Positions 1-50,230 of a DNA stretch of 50,230 nucleotides are shown here, piece by piece. A program made the position numbers and the translations under genes. Positions within the stretch are counted from its first letter, which is position 1; each line of letters starts with the position of its first letter. The DNA is taken from assembly GCA_001822815.1 (NCBI GenBank), contig MHSR01000025.1, positions 1 through 50,230 of the forward strand, written 5' to 3'. Origin of the DNA: Candidatus Terrybacteria bacterium RIFCSPHIGHO2_01_FULL_43_35. GTDB taxonomy: Bacteria; Patescibacteriota; Minisyncoccia; Terrybacterales; GWB1-40-14. Under the pieces are notes generated by a model. The model had not been told where the DNA came from. It did no database searches and worked only from the letters and a program-made list of their open reading frames with translations.

Positions 1-30
1 TGCTATGAGTAGTTGAGTATTATGTGTCAT
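1..30 (-). CDS. 5' end of a gene running off the left edge (MTHNTQLLIA...)
   Basis: Minus-strand ATG at 30-28 with GGAGG SD at 37-33; open to the window edge. Confidence 0.5.
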   Translation of the reverse strand, partial: MTHNTQLLIA

Positions 31-83
31 TACCTCCATGATACGGAGGTGTCAGATATGATCGTATAGCATACCTTTTAACA

Positions 84-112
84 TTGACGCAACAAAGAAT
101 GTATGGTACAGT
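84..112 (+). promoter_or_regulatory. sigma70-type promoter for ORF 144..686
   Basis: TTGACG (84-89), 17-nt spacer, TACAGT (107-112) with TGn extension; GAGGT SD-like downstream. Confidence 0.55.
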
Positions 113-143
113 TTTTTAAAGAATATAGTGAGGTCTTTGAAAA

Positions 144-686
144 ATGCCGCATGTGCTTAAATGGATCATTACTCCATTTGGCTCGCTTAATCAATTTTTG
201 GCTGTGTACTTATTCTTTTTGATCACCCGTTTTGCAGATATGGCAACCACTCAATATTTTTTAAGCAGATATTCGTGGTCCGTTGAGATGGAAACGAACC
301 TTGTGGGGCGCATTTTACTGCAAAATTTTGACTTCACGAGCGTTGTAGCTGGAAACATTATTTTATCCTCTATTCTTTTAATTCTTGTGGCTCAATACCT
401 TTTTTGGGCTTTATATAAGCTATATCCAGCAAGAAAACCAACAGGCTTGTCGTTGCGTGGCGTTTATGCATTAATAGCCGGTTTTTCTGTTCAAGGAACG
501 CTTATTGTGCTGTGGAACATGGAGTTGTTTCCTCACGATATTCAATATTCCATCATGAATGCCTTATCTTGGCCTCATTATAATTGGTTAGGGATTTGGC
601 TGGGAGCAATTTTACAGGTAATACTGTGTGTAGTTGTGATAGTAATCTTGAAATTGCCTGCAAAAAATAATAGTCCCGCCGGATAG
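144..686 (+). CDS. multi-pass membrane hypothetical protein (DUF5658-like)
   Basis: 180 aa with about 4-5 hydrophobic segments; DMATT...EMETNL resembles the D..T...E.NP pattern; has promoter and terminator. Confidence 0.65.
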   Translation: MPHVLKWIITPFGSLNQFLAVYLFFLITRFADMATTQYFLSRYSWSVEMETNLVGRILLQNFDFTSVVAGNIILSSILLILVAQYLFWALYKLYPARKPTGLSLRGVYALIAGFSVQGTLIVLWNMELFPHDIQYSIMNALSWPHYNWLGIWLGAILQVILCVVVIVILKLPAKNNSPAG

Positions 687-700
687 TTCGGCGGTTTTTT
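676..700 (+). terminator. Rho-independent terminator
   Basis: CCGCCGGA-TAG-TTCGGCGG hairpin followed by T6. Confidence 0.75.
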
Positions 701-740
701 GTTCTTTTATGTAGGCGTAAAAATGTTGTATTATAAGCTT

Positions 741-854
741 ATGGAGCAGTCTAAAATCAAAAAACATTGTTGGATATGTATTTTGGCGCCTTTGGCATTC
801 ATAATTTTCGCCATCAGCGCGGTATTTTTTGTTTTTTGGCGTTCTGGGCATTAA
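741..854 (+). CDS. 37-aa single-TM small protein (not in ORF track)
   Basis: MEQSKIKKHCWICILAPLAFIIFAISAVFFVFWRSGH*; TATTAT -10 box 6 nt before ATG; ends 9 nt before nth. Confidence 0.55.
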   Translation: MEQSKIKKHCWICILAPLAFIIFAISAVFFVFWRSGH

Positions 855-863
855 AGTTTAAAT

Positions 864-1535
864 ATGCACAAGACATTTTTTGCCGCCAATCCAAAACATA
901 AAGAAGTATTGGTCATACTGAAGAAAACATATCCCGAGGCTACAATAGCTTTAAAGTACGGCAATAATATCCAACTCTTGGTGGCGGTTATTCTATCTGC
1001 CCAATGTACGGACAAGAAGGTTAATGAGGTTACGGGAGATTTATTTAAAAAATATAAAACCGCGAAAGATTTTACGAATGCCAATATCAAAACTTTTGAG
1101 CAGGAAATAAGATCAACCGGTTTTTATCATAATAAAGCCCGCAATATTATTGCCGCCTGCAAAATAATTGAAAAGAGTTTTAACGGAGAGGTTCCCAAAA
1201 CCATGGAAGAAATACTAACTTTGCCTGGGGTAGCGCGCAAAACCGCTAATGTTGTTCTCGGCAATGCGTATGGAGTAGTAGGGGGCATTGCGGTAGATAC
1301 GCATGTTAAACGTCTATCTCAACGTTTAGGATTCTCACAATATGACAATCCGATAAAAATAGAAAAGGACTTAACGGAACTTTTCCCGAAGAAATATTGG
1401 TTTGGCTTAACTTATATCCTAATTGAACACGGTCGAGCCATTTGCAAGGCGCCAACACCACTATGCGAAAAGTGTCCTGTGGCAAAATTATGTCCGACAG
1501 GAATTAAACGCCAGGGTTTAAATGTAAAATTATGA
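864..1535 (+). CDS. nth: endonuclease III
   Basis: LVAVILSAQCTD, HhH LPGVARKTAN, AVDTHV, C-terminal 4Fe-4S C-x6-C-x2-C-x5-C. Confidence 0.97.
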   Translation: MHKTFFAANPKHKEVLVILKKTYPEATIALKYGNNIQLLVAVILSAQCTDKKVNEVTGDLFKKYKTAKDFTNANIKTFEQEIRSTGFYHNKARNIIAACKIIEKSFNGEVPKTMEEILTLPGVARKTANVVLGNAYGVVGGIAVDTHVKRLSQRLGFSQYDNPIKIEKDLTELFPKKYWFGLTYILIEHGRAICKAPTPLCEKCPVAKLCPTGIKRQGLNVKL

Positions 1536-2167
1536 TTGAAAATATTAAATGGTTTAAACAATCTGGTTTTCTGTTTGATGGCACAAGTAATGTTTATATA
1601 GACCCCTGGGATATACCAGCCGGATATCCTAAAGCAGATATTATTTTGATAACTCATGCGCACGCAGATCATTTTGATATATCTACGATACGAAACCTTG
1701 CGCATAAAGATACGCAAATTGTTGCGCCGCACGATGTATCTATAGAGCTTAAAATGGAAGGATGTAACGTCATAAAAGTTGGCCCAGAAGAAACCCAAAA
1801 TATCCTTGGTATAAATATAGAAGTCTTTCCGGCATATAACTTAAATAAATCCTATCATCCGCGTAATAATAACTGGGTCGGATATATCATAGACATAAAT
1901 GGAAAACGTTATTATCATGCCGGCGATACCGATCATATTCCCGAAATGTCTAACATCAAATGTGATGTAGCGTTATTGCCGATAGGCGGAACATACACCA
2001 TGGATGTAAAGGAAGCCGTTGAGGCGGCTTCTGTCATTAACCCTAAACTGGCCGTGCCAATGCATTATGGGTTTGTGGTGGGCAAAAAAGAGGATGGAGA
2101 TATGTTTAAGCAAAAATCTACCGTTCCGGTTGAATTAATGTTGCCGATAGTGTCGTTTGAAAGGTAA
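1532..2167 (+). CDS. MBL-fold metallo-hydrolase
   Basis: THAHADH, YHAGDT, LPIGG and PMHY motifs. Confidence 0.92.
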   Translation: MIENIKWFKQSGFLFDGTSNVYIDPWDIPAGYPKADIILITHAHADHFDISTIRNLAHKDTQIVAPHDVSIELKMEGCNVIKVGPEETQNILGINIEVFPAYNLNKSYHPRNNNWVGYIIDINGKRYYHAGDTDHIPEMSNIKCDVALLPIGGTYTMDVKEAVEAASVINPKLAVPMHYGFVVGKKEDGDMFKQKSTVPVELMLPIVSFER

Positions 2168-2214
2168 TGTAGGAGGATCTTGACTGTTCGGGGGGCGGTA
2201 GAATAATAAAGATA

Positions 2215-2310
2215 GCGCAAAATGTAAAGCTAAAGGCGTAAAACATAAAGCATAGAGCGGGAGGCGTAAAATAATATTTTGCACCTTTCACTTTAAGCTT
2301 TACACTTTTA
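2215..2310. repeat. heptamer-repeat inverted element (A-rich arm and T-rich arm)
   Basis: GCGCAAA ATGTAAA GCTAAAG GCGTAAA ... CCTTTCA CTTTAAG CTTTACA; TGTAAAGCT/AGCTTTACA pair perfectly. Confidence 0.7.
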
Positions 2311-2311
2311 T

Positions 2312-2752
2312 ATGCTAAATCCAGAACAAGGCGGCCCATCGCCTGAAGAGATGGGATTAGATAAGTGGGGAGCTCCTCTAAAACCAGAAAGAAAGCTACA
2401 AGTTGACAAGGAACATCTAACAGAAATATTACATAGAGGCTCTTACAAAGGTGGTAGGGGGACTTCACATTTTTATCAAAACGAAAATGGTCAGAAAGCC
2501 AGGTTGGCGAGAAGCGAACTAAGAGCTGCGGAAAAGTTGGTGGTGCCAGAAGGAAGAACAGCTGAACAGCACGAACAAACCTTAGTTAAAGACTTTAAAG
2601 AACGAATAAAGAATTCAACATCCTTAGACGAATTGTTGCAGACAATAGAAAGTGTGTTACCCGAACTAAAACATCTAGTAGATAATTCTCAGTATAAAGT
2701 CTTGAAGGAGGGCGTGGAAAGGGAAGATGATGCCAAAAAGTATACAGGATAA
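2312..2752 (+). CDS. hypothetical charged protein
   Basis: 146-aa ORF followed by a terminator; no recognised motif. Confidence 0.65.
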   Translation: MLNPEQGGPSPEEMGLDKWGAPLKPERKLQVDKEHLTEILHRGSYKGGRGTSHFYQNENGQKARLARSELRAAEKLVVPEGRTAEQHEQTLVKDFKERIKNSTSLDELLQTIESVLPELKHLVDNSQYKVLKEGVEREDDAKKYTG

Positions 2753-2757
2753 ATAGA

Positions 2758-2786
2758 AAAAATGCCCAGTACAACTGGGCATTTTT
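2758..2786. terminator. Rho-independent terminator (bidirectional geometry)
   Basis: AAAAATGCCCAGT-ACA-ACTGGGCATTTTT perfect 13-bp inverted repeat. Confidence 0.85.
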
Positions 2787-2822
2787 ATTAAGATCGTGAT
2801 GTGCGGAACATCATTAAATAGT

Positions 2823-2850
2823 TTGACGTATATAAATATTTGCGTATTAT
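2823..2850 (+). promoter_or_regulatory. sigma70-type promoter
   Basis: TTGACG-N16-TATTAT upstream of AAGGAG SD and TTG start at 2886. Confidence 0.55.
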
Positions 2851-2885
2851 GAGCGTTGTACGATCTTTAAAAAAGGAGATGCGAA

Positions 2886-3080
2886 TTGCGCGGACAAGAT
2901 AATATCGAGGCGCGCCGCGAACGGATTTATTATGCCGCTCTTGCCCGCGCCGCTCGGCGAGACCGGGCCGTTGCCGCGGCACAAGTAACGGCAATCGGGG
3001 TTGAATCCTACGCACGTTTGGTATGGCTGGCCGAGGAAGCTATGACCTTTGTGCTGCGGATGGCGCGTGGAGAGATATGA
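2886..3080 (+). CDS. small Ala/Arg-rich hypothetical protein (64 aa)
   Basis: AAGGAG SD 7 nt before TTG, upstream promoter, locally higher GC. Confidence 0.55.
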   Translation: MRGQDNIEARRERIYYAALARAARRDRAVAAAQVTAIGVESYARLVWLAEEAMTFVLRMARGEI

Positions 3081-3122
3081 ATTTCGTCTGTGCTAGCATC
3101 AACACGACCGTATTATAAGCGA

Positions 3123-3149
3123 AAAAACAGCCGCAAAACGACTGTTTTT
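3123..3149 (-). terminator. terminator after fmt (possibly bidirectional)
   Basis: Minus strand AAAAACAGTCG-TTTTG-CGGCTGTTTTTT. Confidence 0.7.
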
Positions 3150-3180
3150 ATTTTAAGCAACGTTAATGATTTAAACCGAT

Positions 3181-4131
3181 TCAAGAGCGGAGTTCTTGTT
3201 TTATTAAATTGCGGTGACCGTTTAGAAAACTTTTTCCGTCCATTGGTTCGCCGCCTTCTTTTTGGACTTTTTCAATCATTAGGGCGTTTTTACCGCATGC
3301 TACGGCCATTTCACCTGTGTCAGTCAAAAAAACAGTTCCGCTTTCGTATCTTCCATCTTCTATATTCAAAATTCTAACTTCTAATAACTTTAATCTTTTA
3401 CCGTCAGGCAAGAAAGTAAAGGCTCCCGGCCAAGGGTAATAGGCACGTGCTGTTCTATCAATTTCGTCGGCGGATTTTGACCAGTCTATTTTACCATCAT
3501 CTCGGGATATTATTTTTGTAAATGTGGCTAAAGAATGATCTTGCTCTTGCGGTTTTATCCTACCCTCCAGCCATTTGGGCAGAGTTTTAATCAATAATTC
3601 GGCCCCTAAAGAAGCACATCTCTGCGTTAATGAAATATAGGTATCTTTATCATCCACATAGGTTTTTTCTTGTATGATTATCGGTCCATGATCCATTTTT
3701 TCATCGGTAAGCATTAAAGTTACACTGGTTTCTTTTTCGCCGCTCAAGATTACGTTTTGAATAGGGGATGGGCCTCGCCATTTTGGGAGCAATGAGGGAT
3801 GAACATTTATGGAGCCGAACTTAGGTATGTCCAAAATCATCCCTGGTATTATTTTGCCAAAAGCCGCAATAATGATTAAATCTGGATGCAAAGAAACAAT
3901 TTCGTTTAAAAAACCCGGATCTTTTAAATCCGTAGGTTGAATAACTTTAATACCCGCGTCTTGACTCCACAGTTTTATTATTGGACTTTTGAGTTGCTTG
4001 CTTCTCCCAGCAGGTTTATCTATAGATGTAACCACTGCGACTATCTCGTATGAAGCGCAACGCAGTTCATCAAGAATTGGAATACCAAATTCGGAAGAAC
4101 CAAAAAAAATAAGTTTAATTGGCTTACTCAT
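3181..4131 (-). CDS. fmt: methionyl-tRNA formyltransferase
   Basis: IFFGSSEF, NVHPSLLPKWRGPSPIQ, MDHGPI, PWPGA; start moved to ATG 4131, overlapping the def stop. Confidence 0.96.
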   Translation of the reverse strand: MSKPIKLIFFGSSEFGIPILDELRCASYEIVAVVTSIDKPAGRSKQLKSPIIKLWSQDAGIKVIQPTDLKDPGFLNEIVSLHPDLIIIAAFGKIIPGMILDIPKFGSINVHPSLLPKWRGPSPIQNVILSGEKETSVTLMLTDEKMDHGPIIIQEKTYVDDKDTYISLTQRCASLGAELLIKTLPKWLEGRIKPQEQDHSLATFTKIISRDDGKIDWSKSADEIDRTARAYYPWPGAFTFLPDGKRLKLLEVRILNIEDGRYESGTVFLTDTGEMAVACGKNALMIEKVQKEGGEPMDGKSFLNGHRNLIKQELRS

Positions 4132-4633
4132 CGTTTTCTTCTTTAATGTATACGTGCAAACTGTCCGGATCTGCCCGATCAATGAAAAGCTTTCCTTCTA
4201 AATGATCAGTTTCATGCTGTAAAACTCTAGCTAAAAGACCCTTACCGCTTAAGCGGAACTTCTTATTGTTTAGATCATAGGCTTCTACGGTCACCGCTAG
4301 AGCTCGTTTTACTGTTCCAAAGATGCCTCTTACCGAAAGACAACCCTCTTCTCCAACAACTCTTTTGAACGATTTCTTTATTAGTTTGGGGTTTATAAAT
4401 ATATCGGAAGGTAAGTCAATATCCAAAAAGGATTGCTTATCAACAAGAAAAATCCTTTTAGATTCTCCTACTTGAGACGCGGCTATGCCTATACCGTTTA
4501 AAACCTTCATGGTTTGACGCATATCCGTACAAAGATTTTTTAAATGTAAAAAAGAACCGTTTTCTGGCTTAACTGGCTCTGCCGTCTCTCTTAAGATAGG
4601 ATTTGGTTCTTGCAGCGTTTTAAGTATGGACAT
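4124..4633 (-). CDS. def: peptide deformylase
   Basis: GIGIAASQVG, EGCLS, QHETDHLEG; start at ATG 4633. Confidence 0.97.
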   Translation of the reverse strand: MSILKTLQEPNPILRETAEPVKPENGSFLHLKNLCTDMRQTMKVLNGIGIAASQVGESKRIFLVDKQSFLDIDLPSDIFINPKLIKKSFKRVVGEEGCLSVRGIFGTVKRALAVTVEAYDLNNKKFRLSGKGLLARVLQHETDHLEGKLFIDRADPDSLHVYIKEENDE

Positions 4634-4639
4634 AAATAT

Positions 4640-4780
4640 TAAATCCAAATATCAGGGTTCAAATGTCAAATCATAGATTCGATTTCGCTCACCATGACCC
4701 TGAGAAGAGCCGAACGGGTCAAATCTGAATGCTTAAACGTTAAAAGGTGTTTGTAATTTGGATTTTGGAATTTGAGCTTT
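4640..4780. repeat. heptamer-repeat inverted element with nested REP-like hairpin
   Basis: AAATCC-AAATATC...AAATGTC-AAAT arm and TTTGTAA TTTGGAT TTTGGAA TTTGAGC arm; inside TTCGATTTCGCTCACCA-TGACCC..GGGTCA (4678-4721). Confidence 0.6.
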
Positions 4781-4782
4781 AT

Positions 4783-6639
4783 TTATAATATGCTTTCTGG
4801 GTTGACGTCAATATCTAGATTAGCCGGGATTAATTTAGCTAGCCGTTCTTGTAGGGCGGTATTTAAATAATCTTTTGGACCAATAGACTCCTTTAGCAAT
4901 ATATGCCAGCGATAGCGGCCGCGCATTTTATGTATAAAAGCAGGATAGGGTCCGGATATTTCAATCTTCGGTTTTTGCTCTCGTTGCATGGCCCTTATAT
5001 CTTTAAGCAGTATTGCAAGTGCGTGTCGGCCCCTTTCTTCTTTAGTATTTTCAGCTGTGATTTTAATAAGTTTAGTGAAAGGAGGCCAATCAAGTTCTTT
5101 ACGTAATTTCAGTTCATTTTTAATAAAACCTCTCAAGTCGTCGGCGGCTATATATCCAAGAACATCTTGATTGGCTTTATATGTGTTTATAAAGATGCGG
5201 CCGTGTTTTTTAAGAAAAGTCTTTAATTTTTGTATCATATCAAATAACCATTCTTCTGCTTGAAAATTGGGTATGGTCAAAAATTGATCGATATTGGGTA
5301 GACCGATGAAATCAAGAGGCTTCAAGTATTCTTCTATGATTACCTTCGTGGTTATAAGTATTGCGCCAGACGAATCATTAAATTCAGAAACTATCTTTCG
5401 ACGCTTACTCTCGTTTGCGCTTGTTGCATCTACGGTAAATATTTTTGCAGAATTGAACAGTTTTTCAAGACATGAGGCAATCTGATTTGTTGTCAAGCCG
5501 ATGGTTTTGAATTGCCATCCTTCACAATTTGCGCAGGTTTTTGGCGCCGAAATCATTTTGCCGCAATAACGACATATTAATTTCTTTTCGTCGCTAACCG
5601 ATGAAGGTAAGTTTTTATTGCTTTTTGATGTAATTGAATGCAGGGATAAGGGAGAACTGCAAGACGGACATTTTATTATCTCTTTACATTCTTTGCATAT
5701 TAAGCCTCCGGCATCACCTTTTCTTGCCGATACTATTAAGGCACGCCCGCCATTTTTAATAATTTCATCTAAACCGTTCAAGAAACTACGCGAGAATGGA
5801 TATTTCTCAAAACGGATATTATTGGCGCGTAAATTATCTATAACAATTACTTTTTTATCAAACGCCGTATTTATATTTAAAGACTCTTTATTTAAAAAAT
5901 AAGTGCTTTTTGCCGAAGGCATTTGGCCGCCAAACATTATTGTGCAGCTAGCGAGCCTAGCCAACATTTCTGCAGCTTCTCTCGCATCATATTTTGGATG
6001 TTGTAGGGCTTGCTTATGAAAAGGACTATTCTCATCCTCAACAATAATAAGCCCAAGATTGTTTGTTGGCGCGAACAATATTTTTCTTGTTCCCACCAAG
6101 ATTCGATTTACTCCATATTTTCTGATAAGAAAAGCGAATTTTTCTTCAATCCCACTCACTTGTTTTATGGTCGGAACCATCAGAATAATATTTTTGCCTT
6201 GCTTAATTGTTTTATTTATATACTTACTGTATTCTTTAAATCTTTTTGAACCGAAGGTATACTTTTTGGAAAATCCTTCCGCGCTTGAAGTATCGGCTGT
6301 GATAATTTGCCCTTTTTTTATATCGGAAAGGGCATTTTTAAACATGAAACCCAATGGCGTGATATAATATCGAGATACCCATTCAACTAATTTTAATGTG
6401 TTTGAATTTATGACAGGTTCTATAGAAACTATAAAGTTGATGGATTTTAAGGAAGGTACATGCCTGGGTATTATATGATCCTTATTTTTAAGAACAATTC
6501 CTGAGAATGCACGTCTTCCCAGAGGAACATTGACTAAGGAGCCTTCTTGTAGATCCATATCCGATTCATAGCTGAAAATAGATGAGTGCGGACGAGGAAT
6601 ATAAGTCAGCGGCGCAACGTTGATAATATATTTATTCAT
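4783..6639 (-). CDS. priA: primosomal protein N' (PriA) with degenerate helicase motifs
   Basis: N-terminal GSLVNVPLGRR, four CxxC (CKEC, CPSC, CRYC, CANC), WPPFTKL, GPYPA..K.RGRYRWHILLK, DIDVNPESIL; adjacent to def-fmt. Confidence 0.9.
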   Translation of the reverse strand: MNKYIINVAPLTYIPRPHSSIFSYESDMDLQEGSLVNVPLGRRAFSGIVLKNKDHIIPRHVPSLKSINFIVSIEPVINSNTLKLVEWVSRYYITPLGFMFKNALSDIKKGQIITADTSSAEGFSKKYTFGSKRFKEYSKYINKTIKQGKNIILMVPTIKQVSGIEEKFAFLIRKYGVNRILVGTRKILFAPTNNLGLIIVEDENSPFHKQALQHPKYDAREAAEMLARLASCTIMFGGQMPSAKSTYFLNKESLNINTAFDKKVIVIDNLRANNIRFEKYPFSRSFLNGLDEIIKNGGRALIVSARKGDAGGLICKECKEIIKCPSCSSPLSLHSITSKSNKNLPSSVSDEKKLICRYCGKMISAPKTCANCEGWQFKTIGLTTNQIASCLEKLFNSAKIFTVDATSANESKRRKIVSEFNDSSGAILITTKVIIEEYLKPLDFIGLPNIDQFLTIPNFQAEEWLFDMIQKLKTFLKKHGRIFINTYKANQDVLGYIAADDLRGFIKNELKLRKELDWPPFTKLIKITAENTKEERGRHALAILLKDIRAMQREQKPKIEISGPYPAFIHKMRGRYRWHILLKESIGPKDYLNTALQERLAKLIPANLDIDVNPESIL

Positions 6640-6741
6640 ACCCGGTAGAATTATCTCGACTTTTAACAACCAAGTGCTAAAAGGGCGGAGTGAATTAAAA
6701 AGTTAATTGTTTACTTTTGATATATTTTCCCGGCCTTACTT

Positions 6742-6767
6742 GTTCTTTTTGCTAGAGCAAAAAGAAC
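6742..6767. promoter_or_regulatory. perfect 12-bp inverted repeat in the divergent priA/tagA intergenic region
   Basis: GTTCTTTTTGCT-AG-AGCAAAAAGAAC. Confidence 0.5.
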
Positions 6768-6815
6768 TGTCGATATATCTCTACTGGGCATAATAGATGT
6801 ATTATACAGAACTAT

Positions 6816-7604
6816 ATGGATTCAGTATATTCAATAAGAAAAATATCTTTAGCGAATGTCAATATTAGTGTTTTGGATATGAACGAAGCGATTGGTTGGG
6901 CGGGCAGTATTTTAAGTTCTAAAACCAATAAGCCCGCGTTTGTGGTAACGCCAAATCCAGAAATTCTGGTTGAGGCATCGCGAAACAGTTCATTGGTAAA
7001 AGCACTTAATGAAGCCGACATGTCTTTTGCCGACGGAACGGGGTTAATTTTAGCAGCCAAGCTTAAGGGATATAAAATACATAAAATTACTGGCATAGAT
7101 TTTGTTGAAGATCTTATTAGACACCATAAAACAAGCTCGTTAAAAATATTTATAATTGGCGGGTTTGATGATACTGCCAAAAACGCGGCCGTGTTTTTAA
7201 AGAAATGCTTTCCGCGGCATGATTTCCAGGTAGCTTCTTTCGCGCCATTCATAAACCAAGATGGTACGTTCAGTCGCGATTATGAACAAAAGAAAACGCT
7301 TAATGAGATAGTGCATTCCTTTGCGGATATTCTTATAGTTGGTTTCGGCGCCCCAAAACAAGAATTATGGATTTCCAAATACAAAGATAATTTTCCGATG
7401 ATAAAAATTGTTATCGGTATCGGCGGCGCATTGGATATTTGGGCTGGCAACAAAATTCGGGCGCCTAAATTCTTGCGTTTTTTGGGCTTGGAGTGGGCAT
7501 GGCGATTTCTAATAGAACCCAAGCGTGCCAGCCGAATGCTCAACGCCTTATTTGTTTTTCCGCTATTGTTATTAAGGTATGGTCATGAGAAAACTATTAA
7601 ATAA
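6816..7604 (+). CDS. WecB/TagA/CpsF family glycosyltransferase
   Basis: VVTPNPE, ADGTG, GFGAPKQELWI, GIGGALD, RAP...LGLEWAWR. Confidence 0.93.
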   Translation: MDSVYSIRKISLANVNISVLDMNEAIGWAGSILSSKTNKPAFVVTPNPEILVEASRNSSLVKALNEADMSFADGTGLILAAKLKGYKIHKITGIDFVEDLIRHHKTSSLKIFIIGGFDDTAKNAAVFLKKCFPRHDFQVASFAPFINQDGTFSRDYEQKKTLNEIVHSFADILIVGFGAPKQELWISKYKDNFPMIKIVIGIGGALDIWAGNKIRAPKFLRFLGLEWAWRFLIEPKRASRMLNALFVFPLLLLRYGHEKTIK

Positions 7605-9021
7605 TGCTTCACGCATACATTTAATCGGCATTAAGGGCGTGGGTATGACTGCGCTTGCCCAGATTTTATCCGGCTACGACAAAAAAATAACCGGATCTGA
7701 CACTGACGAGCGTTTTTTTACGGATAAAGTACTTAAGCATTTGAAAATCAAAGTTTACCGCCATTTTTCAAGAGAAAATATTGGTGATGTTGATGCGGTT
7801 ATTTGTTCCGCAGCCTATATTCTTGAAAAAGAGGGACAAGTTTTCGGTTTTGGTTCTGCGAAAGAAGAAATAGAGAAGGCCAAAGCAATGAATATTCCGA
7901 TTCTGCTTTATTCTGAAGCAGTTGCCGAAATTTTTAATGCTACATACGGTATTGCCGTTGCCGGCTCTCACGGGAAATCAACCACAAGCGCTATGGCGGC
8001 AGTTATGCTTGAAAATGCTGGCCTTGATCCACTCGCCATAGTTGGCACAAAAGTACTCAATTGGGAGGCAAATGCCAGAATCGCGCAAAATAAAAATTTT
8101 AAAAGCCTTTTTGTGTTGGAAGCAGATGAATATAAGGATGCCTTTTTGAGATATGATCCCAAAACCATAATGCTAACTAATATAGACTGGGATCACCCCG
8201 ATTACTTTAAAACGCCCTTGGCGTATAGAAAATCATTCCAAAAGTTTATTGCTAAATTAAGTAAAAAAGATAAATTTATATTTTTTGTCGATGACCCAGA
8301 GATTAAGGTAATTTCTGTCTCATGTCATGCGGGAATGAAAATAGGATACGGATTTTCTCCAGCAAGCCGTCTGCAGATTGTTTCATGGATCAGTCATAAA
8401 AATGGCAGCAGTTTTTGCTTGTATTTTGATGGCAAAAATATCGGCACATTCGATATACGACTCTTTGGACGACATAACGTTCTGAATGCCGCGGCGGTTG
8501 TAAGCTTAGGATTATCTTTAGGTATACCAAAAGATAAAATACGCCGTGGCTTGTATGCTTTTAAAGGAACGACCAGGCGTTTCGAAATATTATCGGCAAG
8601 TAATCCGGTAATTATAGATGATTACGCCCATCACCCTTCTGAAATAAAAGCCACCATTGGGGCAGCCCGAACAGCCTTCCCGGATAGAAGAATAGTAGTA
8701 TTATTCCAACCGCATACTTTTTCCAGAACCAAGGCGTTGTTTAAAGATTTTGTAGCAGCGTTAAAATTAGCTGATTTGCCATTAATACTGAGAACCTATG
8801 CTTCGGCTAGAGAAAAAGAATCGAGCGGAGGCATAACCTCAGTTGCCCTTTCCAGAAAATTAAAAACATCGCATTATAATAATATTGGTCAGGCCCAAAA
8901 AAATTTAAAGAAAATTTTACATCCGGATGATATATTGATAACCATGGGGGCGGGTAATGTATGGGAGGTAGGGCAATATCTCGCTAAACAACAACTCCAC
9001 GGCAAACAAGCAAGCGGCTAG
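7579..9021 (+). CDS. murC: UDP-N-acetylmuramate--L-alanine ligase
   Basis: IGIKGVGMTALA, AGSHGKSTT, EADEY, DDYAHHPSEI, FQPHTFSRT, MGAG; alternative ATG at 7585. Confidence 0.96.
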   Translation: MVMRKLLNNASRIHLIGIKGVGMTALAQILSGYDKKITGSDTDERFFTDKVLKHLKIKVYRHFSRENIGDVDAVICSAAYILEKEGQVFGFGSAKEEIEKAKAMNIPILLYSEAVAEIFNATYGIAVAGSHGKSTTSAMAAVMLENAGLDPLAIVGTKVLNWEANARIAQNKNFKSLFVLEADEYKDAFLRYDPKTIMLTNIDWDHPDYFKTPLAYRKSFQKFIAKLSKKDKFIFFVDDPEIKVISVSCHAGMKIGYGFSPASRLQIVSWISHKNGSSFCLYFDGKNIGTFDIRLFGRHNVLNAAAVVSLGLSLGIPKDKIRRGLYAFKGTTRRFEILSASNPVIIDDYAHHPSEIKATIGAARTAFPDRRIVVLFQPHTFSRTKALFKDFVAALKLADLPLILRTYASAREKESSGGITSVALSRKLKTSHYNNIGQAQKNLKKILHPDDILITMGAGNVWEVGQYLAKQQLHGKQASG

Positions 9022-9097
9022 ATCGTAAGACTTATCTCTGATGAATGGATGAAATTAAAGACTACCCAAATAAGCTAATTTTTGATAAAATTTAGAT

Positions 9098-11785
9098 ATG
9101 AAAGGACTTGTTGTATATAAAGCCTTTTTTGCCACAGCTTTTGCAGTGGCGATTTTATTTTTTGCGATTTGTGCCCAGGCTCAGGATATAGATCAAAATA
9201 TCATCACTAATATTACTTTAGACGCCTATGGCCAGCCAATAACAAACTTGCCCCCGTCAACCCAAAACTCTTCAAATAGCGACGTGCCTCAAATACTGCC
9301 TCGCAGTACCTGGGAAAATACCATAGAACTCAAGAATTTGATGTTGTGGTTCCCAGAGGAAGATCATGTGCCACCGGATTATGCAGCCATAGAAAGAATA
9401 ATCGTGCATGACTTGGGCTGCTCTCTTTCTTCGCCAGCCTGCAACAGCGATACTGTAAATCCGGTTTATTTAATACAAAATATTTATCGTTTCCATGCCG
9501 CGCAGCGCGGGTGGGATGATATCGGCTACAATTATATAATTGACCGTCAGGGTCGCATTTATGAAGGTAAATTTGGCGGCAATGGCGTAAGGGGCGCGCA
9601 TGCCTACGTAAGCTCGAGATGCGAAAATTTTAATATTGGCAGTGTGGGGATTTTATTGTTGGGCAACTATTCCTCACCCCAGATAACACCGTTGCCGGAG
9701 GCTATGCAAAAAAGCTTAGTTAGACTTTCCGCGTGGATTGCGGCAACAAACGGATTAGATCTCACAGGAGTTTCAACCGAAAAAATATGGAAGAATATAA
9801 AAGTTTCAGACGGCAGCTGCGATATATCTCAGGGAGACTGGTCCGGAACATTTAGCGGACCGGTACTATTAAGTCATGGAGATGTTGAGCCCGGCAATTC
9901 CGATAAGTTTGATTTTACGAATTTACGTATCGAAGCTAAGCTCTATACGGACAAAATAAAAAATTTGGCGTACAGAGAAAATAACAGTACTTCTGCATAT
10001 AAAATTTCTGATGGAGTACTAAGAGAATTTGTGTCAGGGAGTCAAGATGAGGTTGTAGTCATGCCTAAAACACAACTCGATCTTTTCCCAATTGAGGTTT
10101 CAACAAAACTGCCGGACGGAACACTATTACGTTCTTACACACGCGATAGAATATATGTAATTGAAAATGGCAAGAGGAGAGGCATTACATCATCCGAACT
10201 TTTCACGTCTTTAGGATATAAATGGGAAGAGGTAAAATTGCTTTCTGACAGAGGCTTGGCTCTTTATCCGCTCGGCGATTCCAAGCCCTATCCGGATGGA
10301 GCTTTAGTTAAAGGAAATGGACCAGAAGTTTATAAATTTGAATCTTCGGCTTTAAGATACATAACTTCAACGGCCCTATTTCCAATTTTCCATTTTAGTT
10401 GGTCAAAGATAATAAAAATAAGCGATAAGGATCTTAATTCTTATTCGCAAGGTCCACCGATATTATTTCCAGATGGTACGCTTATAAGTACAGGTAAACC
10501 AAAAGCAATAATATATAAGGTGGAAGAAGGTCAAAAACGGCCGATAAGTTCAATGATTTTATTCGCAAAACTTAAGCTAAATTCCAAAAACGTCAAAAAG
10601 TTAAGCGAAAAAGAAGTAAGCTACTATCCGAGCGGCAAGTATATATCTTGGCCCGACGGAACCTTGTTGAAAACTAAGGATAACGACAAAATATGGTATA
10701 TTCAAAAAGGTTTTAAGCGCTGGATACAAAGCGCGGTGGTTTTCAAAGCCGCTGGATTTTCATGGAAATCGATAAACGTAATTTCGGCTGATGAATTAAG
10801 CGATTATCCGGAAGCGCAGGTGATTGCCAAAAAGGCGGATATAAAAGCCGCTCCCGTTGCTGTCGTGCAAGGCGATCAAACCTCAAGCGGCCAGGCTAGT
10901 TCCGAACAGCCAACAATTCCAGGCGCGACTTCGCAAGAATCAATAATAAGAATAGGTATTTATTCTCTTTTAAGCACAGAAAGTATCAGTATAAGTGTAA
11001 ATTCTGCTTATACCATAACCAGGACGAGCGCAGCCGACGAACAAAAAAATGCCGGCGATATGGTTAATATCGTTCCTTCGCAGAATTCGGTAATTCGTAT
11101 AATTCCTAAAGACGATAATGCCATAATAACAGTTAATTCCTATTCTAATCCTGCCTACAATGGAGGTAACGACAATACCTTCAGAGGCAAAATGGAAATC
11201 GCTTATTCAAGCGCCTCTCAAAAATACTGGGTTATAAATGAATTGTCAGTTGAATCGTATTTGAAAGGCATTGCCGAAATGGGCAATGGCGAACATCCAG
11301 AATACGCCAAAGCTTTTATGACAGCTGCTCGTTCGTACGCTTTACATTATGTACAAATAGGCGGTAAACGAGCCGGAGAAATTTTTCATCTCAATAATAC
11401 GTCAGGCGATCAATGGTATAAGGGATATAATTTTGAATTGCGCGCTAAAGACACTGTTGTGGCTGTGCTGGCTACACGCGGCATGGTTGCGTCGTTTAAC
11501 AGTAAGCCAATTTTGGCCGCGTATTCATCCGGCGCTCCCGGACCAACAAAAAACGCCTGTTTGGTTTGGGGCGGTAAATTTTGTACTGCCGACTTCCCTT
11601 ATCTTGGTGGAGGCGTTGATGATCCGCCGTCTACCGTCTATAAAAACATAGCCTGTTCTGATGCCAATCATTGTGTAGGCCTTGATGCCGATGGTGCCAG
11701 ACAAATGGCTTCTATAGGAGTTAATTTTGAAAATATACTTAAAACTTATTATTCAAGCACGATATTAACGCAGATATATAAATAA
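9098..11785 (+). CDS. secreted peptidoglycan hydrolase: Amidase_2 (PGRP-like) + four DGTL repeats + SpoIID/LytB domain
   Basis: Signal peptide; IIVH, RGWDDIGYNYII, GAHA, HGDV; INELSVESYLKGIAE, AARSYA, HCVGL..GA, ILKTYY. Confidence 0.85.
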   Translation: MKGLVVYKAFFATAFAVAILFFAICAQAQDIDQNIITNITLDAYGQPITNLPPSTQNSSNSDVPQILPRSTWENTIELKNLMLWFPEEDHVPPDYAAIERIIVHDLGCSLSSPACNSDTVNPVYLIQNIYRFHAAQRGWDDIGYNYIIDRQGRIYEGKFGGNGVRGAHAYVSSRCENFNIGSVGILLLGNYSSPQITPLPEAMQKSLVRLSAWIAATNGLDLTGVSTEKIWKNIKVSDGSCDISQGDWSGTFSGPVLLSHGDVEPGNSDKFDFTNLRIEAKLYTDKIKNLAYRENNSTSAYKISDGVLREFVSGSQDEVVVMPKTQLDLFPIEVSTKLPDGTLLRSYTRDRIYVIENGKRRGITSSELFTSLGYKWEEVKLLSDRGLALYPLGDSKPYPDGALVKGNGPEVYKFESSALRYITSTALFPIFHFSWSKIIKISDKDLNSYSQGPPILFPDGTLISTGKPKAIIYKVEEGQKRPISSMILFAKLKLNSKNVKKLSEKEVSYYPSGKYISWPDGTLLKTKDNDKIWYIQKGFKRWIQSAVVFKAAGFSWKSINVISADELSDYPEAQVIAKKADIKAAPVAVVQGDQTSSGQASSEQPTIPGATSQESIIRIGIYSLLSTESISISVNSAYTITRTSAADEQKNAGDMVNIVPSQNSVIRIIPKDDNAIITVNSYSNPAYNGGNDNTFRGKMEIAYSSASQKYWVINELSVESYLKGIAEMGNGEHPEYAKAFMTAARSYALHYVQIGGKRAGEIFHLNNTSGDQWYKGYNFELRAKDTVVAVLATRGMVASFNSKPILAAYSSGAPGPTKNACLVWGGKFCTADFPYLGGGVDDPPSTVYKNIACSDANHCVGLDADGARQMASIGVNFENILKTYYSSTILTQIYK
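10112..10813 (+). repeat. four ~60-aa tandem protein repeats inside the amidase-SpoIID gene
   Basis: PDGTLL/PDGALV/PDGTLI/PDGTLL..Y.I..G.KR.I.S...F......W.....S...L..YP.G. Confidence 0.85.
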
Positions 11786-11914
11786 AAAAGTCCCTTACCG
11801 AGAGATAGCAACGAGGGAATAGATTATCGCGATGAGAGACTGCGGACAAATAGATTACCGGTTATTCTTATTCGGCGGTACCAACCCAAATTGAGTAATA
11901 TTGTATGACATAAC

Positions 11915-12844
11915 ATGGTTCAGCAAAAGATTTTCATTATTGTATTAAATTGGAACGGTTGGCAAGACACTATCCAATGCCTAAACTCTCTTAAAACCGT
12001 CTCAGGCGGTCCGTTTAATATACTTGTGGTTGACAATGCGTCAACTGATGAATCTGTTGAGGAAATTAGTGAATATATTCAAAATCATCAACAACAAAAA
12101 ATTGCATTATTACAGAACGATAAAAATTATGGTTTTGCCGGTGGAAACAACAAGGGCATCAAAATAGCGCTTGAGCAAGGAGCCGAATGGATACTCCTGC
12201 TTAATAACGATACACAAGTTAACGAAAGTTTTATCAGCGAATTATTAAAAGTCGCCCAATCGAATCATAGATTCGGTATGCTCAACCCGAAAATTTTATA
12301 TGGTGAGCCAGGGGCGACAAAGCTAATTTGGTTTATTGGGAGCAAAATAAATCCTGTAACCATGCGCGCTACGCATATTGATTATCAAAAACAGGATATC
12401 GGGCAATATGACACCAAACAATTTATTAAAAGTGATTATGCTACCGGTTGCTGTGTATTAGTTTCGGCTAAATTAATAGAAAAAATAGGCATGATGCCAG
12501 AAGATTATTTTTTATACTATGAAGATGCCGAATGGAGCCTGAAAGCCAGGAAACAAGGTTTCAAGTGCGTGGTTGTACCAAGCTCCGTAATTTGGCACAA
12601 AGGCGCGGCATCAAGTAAGGCCGGTTCATCAAATTATATACGCTATCACGTACGAAACGGTTTAATGTTCGTTTCCCGCAACGGCAATTTTGTCCAAATA
12701 TTGCTAGCATATTTAACTAGTATTCCAAGATTTTTATGGCAAGTGATCAAACTAATATTTGTACCGTCCAAAAGATTATGGGCCAAAGCAGCGATGCGCG
12801 GTATAATAGATGTCTGGCTTAAGAAAAAAGGCAAAATTGATTAA
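11915..12844 (+). CDS. glycosyltransferase family 2
   Basis: IIVLNWNG, VVDNASTD, GFAGGNN, LLNND, YFLYYEDAEW. Confidence 0.93.
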   Translation: MVQQKIFIIVLNWNGWQDTIQCLNSLKTVSGGPFNILVVDNASTDESVEEISEYIQNHQQQKIALLQNDKNYGFAGGNNKGIKIALEQGAEWILLLNNDTQVNESFISELLKVAQSNHRFGMLNPKILYGEPGATKLIWFIGSKINPVTMRATHIDYQKQDIGQYDTKQFIKSDYATGCCVLVSAKLIEKIGMMPEDYFLYYEDAEWSLKARKQGFKCVVVPSSVIWHKGAASSKAGSSNYIRYHVRNGLMFVSRNGNFVQILLAYLTSIPRFLWQVIKLIFVPSKRLWAKAAMRGIIDVWLKKKGKID

Positions 12845-12846
12845 TT

Positions 12847-13995
12847 ATGAAGATGGCCATAGATGCGCATTGTTTAGAGGGTAACCGTACCGGCGTTGGC
12901 CGGTATCTTTCAAGTATACTTAAAGAATGGCGCAAGGCTAACCTTAAACACGAAATAATACTTTATTTCAAAGACGAGATACCGGAAGATTTTTCTGCAC
13001 TCAACAATTTTTTCATTCCGAAATTACTGCCGCGAATATTTGGCAGGCGTAGCACTTTTCTTTTTATCCATTTTGCCATACCAAAAGCCGTCAAAGATGA
13101 TTCACCGCAGGTATTTTTTGCTCCAGAATATATAGCTCCGTTGGGATTGAAAATCCCGCTGGTACTTACCTTGCACGATATAATTTATGCCTCAAAACCA
13201 AAACTACATTCTTGGCCAAGTCCTTTTGACCGAATTTTTCTAGGCATGGTTTCGAAACGTGCGGCCAAAAAAGCCGCAGCTATACTTGTCCCATCAGAAT
13301 TCACAAAACTTGAAGTAATGCGCGTTTGGTCAATAGGGAAGAAAAAAATTTTTATAACACAATTGGCGGCTGGCAAAGAATTCACGCGCACGCAAGATAA
13401 GGGACTAATTGAAAAAATCAAAAATATTTACGGCATTACCGATAAATTTTTTATGTTTGTCGGTTCAGCTTTCCCAAGACGACATGTGCTGGAATGTATG
13501 AAAGCTTTTGCCAAAATCGCAGACCAAAATAGTGATTACCAATTTTTGATAGCCGGTGTTGATTGCTATAAAAAACCGGGCATACTTGATACCGTTGCCA
13601 AAAATTTTAATCAAGAACTTGGCCGAGAAGCCTTAGTAAGAAAAAATTTTGCTGCAAGTTCAGATCTACCAATTTTATATAGCGCGGCTGAGGCAACGAT
13701 ATGGCTTTCGGATTATGAAGGCTTCGGTCTTCCACCCCTTGAATCAATTTCTTGCGGGACGCCAGTTATTACCAATAAAGCTGGATCTTTGCCAGAAGTT
13801 GTAGGAGATTGTGCTTTTTTTGTCAGCGATCCATCAGACGCAAGCTTAATTTCATATGCCATGCTTAAAATAATCGAGGGGGGAAGAAATAAAGAGGCGC
13901 TTCAGTTATGTGGTCCCAATCGCGCAAAAAATTTTTCTTGGGAACAATGTGCTAAACAAACAATGGAAATTTTAATCAGTTGTGCCGGAAAATAA
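12847..13995 (+). CDS. glycosyltransferase family 4 (GT-B, group 1)
   Basis: TGVGRY, TLHD, YEGFGLPPLE, SLPEV, FSW. Confidence 0.93.
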   Translation: MKMAIDAHCLEGNRTGVGRYLSSILKEWRKANLKHEIILYFKDEIPEDFSALNNFFIPKLLPRIFGRRSTFLFIHFAIPKAVKDDSPQVFFAPEYIAPLGLKIPLVLTLHDIIYASKPKLHSWPSPFDRIFLGMVSKRAAKKAAAILVPSEFTKLEVMRVWSIGKKKIFITQLAAGKEFTRTQDKGLIEKIKNIYGITDKFFMFVGSAFPRRHVLECMKAFAKIADQNSDYQFLIAGVDCYKKPGILDTVAKNFNQELGREALVRKNFAASSDLPILYSAAEATIWLSDYEGFGLPPLESISCGTPVITNKAGSLPEVVGDCAFFVSDPSDASLISYAMLKIIEGGRNKEALQLCGPNRAKNFSWEQCAKQTMEILISCAGK

Positions 13996-13996
13996 T

Positions 13997-15778
13997 ATGA
14001 CTGCTGTCAAAAAAATGGTCTTCTTGACTACCGCTGAGGCAATCTGCGTTTTTGCCATATATGCCGGCGTTTTGCCGTCAAAGACAGTCTTTGTATTGTT
14101 GGGCGGTTTAATATTAGTCATGGCAATTTTATCTTTGGATGAAGCAGTGATTTTTTTTGTACTTTCCATACCATTGTTTACCGCATTACCCCTAAGCATC
14201 GATTTTGATAATTTTGCGGCTTGGCGAATAATTGTTTTGTGGCTTTTTTCTGTTTGGATTTTCCGGCAACGTAAAACCGTATCAGCATTGAACTTAAGTC
14301 GGATAAAAAGTTTGTTATTACAGATCAACGTTTTTGAATGGTGCATCATGAGTTTATTTTCAGTCAGCTCGTTTTCTTTATTAGTTGCGGAAGATATTGG
14401 GTTTGGACTGCGTAAACTTATTTTTCTCGCAAATTTTATTCCATTATATATATTAGTTCGTTGGTTAAGCGCTCAAAGCGGCCCCAGAAATAAAATTTTA
14501 TTAAGCATTTCTTTAGCCGGATGCATTGCTGTTTTCGGAGGAATATTGCAATTTATCGTCATCCAATTTATTTCTCTTCATACATTCTGGAAACACTGGG
14601 CCCAGTGGGTTATACCTGTCTTTTACGGCAGCGGTCTTGGCGGGGTTTTGTCTGCCAGCAACACGTGGTTTTCTTATTATTCTAATGCGCCTCCAACATT
14701 GAGACTTTTTTCCTTTTTTCCAGATTCACATTCATTCGGTTTATTTTCTCTTATTGCTACCTTACCTACGCTTATTATTTTTAAAATATCTGCGGGATTA
14801 GCACGAAAAATAATGCTGACGCTGTGGATAATTTTATCATTATCTATATATCTTTCGGGAACACGTGGATTATGGCTTGCGGCTTTACCGATATTTTTTG
14901 GAGTTTTGCTAATTTATCTGCTCACAAACCACTTTCTTAATATCAAAAGAAGGTTGGCAGTAACCTTTTTGATTTCTTTTGTCGTAACAGTTTCTTTAGA
15001 AGCGTTAGTTTTGAACAATATTGCTATGATTGTAGCCTTCGGCGCATGCACTAAAATGCCTTTACTTTGTTCAAATCTATTAAATAGCGCATTTGAGTTG
15101 CCGTATAATCTTTGGGTTATAGTCTTGGGGCTCACGAGCGCATTGTTGATAACGCTAATAACTTACTGGTTAACGATCAAAAAACATGTCATGGAATATT
15201 CCTTAGCTAGAATAATACTTTTACCGCTTTTAGCTTTTCTATTACTATTGCCGGTATCCTCCATATTACTATCACGAGCTCACGGTGCAGGCGTAGTTAC
15301 AAAAGATGAAACACTTATTTTTAACCGAGCCAAATCAATCTTAGATATAAACGAAACCTCAAATAAGGCCCGTCTGGATATATGGCAAATCACAGCAAAA
15401 TCTGTTTTGGCCCATCCGATTTTCGGAGTTGGTCTTGGAAATTATGCCAAAGTATTAGGCGAAAAATTTGAAGCTAGCCGCCGTGGGGCTTCAGCTCATA
15501 ATTTATATCTTGATTTTGCCGCGGAAACTGGCCTCGTTGGCGGAGGTTTACTGATTGCGTTCTTTTGTACCATAATTTTTTATAGCTATAGGTTATTAAG
15601 ATATGCAAAGGAAGAAAGATTGAAAATTACCGGAGCCATTTTTGGCATTTACTTTTTATGGATAATGTTCTACAATTTTTTTGATGTCGTACTGATAAAT
15701 GATAAGGTTCTGTTATTGTTTTCATCGTTACTCGGGGCCTTCTCGGGTATTTTTATTGAAAAACGTTCGCGTATCTAA
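13997..15778 (+). CDS. O-antigen ligase (Wzy_C/WaaL-like) family membrane protein
   Basis: Many TM helices; SGTRG, RLDIW, PIFGVGLGNY, AHNLYLDFAAETGLVG; start at ATG 13997. Confidence 0.88.
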   Translation: MTAVKKMVFLTTAEAICVFAIYAGVLPSKTVFVLLGGLILVMAILSLDEAVIFFVLSIPLFTALPLSIDFDNFAAWRIIVLWLFSVWIFRQRKTVSALNLSRIKSLLLQINVFEWCIMSLFSVSSFSLLVAEDIGFGLRKLIFLANFIPLYILVRWLSAQSGPRNKILLSISLAGCIAVFGGILQFIVIQFISLHTFWKHWAQWVIPVFYGSGLGGVLSASNTWFSYYSNAPPTLRLFSFFPDSHSFGLFSLIATLPTLIIFKISAGLARKIMLTLWIILSLSIYLSGTRGLWLAALPIFFGVLLIYLLTNHFLNIKRRLAVTFLISFVVTVSLEALVLNNIAMIVAFGACTKMPLLCSNLLNSAFELPYNLWVIVLGLTSALLITLITYWLTIKKHVMEYSLARIILLPLLAFLLLLPVSSILLSRAHGAGVVTKDETLIFNRAKSILDINETSNKARLDIWQITAKSVLAHPIFGVGLGNYAKVLGEKFEASRRGASAHNLYLDFAAETGLVGGGLLIAFFCTIIFYSYRLLRYAKEERLKITGAIFGIYFLWIMFYNFFDVVLINDKVLLLFSSLLGAFSGIFIEKRSRI

Positions 15779-15780
15779 TT

Positions 15781-16824
15781 ATGCAAAACCAGCCCCTTGT
15801 TTCTGTAAATATGGTTGTTTATAACGGCATGCACTGGCTAGAAAAATGTCTTGATTCTTTATTAAACCAGACATATCCAAATATCGAAATTTTGATTCTT
15901 GACAACGGCTCCAAGGACGGAAGTCGAAAATGGCTCCAGGATTTTACATCAAAATATGAAAAGATTAGATTAGTGTTAAATGAAAAAAATCTTGGCTTTG
16001 CGTCAGCGCATAATATCGGAATAAAAATGGCCAAAGGTAAATTCGTTTGTCTTTTAAACCAGGATATTATTTTAGACGAACAATTTATTGCAAACGCGCT
16101 CACTGGGTTTGTTTTTGGAAATACAGATAATGCTAGAATAGCTGCGGTTCAGAGTAAACTCTGTCGTTTGACACAAAATCTTAAGAAAACGAATATTCTT
16201 GACTCAACAGGTTTGGTTATATTAAAAAATCGCCGGGTAATAAGCCGAGGGCAAGGACAAGAAGATCGCGGCCAATACGAACAAAGAAAATTCATTTTTG
16301 GCGCAGACGGAGCGTTACCTTTATACAGCAAGGAAGCGTTGGAGGATATAAAAATTCCAACAGCAAATGGAGAATGGGAATATTTTGATGAAGATTATTT
16401 TATGTATAAGGAAGATGTCGATTTGGCTTGGCGTTTTATTCTTTTTGGATGGAGAACAGTTTATATACCGGAGGCTAAAGCCTGGCACGCGCGTGGTGCA
16501 GGAGAATCCGCCGCAAGATCTTCTATGGCCATAATAAAAGAACGAAGAAAGGTGCCTTCATGGACAAAATTCTATTCATGGAAAAATCAGCGCTTAATGC
16601 AGGTTAAAAATGAATCATCGGCATTATTTATAAAACATTTACCGTTAATTTTATGGAAGGAATTTCGCTCTTTATTATATATAATTTTTTTAGAACCACA
16701 GAATCTCAAAGCTATACCGGCGTTTATAATGCAGTTTCCTAAAGCTCTACGTAAACGTTCCTACATTACTCGTCATAAGCGCATAAACGACAACGAAATG
16801 AATCAATGGTTTAATCAGACATGA
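15781..16824 (+). CDS. glycosyltransferase family 2
   Basis: LDNGSKDG, LLNQD, FDEDYFMYKEDVDLAWR. Confidence 0.93.
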   Translation: MQNQPLVSVNMVVYNGMHWLEKCLDSLLNQTYPNIEILILDNGSKDGSRKWLQDFTSKYEKIRLVLNEKNLGFASAHNIGIKMAKGKFVCLLNQDIILDEQFIANALTGFVFGNTDNARIAAVQSKLCRLTQNLKKTNILDSTGLVILKNRRVISRGQGQEDRGQYEQRKFIFGADGALPLYSKEALEDIKIPTANGEWEYFDEDYFMYKEDVDLAWRFILFGWRTVYIPEAKAWHARGAGESAARSSMAIIKERRKVPSWTKFYSWKNQRLMQVKNESSALFIKHLPLILWKEFRSLLYIIFLEPQNLKAIPAFIMQFPKALRKRSYITRHKRINDNEMNQWFNQT

Positions 16825-17876
16825 ATAAATCTTCAGAAATAAAAAATAATATTTCAGAAAAAATAAATAAATTGAAGAATGTCGCAACCGCAGATAAAAA
16901 AGGGGTTAAGCTAAAACCGCTTATTTTCTTTTTGAGCGGATTTTTATTCGTATCCGCTTTATTCACAATAATTTTGATATTCAAAGCCAATACGACTTTT
17001 AATATCGTGTCGCAACGTATAACCTCATTTTTAAGTGTTAATCTTGCCAATCTCCCTCCTGCCGATCCAAAGGAACGTGAGCGTCTAGATGTTTTAATTC
17101 TGGGCATACGCGGCGAAAACGACCCTTACGGCGGACAACTAACAGATACGATTATTCTGGCAAGTATAAATACTAAATCGCATAAGACGGCATTAATTTC
17201 TATTCCTCGCGATACATATATTAAACTGCCGATAGTTAATACTTCGGCTAAACTTAATGAAGCATATGAGGTGGGAGAACATAAACAACCCAATGGCGGC
17301 GGCATAGCTTTAGCTAAATTGGCCGTCGAGAAAATAGCAGGGGTTAATATAGACTATGCAATAGTGATTGATTTTTTGGCCTTTAAGGAAACGGTCGATC
17401 TTTTGGGCGGAATTGATGTGAATGCGGCCAAACCACTTCACGAGAATTTACAGTGGGGCGGCAAGGATTTTGTTGTCGAACCGGGCATAAACCATATGGA
17501 TGGAGACACGGCCCTATTTTACGTACGCTCACGTTTTACCACTTCTGATTTTGATAGAGCCAGGCGTCAACAAGAAGTCATATTGGCCATAAAACAAAAA
17601 GCGACCTCACTTGGATTTATTTCAAGTCCACAAAAATTATTTGGCGTGCTTGATATTCTCGGCCGCCACGTCAAAACTGATTTAACCGCATCCGAAATTT
17701 CAAAACTATATTCTATCGGTCAAAAAATTGACTCTTTTAATGTTCGTCTCAAGATTATTGATACGTCGGAAGACTTACTTATACCATCTTATAATGATGC
17801 CGGCGCTTATATATTATTGCCGGCAGGAAACGATTTTTCACAAATCCATGACGTTGTTCGCAATATCCTCAATTGA
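16821..17876 (+). CDS. LCP (LytR-CpsA-Psr) family protein
   Basis: N-terminal TM; LTDTI, ISIPRD, KLNEAY, RSR...DFDRARRQQ. Confidence 0.94.
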   Translation: MNKSSEIKNNISEKINKLKNVATADKKGVKLKPLIFFLSGFLFVSALFTIILIFKANTTFNIVSQRITSFLSVNLANLPPADPKERERLDVLILGIRGENDPYGGQLTDTIILASINTKSHKTALISIPRDTYIKLPIVNTSAKLNEAYEVGEHKQPNGGGIALAKLAVEKIAGVNIDYAIVIDFLAFKETVDLLGGIDVNAAKPLHENLQWGGKDFVVEPGINHMDGDTALFYVRSRFTTSDFDRARRQQEVILAIKQKATSLGFISSPQKLFGVLDILGRHVKTDLTASEISKLYSIGQKIDSFNVRLKIIDTSEDLLIPSYNDAGAYILLPAGNDFSQIHDVVRNILN

Positions 17877-17885
17877 TTTATAAAA

Positions 17886-18716
17886 ATGCTTTCAATAATA
17901 ATCACACATTATAAAACACCCCATCTGCTGAAGCTCTCATTACGCTCAATAGAAGAAACGTGTAAAGATATGAAGCCCGAGATTATAGTTAGCGAATCTG
18001 AAGTACAAGATGAAACCAAAGAAATATTGGAGCATGAATTCCCTCATGTAAAGCATTTGGCTTTTACTGAAAATGTTGGTTATGCCAAACTAGTAAACGG
18101 GGGTATTTTAAACAGTCAGGGTGAATACATACTAATTTTAAATGCGGACATTGTATTATTAGATAATACCGTTGAGTTTCTAGTTGATTTTTTAACCAAA
18201 CACGATGAAGTCGGAATGGTCGGACCAAAGTTGTTGAATTTTAACGATACGCATCAATATTCGTGCTTTAAATTTTACAGGCCCTTCACGGTTATAGCTC
18301 GAAGAACTTTTTTGGCTAAAACATATTTCGGTAAGAAAGAGATAAAATCTTTTCTTATGCTAAATGAGCTGAATAAAAACGCTAACAAGCCCCTAACGGT
18401 TGATTGGTTAATGGGATCGATCATATGCGTTAAGCGTTCCGCTGTAAATAAAGTTGGTCTGTTAGACGAAAGATTCTTTATGTATTTTGAAGACGTTGAC
18501 TGGTGCAGACGCTTTTGGGAAAATGGGTTGCAAGTTATTTATTACCCAAAAGCACAGGCTTACCACTACCACCAAAAAGCCAGTGATGCCGGCAGGGGAA
18601 TGCTGGATGTTTTTTTCAACAAACAAACCAGAATACACGCTTCCAGCGCCATAAAATACTTCAAAAAATATCGGGGTAAATCCATGCCAGCTTTAAGATC
18701 GCAATCAAAAATATAA
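17886..18716 (+). CDS. glycosyltransferase family 2 (WbbL-like)
   Basis: ILNAD, VDWLMG, LDERFFMYFEDVDWCRR. Confidence 0.92.
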   Translation: MLSIIITHYKTPHLLKLSLRSIEETCKDMKPEIIVSESEVQDETKEILEHEFPHVKHLAFTENVGYAKLVNGGILNSQGEYILILNADIVLLDNTVEFLVDFLTKHDEVGMVGPKLLNFNDTHQYSCFKFYRPFTVIARRTFLAKTYFGKKEIKSFLMLNELNKNANKPLTVDWLMGSIICVKRSAVNKVGLLDERFFMYFEDVDWCRRFWENGLQVIYYPKAQAYHYHQKASDAGRGMLDVFFNKQTRIHASSAIKYFKKYRGKSMPALRSQSKI

Positions 18717-18719
18717 TTT

Positions 18720-19910
18720 ATGAAACTATTGCTTAAAATTACCGTCCCGGCTTTTTTAATTTTAGCCAGCATCGGCGCCGGTATGATCATGGAATATTAC
18801 GTCCAACCCCTTGCTTCTTTCGCAGAAAAACAAAATCATAATACCGTTTCGTTAGATACCGACAAGCTGAATAATGTATGGAGCTTACTTAATCAAAAAT
18901 ATGTTAATCCTGATTCCTTGAACAGCCGAAATGCCTTGTTTGGTGCGATACGAGGTATGGTTAATGCTATAGGCGACCCCTACACCACCTTTTTTGATCC
19001 TCAAGAAGCTAAACTTTTTCTATCTGATGCTGAAGGTTCTTTTGAAGGTATTGGAGCCGAAATAGGTGTACGCAGAGATTTAATCACCATCATTTCACCC
19101 ATACATGGAACTCCTGCTGACGAAGCTGGACTCAAAGCAGGAGATATAATATTAAAAATAGATGAAAAACCAACAGCGTCTTTGGGTTTGGACGAGGCCG
19201 TATCGTTGATACGCGGCGATAAAGGAACTATTGTCAAATTACTTATTGCTCGAGATGAAAATGACCCGTTTATCAAAGAAATCATACGCGCGCAAATTAC
19301 TATACCTTCTGTAGCATTAAAGATGGACGGTTCAATTGCGTATCTGCAATTATTCAATTTTACTCAGAAATCCTCGGAAGAGTTCAATGCCGCGGCGCTA
19401 CAACTCATAAATAATCATGCTCAAGGTATAATTCTTGATTTGAGGAATAATCCAGGCGGATATTTGGAACGATCAGTTGATATAGCCGGTTGGTTCCTGG
19501 CGCGCGAATCAGTTGTGGTTATTGAGGAAGATAAAAATCAGCAACGAACTTATGAGAAGTCAAAGGGCAGCGGCAGATTAAAGGATATACCCATGATTAT
19601 CTTAATAAACGAGGGCTCGGCTTCAGCCGCGGAAATTCTCGCCGGAGCTCTATCTGATAATCTACACGTTCGTTTGGTAGGCACGAATAGTTTCGGTAAG
19701 GGTTCAGTTCAAAGCCTTGAGGAATTACCAGACGATTCAGCTGTTAAGATAACTGTGGCCAAGTGGCTTACACCTAACGGAGCTTCAATTAACGACCAGG
19801 GGATTAAGCCGGACATTGAGGTAAAACTTACCCAAGAAGACGAGGACGAAAAGAAAGATCCGCAGTTTGAAAAAGCCAAAGAACTTTTGCTGGAATCTTT
19901 AAAGAAATGA
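18720..19910 (+). CDS. ctpA: S41 family carboxy-terminal processing protease with PDZ domain
   Basis: DPYT, GIGA, DLRNNPGG, SASAAE, FGKGSVQ, GIKPD. Confidence 0.93.
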   Translation: MKLLLKITVPAFLILASIGAGMIMEYYVQPLASFAEKQNHNTVSLDTDKLNNVWSLLNQKYVNPDSLNSRNALFGAIRGMVNAIGDPYTTFFDPQEAKLFLSDAEGSFEGIGAEIGVRRDLITIISPIHGTPADEAGLKAGDIILKIDEKPTASLGLDEAVSLIRGDKGTIVKLLIARDENDPFIKEIIRAQITIPSVALKMDGSIAYLQLFNFTQKSSEEFNAAALQLINNHAQGIILDLRNNPGGYLERSVDIAGWFLARESVVVIEEDKNQQRTYEKSKGSGRLKDIPMIILINEGSASAAEILAGALSDNLHVRLVGTNSFGKGSVQSLEELPDDSAVKITVAKWLTPNGASINDQGIKPDIEVKLTQEDEDEKKDPQFEKAKELLLESLKK

Positions 19911-20173
19911 GTGGTAATACAGATAAAAACAATGTAAGTTACGCCAATATTATAGTTTCTGGTAAAGTTCAAGGAGTATTTTTCAGGACTAACGGACTTA
20001 ATATGGCTAAGCAATTAGGATTAAAATGTATTGCAGAAAATCAATCAGATGGTACAGTATATTTTACTGTCGAGGGACGCAAAGAAAACATCGATGCCTT
20101 CATCGCCTGGTGTCGTAAAGGCCCACCGTTGGCGCAAGTCACGAATGTTGCTTCATTTTGGGATTTGGAGTAA
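19907..20173 (+). CDS. acyP: acylphosphatase
   Basis: GKVQGVFFR, NQSDGTV, GPPLAQV. Confidence 0.9.
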   Translation: MSGNTDKNNVSYANIIVSGKVQGVFFRTNGLNMAKQLGLKCIAENQSDGTVYFTVEGRKENIDAFIAWCRKGPPLAQVTNVASFWDLE

Positions 20174-20233
20174 ATTATATTAATCATATTAAGTAAACTC
20201 GAAGTTTTGAAATCGCAAGCAATCCTTACTTTC

Positions 20234-20701
20234 ATGAAAATAATTCTAATGAAAAACCTGGAGAATGTGGGGGAACAATGGGATGTAAAAAACGTTGCCG
20301 ATGGCTACGCAATGAATTTTCTTATTCCTCGAGGCCTGGCTATCCCGGCTACACTCAAAACTATCGCGGAAGCAAATAGGAAGAAAGGGGAGTTGATTAA
20401 ATCTGCTGAAGCCGATCTAGCTAAGGTACAGCAATTAGCCGCATCACTCGGAGATTACGAGATCACTATACCGGTTAAGGCATCGGCGGAAGGAACGCTT
20501 TATGCCGGCATTACCGCAAAGATAATCAGCGATGCGCTTCTTAAACAAGGTTTTCATGTACCGGTTAAATATGTTAAATTAGTTGAAAATATACATTCCT
20601 TAGGAGAATACCAGATTTTGCTTGCATTTGATCACGGTCTTGAGGCAACTATAAAGGTTATTGTTGAGCCGGTACAGCAAGATGTCTTGATTGAAAATTG
20701 A
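20234..20701 (+). CDS. rplI: 50S ribosomal protein L9
   Basis: MKIILM, VADGYAMNFLIPRGLA, LGEY; start at ATG 20234. Confidence 0.95.
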   Translation: MKIILMKNLENVGEQWDVKNVADGYAMNFLIPRGLAIPATLKTIAEANRKKGELIKSAEADLAKVQQLAASLGDYEITIPVKASAEGTLYAGITAKIISDALLKQGFHVPVKYVKLVENIHSLGEYQILLAFDHGLEATIKVIVEPVQQDVLIEN

Positions 20702-20723
20702 TTTTAAAGAGCGCAACGTATAC

Positions 20724-20760
20724 AAAAACATCCCTTCGATAATTAGGGATGCTTTCATTT
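20724..20760. terminator. bidirectional terminator between convergent rplI and rpmA
   Basis: CATCCCT (20729-35)/AGGGATG (20745-51) flanked by A and T runs. Confidence 0.7.
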
Positions 20761-21042
20761 TTATTTTTCTTCAACTACGCTTACGATATTGGAAATACGC
20801 GATCGGCCGTCAAAACGCTTTTTCTTTATGGCCCTGAATTTAACGATTCCTACAGTTAAAGAGAATAATGTATCGTCGGCGGCCCGTTTGACATTTTCTC
20901 CAGGCAAAAATTTTGTTCCGCGCTGGCGTATCAAAATAGAACCGGCTTTAGCTCTTTCCCCGGCAAACAGTTTTACTCCAAGCCTTTTAGATATTGAATC
21001 GCGTCCTAGTTTTGTAGAGCCCGAGGCTTTTGTCTTAGACAT
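20761..21042 (-). CDS. rpmA: 50S ribosomal protein L27
   Basis: [27 protein letters not shown]. Confidence 0.97.
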
Positions 21043-21131
21043 GCTAGTTGTTGCCCACGAGCTACGCGAGTAGATGCAACAATATGCATCTCTTCGAGTC
21101 TGAACGACCCGAGCAGAGTCGAGGGATTACT
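21043..21131. repeat. composite REP-like repeat, copy 1 (abuts rpmA start codon)
   Basis: GCTAGTTGTTGCCCACGAGC..GATGCAACAA module shared with 37836-37875; TGCATCTCTTCGAGTCTGAA..GTCGAGGGA module shared with 36336 and 37934. Confidence 0.9.
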
Positions 21132-21206
21132 CTTATTGATCAACTTAAAAATAATATACGGATGGATAGTATATGTCAATACGGCTAACATTGCACGACA
21201 TCAATT

Positions 21207-21578
21207 ATGGAACTTACTTTCTGGAAAAGAAATAAAACTAATCAGAAAGATATATGGATAGCCATAACGGTTGCTTTAATGGTATCCGGTTCTTTTTTCG
21301 CTGGCTATCTTTTGGCGCCAAACCCAGAAAAAGGCGCCTTAATCGTCCAAAATATACCCGAAGAAGCCTTAAAAATAGGGGATAATTCGGCTATTAATAC
21401 CCCTCAAAACGGCCCAAAACAGGTCCTAGGAGCCTTTTTCGGCTCAAGGGATGGGAAAAAGTACTACCCTTTAACTTGCCCCGAAGCGACTAAGATTTCC
21501 GAAGATAAGAAAGTCTGGTTTATCTCCAAAGAAGAAGCAGAATCGGCTGGATATCAACCATCTAAAACTTGCTTTTGA
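21207..21578 (+). CDS. membrane-anchored protein with C-terminal Ada metal-binding-like domain
   Basis: N-terminal TM; GSRDGKKYYPLTC....ISEDKKVWF.SKEEAESAGY.P..C. Confidence 0.8.
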   Translation: MELTFWKRNKTNQKDIWIAITVALMVSGSFFAGYLLAPNPEKGALIVQNIPEEALKIGDNSAINTPQNGPKQVLGAFFGSRDGKKYYPLTCPEATKISEDKKVWFISKEEAESAGYQPSKTCF

Positions 21579-21637
21579 AGTCGATTCTAGGCTTTATAGC
21601 CTAAAAATAAGCATTTTCTAAAAAGGGGGATCTAAAT

Positions 21638-21665
21638 TTGACAAAATTTTATTTTGTGCTATAAG
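21638..21665 (+). promoter_or_regulatory. sigma70 promoter for ORF 21708
   Basis: TTGACA-N16-TATAAG with TGn extension; AAGGAGG SD before ATG 21708. Confidence 0.65.
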
Positions 21666-21707
21666 GTTGTATACAGAACCTTAAAACGTCTTAAAGGAGG
21701 CCGTTAA

Positions 21708-22052
21708 ATGCCGGAAGTCGCAAACGGATGGAATGCGCATTGCAAAGAATACAGAAAGGCGGTAGGAAAGGTTCCGTCGGGGGATTTATATGCAATTGTT
21801 CTGGTTGTTTCAATTGAAGATCATCCCGAATTGAACCATGCTGAATACTGCGTTCGCTTGGGACAGAAAGACGGCCATTCTGAAATCTCTTTATCGAGCT
21901 TTCTGCCGATAGTATTGCGGACAATAACACCAACAGATAAGGATTGGCAAAAGAACTGCAGATTAAATCTTGCCGCAGAAGGATTTGGTGACGCGCCATA
22001 TATGGAATATCCAATTACGGTACGTTGGAAGCCAAAAAGACTTCTCGTATAA
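21708..22052 (+). CDS. hypothetical protein
   Basis: Strong SD and promoter; no recognised motif. Confidence 0.7.
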   Translation: MPEVANGWNAHCKEYRKAVGKVPSGDLYAIVLVVSIEDHPELNHAEYCVRLGQKDGHSEISLSSFLPIVLRTITPTDKDWQKNCRLNLAAEGFGDAPYMEYPITVRWKPKRLLV

Positions 22053-22151
22053 CAAGGATAGGGGGGAATATGCCTTTTATCCTTATTTATTTGACATATT
22101 GCGTCGTACAATATATCTTTCGCGACGCGAAATGAGCCGCTATTTAAAGTC

Positions 22152-22800
22152 TTATTTAATATCCTTATAAAAAGGCTTATAGTTTAGGGGTTCTGATAAT
22201 GGTTCTATCTTTTTTATTGTATTCAAAAAGTCATCTATTGATATTATTTTTATATTTTTCGCTAATTGGTTCTTTTTTCTGCTTATAAACAAATCTACAT
22301 CAGAGATATCTATCTCAGAATTTGCATATACAAAATAAATATCTATCTGCGAATCCATATTCTTATATACCCTCTCCTTTATATTAACCGAACGTTTTAA
22401 AGACCTAATAGAATCCGGATAAAAGATATCTACCGCGAACGTTTTATTCTTTGCATAAATCACAAAATCTGGTCTAATATTAATTCCAATATTTCCTCCC
22501 ATTGTTTTCCGCGTTGACCGATGAGTTTTGCTAAGGAGCTCCTAGTTTCGCCTTTAGTGAAATCTGTAATATCAAATCCTAATAATTCTCTTAATTTTTA
22601 AGTCCACCAAAATTTCTTTGGATTTGCCTAGAGCTTGGTAAGTATTTATAATCATCTACATCAAATGTTGTGGGATAACGACCGTTTTCTTTATAAAATA
22701 GATCAAAGCCTTGTTTTATTTTCTCTAAATCCCAATATTTTTCTAAACCACTCCATTTATACTTGCGTTCCGAAATATTTCTTAAATTTTTATCACGCAT
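22152..22800 (-). pseudogene. disrupted AT-rich gene, PD-(D/E)xK-nuclease-like C-terminus
   Basis: ORF 22800-22591 continues after a 1-nt shift in an A5 run as KLRELLGFDITDFTKGETRSSLAKLIGQRGKQWEE; a second frame change leads to NIRPDFVIYAKNKTFAVDIFYP. Confidence 0.65.
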
Positions 22801-22812
22801 AAATAATTCCGA

Positions 22813-23169
22813 TCAAACTTTATTTACCGGTTGAATTGCCTGCAGAATGATCAAAACAACTTCCTTGAAGGCCGTAAGTAATATCGTGAATATTTTGAAA
22901 GCTACATTGCTTATTTTCTCTATTGTTGCCGAAGGTATATTTGACAGACCGAGATCTTTGAGACTGGGCAAAAACTTAGATCCCAATTTTAAAAATGAAT
23001 CGCTTGAACCAGAAACTGATATATTATTGCCGTTAACAGAAACATTTATTCCCGGCCCATCACTTTGAGATTCAACATCTGCGGCGTGACTAAATTTAAA
23101 AATAAACACGGAAAAAACTATGGCGACGATCAAAAAAGTGTATTTTTTAAAACTCGTATATTTAATCAT
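22813..23169 (-). CDS. secreted/membrane hypothetical protein
   Basis: Signal peptide ending SHA; 4 nt downstream of the M23 gene. Confidence 0.7.
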   Translation of the reverse strand: MIKYTSFKKYTFLIVAIVFSVFIFKFSHAADVESQSDGPGINVSVNGNNISVSGSSDSFLKLGSKFLPSLKDLGLSNIPSATIEKISNVAFKIFTILLTAFKEVVLIILQAIQPVNKV

Positions 23170-23173
23170 AACT

Positions 23174-24409
23174 TTATAAATATTCTAAAGGATCCAAATG
23201 TCCTCCTAGGGGTAATGGACCATACCATCTGTCGATAACTTCAAAAGTGCTTGTTGCATAAACCGTAAAATGTAAATGCGAACCGGTCGAAAAGCCAGTT
23301 GAACCCATGAAACCGATTACGTCACCCTTACTTACGGTTGCGCCAACCGATACGGCTTGTTTAGAAAGATGCGCATACAAAGTAATGAGTCCATTTTTAT
23401 GATCTATGGCAACCCATTTGCCATAAGCGTATCGTCCATCATTCCCAACCGCTATAACCTTCCCGTCCCCGGCTGAATATATTGGCGTGCCCAAACCGGT
23501 TGATGGTGCCAGATCTATACCGTTATGGAACTGATAGCCGTCATTTATAAAACCTGTTTCAGATGTGGGACCGTAATACTGTGTTATCCGGACTTCGTTA
23601 ACGGGCCAGGATAAAATCCCTTTCCCTTTAGGCAAAGAACTAGGATCTATAGCAAAACGCAATTTGGCTTCCAGCGCTATTATGTTTTTTTGAATTTCTG
23701 TCTGCTGCGATTCTAATTGCTTAACTGATTTTTGGTATACGGTTTCTTGTTGACGGGTATCCTTCAGCAGTATATTTTTTTCTGAACGCTGATCTTCGGT
23801 TAATTCTTGTTGCAAGGTTAATTGCGTCCGTAAAGCAACTAGATTGTTTTCTTGGGCCTTAGCATCCGCTTCATCCTTAACTAAATTAGCCGATAATTCT
23901 TGAGCAACATTAAGGCGCGTCTTAAGTTCTCCTTCCAATTTCTGAACGCTATATAAGTTTTGAAACATTGAGCTTAGACTCTTGGCGTTTAAGGAAAGTT
24001 CTACTATATCCGGTGGTCCAGTCTCATAAATTAATTGCAGGGTTGAAGCAATACGGCTTTTCTCAAGATTTATAGCTTCTTGGGTCTGTTTAATTTTGAT
24101 TTCTATTTCTTCTATTTTTAATTTGACCTCATCAATTTGTTCTTCGGTTACGGCTATCTCAAGTTCAAGAGCCTCTATTTGTTTATTGAATTTATAGATT
24201 TGATTTTGCAATGATCTCTCCTTACTCTGGGCTTCAGCTAAGCTCTGTTTGGCTTCAGCGGCTCTTTGCTGTAAATCCTTAACTTCCTGACTTTTAGCTG
24301 CTATCTGCTGACGTAAATCGTCTATTAATCCTCCGTTCGCGACAAAAGGCAATAAAAACAAAAAGCCCATAAATATAAGGGCAAAAATTGTATGGAGATG
24401 CCTTCCCAT
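23174..24409 (-). CDS. coiled-coil M23 peptidase (EnvC/NlpD-like)
   Basis: Long heptad region; HNGID, YAHL, STGSHLHF. Confidence 0.92.
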   Translation of the reverse strand: MGRHLHTIFALIFMGFLFLLPFVANGGLIDDLRQQIAAKSQEVKDLQQRAAEAKQSLAEAQSKERSLQNQIYKFNKQIEALELEIAVTEEQIDEVKLKIEEIEIKIKQTQEAINLEKSRIASTLQLIYETGPPDIVELSLNAKSLSSMFQNLYSVQKLEGELKTRLNVAQELSANLVKDEADAKAQENNLVALRTQLTLQQELTEDQRSEKNILLKDTRQQETVYQKSVKQLESQQTEIQKNIIALEAKLRFAIDPSSLPKGKGILSWPVNEVRITQYYGPTSETGFINDGYQFHNGIDLAPSTGLGTPIYSAGDGKVIAVGNDGRYAYGKWVAIDHKNGLITLYAHLSKQAVSVGATVSKGDVIGFMGSTGFSTGSHLHFTVYATSTFEVIDRWYGPLPLGGHLDPLEYL

Positions 24410-24466
24410 ATATTAATGATAACAGAAAAACGTCTTTGATGTAAATTCTAACAAGTTAAAAAGGCC

Positions 24467-25057
24467 TTAAATAAGGCCTTGTTCTTCGATTGCCGCGCAG
24501 GCTTTTTCAAGTTCTTGGGCAAGATATGCATTTGTCTGTCTGGCTAATGGGATAAAAAACTCTTTTGTTTCTTTCAGGTTTCGTGCCTGTTTATCTGGAG
24601 TGCAAGCGCTCAAACTTCGTACGTTATCCAAACGGTCAGCTAATTTGAGTATTTTTACATCTTCCGTTGCGTTCGCAATATTAGCAAGATAGGTTTTCTT
24701 CTGACGTTTGTTGGGTTTAGGATCCTTGGTCAGCAAACGCACGAGTCTGTATACCCTCGGACCAAAAATCCTTTTTAAGTCTTTCCACGTAAGCAAAAAG
24801 GTGTCTTCCATTACGTCGTGAAGTAAAGCGCTTTCATGCATTTCCACATCCCATATGCTCAATTCATCACCAAGAATACGAGCTACTCTTTTGGGATGCT
24901 CGAAATAGCGTTCGCCGCTATCTCGCCATTGATTACGGTGGCCGTATTTTGAATGCCTATAAGCCAAACGGGCACGCTCAAGTTTTTCTTCGGAAATCCC
25001 ATCATTATGATCTTTAAGACTTTTTGCAAATACCAACTCGCCGCGCTGTACTCGCAT
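24467..25057 (-). CDS. stand-alone RelA/SpoT-type HD hydrolase (small alarmone hydrolase/Mesh1-like)
   Basis: R.SGERYFEHP, ALLHDVMEDT, LTK, KLADRLDN; GAGGTG SD before ATG 25057. Confidence 0.88.
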   Translation of the reverse strand: MRVQRGELVFAKSLKDHNDGISEEKLERARLAYRHSKYGHRNQWRDSGERYFEHPKRVARILGDELSIWDVEMHESALLHDVMEDTFLLTWKDLKRIFGPRVYRLVRLLTKDPKPNKRQKKTYLANIANATEDVKILKLADRLDNVRSLSACTPDKQARNLKETKEFFIPLARQTNAYLAQELEKACAAIEEQGLI

Positions 25058-25101
25058 GACACACCTCATTTTTCAAAGAAGGTGCGTAATTTATAACACG
25101 T

Positions 25102-26607
25102 TTAATTAATTTTGGCAACGGCCTCATCAATGCGTTTTAAAGTCTCTTTTCGGCCTAAACTTTTCGCTATTTCAACCGGACCGGGAGATTTATCTAGACC
25201 AGAAAGAGCTACCCGCATCGGCCACAAGACGGCTCCCCTATCCCCATATTTTTGGGCAAGATCCATAACGTCGATTTCAATACGCTCATCCCAATCATTT
25301 TCATTGATATGCGAGATTATCTCTTTAATTTTAATAAGCGCGGTTTTGGCTTCAGCTAAACTTTTCATTTTTTTCCACAATAATAAAGTACTGTCGTAAG
25401 GCGGCGTATTCTCTAAAAATGAAAAAAGTTCTGGAATATGTGGAATGTCCGACGGCCCGTGCAGACGTTGTTCTATCATTCCAAGCATTGCAGTGGCGGC
25501 GTTTGCATTAGAGATAATATGGGCTGGAATAAATTCTTTTATCAGTTCGCGACGCAAATCTACGTCTTTAGGGGTCAACCAACGGTTCTCTTTATGCTTA
25601 TGATAATAATCATCTAACCAGTTAAGTTTATTGTGATCAAATATCGCTCCGCTCTTGTGAATGCGTTCAATAGAAAATTCTTTTGTTAAGTCGTCCAGCG
25701 AAAATATCTCTTGCTCCGTTCCAGGATTCCAACCGAGCAACGCTACAAAATTCAATACCGCCTCGGGATAATAACCTTTAGCAAGATAGTCTTCTACCGC
25801 AACATCACCCTGCCGTTTTGAAAGCTTGGAACGATCGGGGTTCAATAGTAAAGGCAAATGAGCAAAATAAGGCACTTGCCAGTCAAATGCTTTATATAGC
25901 AAAACGTGCTTTGGGGTTGATGGCAACCACTCTTCGCCACGTATTACATGCGTTGTTCCCATTAAGTAATCGTCAATTATGTTTGCCAAGTGATATGTTG
26001 GATAACCATCGCTTTTTAACAAAACATAGTCGTCAAGGAGCTTATTCTGGAAAGAAATCTTGCCGCGTATCATATCCTCAAATGTTGTTTCGTCGCCTTG
26101 GGGCATTTTGAAACGAACGACAAATTTCTCTCCAGCAGTTTGTCTTTTTTCAATCTCTTCTGCACCAAGCTTGCGACAAAGTCGATCATAACCCGTAGGA
26201 ATTTTTGCCCCTTCCTGTTCTTGGCGCAATTTTTCAAGCCGTTCTGGCACACAAAAACACGGATAGGCCTTACCGCTAGCTATTAATTGATTGGCGCTCT
26301 GTTGATAGATTATAAGGCGTTGGGACTGTAGATAGGGGCCAAAATCCCCCTTCTGTTCAATATGATCATTTTTTAAAAACGGACCTTCGTCATGCTCTAT
26401 GCCCATTGCGACAAGTGTTCTTAAAATATTTTCCGCACCTCCTTCCACAAAACGTGATTGATCCGTATCTTCAATACGAATATAAAAAACTCCCTTATGC
26501 TTACGTGCAAAAAGAAAATTATAAAGCGCCGTGCGAAAATTACCCACATGCATCATCCCCGTTGGTGAGGGCGCATAACGCACTCTTACTTTTTTACCTG
26601 TTTCCAT
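25102..26607 (-). CDS. gltX: glutamate--tRNA ligase
   Basis: RYAPSPTG.MHVGN, RIEDTD, RGEEW, KLSKR; GGAGG SD before ATG 26607. Confidence 0.97.
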   Translation of the reverse strand: METGKKVRVRYAPSPTGMMHVGNFRTALYNFLFARKHKGVFYIRIEDTDQSRFVEGGAENILRTLVAMGIEHDEGPFLKNDHIEQKGDFGPYLQSQRLIIYQQSANQLIASGKAYPCFCVPERLEKLRQEQEGAKIPTGYDRLCRKLGAEEIEKRQTAGEKFVVRFKMPQGDETTFEDMIRGKISFQNKLLDDYVLLKSDGYPTYHLANIIDDYLMGTTHVIRGEEWLPSTPKHVLLYKAFDWQVPYFAHLPLLLNPDRSKLSKRQGDVAVEDYLAKGYYPEAVLNFVALLGWNPGTEQEIFSLDDLTKEFSIERIHKSGAIFDHNKLNWLDDYYHKHKENRWLTPKDVDLRRELIKEFIPAHIISNANAATAMLGMIEQRLHGPSDIPHIPELFSFLENTPPYDSTLLLWKKMKSLAEAKTALIKIKEIISHINENDWDERIEIDVMDLAQKYGDRGAVLWPMRVALSGLDKSPGPVEIAKSLGRKETLKRIDEAVAKIN

Positions 26608-27754
26608 AAAAATTTTCCTCCTGGTTGGATAAATCAATTATTATTTTGGCAATTATCGTTGTCGCTTCCGGTTTGGCAAAACTTTTGGCGGCTTGAGCCA
26701 TTTGGGACAACATCAACGGATTGGCAAACAATTCTTTTGTTTTTTCTAAAAATATATGCGGAGTGGCATTATCACCCAAAAGCATAATACTCGCGCCGAT
26801 TTTGGTATATATTTCTGCGTTTTTGAGCTGGTGGTCGCCTGCTGACCCTTGGAGAGGAATAAGAATGCTTGGCTTGCCGGCCAGAGCTATTTCAAATATT
26901 GATCCTGCCCCTGCCCGACTTATTATAACATCGGAAGATTTATAAGCCTCAACGAGTTCTTCTGCGGAAAGAAAAGGCCGCAGATGATAAAACTTGGCCA
27001 GCTCCGGATTTTTCTCAAGAACCGTTTGTGATTCAAGCGACATATCCTTAAAATTTTTATCGCCGCATTGATGAATAATATCGGCAAAACCCAAGAGTTG
27101 CGTGAGGGTTTCCATAATAAGCGCGTTTATTTCTTGCGCTCCTTGACTGCCGCCTAAAACCAGAAGCGTTTTTCGTATCTTTGAATTATCATGCGATGTA
27201 TCCAAAAACTTAGAAAATTCGCTGACTATTTCTTTTCTTATTGGGTTGCCAGTCAAAACTGTTTTACTTTGTGGGAAAAATATCTTGCTAGATGGGAAAG
27301 ATAAGACTATTTTGCTAGCCAGATGCGAACTAATTTTATTGGCTAATCCAGGAACTGCATCGGATTCATGAATTAAAATCGGTATCTTAAATAACCAGGC
27401 GGCTAATACCGGGCTAAAACCTCCAAAGCCACCTTTACTGAATACTACATCCGGCATGATTTTCCACATATGCCATATTGCTAAAACGATAGATACGGGA
27501 ATCTTAATCATTTCCCATAAGATTTTTGGCGTAAAATAACGCGGAATTTTCCCAGCGGGTATTATTATGACTTTGATTCCCAAATGCTTCAAAGCGTCCA
27601 CGCCAAATCCGTTAGGTCCTAAAAAATAAATATCTATATCTGTATCTGTAAGAATGCTTTTCAATTCCGAGATAAGGGCAATAATGGGAAACATATGACC
27701 ACCAGTACCGCCTCCAGAAACAACCAAGCGAAAATTTTTAAGATTAGCGTTCAT
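26594..27754 (-). CDS. murG: undecaprenyl-PP-MurNAc-pentapeptide GlcNAc transferase
   Basis: GGGTGGH, HESD.VPGLAN, GNPIR, GGSQGA, HQ.KNA. Confidence 0.96.
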   Translation of the reverse strand: MNANLKNFRLVVSGGGTGGHMFPIIALISELKSILTDTDIDIYFLGPNGFGVDALKHLGIKVIIIPAGKIPRYFTPKILWEMIKIPVSIVLAIWHMWKIMPDVVFSKGGFGGFSPVLAAWLFKIPILIHESDAVPGLANKISSHLASKIVLSFPSSKIFFPQSKTVLTGNPIRKEIVSEFSKFLDTSHDNSKIRKTLLVLGGSQGAQEINALIMETLTQLLGFADIIHQCGDKNFKDMSLESQTVLEKNPELAKFYHLRPFLSAEELVEAYKSSDVIISRAGAGSIFEIALAGKPSILIPLQGSAGDHQLKNAEIYTKIGASIMLLGDNATPHIFLEKTKELFANPLMLSQMAQAAKSFAKPEATTIIAKIIIDLSNQEENFYGNR

Positions 27755-28848
27755 GCTTCTTCGTTAATTCTAGATATGCCAAAAATTACTCCTATAGAAA
27801 TTAAAGTTATGGCTAAAGACGATGAGCCGTAGCTTACAAAAGGCAGGGTTATGCCAACCAAAGGCGTCAAAGACAAATTACCCGCCATATTCAATAATGC
27901 CTGTATTACTATCCAGGACGTCAAACCGAAAGCAAAAAGTTGTAAGAATTCGCTTGATGCGCGTAATGCTATCCTAAAACCTCGCCAGGCTAATAAAACA
28001 AACATAACAATAAAAGTTGCTGAACCCACAAGACCAATTTCTTCCCCCATTACTGCAAATATTGAGTCACCAACGGGCTCAGGTAAATACAAGAATTTTT
28101 GTCTAGAAAAACCAAAACCGCGTCCAGTTAGTCCGCCAGAACCTATGGCTAGCGTTGCCTGACTTATTTGATAGCCATGTCCCAACGGATCTGACCCCGG
28201 GTTAATAAAAGCCGTCAATCGGTTCAAACGGTATGGAGCTACCATAATCAACAAAATAAGAACAAGCGCACCTAAACCAAGGGTTCCAAAAATATGTTTC
28301 ATTTTAGCTCCAGCAACAAACAGCATGGCCAAAGCCGTAAACGACAAAACGCCTAAAGTGGAGATGTCCGGCTGCAAAATCAAGAATATACCTACTGTTC
28401 CGGAAATGGCCAAAAATGGTAACAAGCCTTCTTCAAATGAACCAAGTTCATCTTTATGTTTAGAGAGCCAAGCCGCCAGATAAAGTATAAATGTAAATTT
28501 GGCTATTTCGGCAGGCTGAAAACCTAAAGGCCCAAACGATATCCAACGATGAGCGCCGCCTGCGCCATAGCCAACGTCAGGAATAAAAACTAATACTAAA
28601 AGTAGTATGGTCAAAACCATAAGCGGAAAAGCTAAAGCTCTCCACAATCCTTCTTTGATGCGTGAAGCGACGAAACCCAACAAAAGCCCCAAGGGAAGCC
28701 CAAGTATCATCTGGCGTGAAATATAATAAAATGGCTGATCAAAATCCGCAGTCCCTTGAACCACGGAGGCGCTGGTTAACACCAAAAGTCCGCTACCAAG
28801 CAAGGCTAGGGATAAAAAAATTAAAATTCTATCGCCTTTGAAATTCAT
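27751..28848 (-). CDS. ftsW: SEDS family cell division protein
   Basis: RWI, FQPAE.AK, QPD, GYQ, LPE..GDSIFA, TLPFVSYGSS; located between murD and murG. Confidence 0.94.
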   Translation of the reverse strand: MNFKGDRILIFLSLALLGSGLLVLTSASVVQGTADFDQPFYYISRQMILGLPLGLLLGFVASRIKEGLWRALAFPLMVLTILLLVLVFIPDVGYGAGGAHRWISFGPLGFQPAEIAKFTFILYLAAWLSKHKDELGSFEEGLLPFLAISGTVGIFLILQPDISTLGVLSFTALAMLFVAGAKMKHIFGTLGLGALVLILLIMVAPYRLNRLTAFINPGSDPLGHGYQISQATLAIGSGGLTGRGFGFSRQKFLYLPEPVGDSIFAVMGEEIGLVGSATFIVMFVLLAWRGFRIALRASSEFLQLFAFGLTSWIVIQALLNMAGNLSLTPLVGITLPFVSYGSSSLAITLISIGVIFGISRINEEA

Positions 28849-28851
28849 AGT

Positions 28852-30267
28852 TCAGAGTTTTATGCTAAAAACAGCATTTTTGAATTTATCTCCGCGATCA
28901 AATTCATGAGCAAAAAGGTTAAACGATGCGGCTCCGGGGGAAAGCAAAACTATATCTCCGGCTTCGGCTCGTGCTCGAGCTTCTTTAACTGCTATATCTA
29001 AATTGTTTATACCCTTGATAAACTTATTCCAGCTTAAATTGTTTAATTCTTTAAGCAAGGCGTTTGAAGCCGAACCCTCTAATAATATTAAAAATTTGAT
29101 GCCCTTAACTATTTCTTCAGCCAAAAAAGCATAAGAAAGATTTTTATTTTCGCCTCCGGCAATCAAAATAATCCTATCTTTCGGGTATGAATTTATTGCC
29201 GCATAAGTTGCATCGGGAGTTGTAGATGAAGTATCGTTTATATATCTTATGCCGTTCAATACAGCTAACTCTTCAAGGCGTCCTTGAGGAGGTCTGAAAG
29301 AAATTATTGCCTCGCGTACAATATCGGCATGGATATCTTTTATTGGCGAATCTGGATGCTTTAGAATTGCCCCTATTGCCGCAACGGCCGCAACAACATT
29401 CTGTGTATTATGACGTCCCTTAAGCGGTATATCCTCTACGTTCATCAGTGCTGTCTGTCCAAAAAAATCGGAGAATATACGACCATCATTAATAAAAACT
29501 GCCAATGGAGTTTCCGATGAATCCCCTGCCGTACTGAAGAATTTTATACGGCTCTTGCTGTTTCGTGAAGCAGTTTTAACATATCTGTCATCAAAATTTG
29601 CCACCAAAAAATCTTTTTTTGTCTGAAATTTAAAAATCAATTTTTTGGATTCGCCATACTCTTCCATAGAACCATATCGGTTCAAATGATCCGGCAAAAG
29701 ATTCAAAAAGGCAGCAACTTGAGGACTCCAATTATGGCCTTCTAGATCCTCTAGTTGCCACGAAGAAAGCTCCAAAACGACCACATCTTTTTTTTTGATC
29801 TGCGGCAGAATTTCAAGAACAGATATCCGTATATTTCCGGCAAGTAATGTTGCAACACCGGCCGTCTTTAAAATATGCGCAATAAGTGAGGCTGTTGTGG
29901 ATTTGCCCTTTGTACTGGTAATACCCACGGTAAACGCCAAGTTGCGTTCAACAAATAACCCGATATCGCTGGTTATTTTTATTCCGTGGGCGCGGGCTAG
30001 AACAAGCCAAGGAGAATTTACCGGCACGCCAGGGTTTTTAACTATTAAATCCGCCTCAATAAAATCGTCCTTGTCATGTCTGCCCAAGATAAAACGCACC
30101 GGCAAACCCTTTAACGCTTCAAGAGCCGGCGCCAATTTATTTTCATCACGTAAATCGGTTGCGGTGATAACCGCGCCCTCTTTGGCCAAAAATTTTATTG
30201 TTCCGATCCCACCGCCATGCAAGCCTATACCCATTACGGTCACCTTTCTATTTTTGAGACTTTGCAT
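28852..30267 (-). CDS. murD: UDP-MurNAc-L-Ala--D-glutamate ligase
   Basis: KNPGVP, GITSTKGKSTT, ELSSWQL, PDHLNRY, LLSPGAASF. Confidence 0.95.
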   Translation of the reverse strand: MQSLKNRKVTVMGIGLHGGGIGTIKFLAKEGAVITATDLRDENKLAPALEALKGLPVRFILGRHDKDDFIEADLIVKNPGVPVNSPWLVLARAHGIKITSDIGLFVERNLAFTVGITSTKGKSTTASLIAHILKTAGVATLLAGNIRISVLEILPQIKKKDVVVLELSSWQLEDLEGHNWSPQVAAFLNLLPDHLNRYGSMEEYGESKKLIFKFQTKKDFLVANFDDRYVKTASRNSKSRIKFFSTAGDSSETPLAVFINDGRIFSDFFGQTALMNVEDIPLKGRHNTQNVVAAVAAIGAILKHPDSPIKDIHADIVREAIISFRPPQGRLEELAVLNGIRYINDTSSTTPDATYAAINSYPKDRIILIAGGENKNLSYAFLAEEIVKGIKFLILLEGSASNALLKELNNLSWNKFIKGINNLDIAVKEARARAEAGDIVLLSPGAASFNLFAHEFDRGDKFKNAVFSIKL

Positions 30268-30284
30268 AGTTTGTATCTTATTTT

Positions 30285-30312
30285 AAAAAGTCCGTTGTTT
30301 CTTACGGACTTT
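30285..30312 (-). terminator. terminator after the deacylase-like gene
   Basis: AAAGTCCGT/ACGGACTTT 9-bp stem with T-run on the minus strand. Confidence 0.65.
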
Positions 30313-31890
30313 CTAACCTTTTCGTTTTATCACCCGACCCGCATAAACACCGCTTAGGCCCTTGGGATTCAGGGCAATCTTGCCGTTAACCAAAACATAT
30401 TTTATGCCAACCGGATATTTAAACGGATTTTTGAAGCGCGAGCGGCTGGCTATTGTCTTGGGGTCAAATATAACTACATCCGCCATAAAACCCGGCATTA
30501 ATTTACCCCTATCCGATAAACCTATATGTTCTGCCGGCTCCGAGGTCATTTTTGAAATTAAATTTTCCCAAGGCATATTCCATTTCCTGGCACCTATAGC
30601 CAAAGCTCTGGGGAAGGCTCCAAAGGAACGCGGATGCGGAAATTCATTTGTACTACTCCAAGACATATCGTAACCGGCTCCGGCGGTTGCAATAAAAGAT
30701 GCCTGGTGGGCAAAAAAACCTTGCAAATTTATTTTAGAAATATCAGCCATAAAAATACTGACCCGCCCCTCATTGGCAACCATGACATTGCATAATGCTT
30801 CAGCATACGATACGCCTTGGTTGCTGGCGATTTCGGCTATCTTTTTGCCCGCAAAAGTTTTATCGCGATGAACAGTACCTATTCTTATCGTGCCTAAAAG
30901 TTCCTTGTATGGCCCGTTATCCATCTCTTCAATAATTTTTGCTCGTTCTTTGTTCTCTTTAAGGCGGTTTAACATTACTCGCCTGCCGCCTTCCTGCGCC
31001 CAATGCGGGAAAAGCAGATATAAAACAATATACGATCTTAGATAAGGGTAAACATCAAAATGTACCGGAAGATCTTTCTTAATAGCCTCGTCTATAAGCT
31101 CAATAACTTGTTTGGCCAGATGCCAAGAAGAAGGACCGCTTACTTTCAAGTGAGCAATCTCTGTTTTTACTCCGGTTTCTTTGACCAAATCCAAGACCTC
31201 ATTGATGCTGTCTAAAATTTTCTCTCCTTCGTCGCGCAAGTGAACGCTGAAAAGGCCTTTTCTTTCCGCTACCATCTTAACCAACGGTAAAAGTTCATTC
31301 TTGCCGGCCGGGCGGCCGTGCAAATACGCCGGCGCAAAAGACAAGCCAAACGCTCCTTCGTCAAGGGCATCCGATAACAGGCGGCTCATTTTTTTAATAT
31401 TTGCTTCACCGGCTTCTTCCATAGAATGGTCAAGAAAGCCGCGTCTTAAGGTCGCATGTCCCACAAGGCTGGCAAAATTTATGCCCAAGTTGAATCCCGA
31501 AAGCGCATCAAGATATTCACTGAATCTTTCCCAGTTAATATTAACTCCACTTATATCGCCCCATTTCTGCACCGATGTTATCAACTCTCCGCGTATCAAT
31601 GGAGCCAAAGAAGAGCCGCAATTGCCGAGCAGAGCCGTGGTAATCCCCTGCCTCAATAAACTTTCCGATGATGGTGTTTTTAAGATTGTAAGATAAGCAT
31701 CAGAATGATTGACTATATCTACAAAGCCCGGCGCAACAAAAAGGCCTTGAGCGTCAATGATATCGCCGGCTTTAATATCGGCAAAAGAGCCGACGCCTTC
31801 GATCTTGCCGTTTGATATAGCAATATCGGTTTGTTTGGCCGGCGTATTTGTACCGTCAAGCACTGTTCCGTTTTTAATTAGAATGTCCAT
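30313..31890 (-). CDS. N-acyl-D-amino-acid deacylase family amidohydrolase (degenerate active site)
   Basis: VAPGFVD, QGITT..GNCG.S, HLRDE, HLK, DVYPY, HPRSFG.FPR, ADVVIFDP. Confidence 0.88.
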   Translation of the reverse strand: MDILIKNGTVLDGTNTPAKQTDIAISNGKIEGVGSFADIKAGDIIDAQGLFVAPGFVDIVNHSDAYLTILKTPSSESLLRQGITTALLGNCGSSLAPLIRGELITSVQKWGDISGVNINWERFSEYLDALSGFNLGINFASLVGHATLRRGFLDHSMEEAGEANIKKMSRLLSDALDEGAFGLSFAPAYLHGRPAGKNELLPLVKMVAERKGLFSVHLRDEGEKILDSINEVLDLVKETGVKTEIAHLKVSGPSSWHLAKQVIELIDEAIKKDLPVHFDVYPYLRSYIVLYLLFPHWAQEGGRRVMLNRLKENKERAKIIEEMDNGPYKELLGTIRIGTVHRDKTFAGKKIAEIASNQGVSYAEALCNVMVANEGRVSIFMADISKINLQGFFAHQASFIATAGAGYDMSWSSTNEFPHPRSFGAFPRALAIGARKWNMPWENLISKMTSEPAEHIGLSDRGKLMPGFMADVVIFDPKTIASRSRFKNPFKYPVGIKYVLVNGKIALNPKGLSGVYAGRVIKRKG

Positions 31891-31943
31891 AATTCCCTAA
31901 AAATCCTAAACTCTAATATCTAAATCCTAAACAATATCAAAAT
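31891..31943. repeat. heptamer-like repeat tract (single arm)
   Basis: AATCCTA AACTCTA ATATCTA AATCCTA AACAATA. Confidence 0.65.
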
Positions 31944-32576
31944 TTACTCGATAAATTTAAAGGTGGAAAGAATTTGATCAAAAATATTTTCGATAGATAC
32001 ATTAATTGATTTAGCGCTCTCATTATCACCCAATTCTTCCTCAAACATCACAAGTTGTTTTTCGATCGGAATGCTAGCTATTAGAACATATTGACCGTAT
32101 GCGTTAGTGCTGCTTACTCTACTATAATAAACTCCGTTTTGGTTTTTTATACATTCTATTTTATCTGATTTACATATTACAGCTAATATTTCATCTAATG
32201 TTTGATTATTATATTCAGCTATACTGCTAATACTTATACCGTTAGTATGGCCTTTTAAAGATATGGGCGGATTTATGACAACATATAAATCCTTATAAAT
32301 CTGAGTAGATCCTGAATCTATATTCCAATCATTGGGGTACATAAATTCAAACCCATATTTTTCATTGCGATAGGTTTTCCAATCTGATATATCTCCTAAT
32401 TCTGTATTATTTTGGGCTTTTTGTTCTGCTTCTGTCTGTTTATCTTGTGCTACGCGCAACATTTCCGAAGCCTTTTTGTTTTCCTGCCATAAAACATAGC
32501 CTCCGCCGCCGAGAATTAAAGCTGCAGTCGCTAAACCGCCTACTGCTATACCGATCTGTACCTTAGTAATAATCAT
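31944..32576 (-). CDS. membrane-anchored PsbP-related domain protein
   Basis: N-terminal TM; WKTYRNEKYGFEFMYP and FDQILSTFKF signatures. Confidence 0.8.
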   Translation of the reverse strand: MIITKVQIGIAVGGLATAALILGGGGYVLWQENKKASEMLRVAQDKQTEAEQKAQNNTELGDISDWKTYRNEKYGFEFMYPNDWNIDSGSTQIYKDLYVVINPPISLKGHTNGISISSIAEYNNQTLDEILAVICKSDKIECIKNQNGVYYSRVSSTNAYGQYVLIASIPIEKQLVMFEEELGDNESAKSINVSIENIFDQILSTFKFIE

Positions 32577-32582
32577 ACGATA

Positions 32583-32611
32583 ACGTAAAGCTAAAAGCGA
32601 AAAGCATAAAA
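32583..32611. repeat. heptamer repeat tract (single arm)
   Basis: GTAAAGC TAAAAGC GAAAAGC ATAAAA, same family as 2215 and 44755. Confidence 0.6.
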
Positions 32612-32953
32612 CTATTTCTTAACTTTTTGATTTGCTGCTAACAAGACAAAGTTATCAAAATATGGCTGCAAATTTTTGAAAGAAGTATTATAAAGTTTTC
32701 CTCCGTACACCGCGTCGCAGAAAACTTCGCGCGCGCGTGCTATCTCCCATCTTCTACCTCGCCAGCGCTCATCGCTTAATGTTAAATCAAAAAGGTCAAG
32801 CGCGCGTTCAACCGCTCCCCAAAATAGCCTTTCGTCTTTATGCTGCCAGCGCGCCGCACGCGATACTTCACTTCCGATATTGCCAAGCTGTTGAGCAAGG
32901 GGAAATTCAAACCACCTGCCGGCAGCTAAACCTTTATGTATGAAAGACGCCAT
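32612..32953 (-). CDS. conserved all-helical hypothetical protein (DUF5674 partner)
   Basis: LAAGRW....L.QQLGNIGSEVSRA, ERALDL.DLT, EIARARE. Confidence 0.75.
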   Translation of the reverse strand: MASFIHKGLAAGRWFEFPLAQQLGNIGSEVSRAARWQHKDERLFWGAVERALDLFDLTLSDERWRGRRWEIARAREVFCDAVYGGKLYNTSFKNLQPYFDNFVLLAANQKVKK

Positions 32954-32958
32954 ATAAG

Positions 32959-33309
32959 TTATTCAAGAATGAGTTTTCTAACAATCTGTTTAATTTTTTC
33001 CTGTATTTCATCGCTATCAACGGAACGAGATCGGTTATTAAAGACCGGTTTCAAATTAATCATTGAATCAAATTCTATCCATTCCTTCTCGTCTTTTTTT
33101 GGATAAATATTAATTCCCCATGTATATTCTCTTTTTGATCCTTCTTTTTCCGTTAGCTCAACTTCTTCATCTGCGTGAAGTTCCCCGCCCAATGCCATAA
33201 TCCCTTGTTCTATATCTACAACCGCTTTGACTAAATCGCCGAATTCTTCTTCAGCAAGCCTTTCTACCTCCTCTCTCTTCATGGGCATTTTAACTATAAT
33301 TATCGGCAT
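32959..33309 (-). CDS. DUF5674 family protein
   Basis: VKAVVDIE, GGELHADEE, WGINIYP, IEFDSMIN.KP..NNRSR; ATG 33309. Confidence 0.82.
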   Translation of the reverse strand: MPIIIVKMPMKREEVERLAEEEFGDLVKAVVDIEQGIMALGGELHADEEVELTEKEGSKREYTWGINIYPKKDEKEWIEFDSMINLKPVFNNRSRSVDSDEIQEKIKQIVRKLILE

Positions 33310-33321
33310 ATAAAGCAAGAT

Positions 33322-34152
33322 TTAAATTAATCGCGCTTTAATTGGATGGCCCATAAAACGAGCGGCTTGTTTTGAAAAGCCTTTGGGCAGGTCGCTGACG
33401 TAAAAGCGGCGGTGCGGATACTTGTTTAACTTATTTAGGTAATTCCTCGTCGTCAAAACTCCTTGAGGTTTCGCTTTTTGTTGCCTAACAAAAAGCTCAA
33501 TCTTTTCGGCCGTCTGCACTGCAGGATTAATGATTTTAACCTTATCCCCCATCATATCACGAACCAGTTTGGCTATAAACGGATAGTGAGTGCAGCCTAA
33601 AATTACCGTGTCCACACCGGCTTTTTTAAGTGGGTTGACATATTCTCTCAAAATGGATTTGGTTTCGGGTCTGTACTCCCACCCAGCTTCTATTAAAGGT
33701 ACCAAAAGCGGTGCTGGAACCGAAACAACTTTATAACCCGGTAATAAGCGCTCATAAATTCTGGAATTAACAGTCGTTGGTGTGGCCAAAACGCCTATTT
33801 TTTTATTTTTTGTAGCTTCTTTTGCTGCTTCAACCGCAGGCTCAATAACATTAAAGGTTTTTGAATTCTTGAATATTAGGCTGATTTTTTTATTTGCGCC
33901 TTTGGTTTTTAAAATCGCGGCGGACGCGGTATTGCAGGCAATAATCGGCATGGTCGCGCCTTTAGCTTTCAAGAATTTAGAATTCTGTATGGCATAATTT
34001 ACGACCGTTGAGGCTGTTTTGGTACCGTAAGGCAGACGTGCCGTATCTCCAAAATAAACATAAGAAACGCCGGGTATGCGGCGTTCTATTTCTCGTGCGA
34101 CGGTCAATCCGCCGATGCCCGAATCAAATATTCCCAATACAACATTTTTCAT
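33322..34152 (-). CDS. murI: glutamate racemase
   Basis: FDSGIGGLTV, PYG, IACNTAS, LGCTHYP. Confidence 0.97.
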   Translation of the reverse strand: MKNVVLGIFDSGIGGLTVAREIERRIPGVSYVYFGDTARLPYGTKTASTVVNYAIQNSKFLKAKGATMPIIACNTASAAILKTKGANKKISLIFKNSKTFNVIEPAVEAAKEATKNKKIGVLATPTTVNSRIYERLLPGYKVVSVPAPLLVPLIEAGWEYRPETKSILREYVNPLKKAGVDTVILGCTHYPFIAKLVRDMMGDKVKIINPAVQTAEKIELFVRQQKAKPQGVLTTRNYLNKLNKYPHRRFYVSDLPKGFSKQAARFMGHPIKARLI

Positions 34153-34155
34153 ATC

Positions 34156-35226
34156 TTATCCACTTAACCTTATTATAACACCGATAAGTGCCGCGACAGC
34201 TGATATTATCCAAAAGCGCATGGTTACTTTATAAGAAGGCCAGCCTAATGCTTCAAAATGATGGTGGAGAGGCGCCACCAAAAAAACCTTTTTGCCGCGT
34301 AAACGCTTAGATGCCAATTGTATTATTACTGAAGATGATTCCAAGACTAAAATAAGGGTTATTATCGGCAAAACAAAAACTGAATCGGTAAGAAAAGCAA
34401 AAACCGTAACAACGGTAGTCAAACCCAATATACCCGTCTCGCCCATATAAAAACGCGCCGGAGGAATGTTAAACCAAAGAAAAGCAAGAAGTGCACCCAT
34501 TATCACCCCAGCCATTGCTGCCAGATCTATCTGGTTATTGAAAAAAGCTATTATGCCGAATGCCGCAAAAATCGTTGCAAAAACCCCGCCAGACAAGCCA
34601 TCAAGCCCATCAACAACGCCTCCGCTAAATACTCCGAGCATGACTATTACGAACAAAGGAATGTATAATACGCCGATATTAAAATCGCCAACAAATGGAA
34701 CATGTATCATGCTCTGTTCTAACCTGAAATAAAACCATAGCGCTCCGAGAAGCCCTATAAAAGCTACGACCATTAACCGTCGCGAAAACCTCAGACCCCC
34801 CGCGGCATAACCACCTTTTTTATATATCTGTAAAAGATCATCGAGAAGACCGACCAAACTTGCCGCGACCATTGTAGCCAAAGGCAGCCAGGTCTGATTG
34901 CGGCTCAAAAAATTAATTTTCTGTAAAACAGGACCGCCTACAAATAGAGACAAAAGATAAAAAATTATCGCTGTGCCCAAAACCGTAATCCAAATCAGTA
35001 AACCGCCCAGGCGAGGAGTACCTATTTCCTTTCCTTCGTGCAATTTGGCAAAAATAGGCGTGCCTGAACCATCAGGACTTTTTTGGCGCACCTCCTTGCG
35101 CCACATTTTGTATTTATACATGTAATGCGTGAGCAGAGGTGTCCAAAAAATTGCCGCGACAAAAGCAAGGGTGCTTAGGGCAAGAACCTTAATGATACTT
35201 GGGCCAAAGTCCGCGGATAGATACAT
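34156..35226 (-). CDS. mraY: phospho-N-acetylmuramoyl-pentapeptide transferase
   Basis: GTPRLGG, GLLDD, DGLDGL, NIPPARFYMGE, APLHHHFE. Confidence 0.94.
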   Translation of the reverse strand: MYLSADFGPSIIKVLALSTLAFVAAIFWTPLLTHYMYKYKMWRKEVRQKSPDGSGTPIFAKLHEGKEIGTPRLGGLLIWITVLGTAIIFYLLSLFVGGPVLQKINFLSRNQTWLPLATMVAASLVGLLDDLLQIYKKGGYAAGGLRFSRRLMVVAFIGLLGALWFYFRLEQSMIHVPFVGDFNIGVLYIPLFVIVMLGVFSGGVVDGLDGLSGGVFATIFAAFGIIAFFNNQIDLAAMAGVIMGALLAFLWFNIPPARFYMGETGILGLTTVVTVFAFLTDSVFVLPIITLILVLESSSVIIQLASKRLRGKKVFLVAPLHHHFEALGWPSYKVTMRFWIISAVAALIGVIIRLSG

Positions 35227-35240
35227 GTGTGTATATATAT

Positions 35241-36275
35241 TTACCAGTGATAAGCCTTGCTAAGCCATTCAAGTATGGCGCGCATGTCGCCGAAACGATC
35301 TTGAGATCCCAGAATCACGGCATAAACCACAGGCAAAGACTCCTTGCGTTCGATTGCGCTGGATTCCGGCGGCCGCCAAGCTACGACCAAAGATTGCCCG
35401 GCCTCATCCGTAAATCCGGTTTTGCCCGCAACAACGCCGGGAAAAGAACCTAACAGCCAATTTGAAGTTACAAAACGGTGATATATTTTGCCGTCCAGAG
35501 ATCTGGTTTCATAAATAGATTTACTCAAGAGATTTTTTAGAGTCTCTATATTTAAATCGCTGCGGAAAATATTGATTATACCTTTTGCGGTAGCGTATTG
35601 ACCGGTCTCATCCAAACCAGAAGGATTTTTGAAACTAGCATCATTAATGCCCATATTTTTAACCTCTTCATTCATCAAAGATATGAATTTATCCCGGCCC
35701 ATGTATCCAGCTAAGGCTTCGGCGGCATCGTTACTGGAAGGCAAAAGAAGTGCGGCTAAGGCATCATAAAAACTTAAAGATTCGCCGGCAAAAAGATCAC
35801 CGGCCTTGCCTTCGGTAGCTGCCGCCTCGGCGGATACTAAAATAGGCGCCGAAGGCGGTATATATTTTAAAGCAATAAAAGCGGTGACAAGCTTGGTCAA
35901 GCTTGCGACAGGTCTCTTTTCATTCTCGCCTTTGTTGAGAAGTATCGTATTGGTCTGCCCATCCAGAACAAAATAGCTTTGGGCAGTAATTTCAGGAATC
36001 TGGACCGACCAATCGCGAGCCGGGAGAATGGTTGGCGGCGGGGCAAGATAAGAAATAACTAAAGGCTCGGAATTATCCGGCTCGTCTATTTCCCCTCCTC
36101 CATTCTCCAAATTTATATCTACCGATATGGATTGCGTTAAGGAAGCCTTGGATAGAACTAAAGTTGAAGTTATTTTTGAAAGTATACGATTTACATCGGT
36201 ATAAACTCCGACGATTATAAGCAAAAAAATGCCCAATAAAACCAGCGAACTTGAAAAATGCTGTTTAGAATTCAT
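35241..36275 (-). CDS. D-alanyl-D-alanine carboxypeptidase (S11)
   Basis: SxxK (ASLTK), SxN (SSND), KTG (GKTGFT); N-terminal TM. Confidence 0.92.
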   Translation of the reverse strand: MNSKQHFSSSLVLLGIFLLIIVGVYTDVNRILSKITSTLVLSKASLTQSISVDINLENGGGEIDEPDNSEPLVISYLAPPPTILPARDWSVQIPEITAQSYFVLDGQTNTILLNKGENEKRPVASLTKLVTAFIALKYIPPSAPILVSAEAAATEGKAGDLFAGESLSFYDALAALLLPSSNDAAEALAGYMGRDKFISLMNEEVKNMGINDASFKNPSGLDETGQYATAKGIINIFRSDLNIETLKNLLSKSIYETRSLDGKIYHRFVTSNWLLGSFPGVVAGKTGFTDEAGQSLVVAWRPPESSAIERKESLPVVYAVILGSQDRFGDMRAILEWLSKAYHW

Positions 36276-36296
36276 AACTGAAATTATAAAATGTGC

Positions 36297-36407
36297 CTTT
36301 GTTGTTCCCGATCCTTGCCAGGAATTACAACAAAGTGCATCTCTTCGAGTCTGAAGACTCTTCAGAACCTGAATGGCCTGAACGATCCGATCGAAGTCGA
36401 GGGACTA
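36297..36407. repeat. composite REP-like repeat, copy 2 (downstream of aspS)
   Basis: CTTTGTTGT..ACAACAAAG hairpin, then 72 bp (36336-36407) matching 37934-38005 with 2 mismatches. Confidence 0.92.
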
Positions 36408-36414
36408 TCTTAAA

Positions 36415-37833
36415 TTATATTTCTGGTTTTTTAACCGACAATCCAAGCTCGCGTAACTGTTCAAAACTTACTTGAGCGGGGGCATTCATCATCAAATCGC
36501 GTCCATCACCGGTTTTTGGAAAAGCGATGACTTCTCTTATATTAGGCTGGCCAGCCAATATCATTACCAACCTGTCCATGCCCCAAGCGATGCCGCCATG
36601 TGGCGGAGCGCCGTAGTGGAAAGCCTCAAGCATATGGCCAAAATTATTCTGTATTCGTTCTTCATCAAAACCCATTATCTTGAACACCGCTTCAAGCGCT
36701 TCAGCCTTGTGGTTACGAATGCTTCCCCCACCTATTTCCCAACCGTTCAGCGTAACGTCATATTGCGTGGTAAGTATTTTTGAAATGTTCTTTTCGGTCA
36801 GCAAATCTTTCATAAATTCTGGTTTTGGCGCAGAAAAAGGATTGTGAGTAAAGGTCCAGGATCCATTATCGGTTTTTTCAAAAAATGGAAAATCAATCAC
36901 CCAACAGAAAGCAAGAAGGTTGGGATTACTTTTATCTTTGCGCATGTCTGGTCGGTCGGTACCATATTTTTTTATCGCCTCGTCATAACTTATACGCGGA
37001 AAGGGCATTTCTTGTATTTCTTTATCAGGACAAATCGCCTTAACCAACTCTACCAACATGCGTTCATTCAAATTCATTACTTCTTCTTGGCCGACAAAAC
37101 TCATTTCTAAATCCATCTGCGTGAATTCCGGCTGCCTATCTCCTCTGGTATCTTCATCGCGAAAACATCTCGCTATCTGAAAATATTTTTCAATACCTCC
37201 AACCATCAATAACTGTTTATATTGTTGCGGAGATTGCGGCAAAGCATAAAAACTTCCCTTATGCAGACGCGATGGCACTAAATAATCACGCGCGCCCTCG
37301 GGTGTGGATTTGGTCAAAATAGGCGTTTCTATTTCCAAAAACCCTTCTTTATCCAGAAAATCGCGTATAAATTTTATTATTCTGTGCCGGAGAGCCGTAT
37401 TTTTATACCGCGTTGGGCGCCTAAGGTCTAAGTAGCGGTATTTCATTATTAATTCTTCGGAAACCTCTTGCATGGCCCGCTCATCAGAAATATCAAATGG
37501 CGGTGTTAAAGATTCGGAAATTATCTCTAAATTGCTGGCTAAAAGTTCAACATCGCCGGTAACCAACTCCGCATTCCTTGCATTTGCCGGCCTTTCGTTA
37601 ATCTTGCCTTCTATAGCCACTACCCATTCGGAACGCAAGTGTTTGGCATTCTCATAAACGCCTAAGCCCGCTTCATCGCGGCTTGGCGCAAAAACAACCT
37701 GCAATATGCCGGTTCGATCACGCAAATCTATAAAAATTATTTTTCCGTGGTCGCGTCTGACATGTACCCAGCCAGCTACCTTAACCTGACGGCCTTTATT
37801 TTCTGTTGTTTTTGCTATGGGTATGCGTTCCAT
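36415..37833 (-). CDS. aspS: aspartate--tRNA ligase, short form without GAD insertion
   Basis: RDHG..IFIDLRD, YRYLDLRR, STPEGARDY, LPQSPQ, FRDED, GGGSIR, GAPPHGG.A.G.DR; 472 aa. Confidence 0.96.
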   Translation of the reverse strand: MERIPIAKTTENKGRQVKVAGWVHVRRDHGKIIFIDLRDRTGILQVVFAPSRDEAGLGVYENAKHLRSEWVVAIEGKINERPANARNAELVTGDVELLASNLEIISESLTPPFDISDERAMQEVSEELIMKYRYLDLRRPTRYKNTALRHRIIKFIRDFLDKEGFLEIETPILTKSTPEGARDYLVPSRLHKGSFYALPQSPQQYKQLLMVGGIEKYFQIARCFRDEDTRGDRQPEFTQMDLEMSFVGQEEVMNLNERMLVELVKAICPDKEIQEMPFPRISYDEAIKKYGTDRPDMRKDKSNPNLLAFCWVIDFPFFEKTDNGSWTFTHNPFSAPKPEFMKDLLTEKNISKILTTQYDVTLNGWEIGGGSIRNHKAEALEAVFKIMGFDEERIQNNFGHMLEAFHYGAPPHGGIAWGMDRLVMILAGQPNIREVIAFPKTGDGRDLMMNAPAQVSFEQLRELGLSVKKPEI

Positions 37834-37835
37834 CT

Positions 37836-38005
37836 GCTAGTTGTTGCCCACGAGCCGCGCGAGTGGATGCAACAACTGCATCCCGAGCGCAGCGAGGGAT
37901 TACTTTAGCCTCGCCCAGGGATTACAGCAACGTTGCATCTCTTCGAGTCTGAAGACTCTTCAGAACCTGAATGGCCTGAACGACCCGAGCGAAGTCGAGG
38001 GACTA
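37836..38005. repeat. composite REP-like repeat, copy 3, longest (just upstream of aspS start)
   Basis: Contains all modules: TTGTTGC..GCAACAA hairpin, TCCCGAGCGCAGCGAGGGA, and the 72-bp unit. Confidence 0.92.
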
Positions 38006-38043
38006 CTTTTATTATTTATATTTATTTATAGCATATATATATG

Positions 38044-39018
38044 CTATTGCGCATCCACCAAGGCCAGTTGTATCAGATGTTCTAATAATTCGGCGAAACC
38101 CAAACCTCTAGCTTGAGCCTGTTTTGGCAAAAGCGACTGATCGGTTAGACCTGGCAGAGTATTTATTTCAAGTATATGAGGTACGTTATTTTTTAAGATC
38201 ATATCAACCCTCGAATAGTGTCGCGCGCCTATTGCTGCATGAGCCCTTAAAGCCGCCTCCCGTGCCAGCTCAGCCACTTTGTTGTCTATTGGTGCGGGAG
38301 TTATCTCCATGGTTTCTCCGGAATATTTTGCCGAAAAATCAAAAAAATCATGTTTAGGAGGAGGTATTATCTGCGTTAAAGGAAGCGCAAATATCTGCTT
38401 TGTTTTTAAATCCTCAAGCACGCCACAAGTAATCTCAATACCATCTATATATTCTTCCACCAAAATTACTGATCCAAATTTCCATGCTTCGGCCATTGCC
38501 GGCACCAACTGTTTGACATATTTTGCAAAACTAACTCCTACCGAAGAACCAGCCTGTGCAGGTTTAACAAGCCATGAGCCGTTTGGCATAACACGAATTA
38601 TTTCCTTAGCTCTTTCTTCAGGCGGCAGAGAATTTTTAATCATAACCATGCCTTCAGGAATATTTAATCCTGATGCTCGAAAAATTACTCGGCTGATGGA
38701 TTTGTCAAAAGCCAAGGCGCTTGCTCCCACGCGCGAGCCGGTATAGGGAACGCTGAAATTTTCCAATATGGCTTGCAAATGTCCGTCTTCACCCCATTGA
38801 CCATGCGTGGCAAGCAAAGCAACCTTTATATCAGATAATGCCCTTTCTATGGAAACGGTTTTGCCGTCAACATGCCAATAGCCTTCTTTACTTACAATTA
38901 TCGGTTTTATATTACGGTATCGCTCCGCCAAGACGCGCAAAATCATCTGCCCGGAATGAAGAGAAATCTCGTGTTCCGAGGACGGTCCGCCCATTATTAC
39001 CGCTATTGACTGCGCCAT
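38044..39018 (-). CDS. ddl: D-alanine--D-alanine ligase
   Basis: MGGPSSEHEIS, HGQWGEDG, GSSVG, FDFSAKY, EINTLPG. Confidence 0.96.
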   Translation of the reverse strand: MAQSIAVIMGGPSSEHEISLHSGQMILRVLAERYRNIKPIIVSKEGYWHVDGKTVSIERALSDIKVALLATHGQWGEDGHLQAILENFSVPYTGSRVGASALAFDKSISRVIFRASGLNIPEGMVMIKNSLPPEERAKEIIRVMPNGSWLVKPAQAGSSVGVSFAKYVKQLVPAMAEAWKFGSVILVEEYIDGIEITCGVLEDLKTKQIFALPLTQIIPPPKHDFFDFSAKYSGETMEITPAPIDNKVAELAREAALRAHAAIGARHYSRVDMILKNNVPHILEINTLPGLTDQSLLPKQAQARGLGFAELLEHLIQLALVDAQ

Positions 39019-39088
39019 GCTCTAATTTTCGCATAAAAAAAGCCGCGTAGCGAGCGCAGTTGGTAAAGCGATAAATAAAGCTTAAATG

Positions 39089-39361
39089 TCACCCTCTCGA
39101 CAATTCTTTTCTTAAATTTTCCGCTTCTTGGAGTATAAATTTGGGGAAATCGGGCATGTACTCTTCCAAAAAAGCTAGTTTTATCTGGTCATCTAAATTG
39201 ACATCGTGAAAAAGCTTTAAAAAGCGTTCGGCTACTTTCGGCGACATTGCGTCATGAGCGCGTTTTATAGCGCGCAAAAGAATAATATGCTGGGCATCGG
39301 CCGAAATCTTATCTCGGTCTTCTTCAGGAAGTAAATTAAATAAATCCAACGGATCGGTCAT
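39089..39361 (-). CDS. small hypothetical protein
   Basis: 90-aa helical ORF 14 nt downstream of 39376..40662. Confidence 0.65.
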   Translation of the reverse strand: MTDPLDLFNLLPEEDRDKISADAQHIILLRAIKRAHDAMSPKVAERFLKLFHDVNLDDQIKLAFLEEYMPDFPKFILQEAENLRKELSRG

Positions 39362-39375
39362 AAAAAATTAAATTT

Positions 39376-40662
39376 TTAAGCCCCGGCCTTAGCTTTTTCT
39401 GGCGAACCCTCAATCATACGCTTGGCCCAGGCAGGCGCGTCAGAATATAATTCGCTTGAAAACAGGTCCTTAACCACCCATTTCATTGTTTTTTCTATGG
39501 CCCACGTAAAAAGCCACAAGAAACTTAAGCCCAAAACGATCGCGCCGCCTTTAAGCGCTCCTTTGTCTATTTTACCCAAACCAGCTTTTTGCAAAAGAGC
39601 TTTTGCTGCCAGCATTGGAGCTGTTGGTGCAGCTATAACATATTGTTCATGATCATTAAGCCAATTTTCTATTTGGCCGAATTTTTGCCCAAGAGCTTGC
39701 ATTTGCGGTGTTTCCTTAATCTTTGATAGTTTTTCTTGTACAGCATCACGCCTGCGCAATAATTGTTCAAGTGTGTATTCGCCTAAACTTATTTCTTCTT
39801 TGCCGAGCTTCGCCAATAAAATATCAGCCTCGGCTTCTTTAACCAATGCTGAATTCCTGAAAGCCGTCTTACTGAAAGCGGATATCGCTTCATAATCAGC
39901 GCCGTTCTTCCAGGCCAAAGTGTGTACTATACTCTTGACCGCTTCGTCATGAACCGCATCATCTTCAAGAAGTTTAAGCGCCACTTTGGCATTTTCCAAA
40001 TTTCCTGCCCCGGCCATGTGCGCCGCAATCAATTTCAAGGCACGGTTTCGCTGTTCTTCATCTTCAATAAGCGCTGTCTTTAAAAGCAAGCCCGTGAATT
40101 CCCTTTTTGCTTTTTGGATTTTATATGCTTCAAGCCGTTCGGCAGAAATACCTTGAACGTCTTTCATAACGGCAAATCTATCAGAATGCAATACTTCATA
40201 TTTTTTTCTTGCCTGCGCAATTTTAATTTCGGCCTTATCCATTTCTTCAGCTGAACCAGCTCCAAGCAAGTTTTGAGTGGTATCATTGAGCCTTCCTTTC
40301 GCTTGCCTTTCTTCGGTAGATTCGTATTTAGATATAACTTCCACCAAAGCGGAGTTTTTCAAATCACCCGCAGCCAAAGCTCGGTTGGCCAATCTTATTT
40401 CTTCACGCAGCTCATCCGCTGCTTTTTCGTCCATCCGTCCATTTTGAACCGCATCTTTCAAATATTCCACACCGCTGTAAAAAATGCCGCGAGCGTAAGC
40501 CTCAAATTCAAAATTATCATTTAACAAATTTATATGTTTCGTTTCCGTGACCGCATCGGATTCAACTATTATATTCTCGGTCTGAATATCCGGGTTTGAA
40601 TCCGGTCTTTTTGTTTCTTTGTAAGCTTCTTGTTCGGGCATAGGATTCTCTGGATTAAACAT
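39376..40662 (-). CDS. helical hypothetical protein with C-terminal TM
   Basis: 428-aa ORF; hydrophobic GAIVLGLSFLWLFTW near C-terminus; TATAAT 6 nt before ATG. Confidence 0.78.
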   Translation of the reverse strand: MFNPENPMPEQEAYKETKRPDSNPDIQTENIIVESDAVTETKHINLLNDNFEFEAYARGIFYSGVEYLKDAVQNGRMDEKAADELREEIRLANRALAAGDLKNSALVEVISKYESTEERQAKGRLNDTTQNLLGAGSAEEMDKAEIKIAQARKKYEVLHSDRFAVMKDVQGISAERLEAYKIQKAKREFTGLLLKTALIEDEEQRNRALKLIAAHMAGAGNLENAKVALKLLEDDAVHDEAVKSIVHTLAWKNGADYEAISAFSKTAFRNSALVKEAEADILLAKLGKEEISLGEYTLEQLLRRRDAVQEKLSKIKETPQMQALGQKFGQIENWLNDHEQYVIAAPTAPMLAAKALLQKAGLGKIDKGALKGGAIVLGLSFLWLFTWAIEKTMKWVVKDLFSSELYSDAPAWAKRMIEGSPEKAKAGA

Positions 40663-40702
40663 ATCTTAATTATAATATAAATTTCTTACTTTGTCAATAA
40701 TT

Positions 40703-43246
40703 TTATCTGTTGGTTTCTCCGGGCACGAATGTTGCCGGACCGCTGGTATTTGCGGCAAGCTTAGAACGGCTGAATATCTCGTTTTCAACTTCTGCTTTGG
40801 GCCGGCCCCAGCGCATACGCGAAAGTTCTTTCAATGCCGCTATCGCATCCGGATTACCAGGACTTGGCGGAAACAATTCGGTATTGAACGGCAGGGTATT
40901 TTTACCGTGTACCATTAATTTCACATAATTACTGAAATTATCTATATTAACCAAATCTCGCTCATTAAAAACCGGGGCGAATTGTTTAACCAAAAACTCT
41001 GCATCCTTTGAACCTACACGGAAAGAAATTATTGATCCCACGTTGCCAAAAACAGCTTCGCGTATCTGATCGCTTAATTGCGAAATAAATTGATGAGCAA
41101 TTATTAGATCCAGTTTGTATTTCCGCGCTTCGGAAAGAATAGTAGATATAGAATCGGTCGTGAAATTCTGAAACTCGTCCACATAAAGGAAGAAATCTTT
41201 GCGGTGTTCTTCGGCCATGCTGGCGCGGGACATGGCCGCCATCTGCATTTTGGCAACCAGCACAAGACCCAAAAGCGATGAGTTGACTTCACCGGTTTTG
41301 CCTTTAGAAAGATTGGCTATGAAAATCTTGCCGCTATCCATTATTTCTTTCAAGTCAAAACCCGACTTTGCCTGACCGATTATATTCCGCAGCATTTCAT
41401 TCTCAACAAAACGGCCAACCTTGGAAATAAGATAACCCAACATTTCTGACTTATGAAACTCTGTAGTTTTAGCCATCTCTTTTTCCCAAAAAGCCTTGAC
41501 CATGGGATCACGGACTTTTGCGACTTTGGTGGCGGCGAAGACTTCATCAGTAAAAATGCGCGGTATTTCAGCTATGGTACCCGGATCTTCGGCATCGGCC
41601 ATTAGAGTAAGCATGGCATTGCGCATATTGTGTTCAAACATGGGGCCAATTACTTCTGGTGGAAACAACTTTTCAAAGATGCGGATCATTTCTTGCACCG
41701 CAAAATCTTTTTGCTCCGACGTTTTCCACTCAAGCATATTTAAGCCTATTGGTCTTTCTGTATCTGAGGGATCAAAATATATCACGTCTTCGGCTCTTGT
41801 ACGCGGTACAATCGCAAGAACACTGTCGGCCAAATCACCATGCGGATCAATTACTCCAACGCCGTTCCCGGCAAGTATATCCTGACGAATCATTTCCTGC
41901 AGAAGCGTGGTTTTACCTGTTCCAGTTTGACCTACTATATAAAGATGTCTTCTTCTGTCTTCAATAGCCATGCGCACTAAGGTTTCTTGGCCGCGATAAA
42001 TGTTACGGCCAAGGATAATACCTTCTTTGGACAAATCAACCGGTGGGGCAGACGGCCTAGCTTTAAGAAACTCTACTTTCGGCGTATCCAATGGAACGTT
42101 GGGAAAATGAAATATGCTGGCGATTTCCTCGGAACTTAAAGCGATGCTTTCTTCCGACCTGAATATCCTGAAAGCGTAGCGGAATAAAAGATTTTGCAAG
42201 GACTTGCCGCTTTTGCGCCTACTTCGGAAACTATTCAAATGCGGGTCGCTGAACTGCGCAAAAGCGCCTTCCATATGGATTAAAATCTCTTCGGCTTCGG
42301 GTTCGCTTGGCGCCGAAGCTATAAGTCGTATATTTGTATCAAAAAAAAGTTTTGAGCTTTTGTTTTCTACGGCTTTAATGATCTCCTGATGCATTGGGGT
42401 TATGGGTTGTTGGGATTCCGCAAACCATGGCGTACTTGCGTTGAGAGGACTCATGCGATTTTGTTGCTGTTGCGTTGCTTGGCGCTGCATTTCCTTATTG
42501 CTTTTGCCACCCAAAACTTTACCCATCTCGATTAAGACAGAATGAACGCTGACAGTGACTTCTCTTTTGGCTCTGAAGAAATCGTGGCCGCTTTTTTGCA
42601 TTTGTTTAGCTATCCTTACACTCAACTTTCTTTTTCTGTTGCCGCCCGGTCGTACAACTAACTGTATCGCTGCGCCCTCGCCGGTCTCTTTTAGTTTGCT
42701 TAACGCGTTGGTTATGGTTTCTAAAGGATCTACTTCAAGATTACGGTAAGTTTTTATAGGAAGCGCCCAATGATTAGATAAGACAAGAGTTGCTCCGGCG
42801 CTAATGCCTTGCGGATGAAAAATGTTGTAATCGTTAATTGGCATTATTTCGGCATCAGGATAAAGGCCGTGCACGGCTTTTTCAAAGGCGCTAACCCAAC
42901 GCCGTGGAGCGGCATAATAAAAAGTTATCTCCTCGCCTACATTTGGACTGGCGATCTCAAAAACAATATACGGCCGGCCCAAAATTAATCCTAATATCCC
43001 ACGTTCGCGCATCTGTGTGATACCTGACAATAATTGTTCCATAATACCTATCAAATCCTTTTGGGATCTTTGTTGCTTTTCGCCTACTTCCCTTTCAGTA
43101 AAAACTCTGGGCAGTCGCACTCTTACCAAAGTTAAATTAAGCGCGCGTATTAAAAGATAGTGTTCGCTTAAACGAGAAAATATAAAATAACCCGCCAAGG
43201 CTAATATTCCGACGAAAATAAAAAATATCATATGTGCTTTACTCAA
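40703..43246 (-). CDS. membrane-anchored HerA/DUF87/VirD4-TraD-like ATPase
   Basis: N-terminal TM; RRHLYIVGQTGTGKT, VIDPHGD, LYVDEFQNF, SEARKY, AHQ..SQL, GNVG. Confidence 0.9.
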   Translation of the reverse strand: MSKAHMIFFIFVGILALAGYFIFSRLSEHYLLIRALNLTLVRVRLPRVFTEREVGEKQQRSQKDLIGIMEQLLSGITQMRERGILGLILGRPYIVFEIASPNVGEEITFYYAAPRRWVSAFEKAVHGLYPDAEIMPINDYNIFHPQGISAGATLVLSNHWALPIKTYRNLEVDPLETITNALSKLKETGEGAAIQLVVRPGGNRKRKLSVRIAKQMQKSGHDFFRAKREVTVSVHSVLIEMGKVLGGKSNKEMQRQATQQQQNRMSPLNASTPWFAESQQPITPMHQEIIKAVENKSSKLFFDTNIRLIASAPSEPEAEEILIHMEGAFAQFSDPHLNSFRSRRKSGKSLQNLLFRYAFRIFRSEESIALSSEEIASIFHFPNVPLDTPKVEFLKARPSAPPVDLSKEGIILGRNIYRGQETLVRMAIEDRRRHLYIVGQTGTGKTTLLQEMIRQDILAGNGVGVIDPHGDLADSVLAIVPRTRAEDVIYFDPSDTERPIGLNMLEWKTSEQKDFAVQEMIRIFEKLFPPEVIGPMFEHNMRNAMLTLMADAEDPGTIAEIPRIFTDEVFAATKVAKVRDPMVKAFWEKEMAKTTEFHKSEMLGYLISKVGRFVENEMLRNIIGQAKSGFDLKEIMDSGKIFIANLSKGKTGEVNSSLLGLVLVAKMQMAAMSRASMAEEHRKDFFLYVDEFQNFTTDSISTILSEARKYKLDLIIAHQFISQLSDQIREAVFGNVGSIISFRVGSKDAEFLVKQFAPVFNERDLVNIDNFSNYVKLMVHGKNTLPFNTELFPPSPGNPDAIAALKELSRMRWGRPKAEVENEIFSRSKLAANTSGPATFVPGETNR

Positions 43247-43652
43247 GTATTATTTTCTTTCTTTTAACCAATTCGTTGAAAAACATGCTGGTCAACGCGT
43301 CATGCAAAGAATCATAAACAAAAGGATCATTCAGACTTTTGACTACTTCAATGGCATGGTCAATACTTTGCTCAAGGGCAATATTAACCAAAATGGCAAC
43401 CTGTTTGTCTGGAGAAATAGAAATAAGTTCTTCTTTGCTAGGAACTTTAGTTGTGCTTTGGCCCTGTTTCATTATCGGTTGCGCAATAAATTGGGGCGTC
43501 TTGGCGCTGATCATACGTTCGGCCACCGCCTCGCGCACTATTTCTTTTTCAGGCTTTTGTTCTTGCGTGCCACTCAAGGCCTGCCGCTTTTCTGCAAGCC
43601 TAGCCTCCAAAGCGGCTATTTCCTGTTCTATATGTTGCGGCTGTTCAGTCAT
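43239..43652 (-). CDS. hypothetical protein overlapping the ATPase start
   Basis: Coiled N-terminus, C-terminal LNDPFVYDSLHDAL; 8-nt overlap with the ATPase gene. Confidence 0.75.
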   Translation of the reverse strand: MTEQPQHIEQEIAALEARLAEKRQALSGTQEQKPEKEIVREAVAERMISAKTPQFIAQPIMKQGQSTTKVPSKEELISISPDKQVAILVNIALEQSIDHAIEVVKSLNDPFVYDSLHDALTSMFFNELVKRKKIILE

Positions 43653-43701
43653 TTTAATAAAAATGCTTAATTCCTATGTATATTATAACACAAAAGAACG
43701 A

Positions 43702-44742
43702 TTAAACCGATTTTAGATTTTTATCTATAAACAAAAAGGACAAAACTGTCCCTAAAATAAAAAGCAGAATTATGATAAATTTCGCAATACCGGCAAAAAT
43801 TATAGATAAAACTCCGGCCACGGATGTTATAACGAGCAAAAAAACTAAAATTTTCTTCTCGCTCCATCCGCGCTTAAGTAAACGATGGTGCAAATGAGTG
43901 GCATCACCGACAAAAATACTTTTGCGGCGCATAAACCTTCCGGCAATGACCCATAAGACATCTATTAAAGGTATGGCAAAAACCAAAAAAGTCGTAGCAA
44001 CTTTGGCGCCGGCAAAAACCGACATAGCGCCCAAAATAAATCCTATAGCTATGCTTGAACCGCCAAGATATATCTTAGCTTTAGGAAAATTCCAGATAAA
44101 AAATCCGAGGGTGGCACCGGCCAAAATAGATGAAAGTATGGCTACCGGCGGTTGAAAAACGCTTGCTGTTAAGGACAGCAACGCCAAGATAATAAAAGCA
44201 ATACTTCCCACTCCCGATGCCAAACCGTCTATTCCGTCCAGCCAATTGAAAGCGTTTGCGAAAACTAATAACCAGATAACGATAAAAATGGTTCCTAAGA
44301 TTGGAATGGAGTCAACACCCGGAAAATTTACCTGCCATTGATCTAATTTTAAAACTCCGCCAAAAGGATTATTTATATAAAATAATCTGACGCCTGACGC
44401 CACTATTACAAAACAAGCGGCTAGTTGAGCATACAGTTGAGTTTGCCACGATAAAGGTTTTATATCATCAACTATTCCTACCACAATAAGGAGCAGGGTT
44501 GCGGCTATTATGGCGGCAATTATTTTGGTTATCACTAAACCTGGATAAAACACCGTTATAAGCACAAAGGTCAAAAATATCGCGGCCCCGCCAAGCATAG
44601 GTTTTGCATGTAAGCCTGCATGCCTACTCCCAAGTCTGCTTAAAACTTTTAACCGTAAGGCTAAAAAACGTATAAAGGCAGTTAACGATAAAGATAAAAA
44701 AATAGCTGTTATTGTGGGCAGGAAAATATAGCTGAAAAACAT
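43702..44742 (-). CDS. WecA/TagO-like undecaprenyl-phosphate GlcNAc-1-P transferase (MraY family)
   Basis: PMLGG, GIVDD, NAFNWLDGIDGL, NFPKAKIYLG, HLHHRL. Confidence 0.9.
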   Translation of the reverse strand: MFFSYIFLPTITAIFLSLSLTAFIRFLALRLKVLSRLGSRHAGLHAKPMLGGAAIFLTFVLITVFYPGLVITKIIAAIIAATLLLIVVGIVDDIKPLSWQTQLYAQLAACFVIVASGVRLFYINNPFGGVLKLDQWQVNFPGVDSIPILGTIFIVIWLLVFANAFNWLDGIDGLASGVGSIAFIILALLSLTASVFQPPVAILSSILAGATLGFFIWNFPKAKIYLGGSSIAIGFILGAMSVFAGAKVATTFLVFAIPLIDVLWVIAGRFMRRKSIFVGDATHLHHRLLKRGWSEKKILVFLLVITSVAGVLSIIFAGIAKFIIILLFILGTVLSFLFIDKNLKSV

Positions 44743-44754
44743 AATCTAAAATAA

Positions 44755-44860
44755 CCTAAAACTAAAAGCGTAAAGCACAAAAGAATAATCCGTACATATA
44801 ATCGAATGTTAAATTTTGCGCCGTTCTTTTTAATCTTTCGTTTTGCGGTTTGCGTTTTTA
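44755..44860. repeat. heptamer-repeat inverted element
   Basis: CCTAAAA CTAAAAG CGTAAAG CACAAAA ... TCTTTCG TTTTGCG GTTTGCG TTTTTA. Confidence 0.65.
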
Positions 44861-45214
44861 AATTCGATAGTTAAATCTAAGCAGAGCCATAAGCGCAATA
44901 AACAGAAAAATCTGTAATATTATTGGGAACACGTAAAATATATAAAATAATAAACCTTCGCGATTCTTAATAAAGATGGCGATCGCGGTATTCAAAACTA
45001 AAAGTACCAGCCCCAAAAACGGCACTATATACAAATTCTGCTGAGTACCGAAAATATCACTGCCGCTCAAAATAGAATAGTGTATCACGTAGGGTATTTC
45101 GGAGGGCGGAAATCCTCGCCAGACAATAATCCAAAGCGTTAAATTTATCAACGCGCTACTTAAAACCGAAGTAAAGAAAAGCGTATTTTTAGATTTAAGC
45201 TTTGTCAACTTCAT
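44858..45214 (-). CDS. 3-TM hypothetical membrane protein
   Basis: Hydrophobic, IHY...G.D..G pattern; overlaps the P-type ATPase stop. Confidence 0.72.
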   Translation of the reverse strand: MKLTKLKSKNTLFFTSVLSSALINLTLWIIVWRGFPPSEIPYVIHYSILSGSDIFGTQQNLYIVPFLGLVLLVLNTAIAIFIKNREGLLFYIFYVFPIILQIFLFIALMALLRFNYRI

Positions 45215-47864
45215 AAATTTTTAGCTGCTTTCTTTCTTTTTCATCTAAAAGGCCCAGAATAATCTTGATCATTTCGAAAAGGAGTACACCGAAGGCGACG
45301 TAAATAGCCACGATACCTAAATCACCAAACGATAACGGCACTGTTTGCAGTATGGCTTGCAGGGGCGGTAGGTATATGGCGCTGAACATCAGGCCCAAAC
45401 CGGCCAAAATAGCAGTAGGCATCCACGGGTTTTCCCATGGCTTGCTTTTCCAAATGGGTACACTCAACTTACGTATCGATAATATATAGAAAAGCGAATC
45501 AATGCCCGAGGCGGCAAAAACTATCGTGCGCGCCTCATCCAAAGGAATACTACCCTGCATCCAAATAAAAATACCTAACAGCAAAACACTAGTGGCTATA
45601 CTAACACCGAGCATAAGAGCCAATGCTTGTAGGTTCACTATGGGCATGTCGCGTGGTGTAGGCGGACGGCTCATAACATCGTGCTCTCCTTTTTCAAAAG
45701 CCAAGGCAAAATTAGGCAAGCTGTCCTCAGCCAGATTTATCCATAAAATCTGCGCTGCCAGAAGCGGCAAAATGCCGGTGGGCACAACACCAAAAATGCT
45801 TAGTAGAAGATAACCACCAACAAGTATAATCTCTCCCACCGAATCTATAAAAAGAAAAAGTGTGGCCTTGCGTATGTTATCAAATATGACCCGGCCTTCT
45901 TTTATAGCTTCAACTATCGTTTCAAAATTACTATCCAGTAAAATAATATCCGAGGCTTCTTTCGCCACGTCTGCGGCTCCGCCTACGGCAATACCGATGT
46001 CAGCCTTCTTTAAGGCCGGAGCGTCGTTTATACCATCGCCAGTCATGGCTACGACTTCGCCTTGTGCCTGAAGGGCCGAGACGATTTTCAGCTTTTGATG
46101 AGGCAATACTCTTGCGTATAACCCGACATTACTTACTTGCTGGGCGAAAATTTCATCCGGCATACTTTCAAGTTCTGTGCCGCTTATAACCCTTTCGCCT
46201 TTTTCAAAAATACCTAATTTAGCCGCAACGTTTTGAGCGGTTAAAATATGGTCGCCGGTCAATATTGAAACTTTCACACCAGCTCTCTCCATATCAACTA
46301 ACGCGTCTTTGGTACTCAAACGTAGAGGGTCTTCAATAACCGCAAATCCTATCAAGATCAGCTCTTCAAGAGGGTTATTTATGTCCTCAAGATGCAGAGG
46401 CGCGCCATCAACCTTAAAGCGGCGATATCCCAAAGCAATAAGCCTGTAGCCCTGTCCGCTTGATTCGTCGTGCTTTTGCATCAAACGTTCGCGATCCGCA
46501 TCCAACATCGGGATGTTTAAATCTTTATGCATGAAAAAGCTTGCTGAAGGCAAAAGTATTTCAGCGGCGCCTTTGACGTAAATGGTCGTGCCTTCTTCTT
46601 CTATAACCAAAGCGGCCATATACCTATTAAGAGATTCAAAGGGCAGGATGTCTAAGGTACGATCCTTGCGCATGGAAATAATATCGCCGTGTCCAGCTTC
46701 GCGTGCTGCATGCAGTAAGGCTACATCGGTTGTTTCACCTAATATTTTTCCGCCGGGTTCAATTTGCGCTTCGTTGCAGAAAATGCCCGCTCTCAAAAGC
46801 ATATCGCGTGTCGGCTCGCCTCCTTCAACAATAAAATCGACGACTTGCATTTGCCCCTCGGTCAACGTACCTGTTTTATCTACGCAAAGCGCCGTGACCG
46901 AACCTAGGGTTTCTGCGGCTACTAATTTTCTTATTAGTGCCTTGCGTTCTAAAAGGCGTCTCATGCCAACTGTGAGAATAATAGTTACTGCAACAACCAA
47001 TTCGGCTGGTATGGCCGCAACGGCTATAGCAACCGCGGTAGCAAATATTTTAACAGGTGGAATGGCCGTAGATAATCCGATGATAAAAATTGCAGAAGCA
47101 ATGCCAATAATGCCGACTGTAACAAAATTAGCCAGGTGCTGTAAACGTTTTTGCAACGGCGTCAATCCTTCTTCAAGCTCTACCAAACTTTGTGCAATAC
47201 CACCCGCTTGCGTATTAATTCCCGTTGCAACAACAACGCTTAGACCATCGCCGCGGTTAACTATTGTTCCGGCATATACCATATTGGTACGGTCAGGAAC
47301 AGAAGCGCCTTCGGCTATAACTTCAGAACTCTTCTTTATGGGCAATGTTTCTCCTGTAAGCAAGGCTTCAGAAATCTCGAGCATGTCGGCTTCAATGACT
47401 CGAGCGTCGGCGAGCACCCTCTCACCTGCTCTCAATATCAGAATATCCCCTGGAACAACTTGATCTGCCGGAATCATTATCAACGAACCTTCACGTATTA
47501 TCGGAGCATCATACTTCACTAGCGCCTTCAAGGCCTCAATGGTGCGCTCAGACTTCAATTCCTGAAAAAATCCAAAAAATACGTTCACGAACAATGCTAT
47601 CAGAATCACCAAAGAATCAAGGGGGTCTTTAAGCCAAAGTGTTATACCTGCGGCAATCAAAAGTATGACAACAAATGGATTCTCAAACTGCTCCCACAAA
47701 AAACCCACAATGGTATGCCTAGCTCCTTCGGGTAAGGTATTGGGCCCGAATTCTTTGAGCCTTTTCGCAGCCTCTGTATTATCAATACCAGCGCGCTTTG
47801 TTTTAAGCTGCGTTAAAACCTCCCTTTCGGGCAAAATATGCCAAGGTTTAGCATATATAGACAT
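45195..47864 (-). CDS. P-type cation-transporting ATPase (type II-like)
   Basis: LTGET, DKTGTLT, KGAAE, TGDH, MTGDGINDAPALK. Confidence 0.95.
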   Translation of the reverse strand: MSIYAKPWHILPEREVLTQLKTKRAGIDNTEAAKRLKEFGPNTLPEGARHTIVGFLWEQFENPFVVILLIAAGITLWLKDPLDSLVILIALFVNVFFGFFQELKSERTIEALKALVKYDAPIIREGSLIMIPADQVVPGDILILRAGERVLADARVIEADMLEISEALLTGETLPIKKSSEVIAEGASVPDRTNMVYAGTIVNRGDGLSVVVATGINTQAGGIAQSLVELEEGLTPLQKRLQHLANFVTVGIIGIASAIFIIGLSTAIPPVKIFATAVAIAVAAIPAELVVAVTIILTVGMRRLLERKALIRKLVAAETLGSVTALCVDKTGTLTEGQMQVVDFIVEGGEPTRDMLLRAGIFCNEAQIEPGGKILGETTDVALLHAAREAGHGDIISMRKDRTLDILPFESLNRYMAALVIEEEGTTIYVKGAAEILLPSASFFMHKDLNIPMLDADRERLMQKHDESSGQGYRLIALGYRRFKVDGAPLHLEDINNPLEELILIGFAVIEDPLRLSTKDALVDMERAGVKVSILTGDHILTAQNVAAKLGIFEKGERVISGTELESMPDEIFAQQVSNVGLYARVLPHQKLKIVSALQAQGEVVAMTGDGINDAPALKKADIGIAVGGAADVAKEASDIILLDSNFETIVEAIKEGRVIFDNIRKATLFLFIDSVGEIILVGGYLLLSIFGVVPTGILPLLAAQILWINLAEDSLPNFALAFEKGEHDVMSRPPTPRDMPIVNLQALALMLGVSIATSVLLLGIFIWMQGSIPLDEARTIVFAASGIDSLFYILSIRKLSVPIWKSKPWENPWMPTAILAGLGLMFSAIYLPPLQAILQTVPLSFGDLGIVAIYVAFGVLLFEMIKIILGLLDEKERKQLKIYEVDKA

Positions 47865-47950
47865 ACACTTAATTATAAGGCTTTAAGGCACACCCTCAAA
47901 GCGCTGGTTTACCAGCCAAAAAACGGCCTCGTTTAGAAAATTTTACTATT

Positions 47951-47959
47951 TGTGGATAA
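47951..47959. promoter_or_regulatory. consensus DnaA box
   Basis: TGTGGATAA (reverse complement of TTATCCACA); second copy at 48180-48188. Confidence 0.45.
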
Positions 47960-47987
47960 CTACACTATTATGTGCGTGTTAATATAA

Positions 47988-48014
47988 AAATGAAGCGAAA
48001 AAATCGCTTCATTT
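47988..48014. other. perfect 11-bp hairpin immediately 5' of the tRNA-like gene
   Basis: AAATGAAGCGA-AAAAA-TCGCTTCATTT. Confidence 0.75.
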
Positions 48015-48017
48015 CGC

Positions 48018-48102
48018 TGGCTCCTTGCTGACTTTGGAAGTCAGGCTAATCCTTAAAATTAGTTTCGTGGGGCGAATAGAGGTTCGAATCCTCGGGAGCC
48101 AA
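48018..48102 (+). tRNA. non-canonical tRNA-like gene, 8/4 fold, long D and V arms, anticodon TTA
   Basis: Acceptor TGGCTCCT/GGGAGCCA; D CTGACTT/AAGTCAG; anticodon stem CTAAT/ATTAG with loop CCTTAAA; V TTCG/CGAA; T GAGG-TTCGAAT-CCTC; no encoded CCA. Confidence 0.8.
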
Positions 48103-48110
48103 TTACACTT

Positions 48111-48145
48111 AAGTCACCTAAAAACGGGTGGCTTTTGTGTTTTTC
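48111..48145. terminator. terminator after the tRNA-like gene
   Basis: AAGTCACC..GGTGGCTT followed by a T-rich tract; the GuaB-family gene converges on it. Confidence 0.7.
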
Positions 48146-48179
48146 CTATTTTGATTATAACACGAAAAAGGTTAACGGT

Positions 48180-48188
48180 TGTGGATAA
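48180..48188. promoter_or_regulatory. consensus DnaA box
   Basis: TGTGGATAA. Confidence 0.4.
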
Positions 48189-48191
48189 TTT

Positions 48192-49637
48192 TTACTGTAT
48201 TTGTATTAGCCCGCCCGTGGCGCGAACTCTAAACATCGCTTTCTGTGACATTTCGGCAATGGTGCGTGCGCCTATATAACTCATTGTGGAACGTAAAGCG
48301 CCGGCCATCTGATCTATCAAATCTCCCACCTCTCCTTTTGCGGGGATCATTAAATGGTCACCTTCAGGAGTAATTTGCGCCGCACTCTGACTTAATACAT
48401 CTTTGCCATCGGCTTGCTGCAGCGTAAGATTAGCCCCTAACGATGCCATGCCTCGGTAAAGCTTATATGAAAGACCATTCATGCCAACTATAGTTTTGCC
48501 AGGGGTTTCCTCGGTTCCAGCGAACATTGCGCCCATCATTACCGTGGAAGCGCCAGCAGCCAATGCTTTACCCAAATCACCCAATTCTCTGATGCCGCCA
48601 TCGGCAATAACCGGAATATCATATTCTTTCGCGGCTTTCGCACATTCATAAACGGTGGTCATCTGACCGCCGCCAACGCCAGTAACTCCACGCGTCCTAC
48701 AGGCATACCCCGGAGCTATGCCTACTCTTATACCGGCGGCACCTGCTTCAATTAACATTTTGGTTAAATCGGCAGTCATTACATTACCGCTTACTATATC
48801 AACATGCTTGAAAGTTTCGGCAAGATATTTAGTTGCGTCGGCGCATTTCTTCAAACCGCCATGCGCAATGTCTACCACCAACGCATCGGCTCCTGCTTCA
48901 ACTAATTTTTCAGCCCGCTTGATAAAATCTTCATCGCGTATGCCCACCGCGGCAGCAACTCTTGGCCTACCTTGTTTGTCGCGCGCGGCCAAAGGATAAC
49001 GCTCAACAAACTCTATATCTTTCTGTGTGATTAAACCGACCAGAACATCGTTTTCATCTACAAGCGGCAATTTCTCAATACGGTTGTCGTGCAAAATTTT
49101 CTTAGCCTCCCCCATAGTTGTACCCGGAGGCGCTGTGACAAGCTCGTGATGATTCATAACGTCTTTGAGCAATGTATTTCCTTCTTCGGACATCATATCG
49201 CGCGTGGTCGCAATCCCCACCGCTTTCCTATTTTCCATATTTTCAACTACGACAATCCCTCCCACGCCGTGTTCAGAAATAATATTACGCGCATCCTGAA
49301 CAGTATGCTTGGGGGTTAAGACAACCGGATGTTCAATAATGAAATAGCCAGAGCGTTTCACTCGTGAAACCTCTTGAACCTGATAGTCAATTGAGGTGAA
49401 GCGCGGCAAAACTCCTATAGCGCCTTTACGAGCCAAGGCAATGGCCATGGCTGAACCCGTAACCGTATCCATTGGCGCGCTCACAAACGGTTTGTTTATA
49501 ACTATTCGTTTTGAAAAATGGCTGCTTAAATTTATTTCCTTGCGGGAACCTATATCCGAAAATTGCTGCTCCAAATCAACGTCATTATATTCGTACGCCG
49601 GATCTTCCCTAAATTTTGGTCCATCTAATTTATTCAT
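48192..49637 (-). CDS. IMPDH/GMP reductase family protein with CBS pair
   Basis: [11 protein letters not shown] domains, [36 protein letters not shown]. Confidence 0.93.
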
Positions 49638-49664
49638 AAAATAAGTAAATCTTAACCGCTAACC

Positions 49665-49673
49665 ATTATAACA
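49665..49673 (-). promoter_or_regulatory. extended -10 promoter for the GuaB-family gene
   Basis: Minus-strand TGTTATAAT about 27 nt upstream of ATG 49637. Confidence 0.55.
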
Positions 49674-49727
49674 GATGCGCCCACTCCAATTCCAATTTTG
49701 CCTTACTAGACAAAAAATAAGAACCTC

Positions 49728-49838
49728 AAAAAAACAAGCGGCGGATCTGCGAGCGGCCTTAAGGCTCGTTCCATTTAGCCGGAACGGCAATATCGTACGG
49801 AGGGATCCCTTGCAGACGCGAACAGACCAGCCGCTTGT
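49728..49838 (-). ncRNA. candidate ~105-nt structured RNA
   Basis: ACAAGCGGC/GCCGCTTGT closing stem, GGTCTGT/GCAGATC, AAGG/CCTT and CGTTCC/GGAACG inner stems, then a U-run. Confidence 0.5.
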
Positions 49839-49846
49839 AATCCTCC

Positions 49847-50230
49847 CTAAAGCTCCGACACAAAGACGAAACGATAAAGATCTTTAAGCTTATCAATAAT
49901 TTGGGGCAGAGCCGCCACATCCTCCTTGCTACCCACATGCATAAGCACTATGCCGTTGGGACCTATTTTATCTACAACTCTGCTTACTATTTCATAGGAA
50001 GAATGGGTCCCTTGCCAACCCAAAGAATCAAGGGTCCAAGGTGTCGGTTTATAGCCCAAAGATTTAACTATTTCATCCGTATGCCGATTCCTCTCGCCGT
50101 AAGGATATCTAAATAACGGCTTGGCCTCATATCCTTTAGCACGGAATATGCTCTCGGTTTTCACTAATTCGGAAGTTATTTGTTCATCGGCTAGATTATC
50201 CAAGATGAAATGCGGGTGGTCATAAGTATG
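49847..50230 (-). CDS. polysaccharide deacetylase (NodB/CE4), 5'-truncated by the window edge
   Basis: Frame open to the edge: HTYDHP, FRYPYG, WTLDSLGW, IVLMH. Confidence 0.92.
   Translation of the reverse strand, partial: HTYDHPHFILDNLADEQITSELVKTESIFRAKGYEAKPLFRYPYGERNRHTDEIVKSLGYKPTPWTLDSLGWQGTHSSYEIVSRVVDKIGPNGIVLMHVGSKEDVAALPQIIDKLKDLYRFVFVSEL

Follow-up and report, generated by a model that had tools for sequence, protein, structure and literature searches.

The genome of Candidatus Terrybacteria bacterium RIFCSPHIGHO2_01_FULL_43_35 contains a short locus that folds like a tRNA and carries the anticodon UUA, which would read the stop codon UAA. This raises the question of whether its product decodes UAA in this bacterium, has some other function, or is the residue of an ordinary tRNA gene. 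The genome comprises 827 kb in 25 contigs and is 98% complete. The window analysed here is the whole of one contig (C25), 50,230 nt in length, and all coordinates refer to it. An earlier sequence-only reading of this DNA had described a non-canonical tRNA and raised the possibility of ochre recoding.

Results

Structure of the tRNA-like gene

The sole tRNA call made by ARAGORN in the window is a tRNA-Stop (anticodon tta) that lies on the forward strand at 48018-48102, exactly where the sequence-only reading had placed a tRNA with a UUA anticodon. The gene, referred to here as tRNA-Stop(UUA), is 85 nt long and is one of 50 tRNA genes that ARAGORN finds in the genome, together with a tmRNA gene. 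The RNAfold cloverleaf and the Rfam tRNA-Sec model agree with the call. The 5' strand of the acceptor stem, UGGCUCCU (48018..48025), pairs with 48094-48101, and T48018 can alternatively be position -1. The 3' strand GGGAGCCA plus the discriminator A occupies 48094..48102, and neither CCA nor C74 is encoded after it. In the ARAGORN drawing and in RNAfold the top pair of the acceptor stem is U-A, the bottom pair is U.G, and two linker bases precede the D stem.

The D arm (48028..48044) consists of CUGACUU and AAGUCAG, which form either 7 bp closed by the loop UGG or 6 bp closed by the loop UUGGA. The stem is Watson-Crick at every pair and aligns with the 6-bp D stem in the tRNA-Sec model. The GG at 48036-48037 supplies G18G19 of the D loop. 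RNAfold and ARAGORN place the anticodon arm at 48045..48063, with five Watson-Crick pairs plus a G.U pair and the loop CCUUAAA, in which C33 lies at 48052, the anticodon UUA at 48053-48055, and A37 and A38 at 48056-48057. The possible sixth pair, G48045.U48063 in RNAfold, corresponds to a G26.U44 pair that is also possible in ordinary tRNAs. The context A36-A37-A38 is favourable for reading UNN codons, and the genome has miaA, so modification of A37 is possible. RNAfold, ARAGORN and Rfam all recover a long variable arm of 13 nt (48064..48076) with a stem of 4-5 bp, UUUCG..CGAA[A]. The T arm (48079..48093; RNAfold and ARAGORN) has a 4-bp stem, GAGG/CCUC, and the loop UUCGAAU; the T-loop consensus GTTCRANYC is matched by GGTTCGAATCC at 48081-48091.

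The minimum-energy structure from RNAfold is this cloverleaf, with 8 bp in the acceptor stem, 7 in the D stem (3-nt loop), 6 in the anticodon stem, 5 in the variable arm and 4 in the T stem. Its energy is -31.3 kcal/mol, against a mean of -22.3 (sd 3.1) for shuffled sequences (z = -2.9), and 2 of 200 shuffles were as stable. The fold claimed in the sequence-only reading is confirmed in full. ARAGORN and RNAfold agree on the 8-bp acceptor stem, the 4-bp T stem and the TTCGAAT loop, with the caveat that T48018 is also the usual T(-1) of native genes. The 6-7-bp D stem with a tiny GG loop and the long variable arm are seen in RNAfold and in the sequence, and the 5-bp anticodon stem, the loop CC-UUA-AA and the C at position 33 were likewise confirmed.

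Dinucleotide-shuffled genome sequence gave a single ARAGORN call in 9.9 Mb, with mismatched and G.U-rich stems. A chance cloverleaf is contradicted by the roughly 30 pairs, by the perfect GGTTCGAATCC T loop and by the E-value of 6.5e-6 with the tRNA-Sec model. A sense anticodon in a standard fold, which the sequence-only reading had named as the outcome that would count against it, does not fit either: reading the anticodon as UAA (Leu) costs all five anticodon-stem pairs, as read from the sequence, and a 7/5 fold is possible only with an A.G mismatch in the T stem and a three-base linker from acceptor to D stem. tRNA-Stop(UUA) is a real tRNA-derived gene, Sec-shaped and with an ochre anticodon.

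Register of the acceptor stem

The eighth acceptor pair of tRNA-Stop(UUA) is T48018:A48101. Among the 49 other tRNA genes of the genome, 33 have T at position -1, including 26 of the 32 with A73. Since T(-1) is usual in A73 genes, the same letters also fit a 7/4 tRNA with G1 at 48019 and A73 at 48101, in which a 7-bp acceptor stem and a 4-bp T stem form an 11-bp branch. The T48018:A48101 pair may be just the usual T(-1):A73 arrangement, and the mature form would then be 7/4. According to Mukai et al. (PMC5389517), a rule of a 12-bp branch applies to allo-tRNAs. By this rule, cleavage one base further upstream would be favoured, giving 8/4.

The discriminator is A in both registers (48102 or 48101). 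The base directly after the discriminator is C in all 49 other tRNA genes; in tRNA-Stop(UUA) it is T in the 8/4 register or A in the 7/4 register, and never C. The lack of this C suggests a foreign origin, or handling unlike that of native tRNAs. Together, C33 and the missing C74 argue against an efficient, integrated decoder.

Scores with the Rfam models

Rfam searched at gathering thresholds over the window gave no match. An E-value search with 351 nt also returned no match from the tRNA clan, which reflects filter loss; the search with 105 nt has laxer filters, and in it tRNA-Sec (RF01852) matched 48017-48102 over the full model with 34.8 bits and an E-value of 6.5e-6. RF01852 is the top-scoring tRNA-clan model for tRNA-Stop(UUA), at a score below its gathering score of 47. 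The general tRNA model (RF00005) gave 52 matches in the whole genome at E<=10, with the 49 other tRNAs at 49.5-75.8 bits, and tRNA-Stop(UUA) was not among them. By these scores the RNA is tRNA-like and Sec-shaped, and it stands well apart from a canonical tRNA. The likeness to tRNA-Sec and allo-tRNAs seen in the sequence-only reading stands, given that RF01852 is the best model in the clan and that the features match those in PMC5389517. When RF01852 alone was run on 150 relatives, ordinary class II tRNAs scored 44-55 bits, so a score of 34.8 bits is not special and the model does not discriminate on its own. The notable point is that the Sec model outscores the general tRNA model on this gene.

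Kinship to tRNA-Leu

With a covariance model built from tRNA-Stop(UUA), the gene's own score is 115.7 bits. The highest scores elsewhere in the genome were those of Leu(CAG), Leu(UAA) and Ser(CGA), at 38.2, 31.6 and 28.1 bits; the Leu genes as a group span 15-38 bits, and the Tyr genes score 20.4 and 14.3. Twelve of the 14 best non-self loci in relatives are canonical tRNA-Leu (CAG/UAG/AAG), and the remaining two are one Ser and one Trp. In a MAFFT alignment, the identity to 17 tRNA-Leu genes is 39-59%. The T arm equals that of the Leu(CAG/UAG) tRNAs of the lineage but for one loop base and the absent position 65, and the D-loop motif UUGGAAG is common to tRNA-Stop(UUA) and the Leu(CAG) of its own genome. 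Of the features expected for leucine, A73 and the class II arm are present, and the anticodon is not a Leu anticodon.

At the position of the D arm, tRNA-Leu of the lineage has a 3-bp stem and a large loop, and both D-arm strands of tRNA-Stop(UUA) differ from tRNA-Leu in a compensating manner. Judged from these sequences, selection or inheritance, not decay, seems to lie behind the long D stem. Alone among the Sec-like features, this long and perfect stem is not attributable to ambiguity or decay. Taken together, the comparison suggests descent from a Leu-type class II tRNA.

Flanking signals and neighbouring genes

A promoter-like site, TTTACT-18-TATTAT (47942..47971, forward strand), lies 47 nt upstream of the gene; it was found by a consensus scan with 9 of 12 positions matching and is a consensus match only. 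Downstream, at 48111..48144 on the forward strand, a terminator-like hairpin of 9 pairs (4 G-C) is followed by a T run with the tail TTGTGTTTTT, the hairpin with its T run being placed at 48111-48134, in keeping with the claim that the gene has its own terminator. A perfect 11-bp hairpin formed by an inverted repeat at 47988..48014 ends three bases upstream of the gene. By inspection, the T run of that hairpin is on its minus-strand side.

The neighbours of tRNA-Stop(UUA) are core genes in synteny with the sister species, and no toxin-antitoxin or transposon genes were found among them.

Distribution

In a genome of the same genus (G001), the flanking genes are in the same order and orientation, with nucleotide identities of 69% for the P-type ATPase gene and 74% for the IMPDH gene; the IMPDH proteins are 82% identical. 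The syntenic site of G001 holds about 680 nt of unrelated sequence between the flanking genes and no tRNA. BLAST of the 85 nt against 60 relatives gave matches to the T arm only and none of full length. The covariance model found no homologue in 150 genomes of the same class (best other score 40.4 bits) or in 150 genomes from across the phylum (41.8 bits). Three DNA-pattern scans of genome contigs, with one genome per species, likewise found no homologue, and a scan of such contigs based on the IMPDH protein reached distant phyla only. The intergenic region that holds the gene has no paralogue in its own genome.

Three pattern scans of viral contigs gave 0, 0 and 4 matches, the four being chance matches without tRNAs, and a scan of metagenome contigs gave one unrelated match that is not a tRNA according to ARAGORN. 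BLAST against 50,697 phage records found only a 25-nt match to the T arm, and BLAST against plasmids found nothing useful. A phage-borne suppressor tRNA was rejected in view of the core-gene neighbours and the lack of phage relatives in BLAST or viral scans. The search for homologues, through which the sequence-only reading had hoped to see covariation and a conserved anticodon, was therefore negative across 300 related genomes, phages, plasmids and pattern scans.

Near-identical DNA is present in 19 public runs from 13 groundwater or soil studies, which indicates that the population is real and offers no diversity. No RNA runs are among the listed holders of this DNA. Contigs from four runs are near-identical, without diversity for covariation, and contigs of three public runs have the same tRNA-Stop(UUA) sequence, C33 included. 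The sole difference among the run contigs is a G>T change in one contig at a depth of about 4; it affects 48036, the first of the two Gs in the D loop. As far as these searches reach, tRNA-Stop(UUA) occurs only in a single species-level lineage of groundwater bacteria with small genomes. The genome size of 0.83 Mb, relatives of 0.5-1.3 Mb and the habitat point to a CPR/Patescibacteria-like host.

Use of TAA and tests for recoding

TAA was said to be the commonest stop here, and it is: of 581 ORFs of at least 150 aa, 378 (65%) end with TAA, 106 with TAG and 97 with TGA. The 45 ORFs of the window that were searched all read open under code 11; 37 of them have matches in ordinary core-gene families, including mur, ftsW, ddl, mraY, two aminoacyl-tRNA synthetases, L9, priA, fmt and def. 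RF1 is present with the tripeptide P-E-T.

A single stop separates two same-frame ORFs of at least 100 codons at 67 places in the genome; the stop is TAA in 42 of them, which is the background share. No TAA-interrupted gene was found, and the three most suggestive pairs, PrkA and DUF444, an unknown ORF and LeuRS, and NusG and L11, are all separate genes. Back-up stops give no signature either, as extensions and next stops after TAA are the same as after TGA or TAG. The median distance to the next in-frame stop is 11, 10.5 and 11.5 codons after TAA, TGA and TAG, and that next stop is TGA in 21%, 24% and 22% of cases, respectively.

RF2 was not found in this assembly. Of 25 relatives, 18 (the sister species included) have an RF2 above the cut-off for prfB, and nothing in this assembly corresponds to the RF2 neighbourhood of the sister. 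Because the neighbourhood is missing as well, the absence of RF2 is read as an assembly gap, not a feature of the code. The genome also has a tmRNA and an ArfB-like rescue factor.

Candidate partner genes

The genome, at 98% completeness, has no match for selA or selD. The selB model recovered four ordinary translational GTPase genes, all below the cut-off. No extra copy of EF-Tu was found in the genome and no extra aminoacyl-tRNA synthetase, the class IIa, Ia and Ib families having one gene per expected enzyme. A FemAB-family gene is present on contig C13. FemAB genes occur in 29 of the 41 genomes searched, including G001-G003, which are without tRNA-Stop(UUA). FemAB is common in relatives that lack this tRNA, so there is no co-occurrence, and the link is rejected.

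The suggestion in the sequence-only reading of a conditional or factor-dependent ochre recoder thus finds no support: selA and selD were not found, the selB model reached only ordinary GTPases, each synthetase class searched is single-copy, RF1 is present, there is no excess of TAA-split reading frames, and no back-up-stop signature was seen. TAA is a normal stop in this bacterium, and tRNA-Stop(UUA) belongs neither to an altered genetic code nor to selenocysteine machinery.

Discussion

What the gene might do

The explanation we tentatively prefer, at a little under an even chance, is that tRNA-Stop(UUA) is an allo-tRNA-like orphan outside any recoding system, and that its product, should there be one, acts at best as a feeble suppressor of UAA and UAG or is idle. 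Transcription would begin at the gene's own promoter-like site and end at its terminator. Cleavage by RNase P, 12 bp away from the T loop, would leave 8 bp in the acceptor stem; all of the CCA, none of which is encoded, would be added post-transcriptionally. With A73 and a long variable arm, the RNA might be charged by LeuRS, tRNA-Leu being its nearest kin in sequence, or by TyrRS, given U35 and A73. Decoding would be poor because position 33 holds C and not the near-invariant U, because codon and anticodon pair through A and U alone, and because RF1 would compete. A suppressor of this kind may be tolerated because it is weak, or it may be effectively idle.

As to origin, loss of one base from the T stem would turn a 7/5 tRNA with T(-1):A73 into an 8/4 tRNA; compensating substitutions in the two D-arm strands, together with a new anticodon loop, could have followed.

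Other explanations start from the same observations. A paralogue of the class II tRNA-Leu type that had lost nucleotide 65 of the T stem would become a 7/4 tRNA with an 11-bp helix, and with a mutated anticodon loop it could be an unprocessed, uncharged and functionless pseudogene. Much of the comparison with tRNA-Leu agrees with this, namely a T arm that is the lineage's own minus position 65, the 39-59% identity, the 12 of 14 best non-self matches, and the Leu(CAG) of the same genome as top scorer at 38.2 bits. T(-1) with A73 is the normal layout (26 of 32 A73 genes), and the missing C74, the C33 and the orphan status would also be expected. However, a perfect 7-bp D stem with compensating changes on both strands relative to tRNA-Leu is not a product of decay, the other stems are all intact, the T loop and the D-loop GG are kept, and the kinship itself is weak, Ser(CGA) at 28.1 bits falling within the range of the Leu genes (15-38). 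We consider a pseudogene unlikely. The argument of the sequence-only reading, that paired stems speak against decay, accordingly holds for the D stem and is weakened elsewhere by the orphan status, C33 and the missing C74. Chance, or a misread sense tRNA such as a 7/5 Leu-UAA, is hardly credible. ARAGORN does make false calls, one in 9.9 Mb of shuffled sequence, and RF00005 does not list the gene. Against this stand some 30 pairs, a perfect T loop and a tRNA-Sec E-value of 6.5e-6; the UAA register breaks all five anticodon-stem pairs, and a 7/5 fold needs an A.G mismatch and three linker bases.

A functional RNA that does not decode is another candidate, and a distinctly unlikely one. It could donate its aminoacyl group, for example to a FemAB-family transferase, act as a regulator, or serve as a decoy for factors that target tRNAs. 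The stop anticodon, C33 and Sec-like shape would exclude it from the ribosome, a FemAB-family gene is present, and PMC5389517 reports allo-tRNAs that are charged and unused in translation. Against this, FemAB occurs in 29 of 41 genomes, including ones without the RNA, there are no toxin-antitoxin or transposon neighbours, and an orphan gives no signal of conservation. At the opposite end, the gene could be an ochre suppressor that the cell uses, with conditional expression or charging and with programmed C-terminal extensions or readthrough of specific TAA codons. An intact cloverleaf, promoter-like and terminator-like sites, an optimal A37-A38 context with miaA present, a tmRNA and ArfB-like factor for rescue, and the efficiency of amber-converted allo-tRNAs in E. 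coli, as described in PMC5389517, would all be compatible with such use. It is improbable nevertheless, as TAA closes 65% of long ORFs, no gene is interrupted by TAA, no back-up-stop signature or dedicated factor was found, position 33 is C, and the sister species lacks the gene. More improbable again is the specific version in which a true 8/4 tRNA, charged with Leu or Tyr and attenuated by C33, is a natural ochre suppressor deliberately used by its CPR-like host. If that were the case, it would be the first allo-tRNA-type nonsense suppressor in the CPR-like radiation and a living example of the passage from 7/5 to 8/4 by a one-base deletion in the T stem.

The setting of the gene is of interest: a very small genome, core-gene neighbours, and no mobile or toxin-antitoxin genes, combined with an ochre anticodon, A73 and the rare C33. 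If expressed, the gene would widen the host range of allo-tRNAs and offer a compact system in which to ask whether RNAs of this kind decode at all. The alignment with tRNA-Leu suggests a simple route from 7/5 to 8/4, requiring the loss of one T-stem base where T(-1) and A73 pair. If the gene is idle, it cautions against taking a gene finder's call of a tRNA with a stop anticodon as evidence of recoding.

Comparison with known systems

Classical ochre suppressors, such as E. coli tRNA-Tyr or tRNA-Lys with UUA, are point mutants of sense tRNAs with a canonical 7/5 fold and U33. As in these, the UUA of tRNA-Stop(UUA) would read UAA and, by wobble, UAG, and the context A37-A38 is shared; unlike them, tRNA-Stop(UUA) has a Sec-like architecture and C33. 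The class II tRNA-Leu (CAG/UAG) of the same class of bacteria resembles it in length (85 nt), in A73, in T at -1 and in a variable arm of similar size. The differences are the long-helix D arm, the 4-bp T stem, the UUA anticodon with C33, and the absence of C74.

The gene departs from canonical elongator tRNAs in C33 (48052) instead of U33 and in a 4-bp T stem instead of a 7/5 fold. U33 is almost invariant in elongator tRNAs, and the exceptions named in PMC5041475 are eukaryotic initiators (C33) and Candida tRNA-Ser(CAG) (G33). The Candida tRNA likewise has a base other than U at 33 and an anticodon in conflict with the standard code; it differs in being eukaryotic, in reassigning a sense codon, in having G33 rather than C33, and in its canonical fold.

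The likeness to bacterial tRNA-Sec (selC) is broader, and includes the 8-bp acceptor stem, the 6-bp D stem with a small loop, a possible 6-bp anticodon stem, the long variable arm and a stop-codon anticodon. The acceptor branch of bacterial tRNA-Sec is 13 bp (8/5) in PMC7609411, whereas that of tRNA-Stop(UUA) is 12 bp (8/4). tRNA-Stop(UUA) also has UUA where tRNA-Sec has UCA, its discriminator is A73, and its RF01852 score is below gathering. Identity as tRNA-Sec is ruled out by the branch length, anticodon, discriminator and sub-threshold score, together with the lack of Sec machinery.

To our knowledge, no natural tRNAs other than allo-tRNAs have an 8/4 or 9/3 helix. Allo-tRNAs are a chassis for engineered selenoprotein and code-expansion systems, and their natural role is unsettled. 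As described by Mukai et al. in 2017 (PMC5389517), they have a 12-bp branch split 8/4 or 9/3, a long variable arm, a long D stem closed by a tetraloop, and an anticodon stem longer than the canonical 5 bp, and most have G73 or U73, which gives serine identity. Their anticodons cover 35 codons, and a UAA-reading one is named for the 9/3 species. They are translation-competent in E. coli, where amber-converted members suppress efficiently and others are inactive; some are charged and not used in translation, and regulatory roles have been suggested. Many lie near toxin-antitoxin or transposon genes, and the hosts named there, and likewise in PMC7609411, are Clostridia, Proteobacteria and Acidobacteria. 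In the literature searched, no allo-tRNA or ochre suppressor was found for Patescibacteria, and the one paper found to mention both suppressor tRNAs and Patescibacteria concerns a phage tRNA-Gly(UCA). The sequence-only reading knew of no description in this lineage, in agreement with these searches. Allo-tRNAs with UUA are already described in other phyla.

Set against these descriptions (PMC5389517), tRNA-Stop(UUA) shares with allo-tRNAs the 12-bp branch as 8/4, with T48018:A48101 as the eighth pair, the long variable arm, the long Sec-like D stem of 6-7 bp, an anticodon unrelated to the likely charging identity, UUA as an anticodon known in the family, and a sporadic distribution. A sixth anticodon-stem pair, if formed, would add to this likeness. 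It differs from most of them in A73 instead of G73 or U73, and from the family in C33, in a D loop of 3 or 5 nt instead of a tetraloop, in its CPR-like small-genome host, and in having no toxin-antitoxin or transposon gene nearby. On these described features, tRNA-Stop(UUA) is best classed with the allo-tRNAs, as a novel variant among them.

Release factors and TGA stop codons

The RF-1 domain has only two carriers in the source genome, RF1 (contig C16, 2965-4035) and an ArfB-like protein of 148 aa. No RF2 was found when the whole assembly was examined, despite the use of TGA as the stop codon of 97 of the 581 long ORFs (at least 150 aa). Of 25 relatives, 18, including the sister species, have an RF2 that scores above the prfB cut-off. 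No counterpart of the sister species' RF2 neighborhood was found in the source genome; therefore, RF2 is probably missing because of a gap in assembly or binning.

Surroundings of the tRNA gene, and a FemAB-family gene

The tRNA-Stop(UUA) gene lies between two copies of the DnaA-box-like 9-mer TGTGGATAA (window 47951-47959 and 48180-48188), which are identical in orientation and spaced 229 bp apart. The source genome harbors 24 copies of this 9-mer, compared with approximately 9 expected, and a small cluster is found on contig C5 (1427-3104). In the sister species, the corresponding intergenic region (L045 6120-6800, from its contig C13) is unrelated in sequence to the window spacer and contains a minus-strand ORF of 69 aa and several hairpins where the tRNA would stand. 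The window also encodes, on the minus strand (40703-43246), a protein of 847 aa whose ATPase domain is of the TrwB/VirD4 coupling-protein type; its gene is embedded in a region of genes for cell-wall synthesis. A FemAB-family gene, encoding an aminoacyl-tRNA-dependent peptidoglycan bridge transferase, is located on contig C13 of the source genome (81153-82154); the family is present in 29 of the 41 genomes of the same class that were searched.

Other tRNA genes and tRNA-like sequences

The layout of canonical tRNA genes in the source genome is strikingly uniform. A C immediately follows the discriminator in all 49 genes, T occupies position -1 in 33, and the combination of positions -1 and 73 is pairable in 39. 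This uniformity may reflect RNase P or 3'-end processing of the lineage. The general tRNA model also gives two weak matches below its threshold, on contigs C9 (3192-3245; 21.3 bits) and C19 (1775-1850; 15.8 bits), and ARAGORN called no tRNA at either. A truncated tRNA is a possible explanation of the C9 match, which comes immediately after tRNA-Ile(GAU). On the metagenome contig L046, a minus-strand stretch (1159-1217) combines a tRNA-like T arm with a 3'-terminal ...GGTACCA and an anticodon-loop-like TCCTTAAAAT; it likewise received no tRNA call by ARAGORN, and probably represents either a fragment or a match by chance.

Contig C24 of the source genome carries 12 tRNA genes (21143-29108), of which nine are closely packed (27089-28333). 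CCA is encoded in eight of these nine genes, whereas most tRNA genes at other sites of the genome lack it. The isoacceptors on C24 duplicate ones found on other contigs, and include two copies of tRNA-Ile(UAU); C24 also carries a tRNA-Leu(UAG) of 77 nt with a short variable arm. The C24 cluster is possibly a tRNA island that is mobile or of foreign origin.
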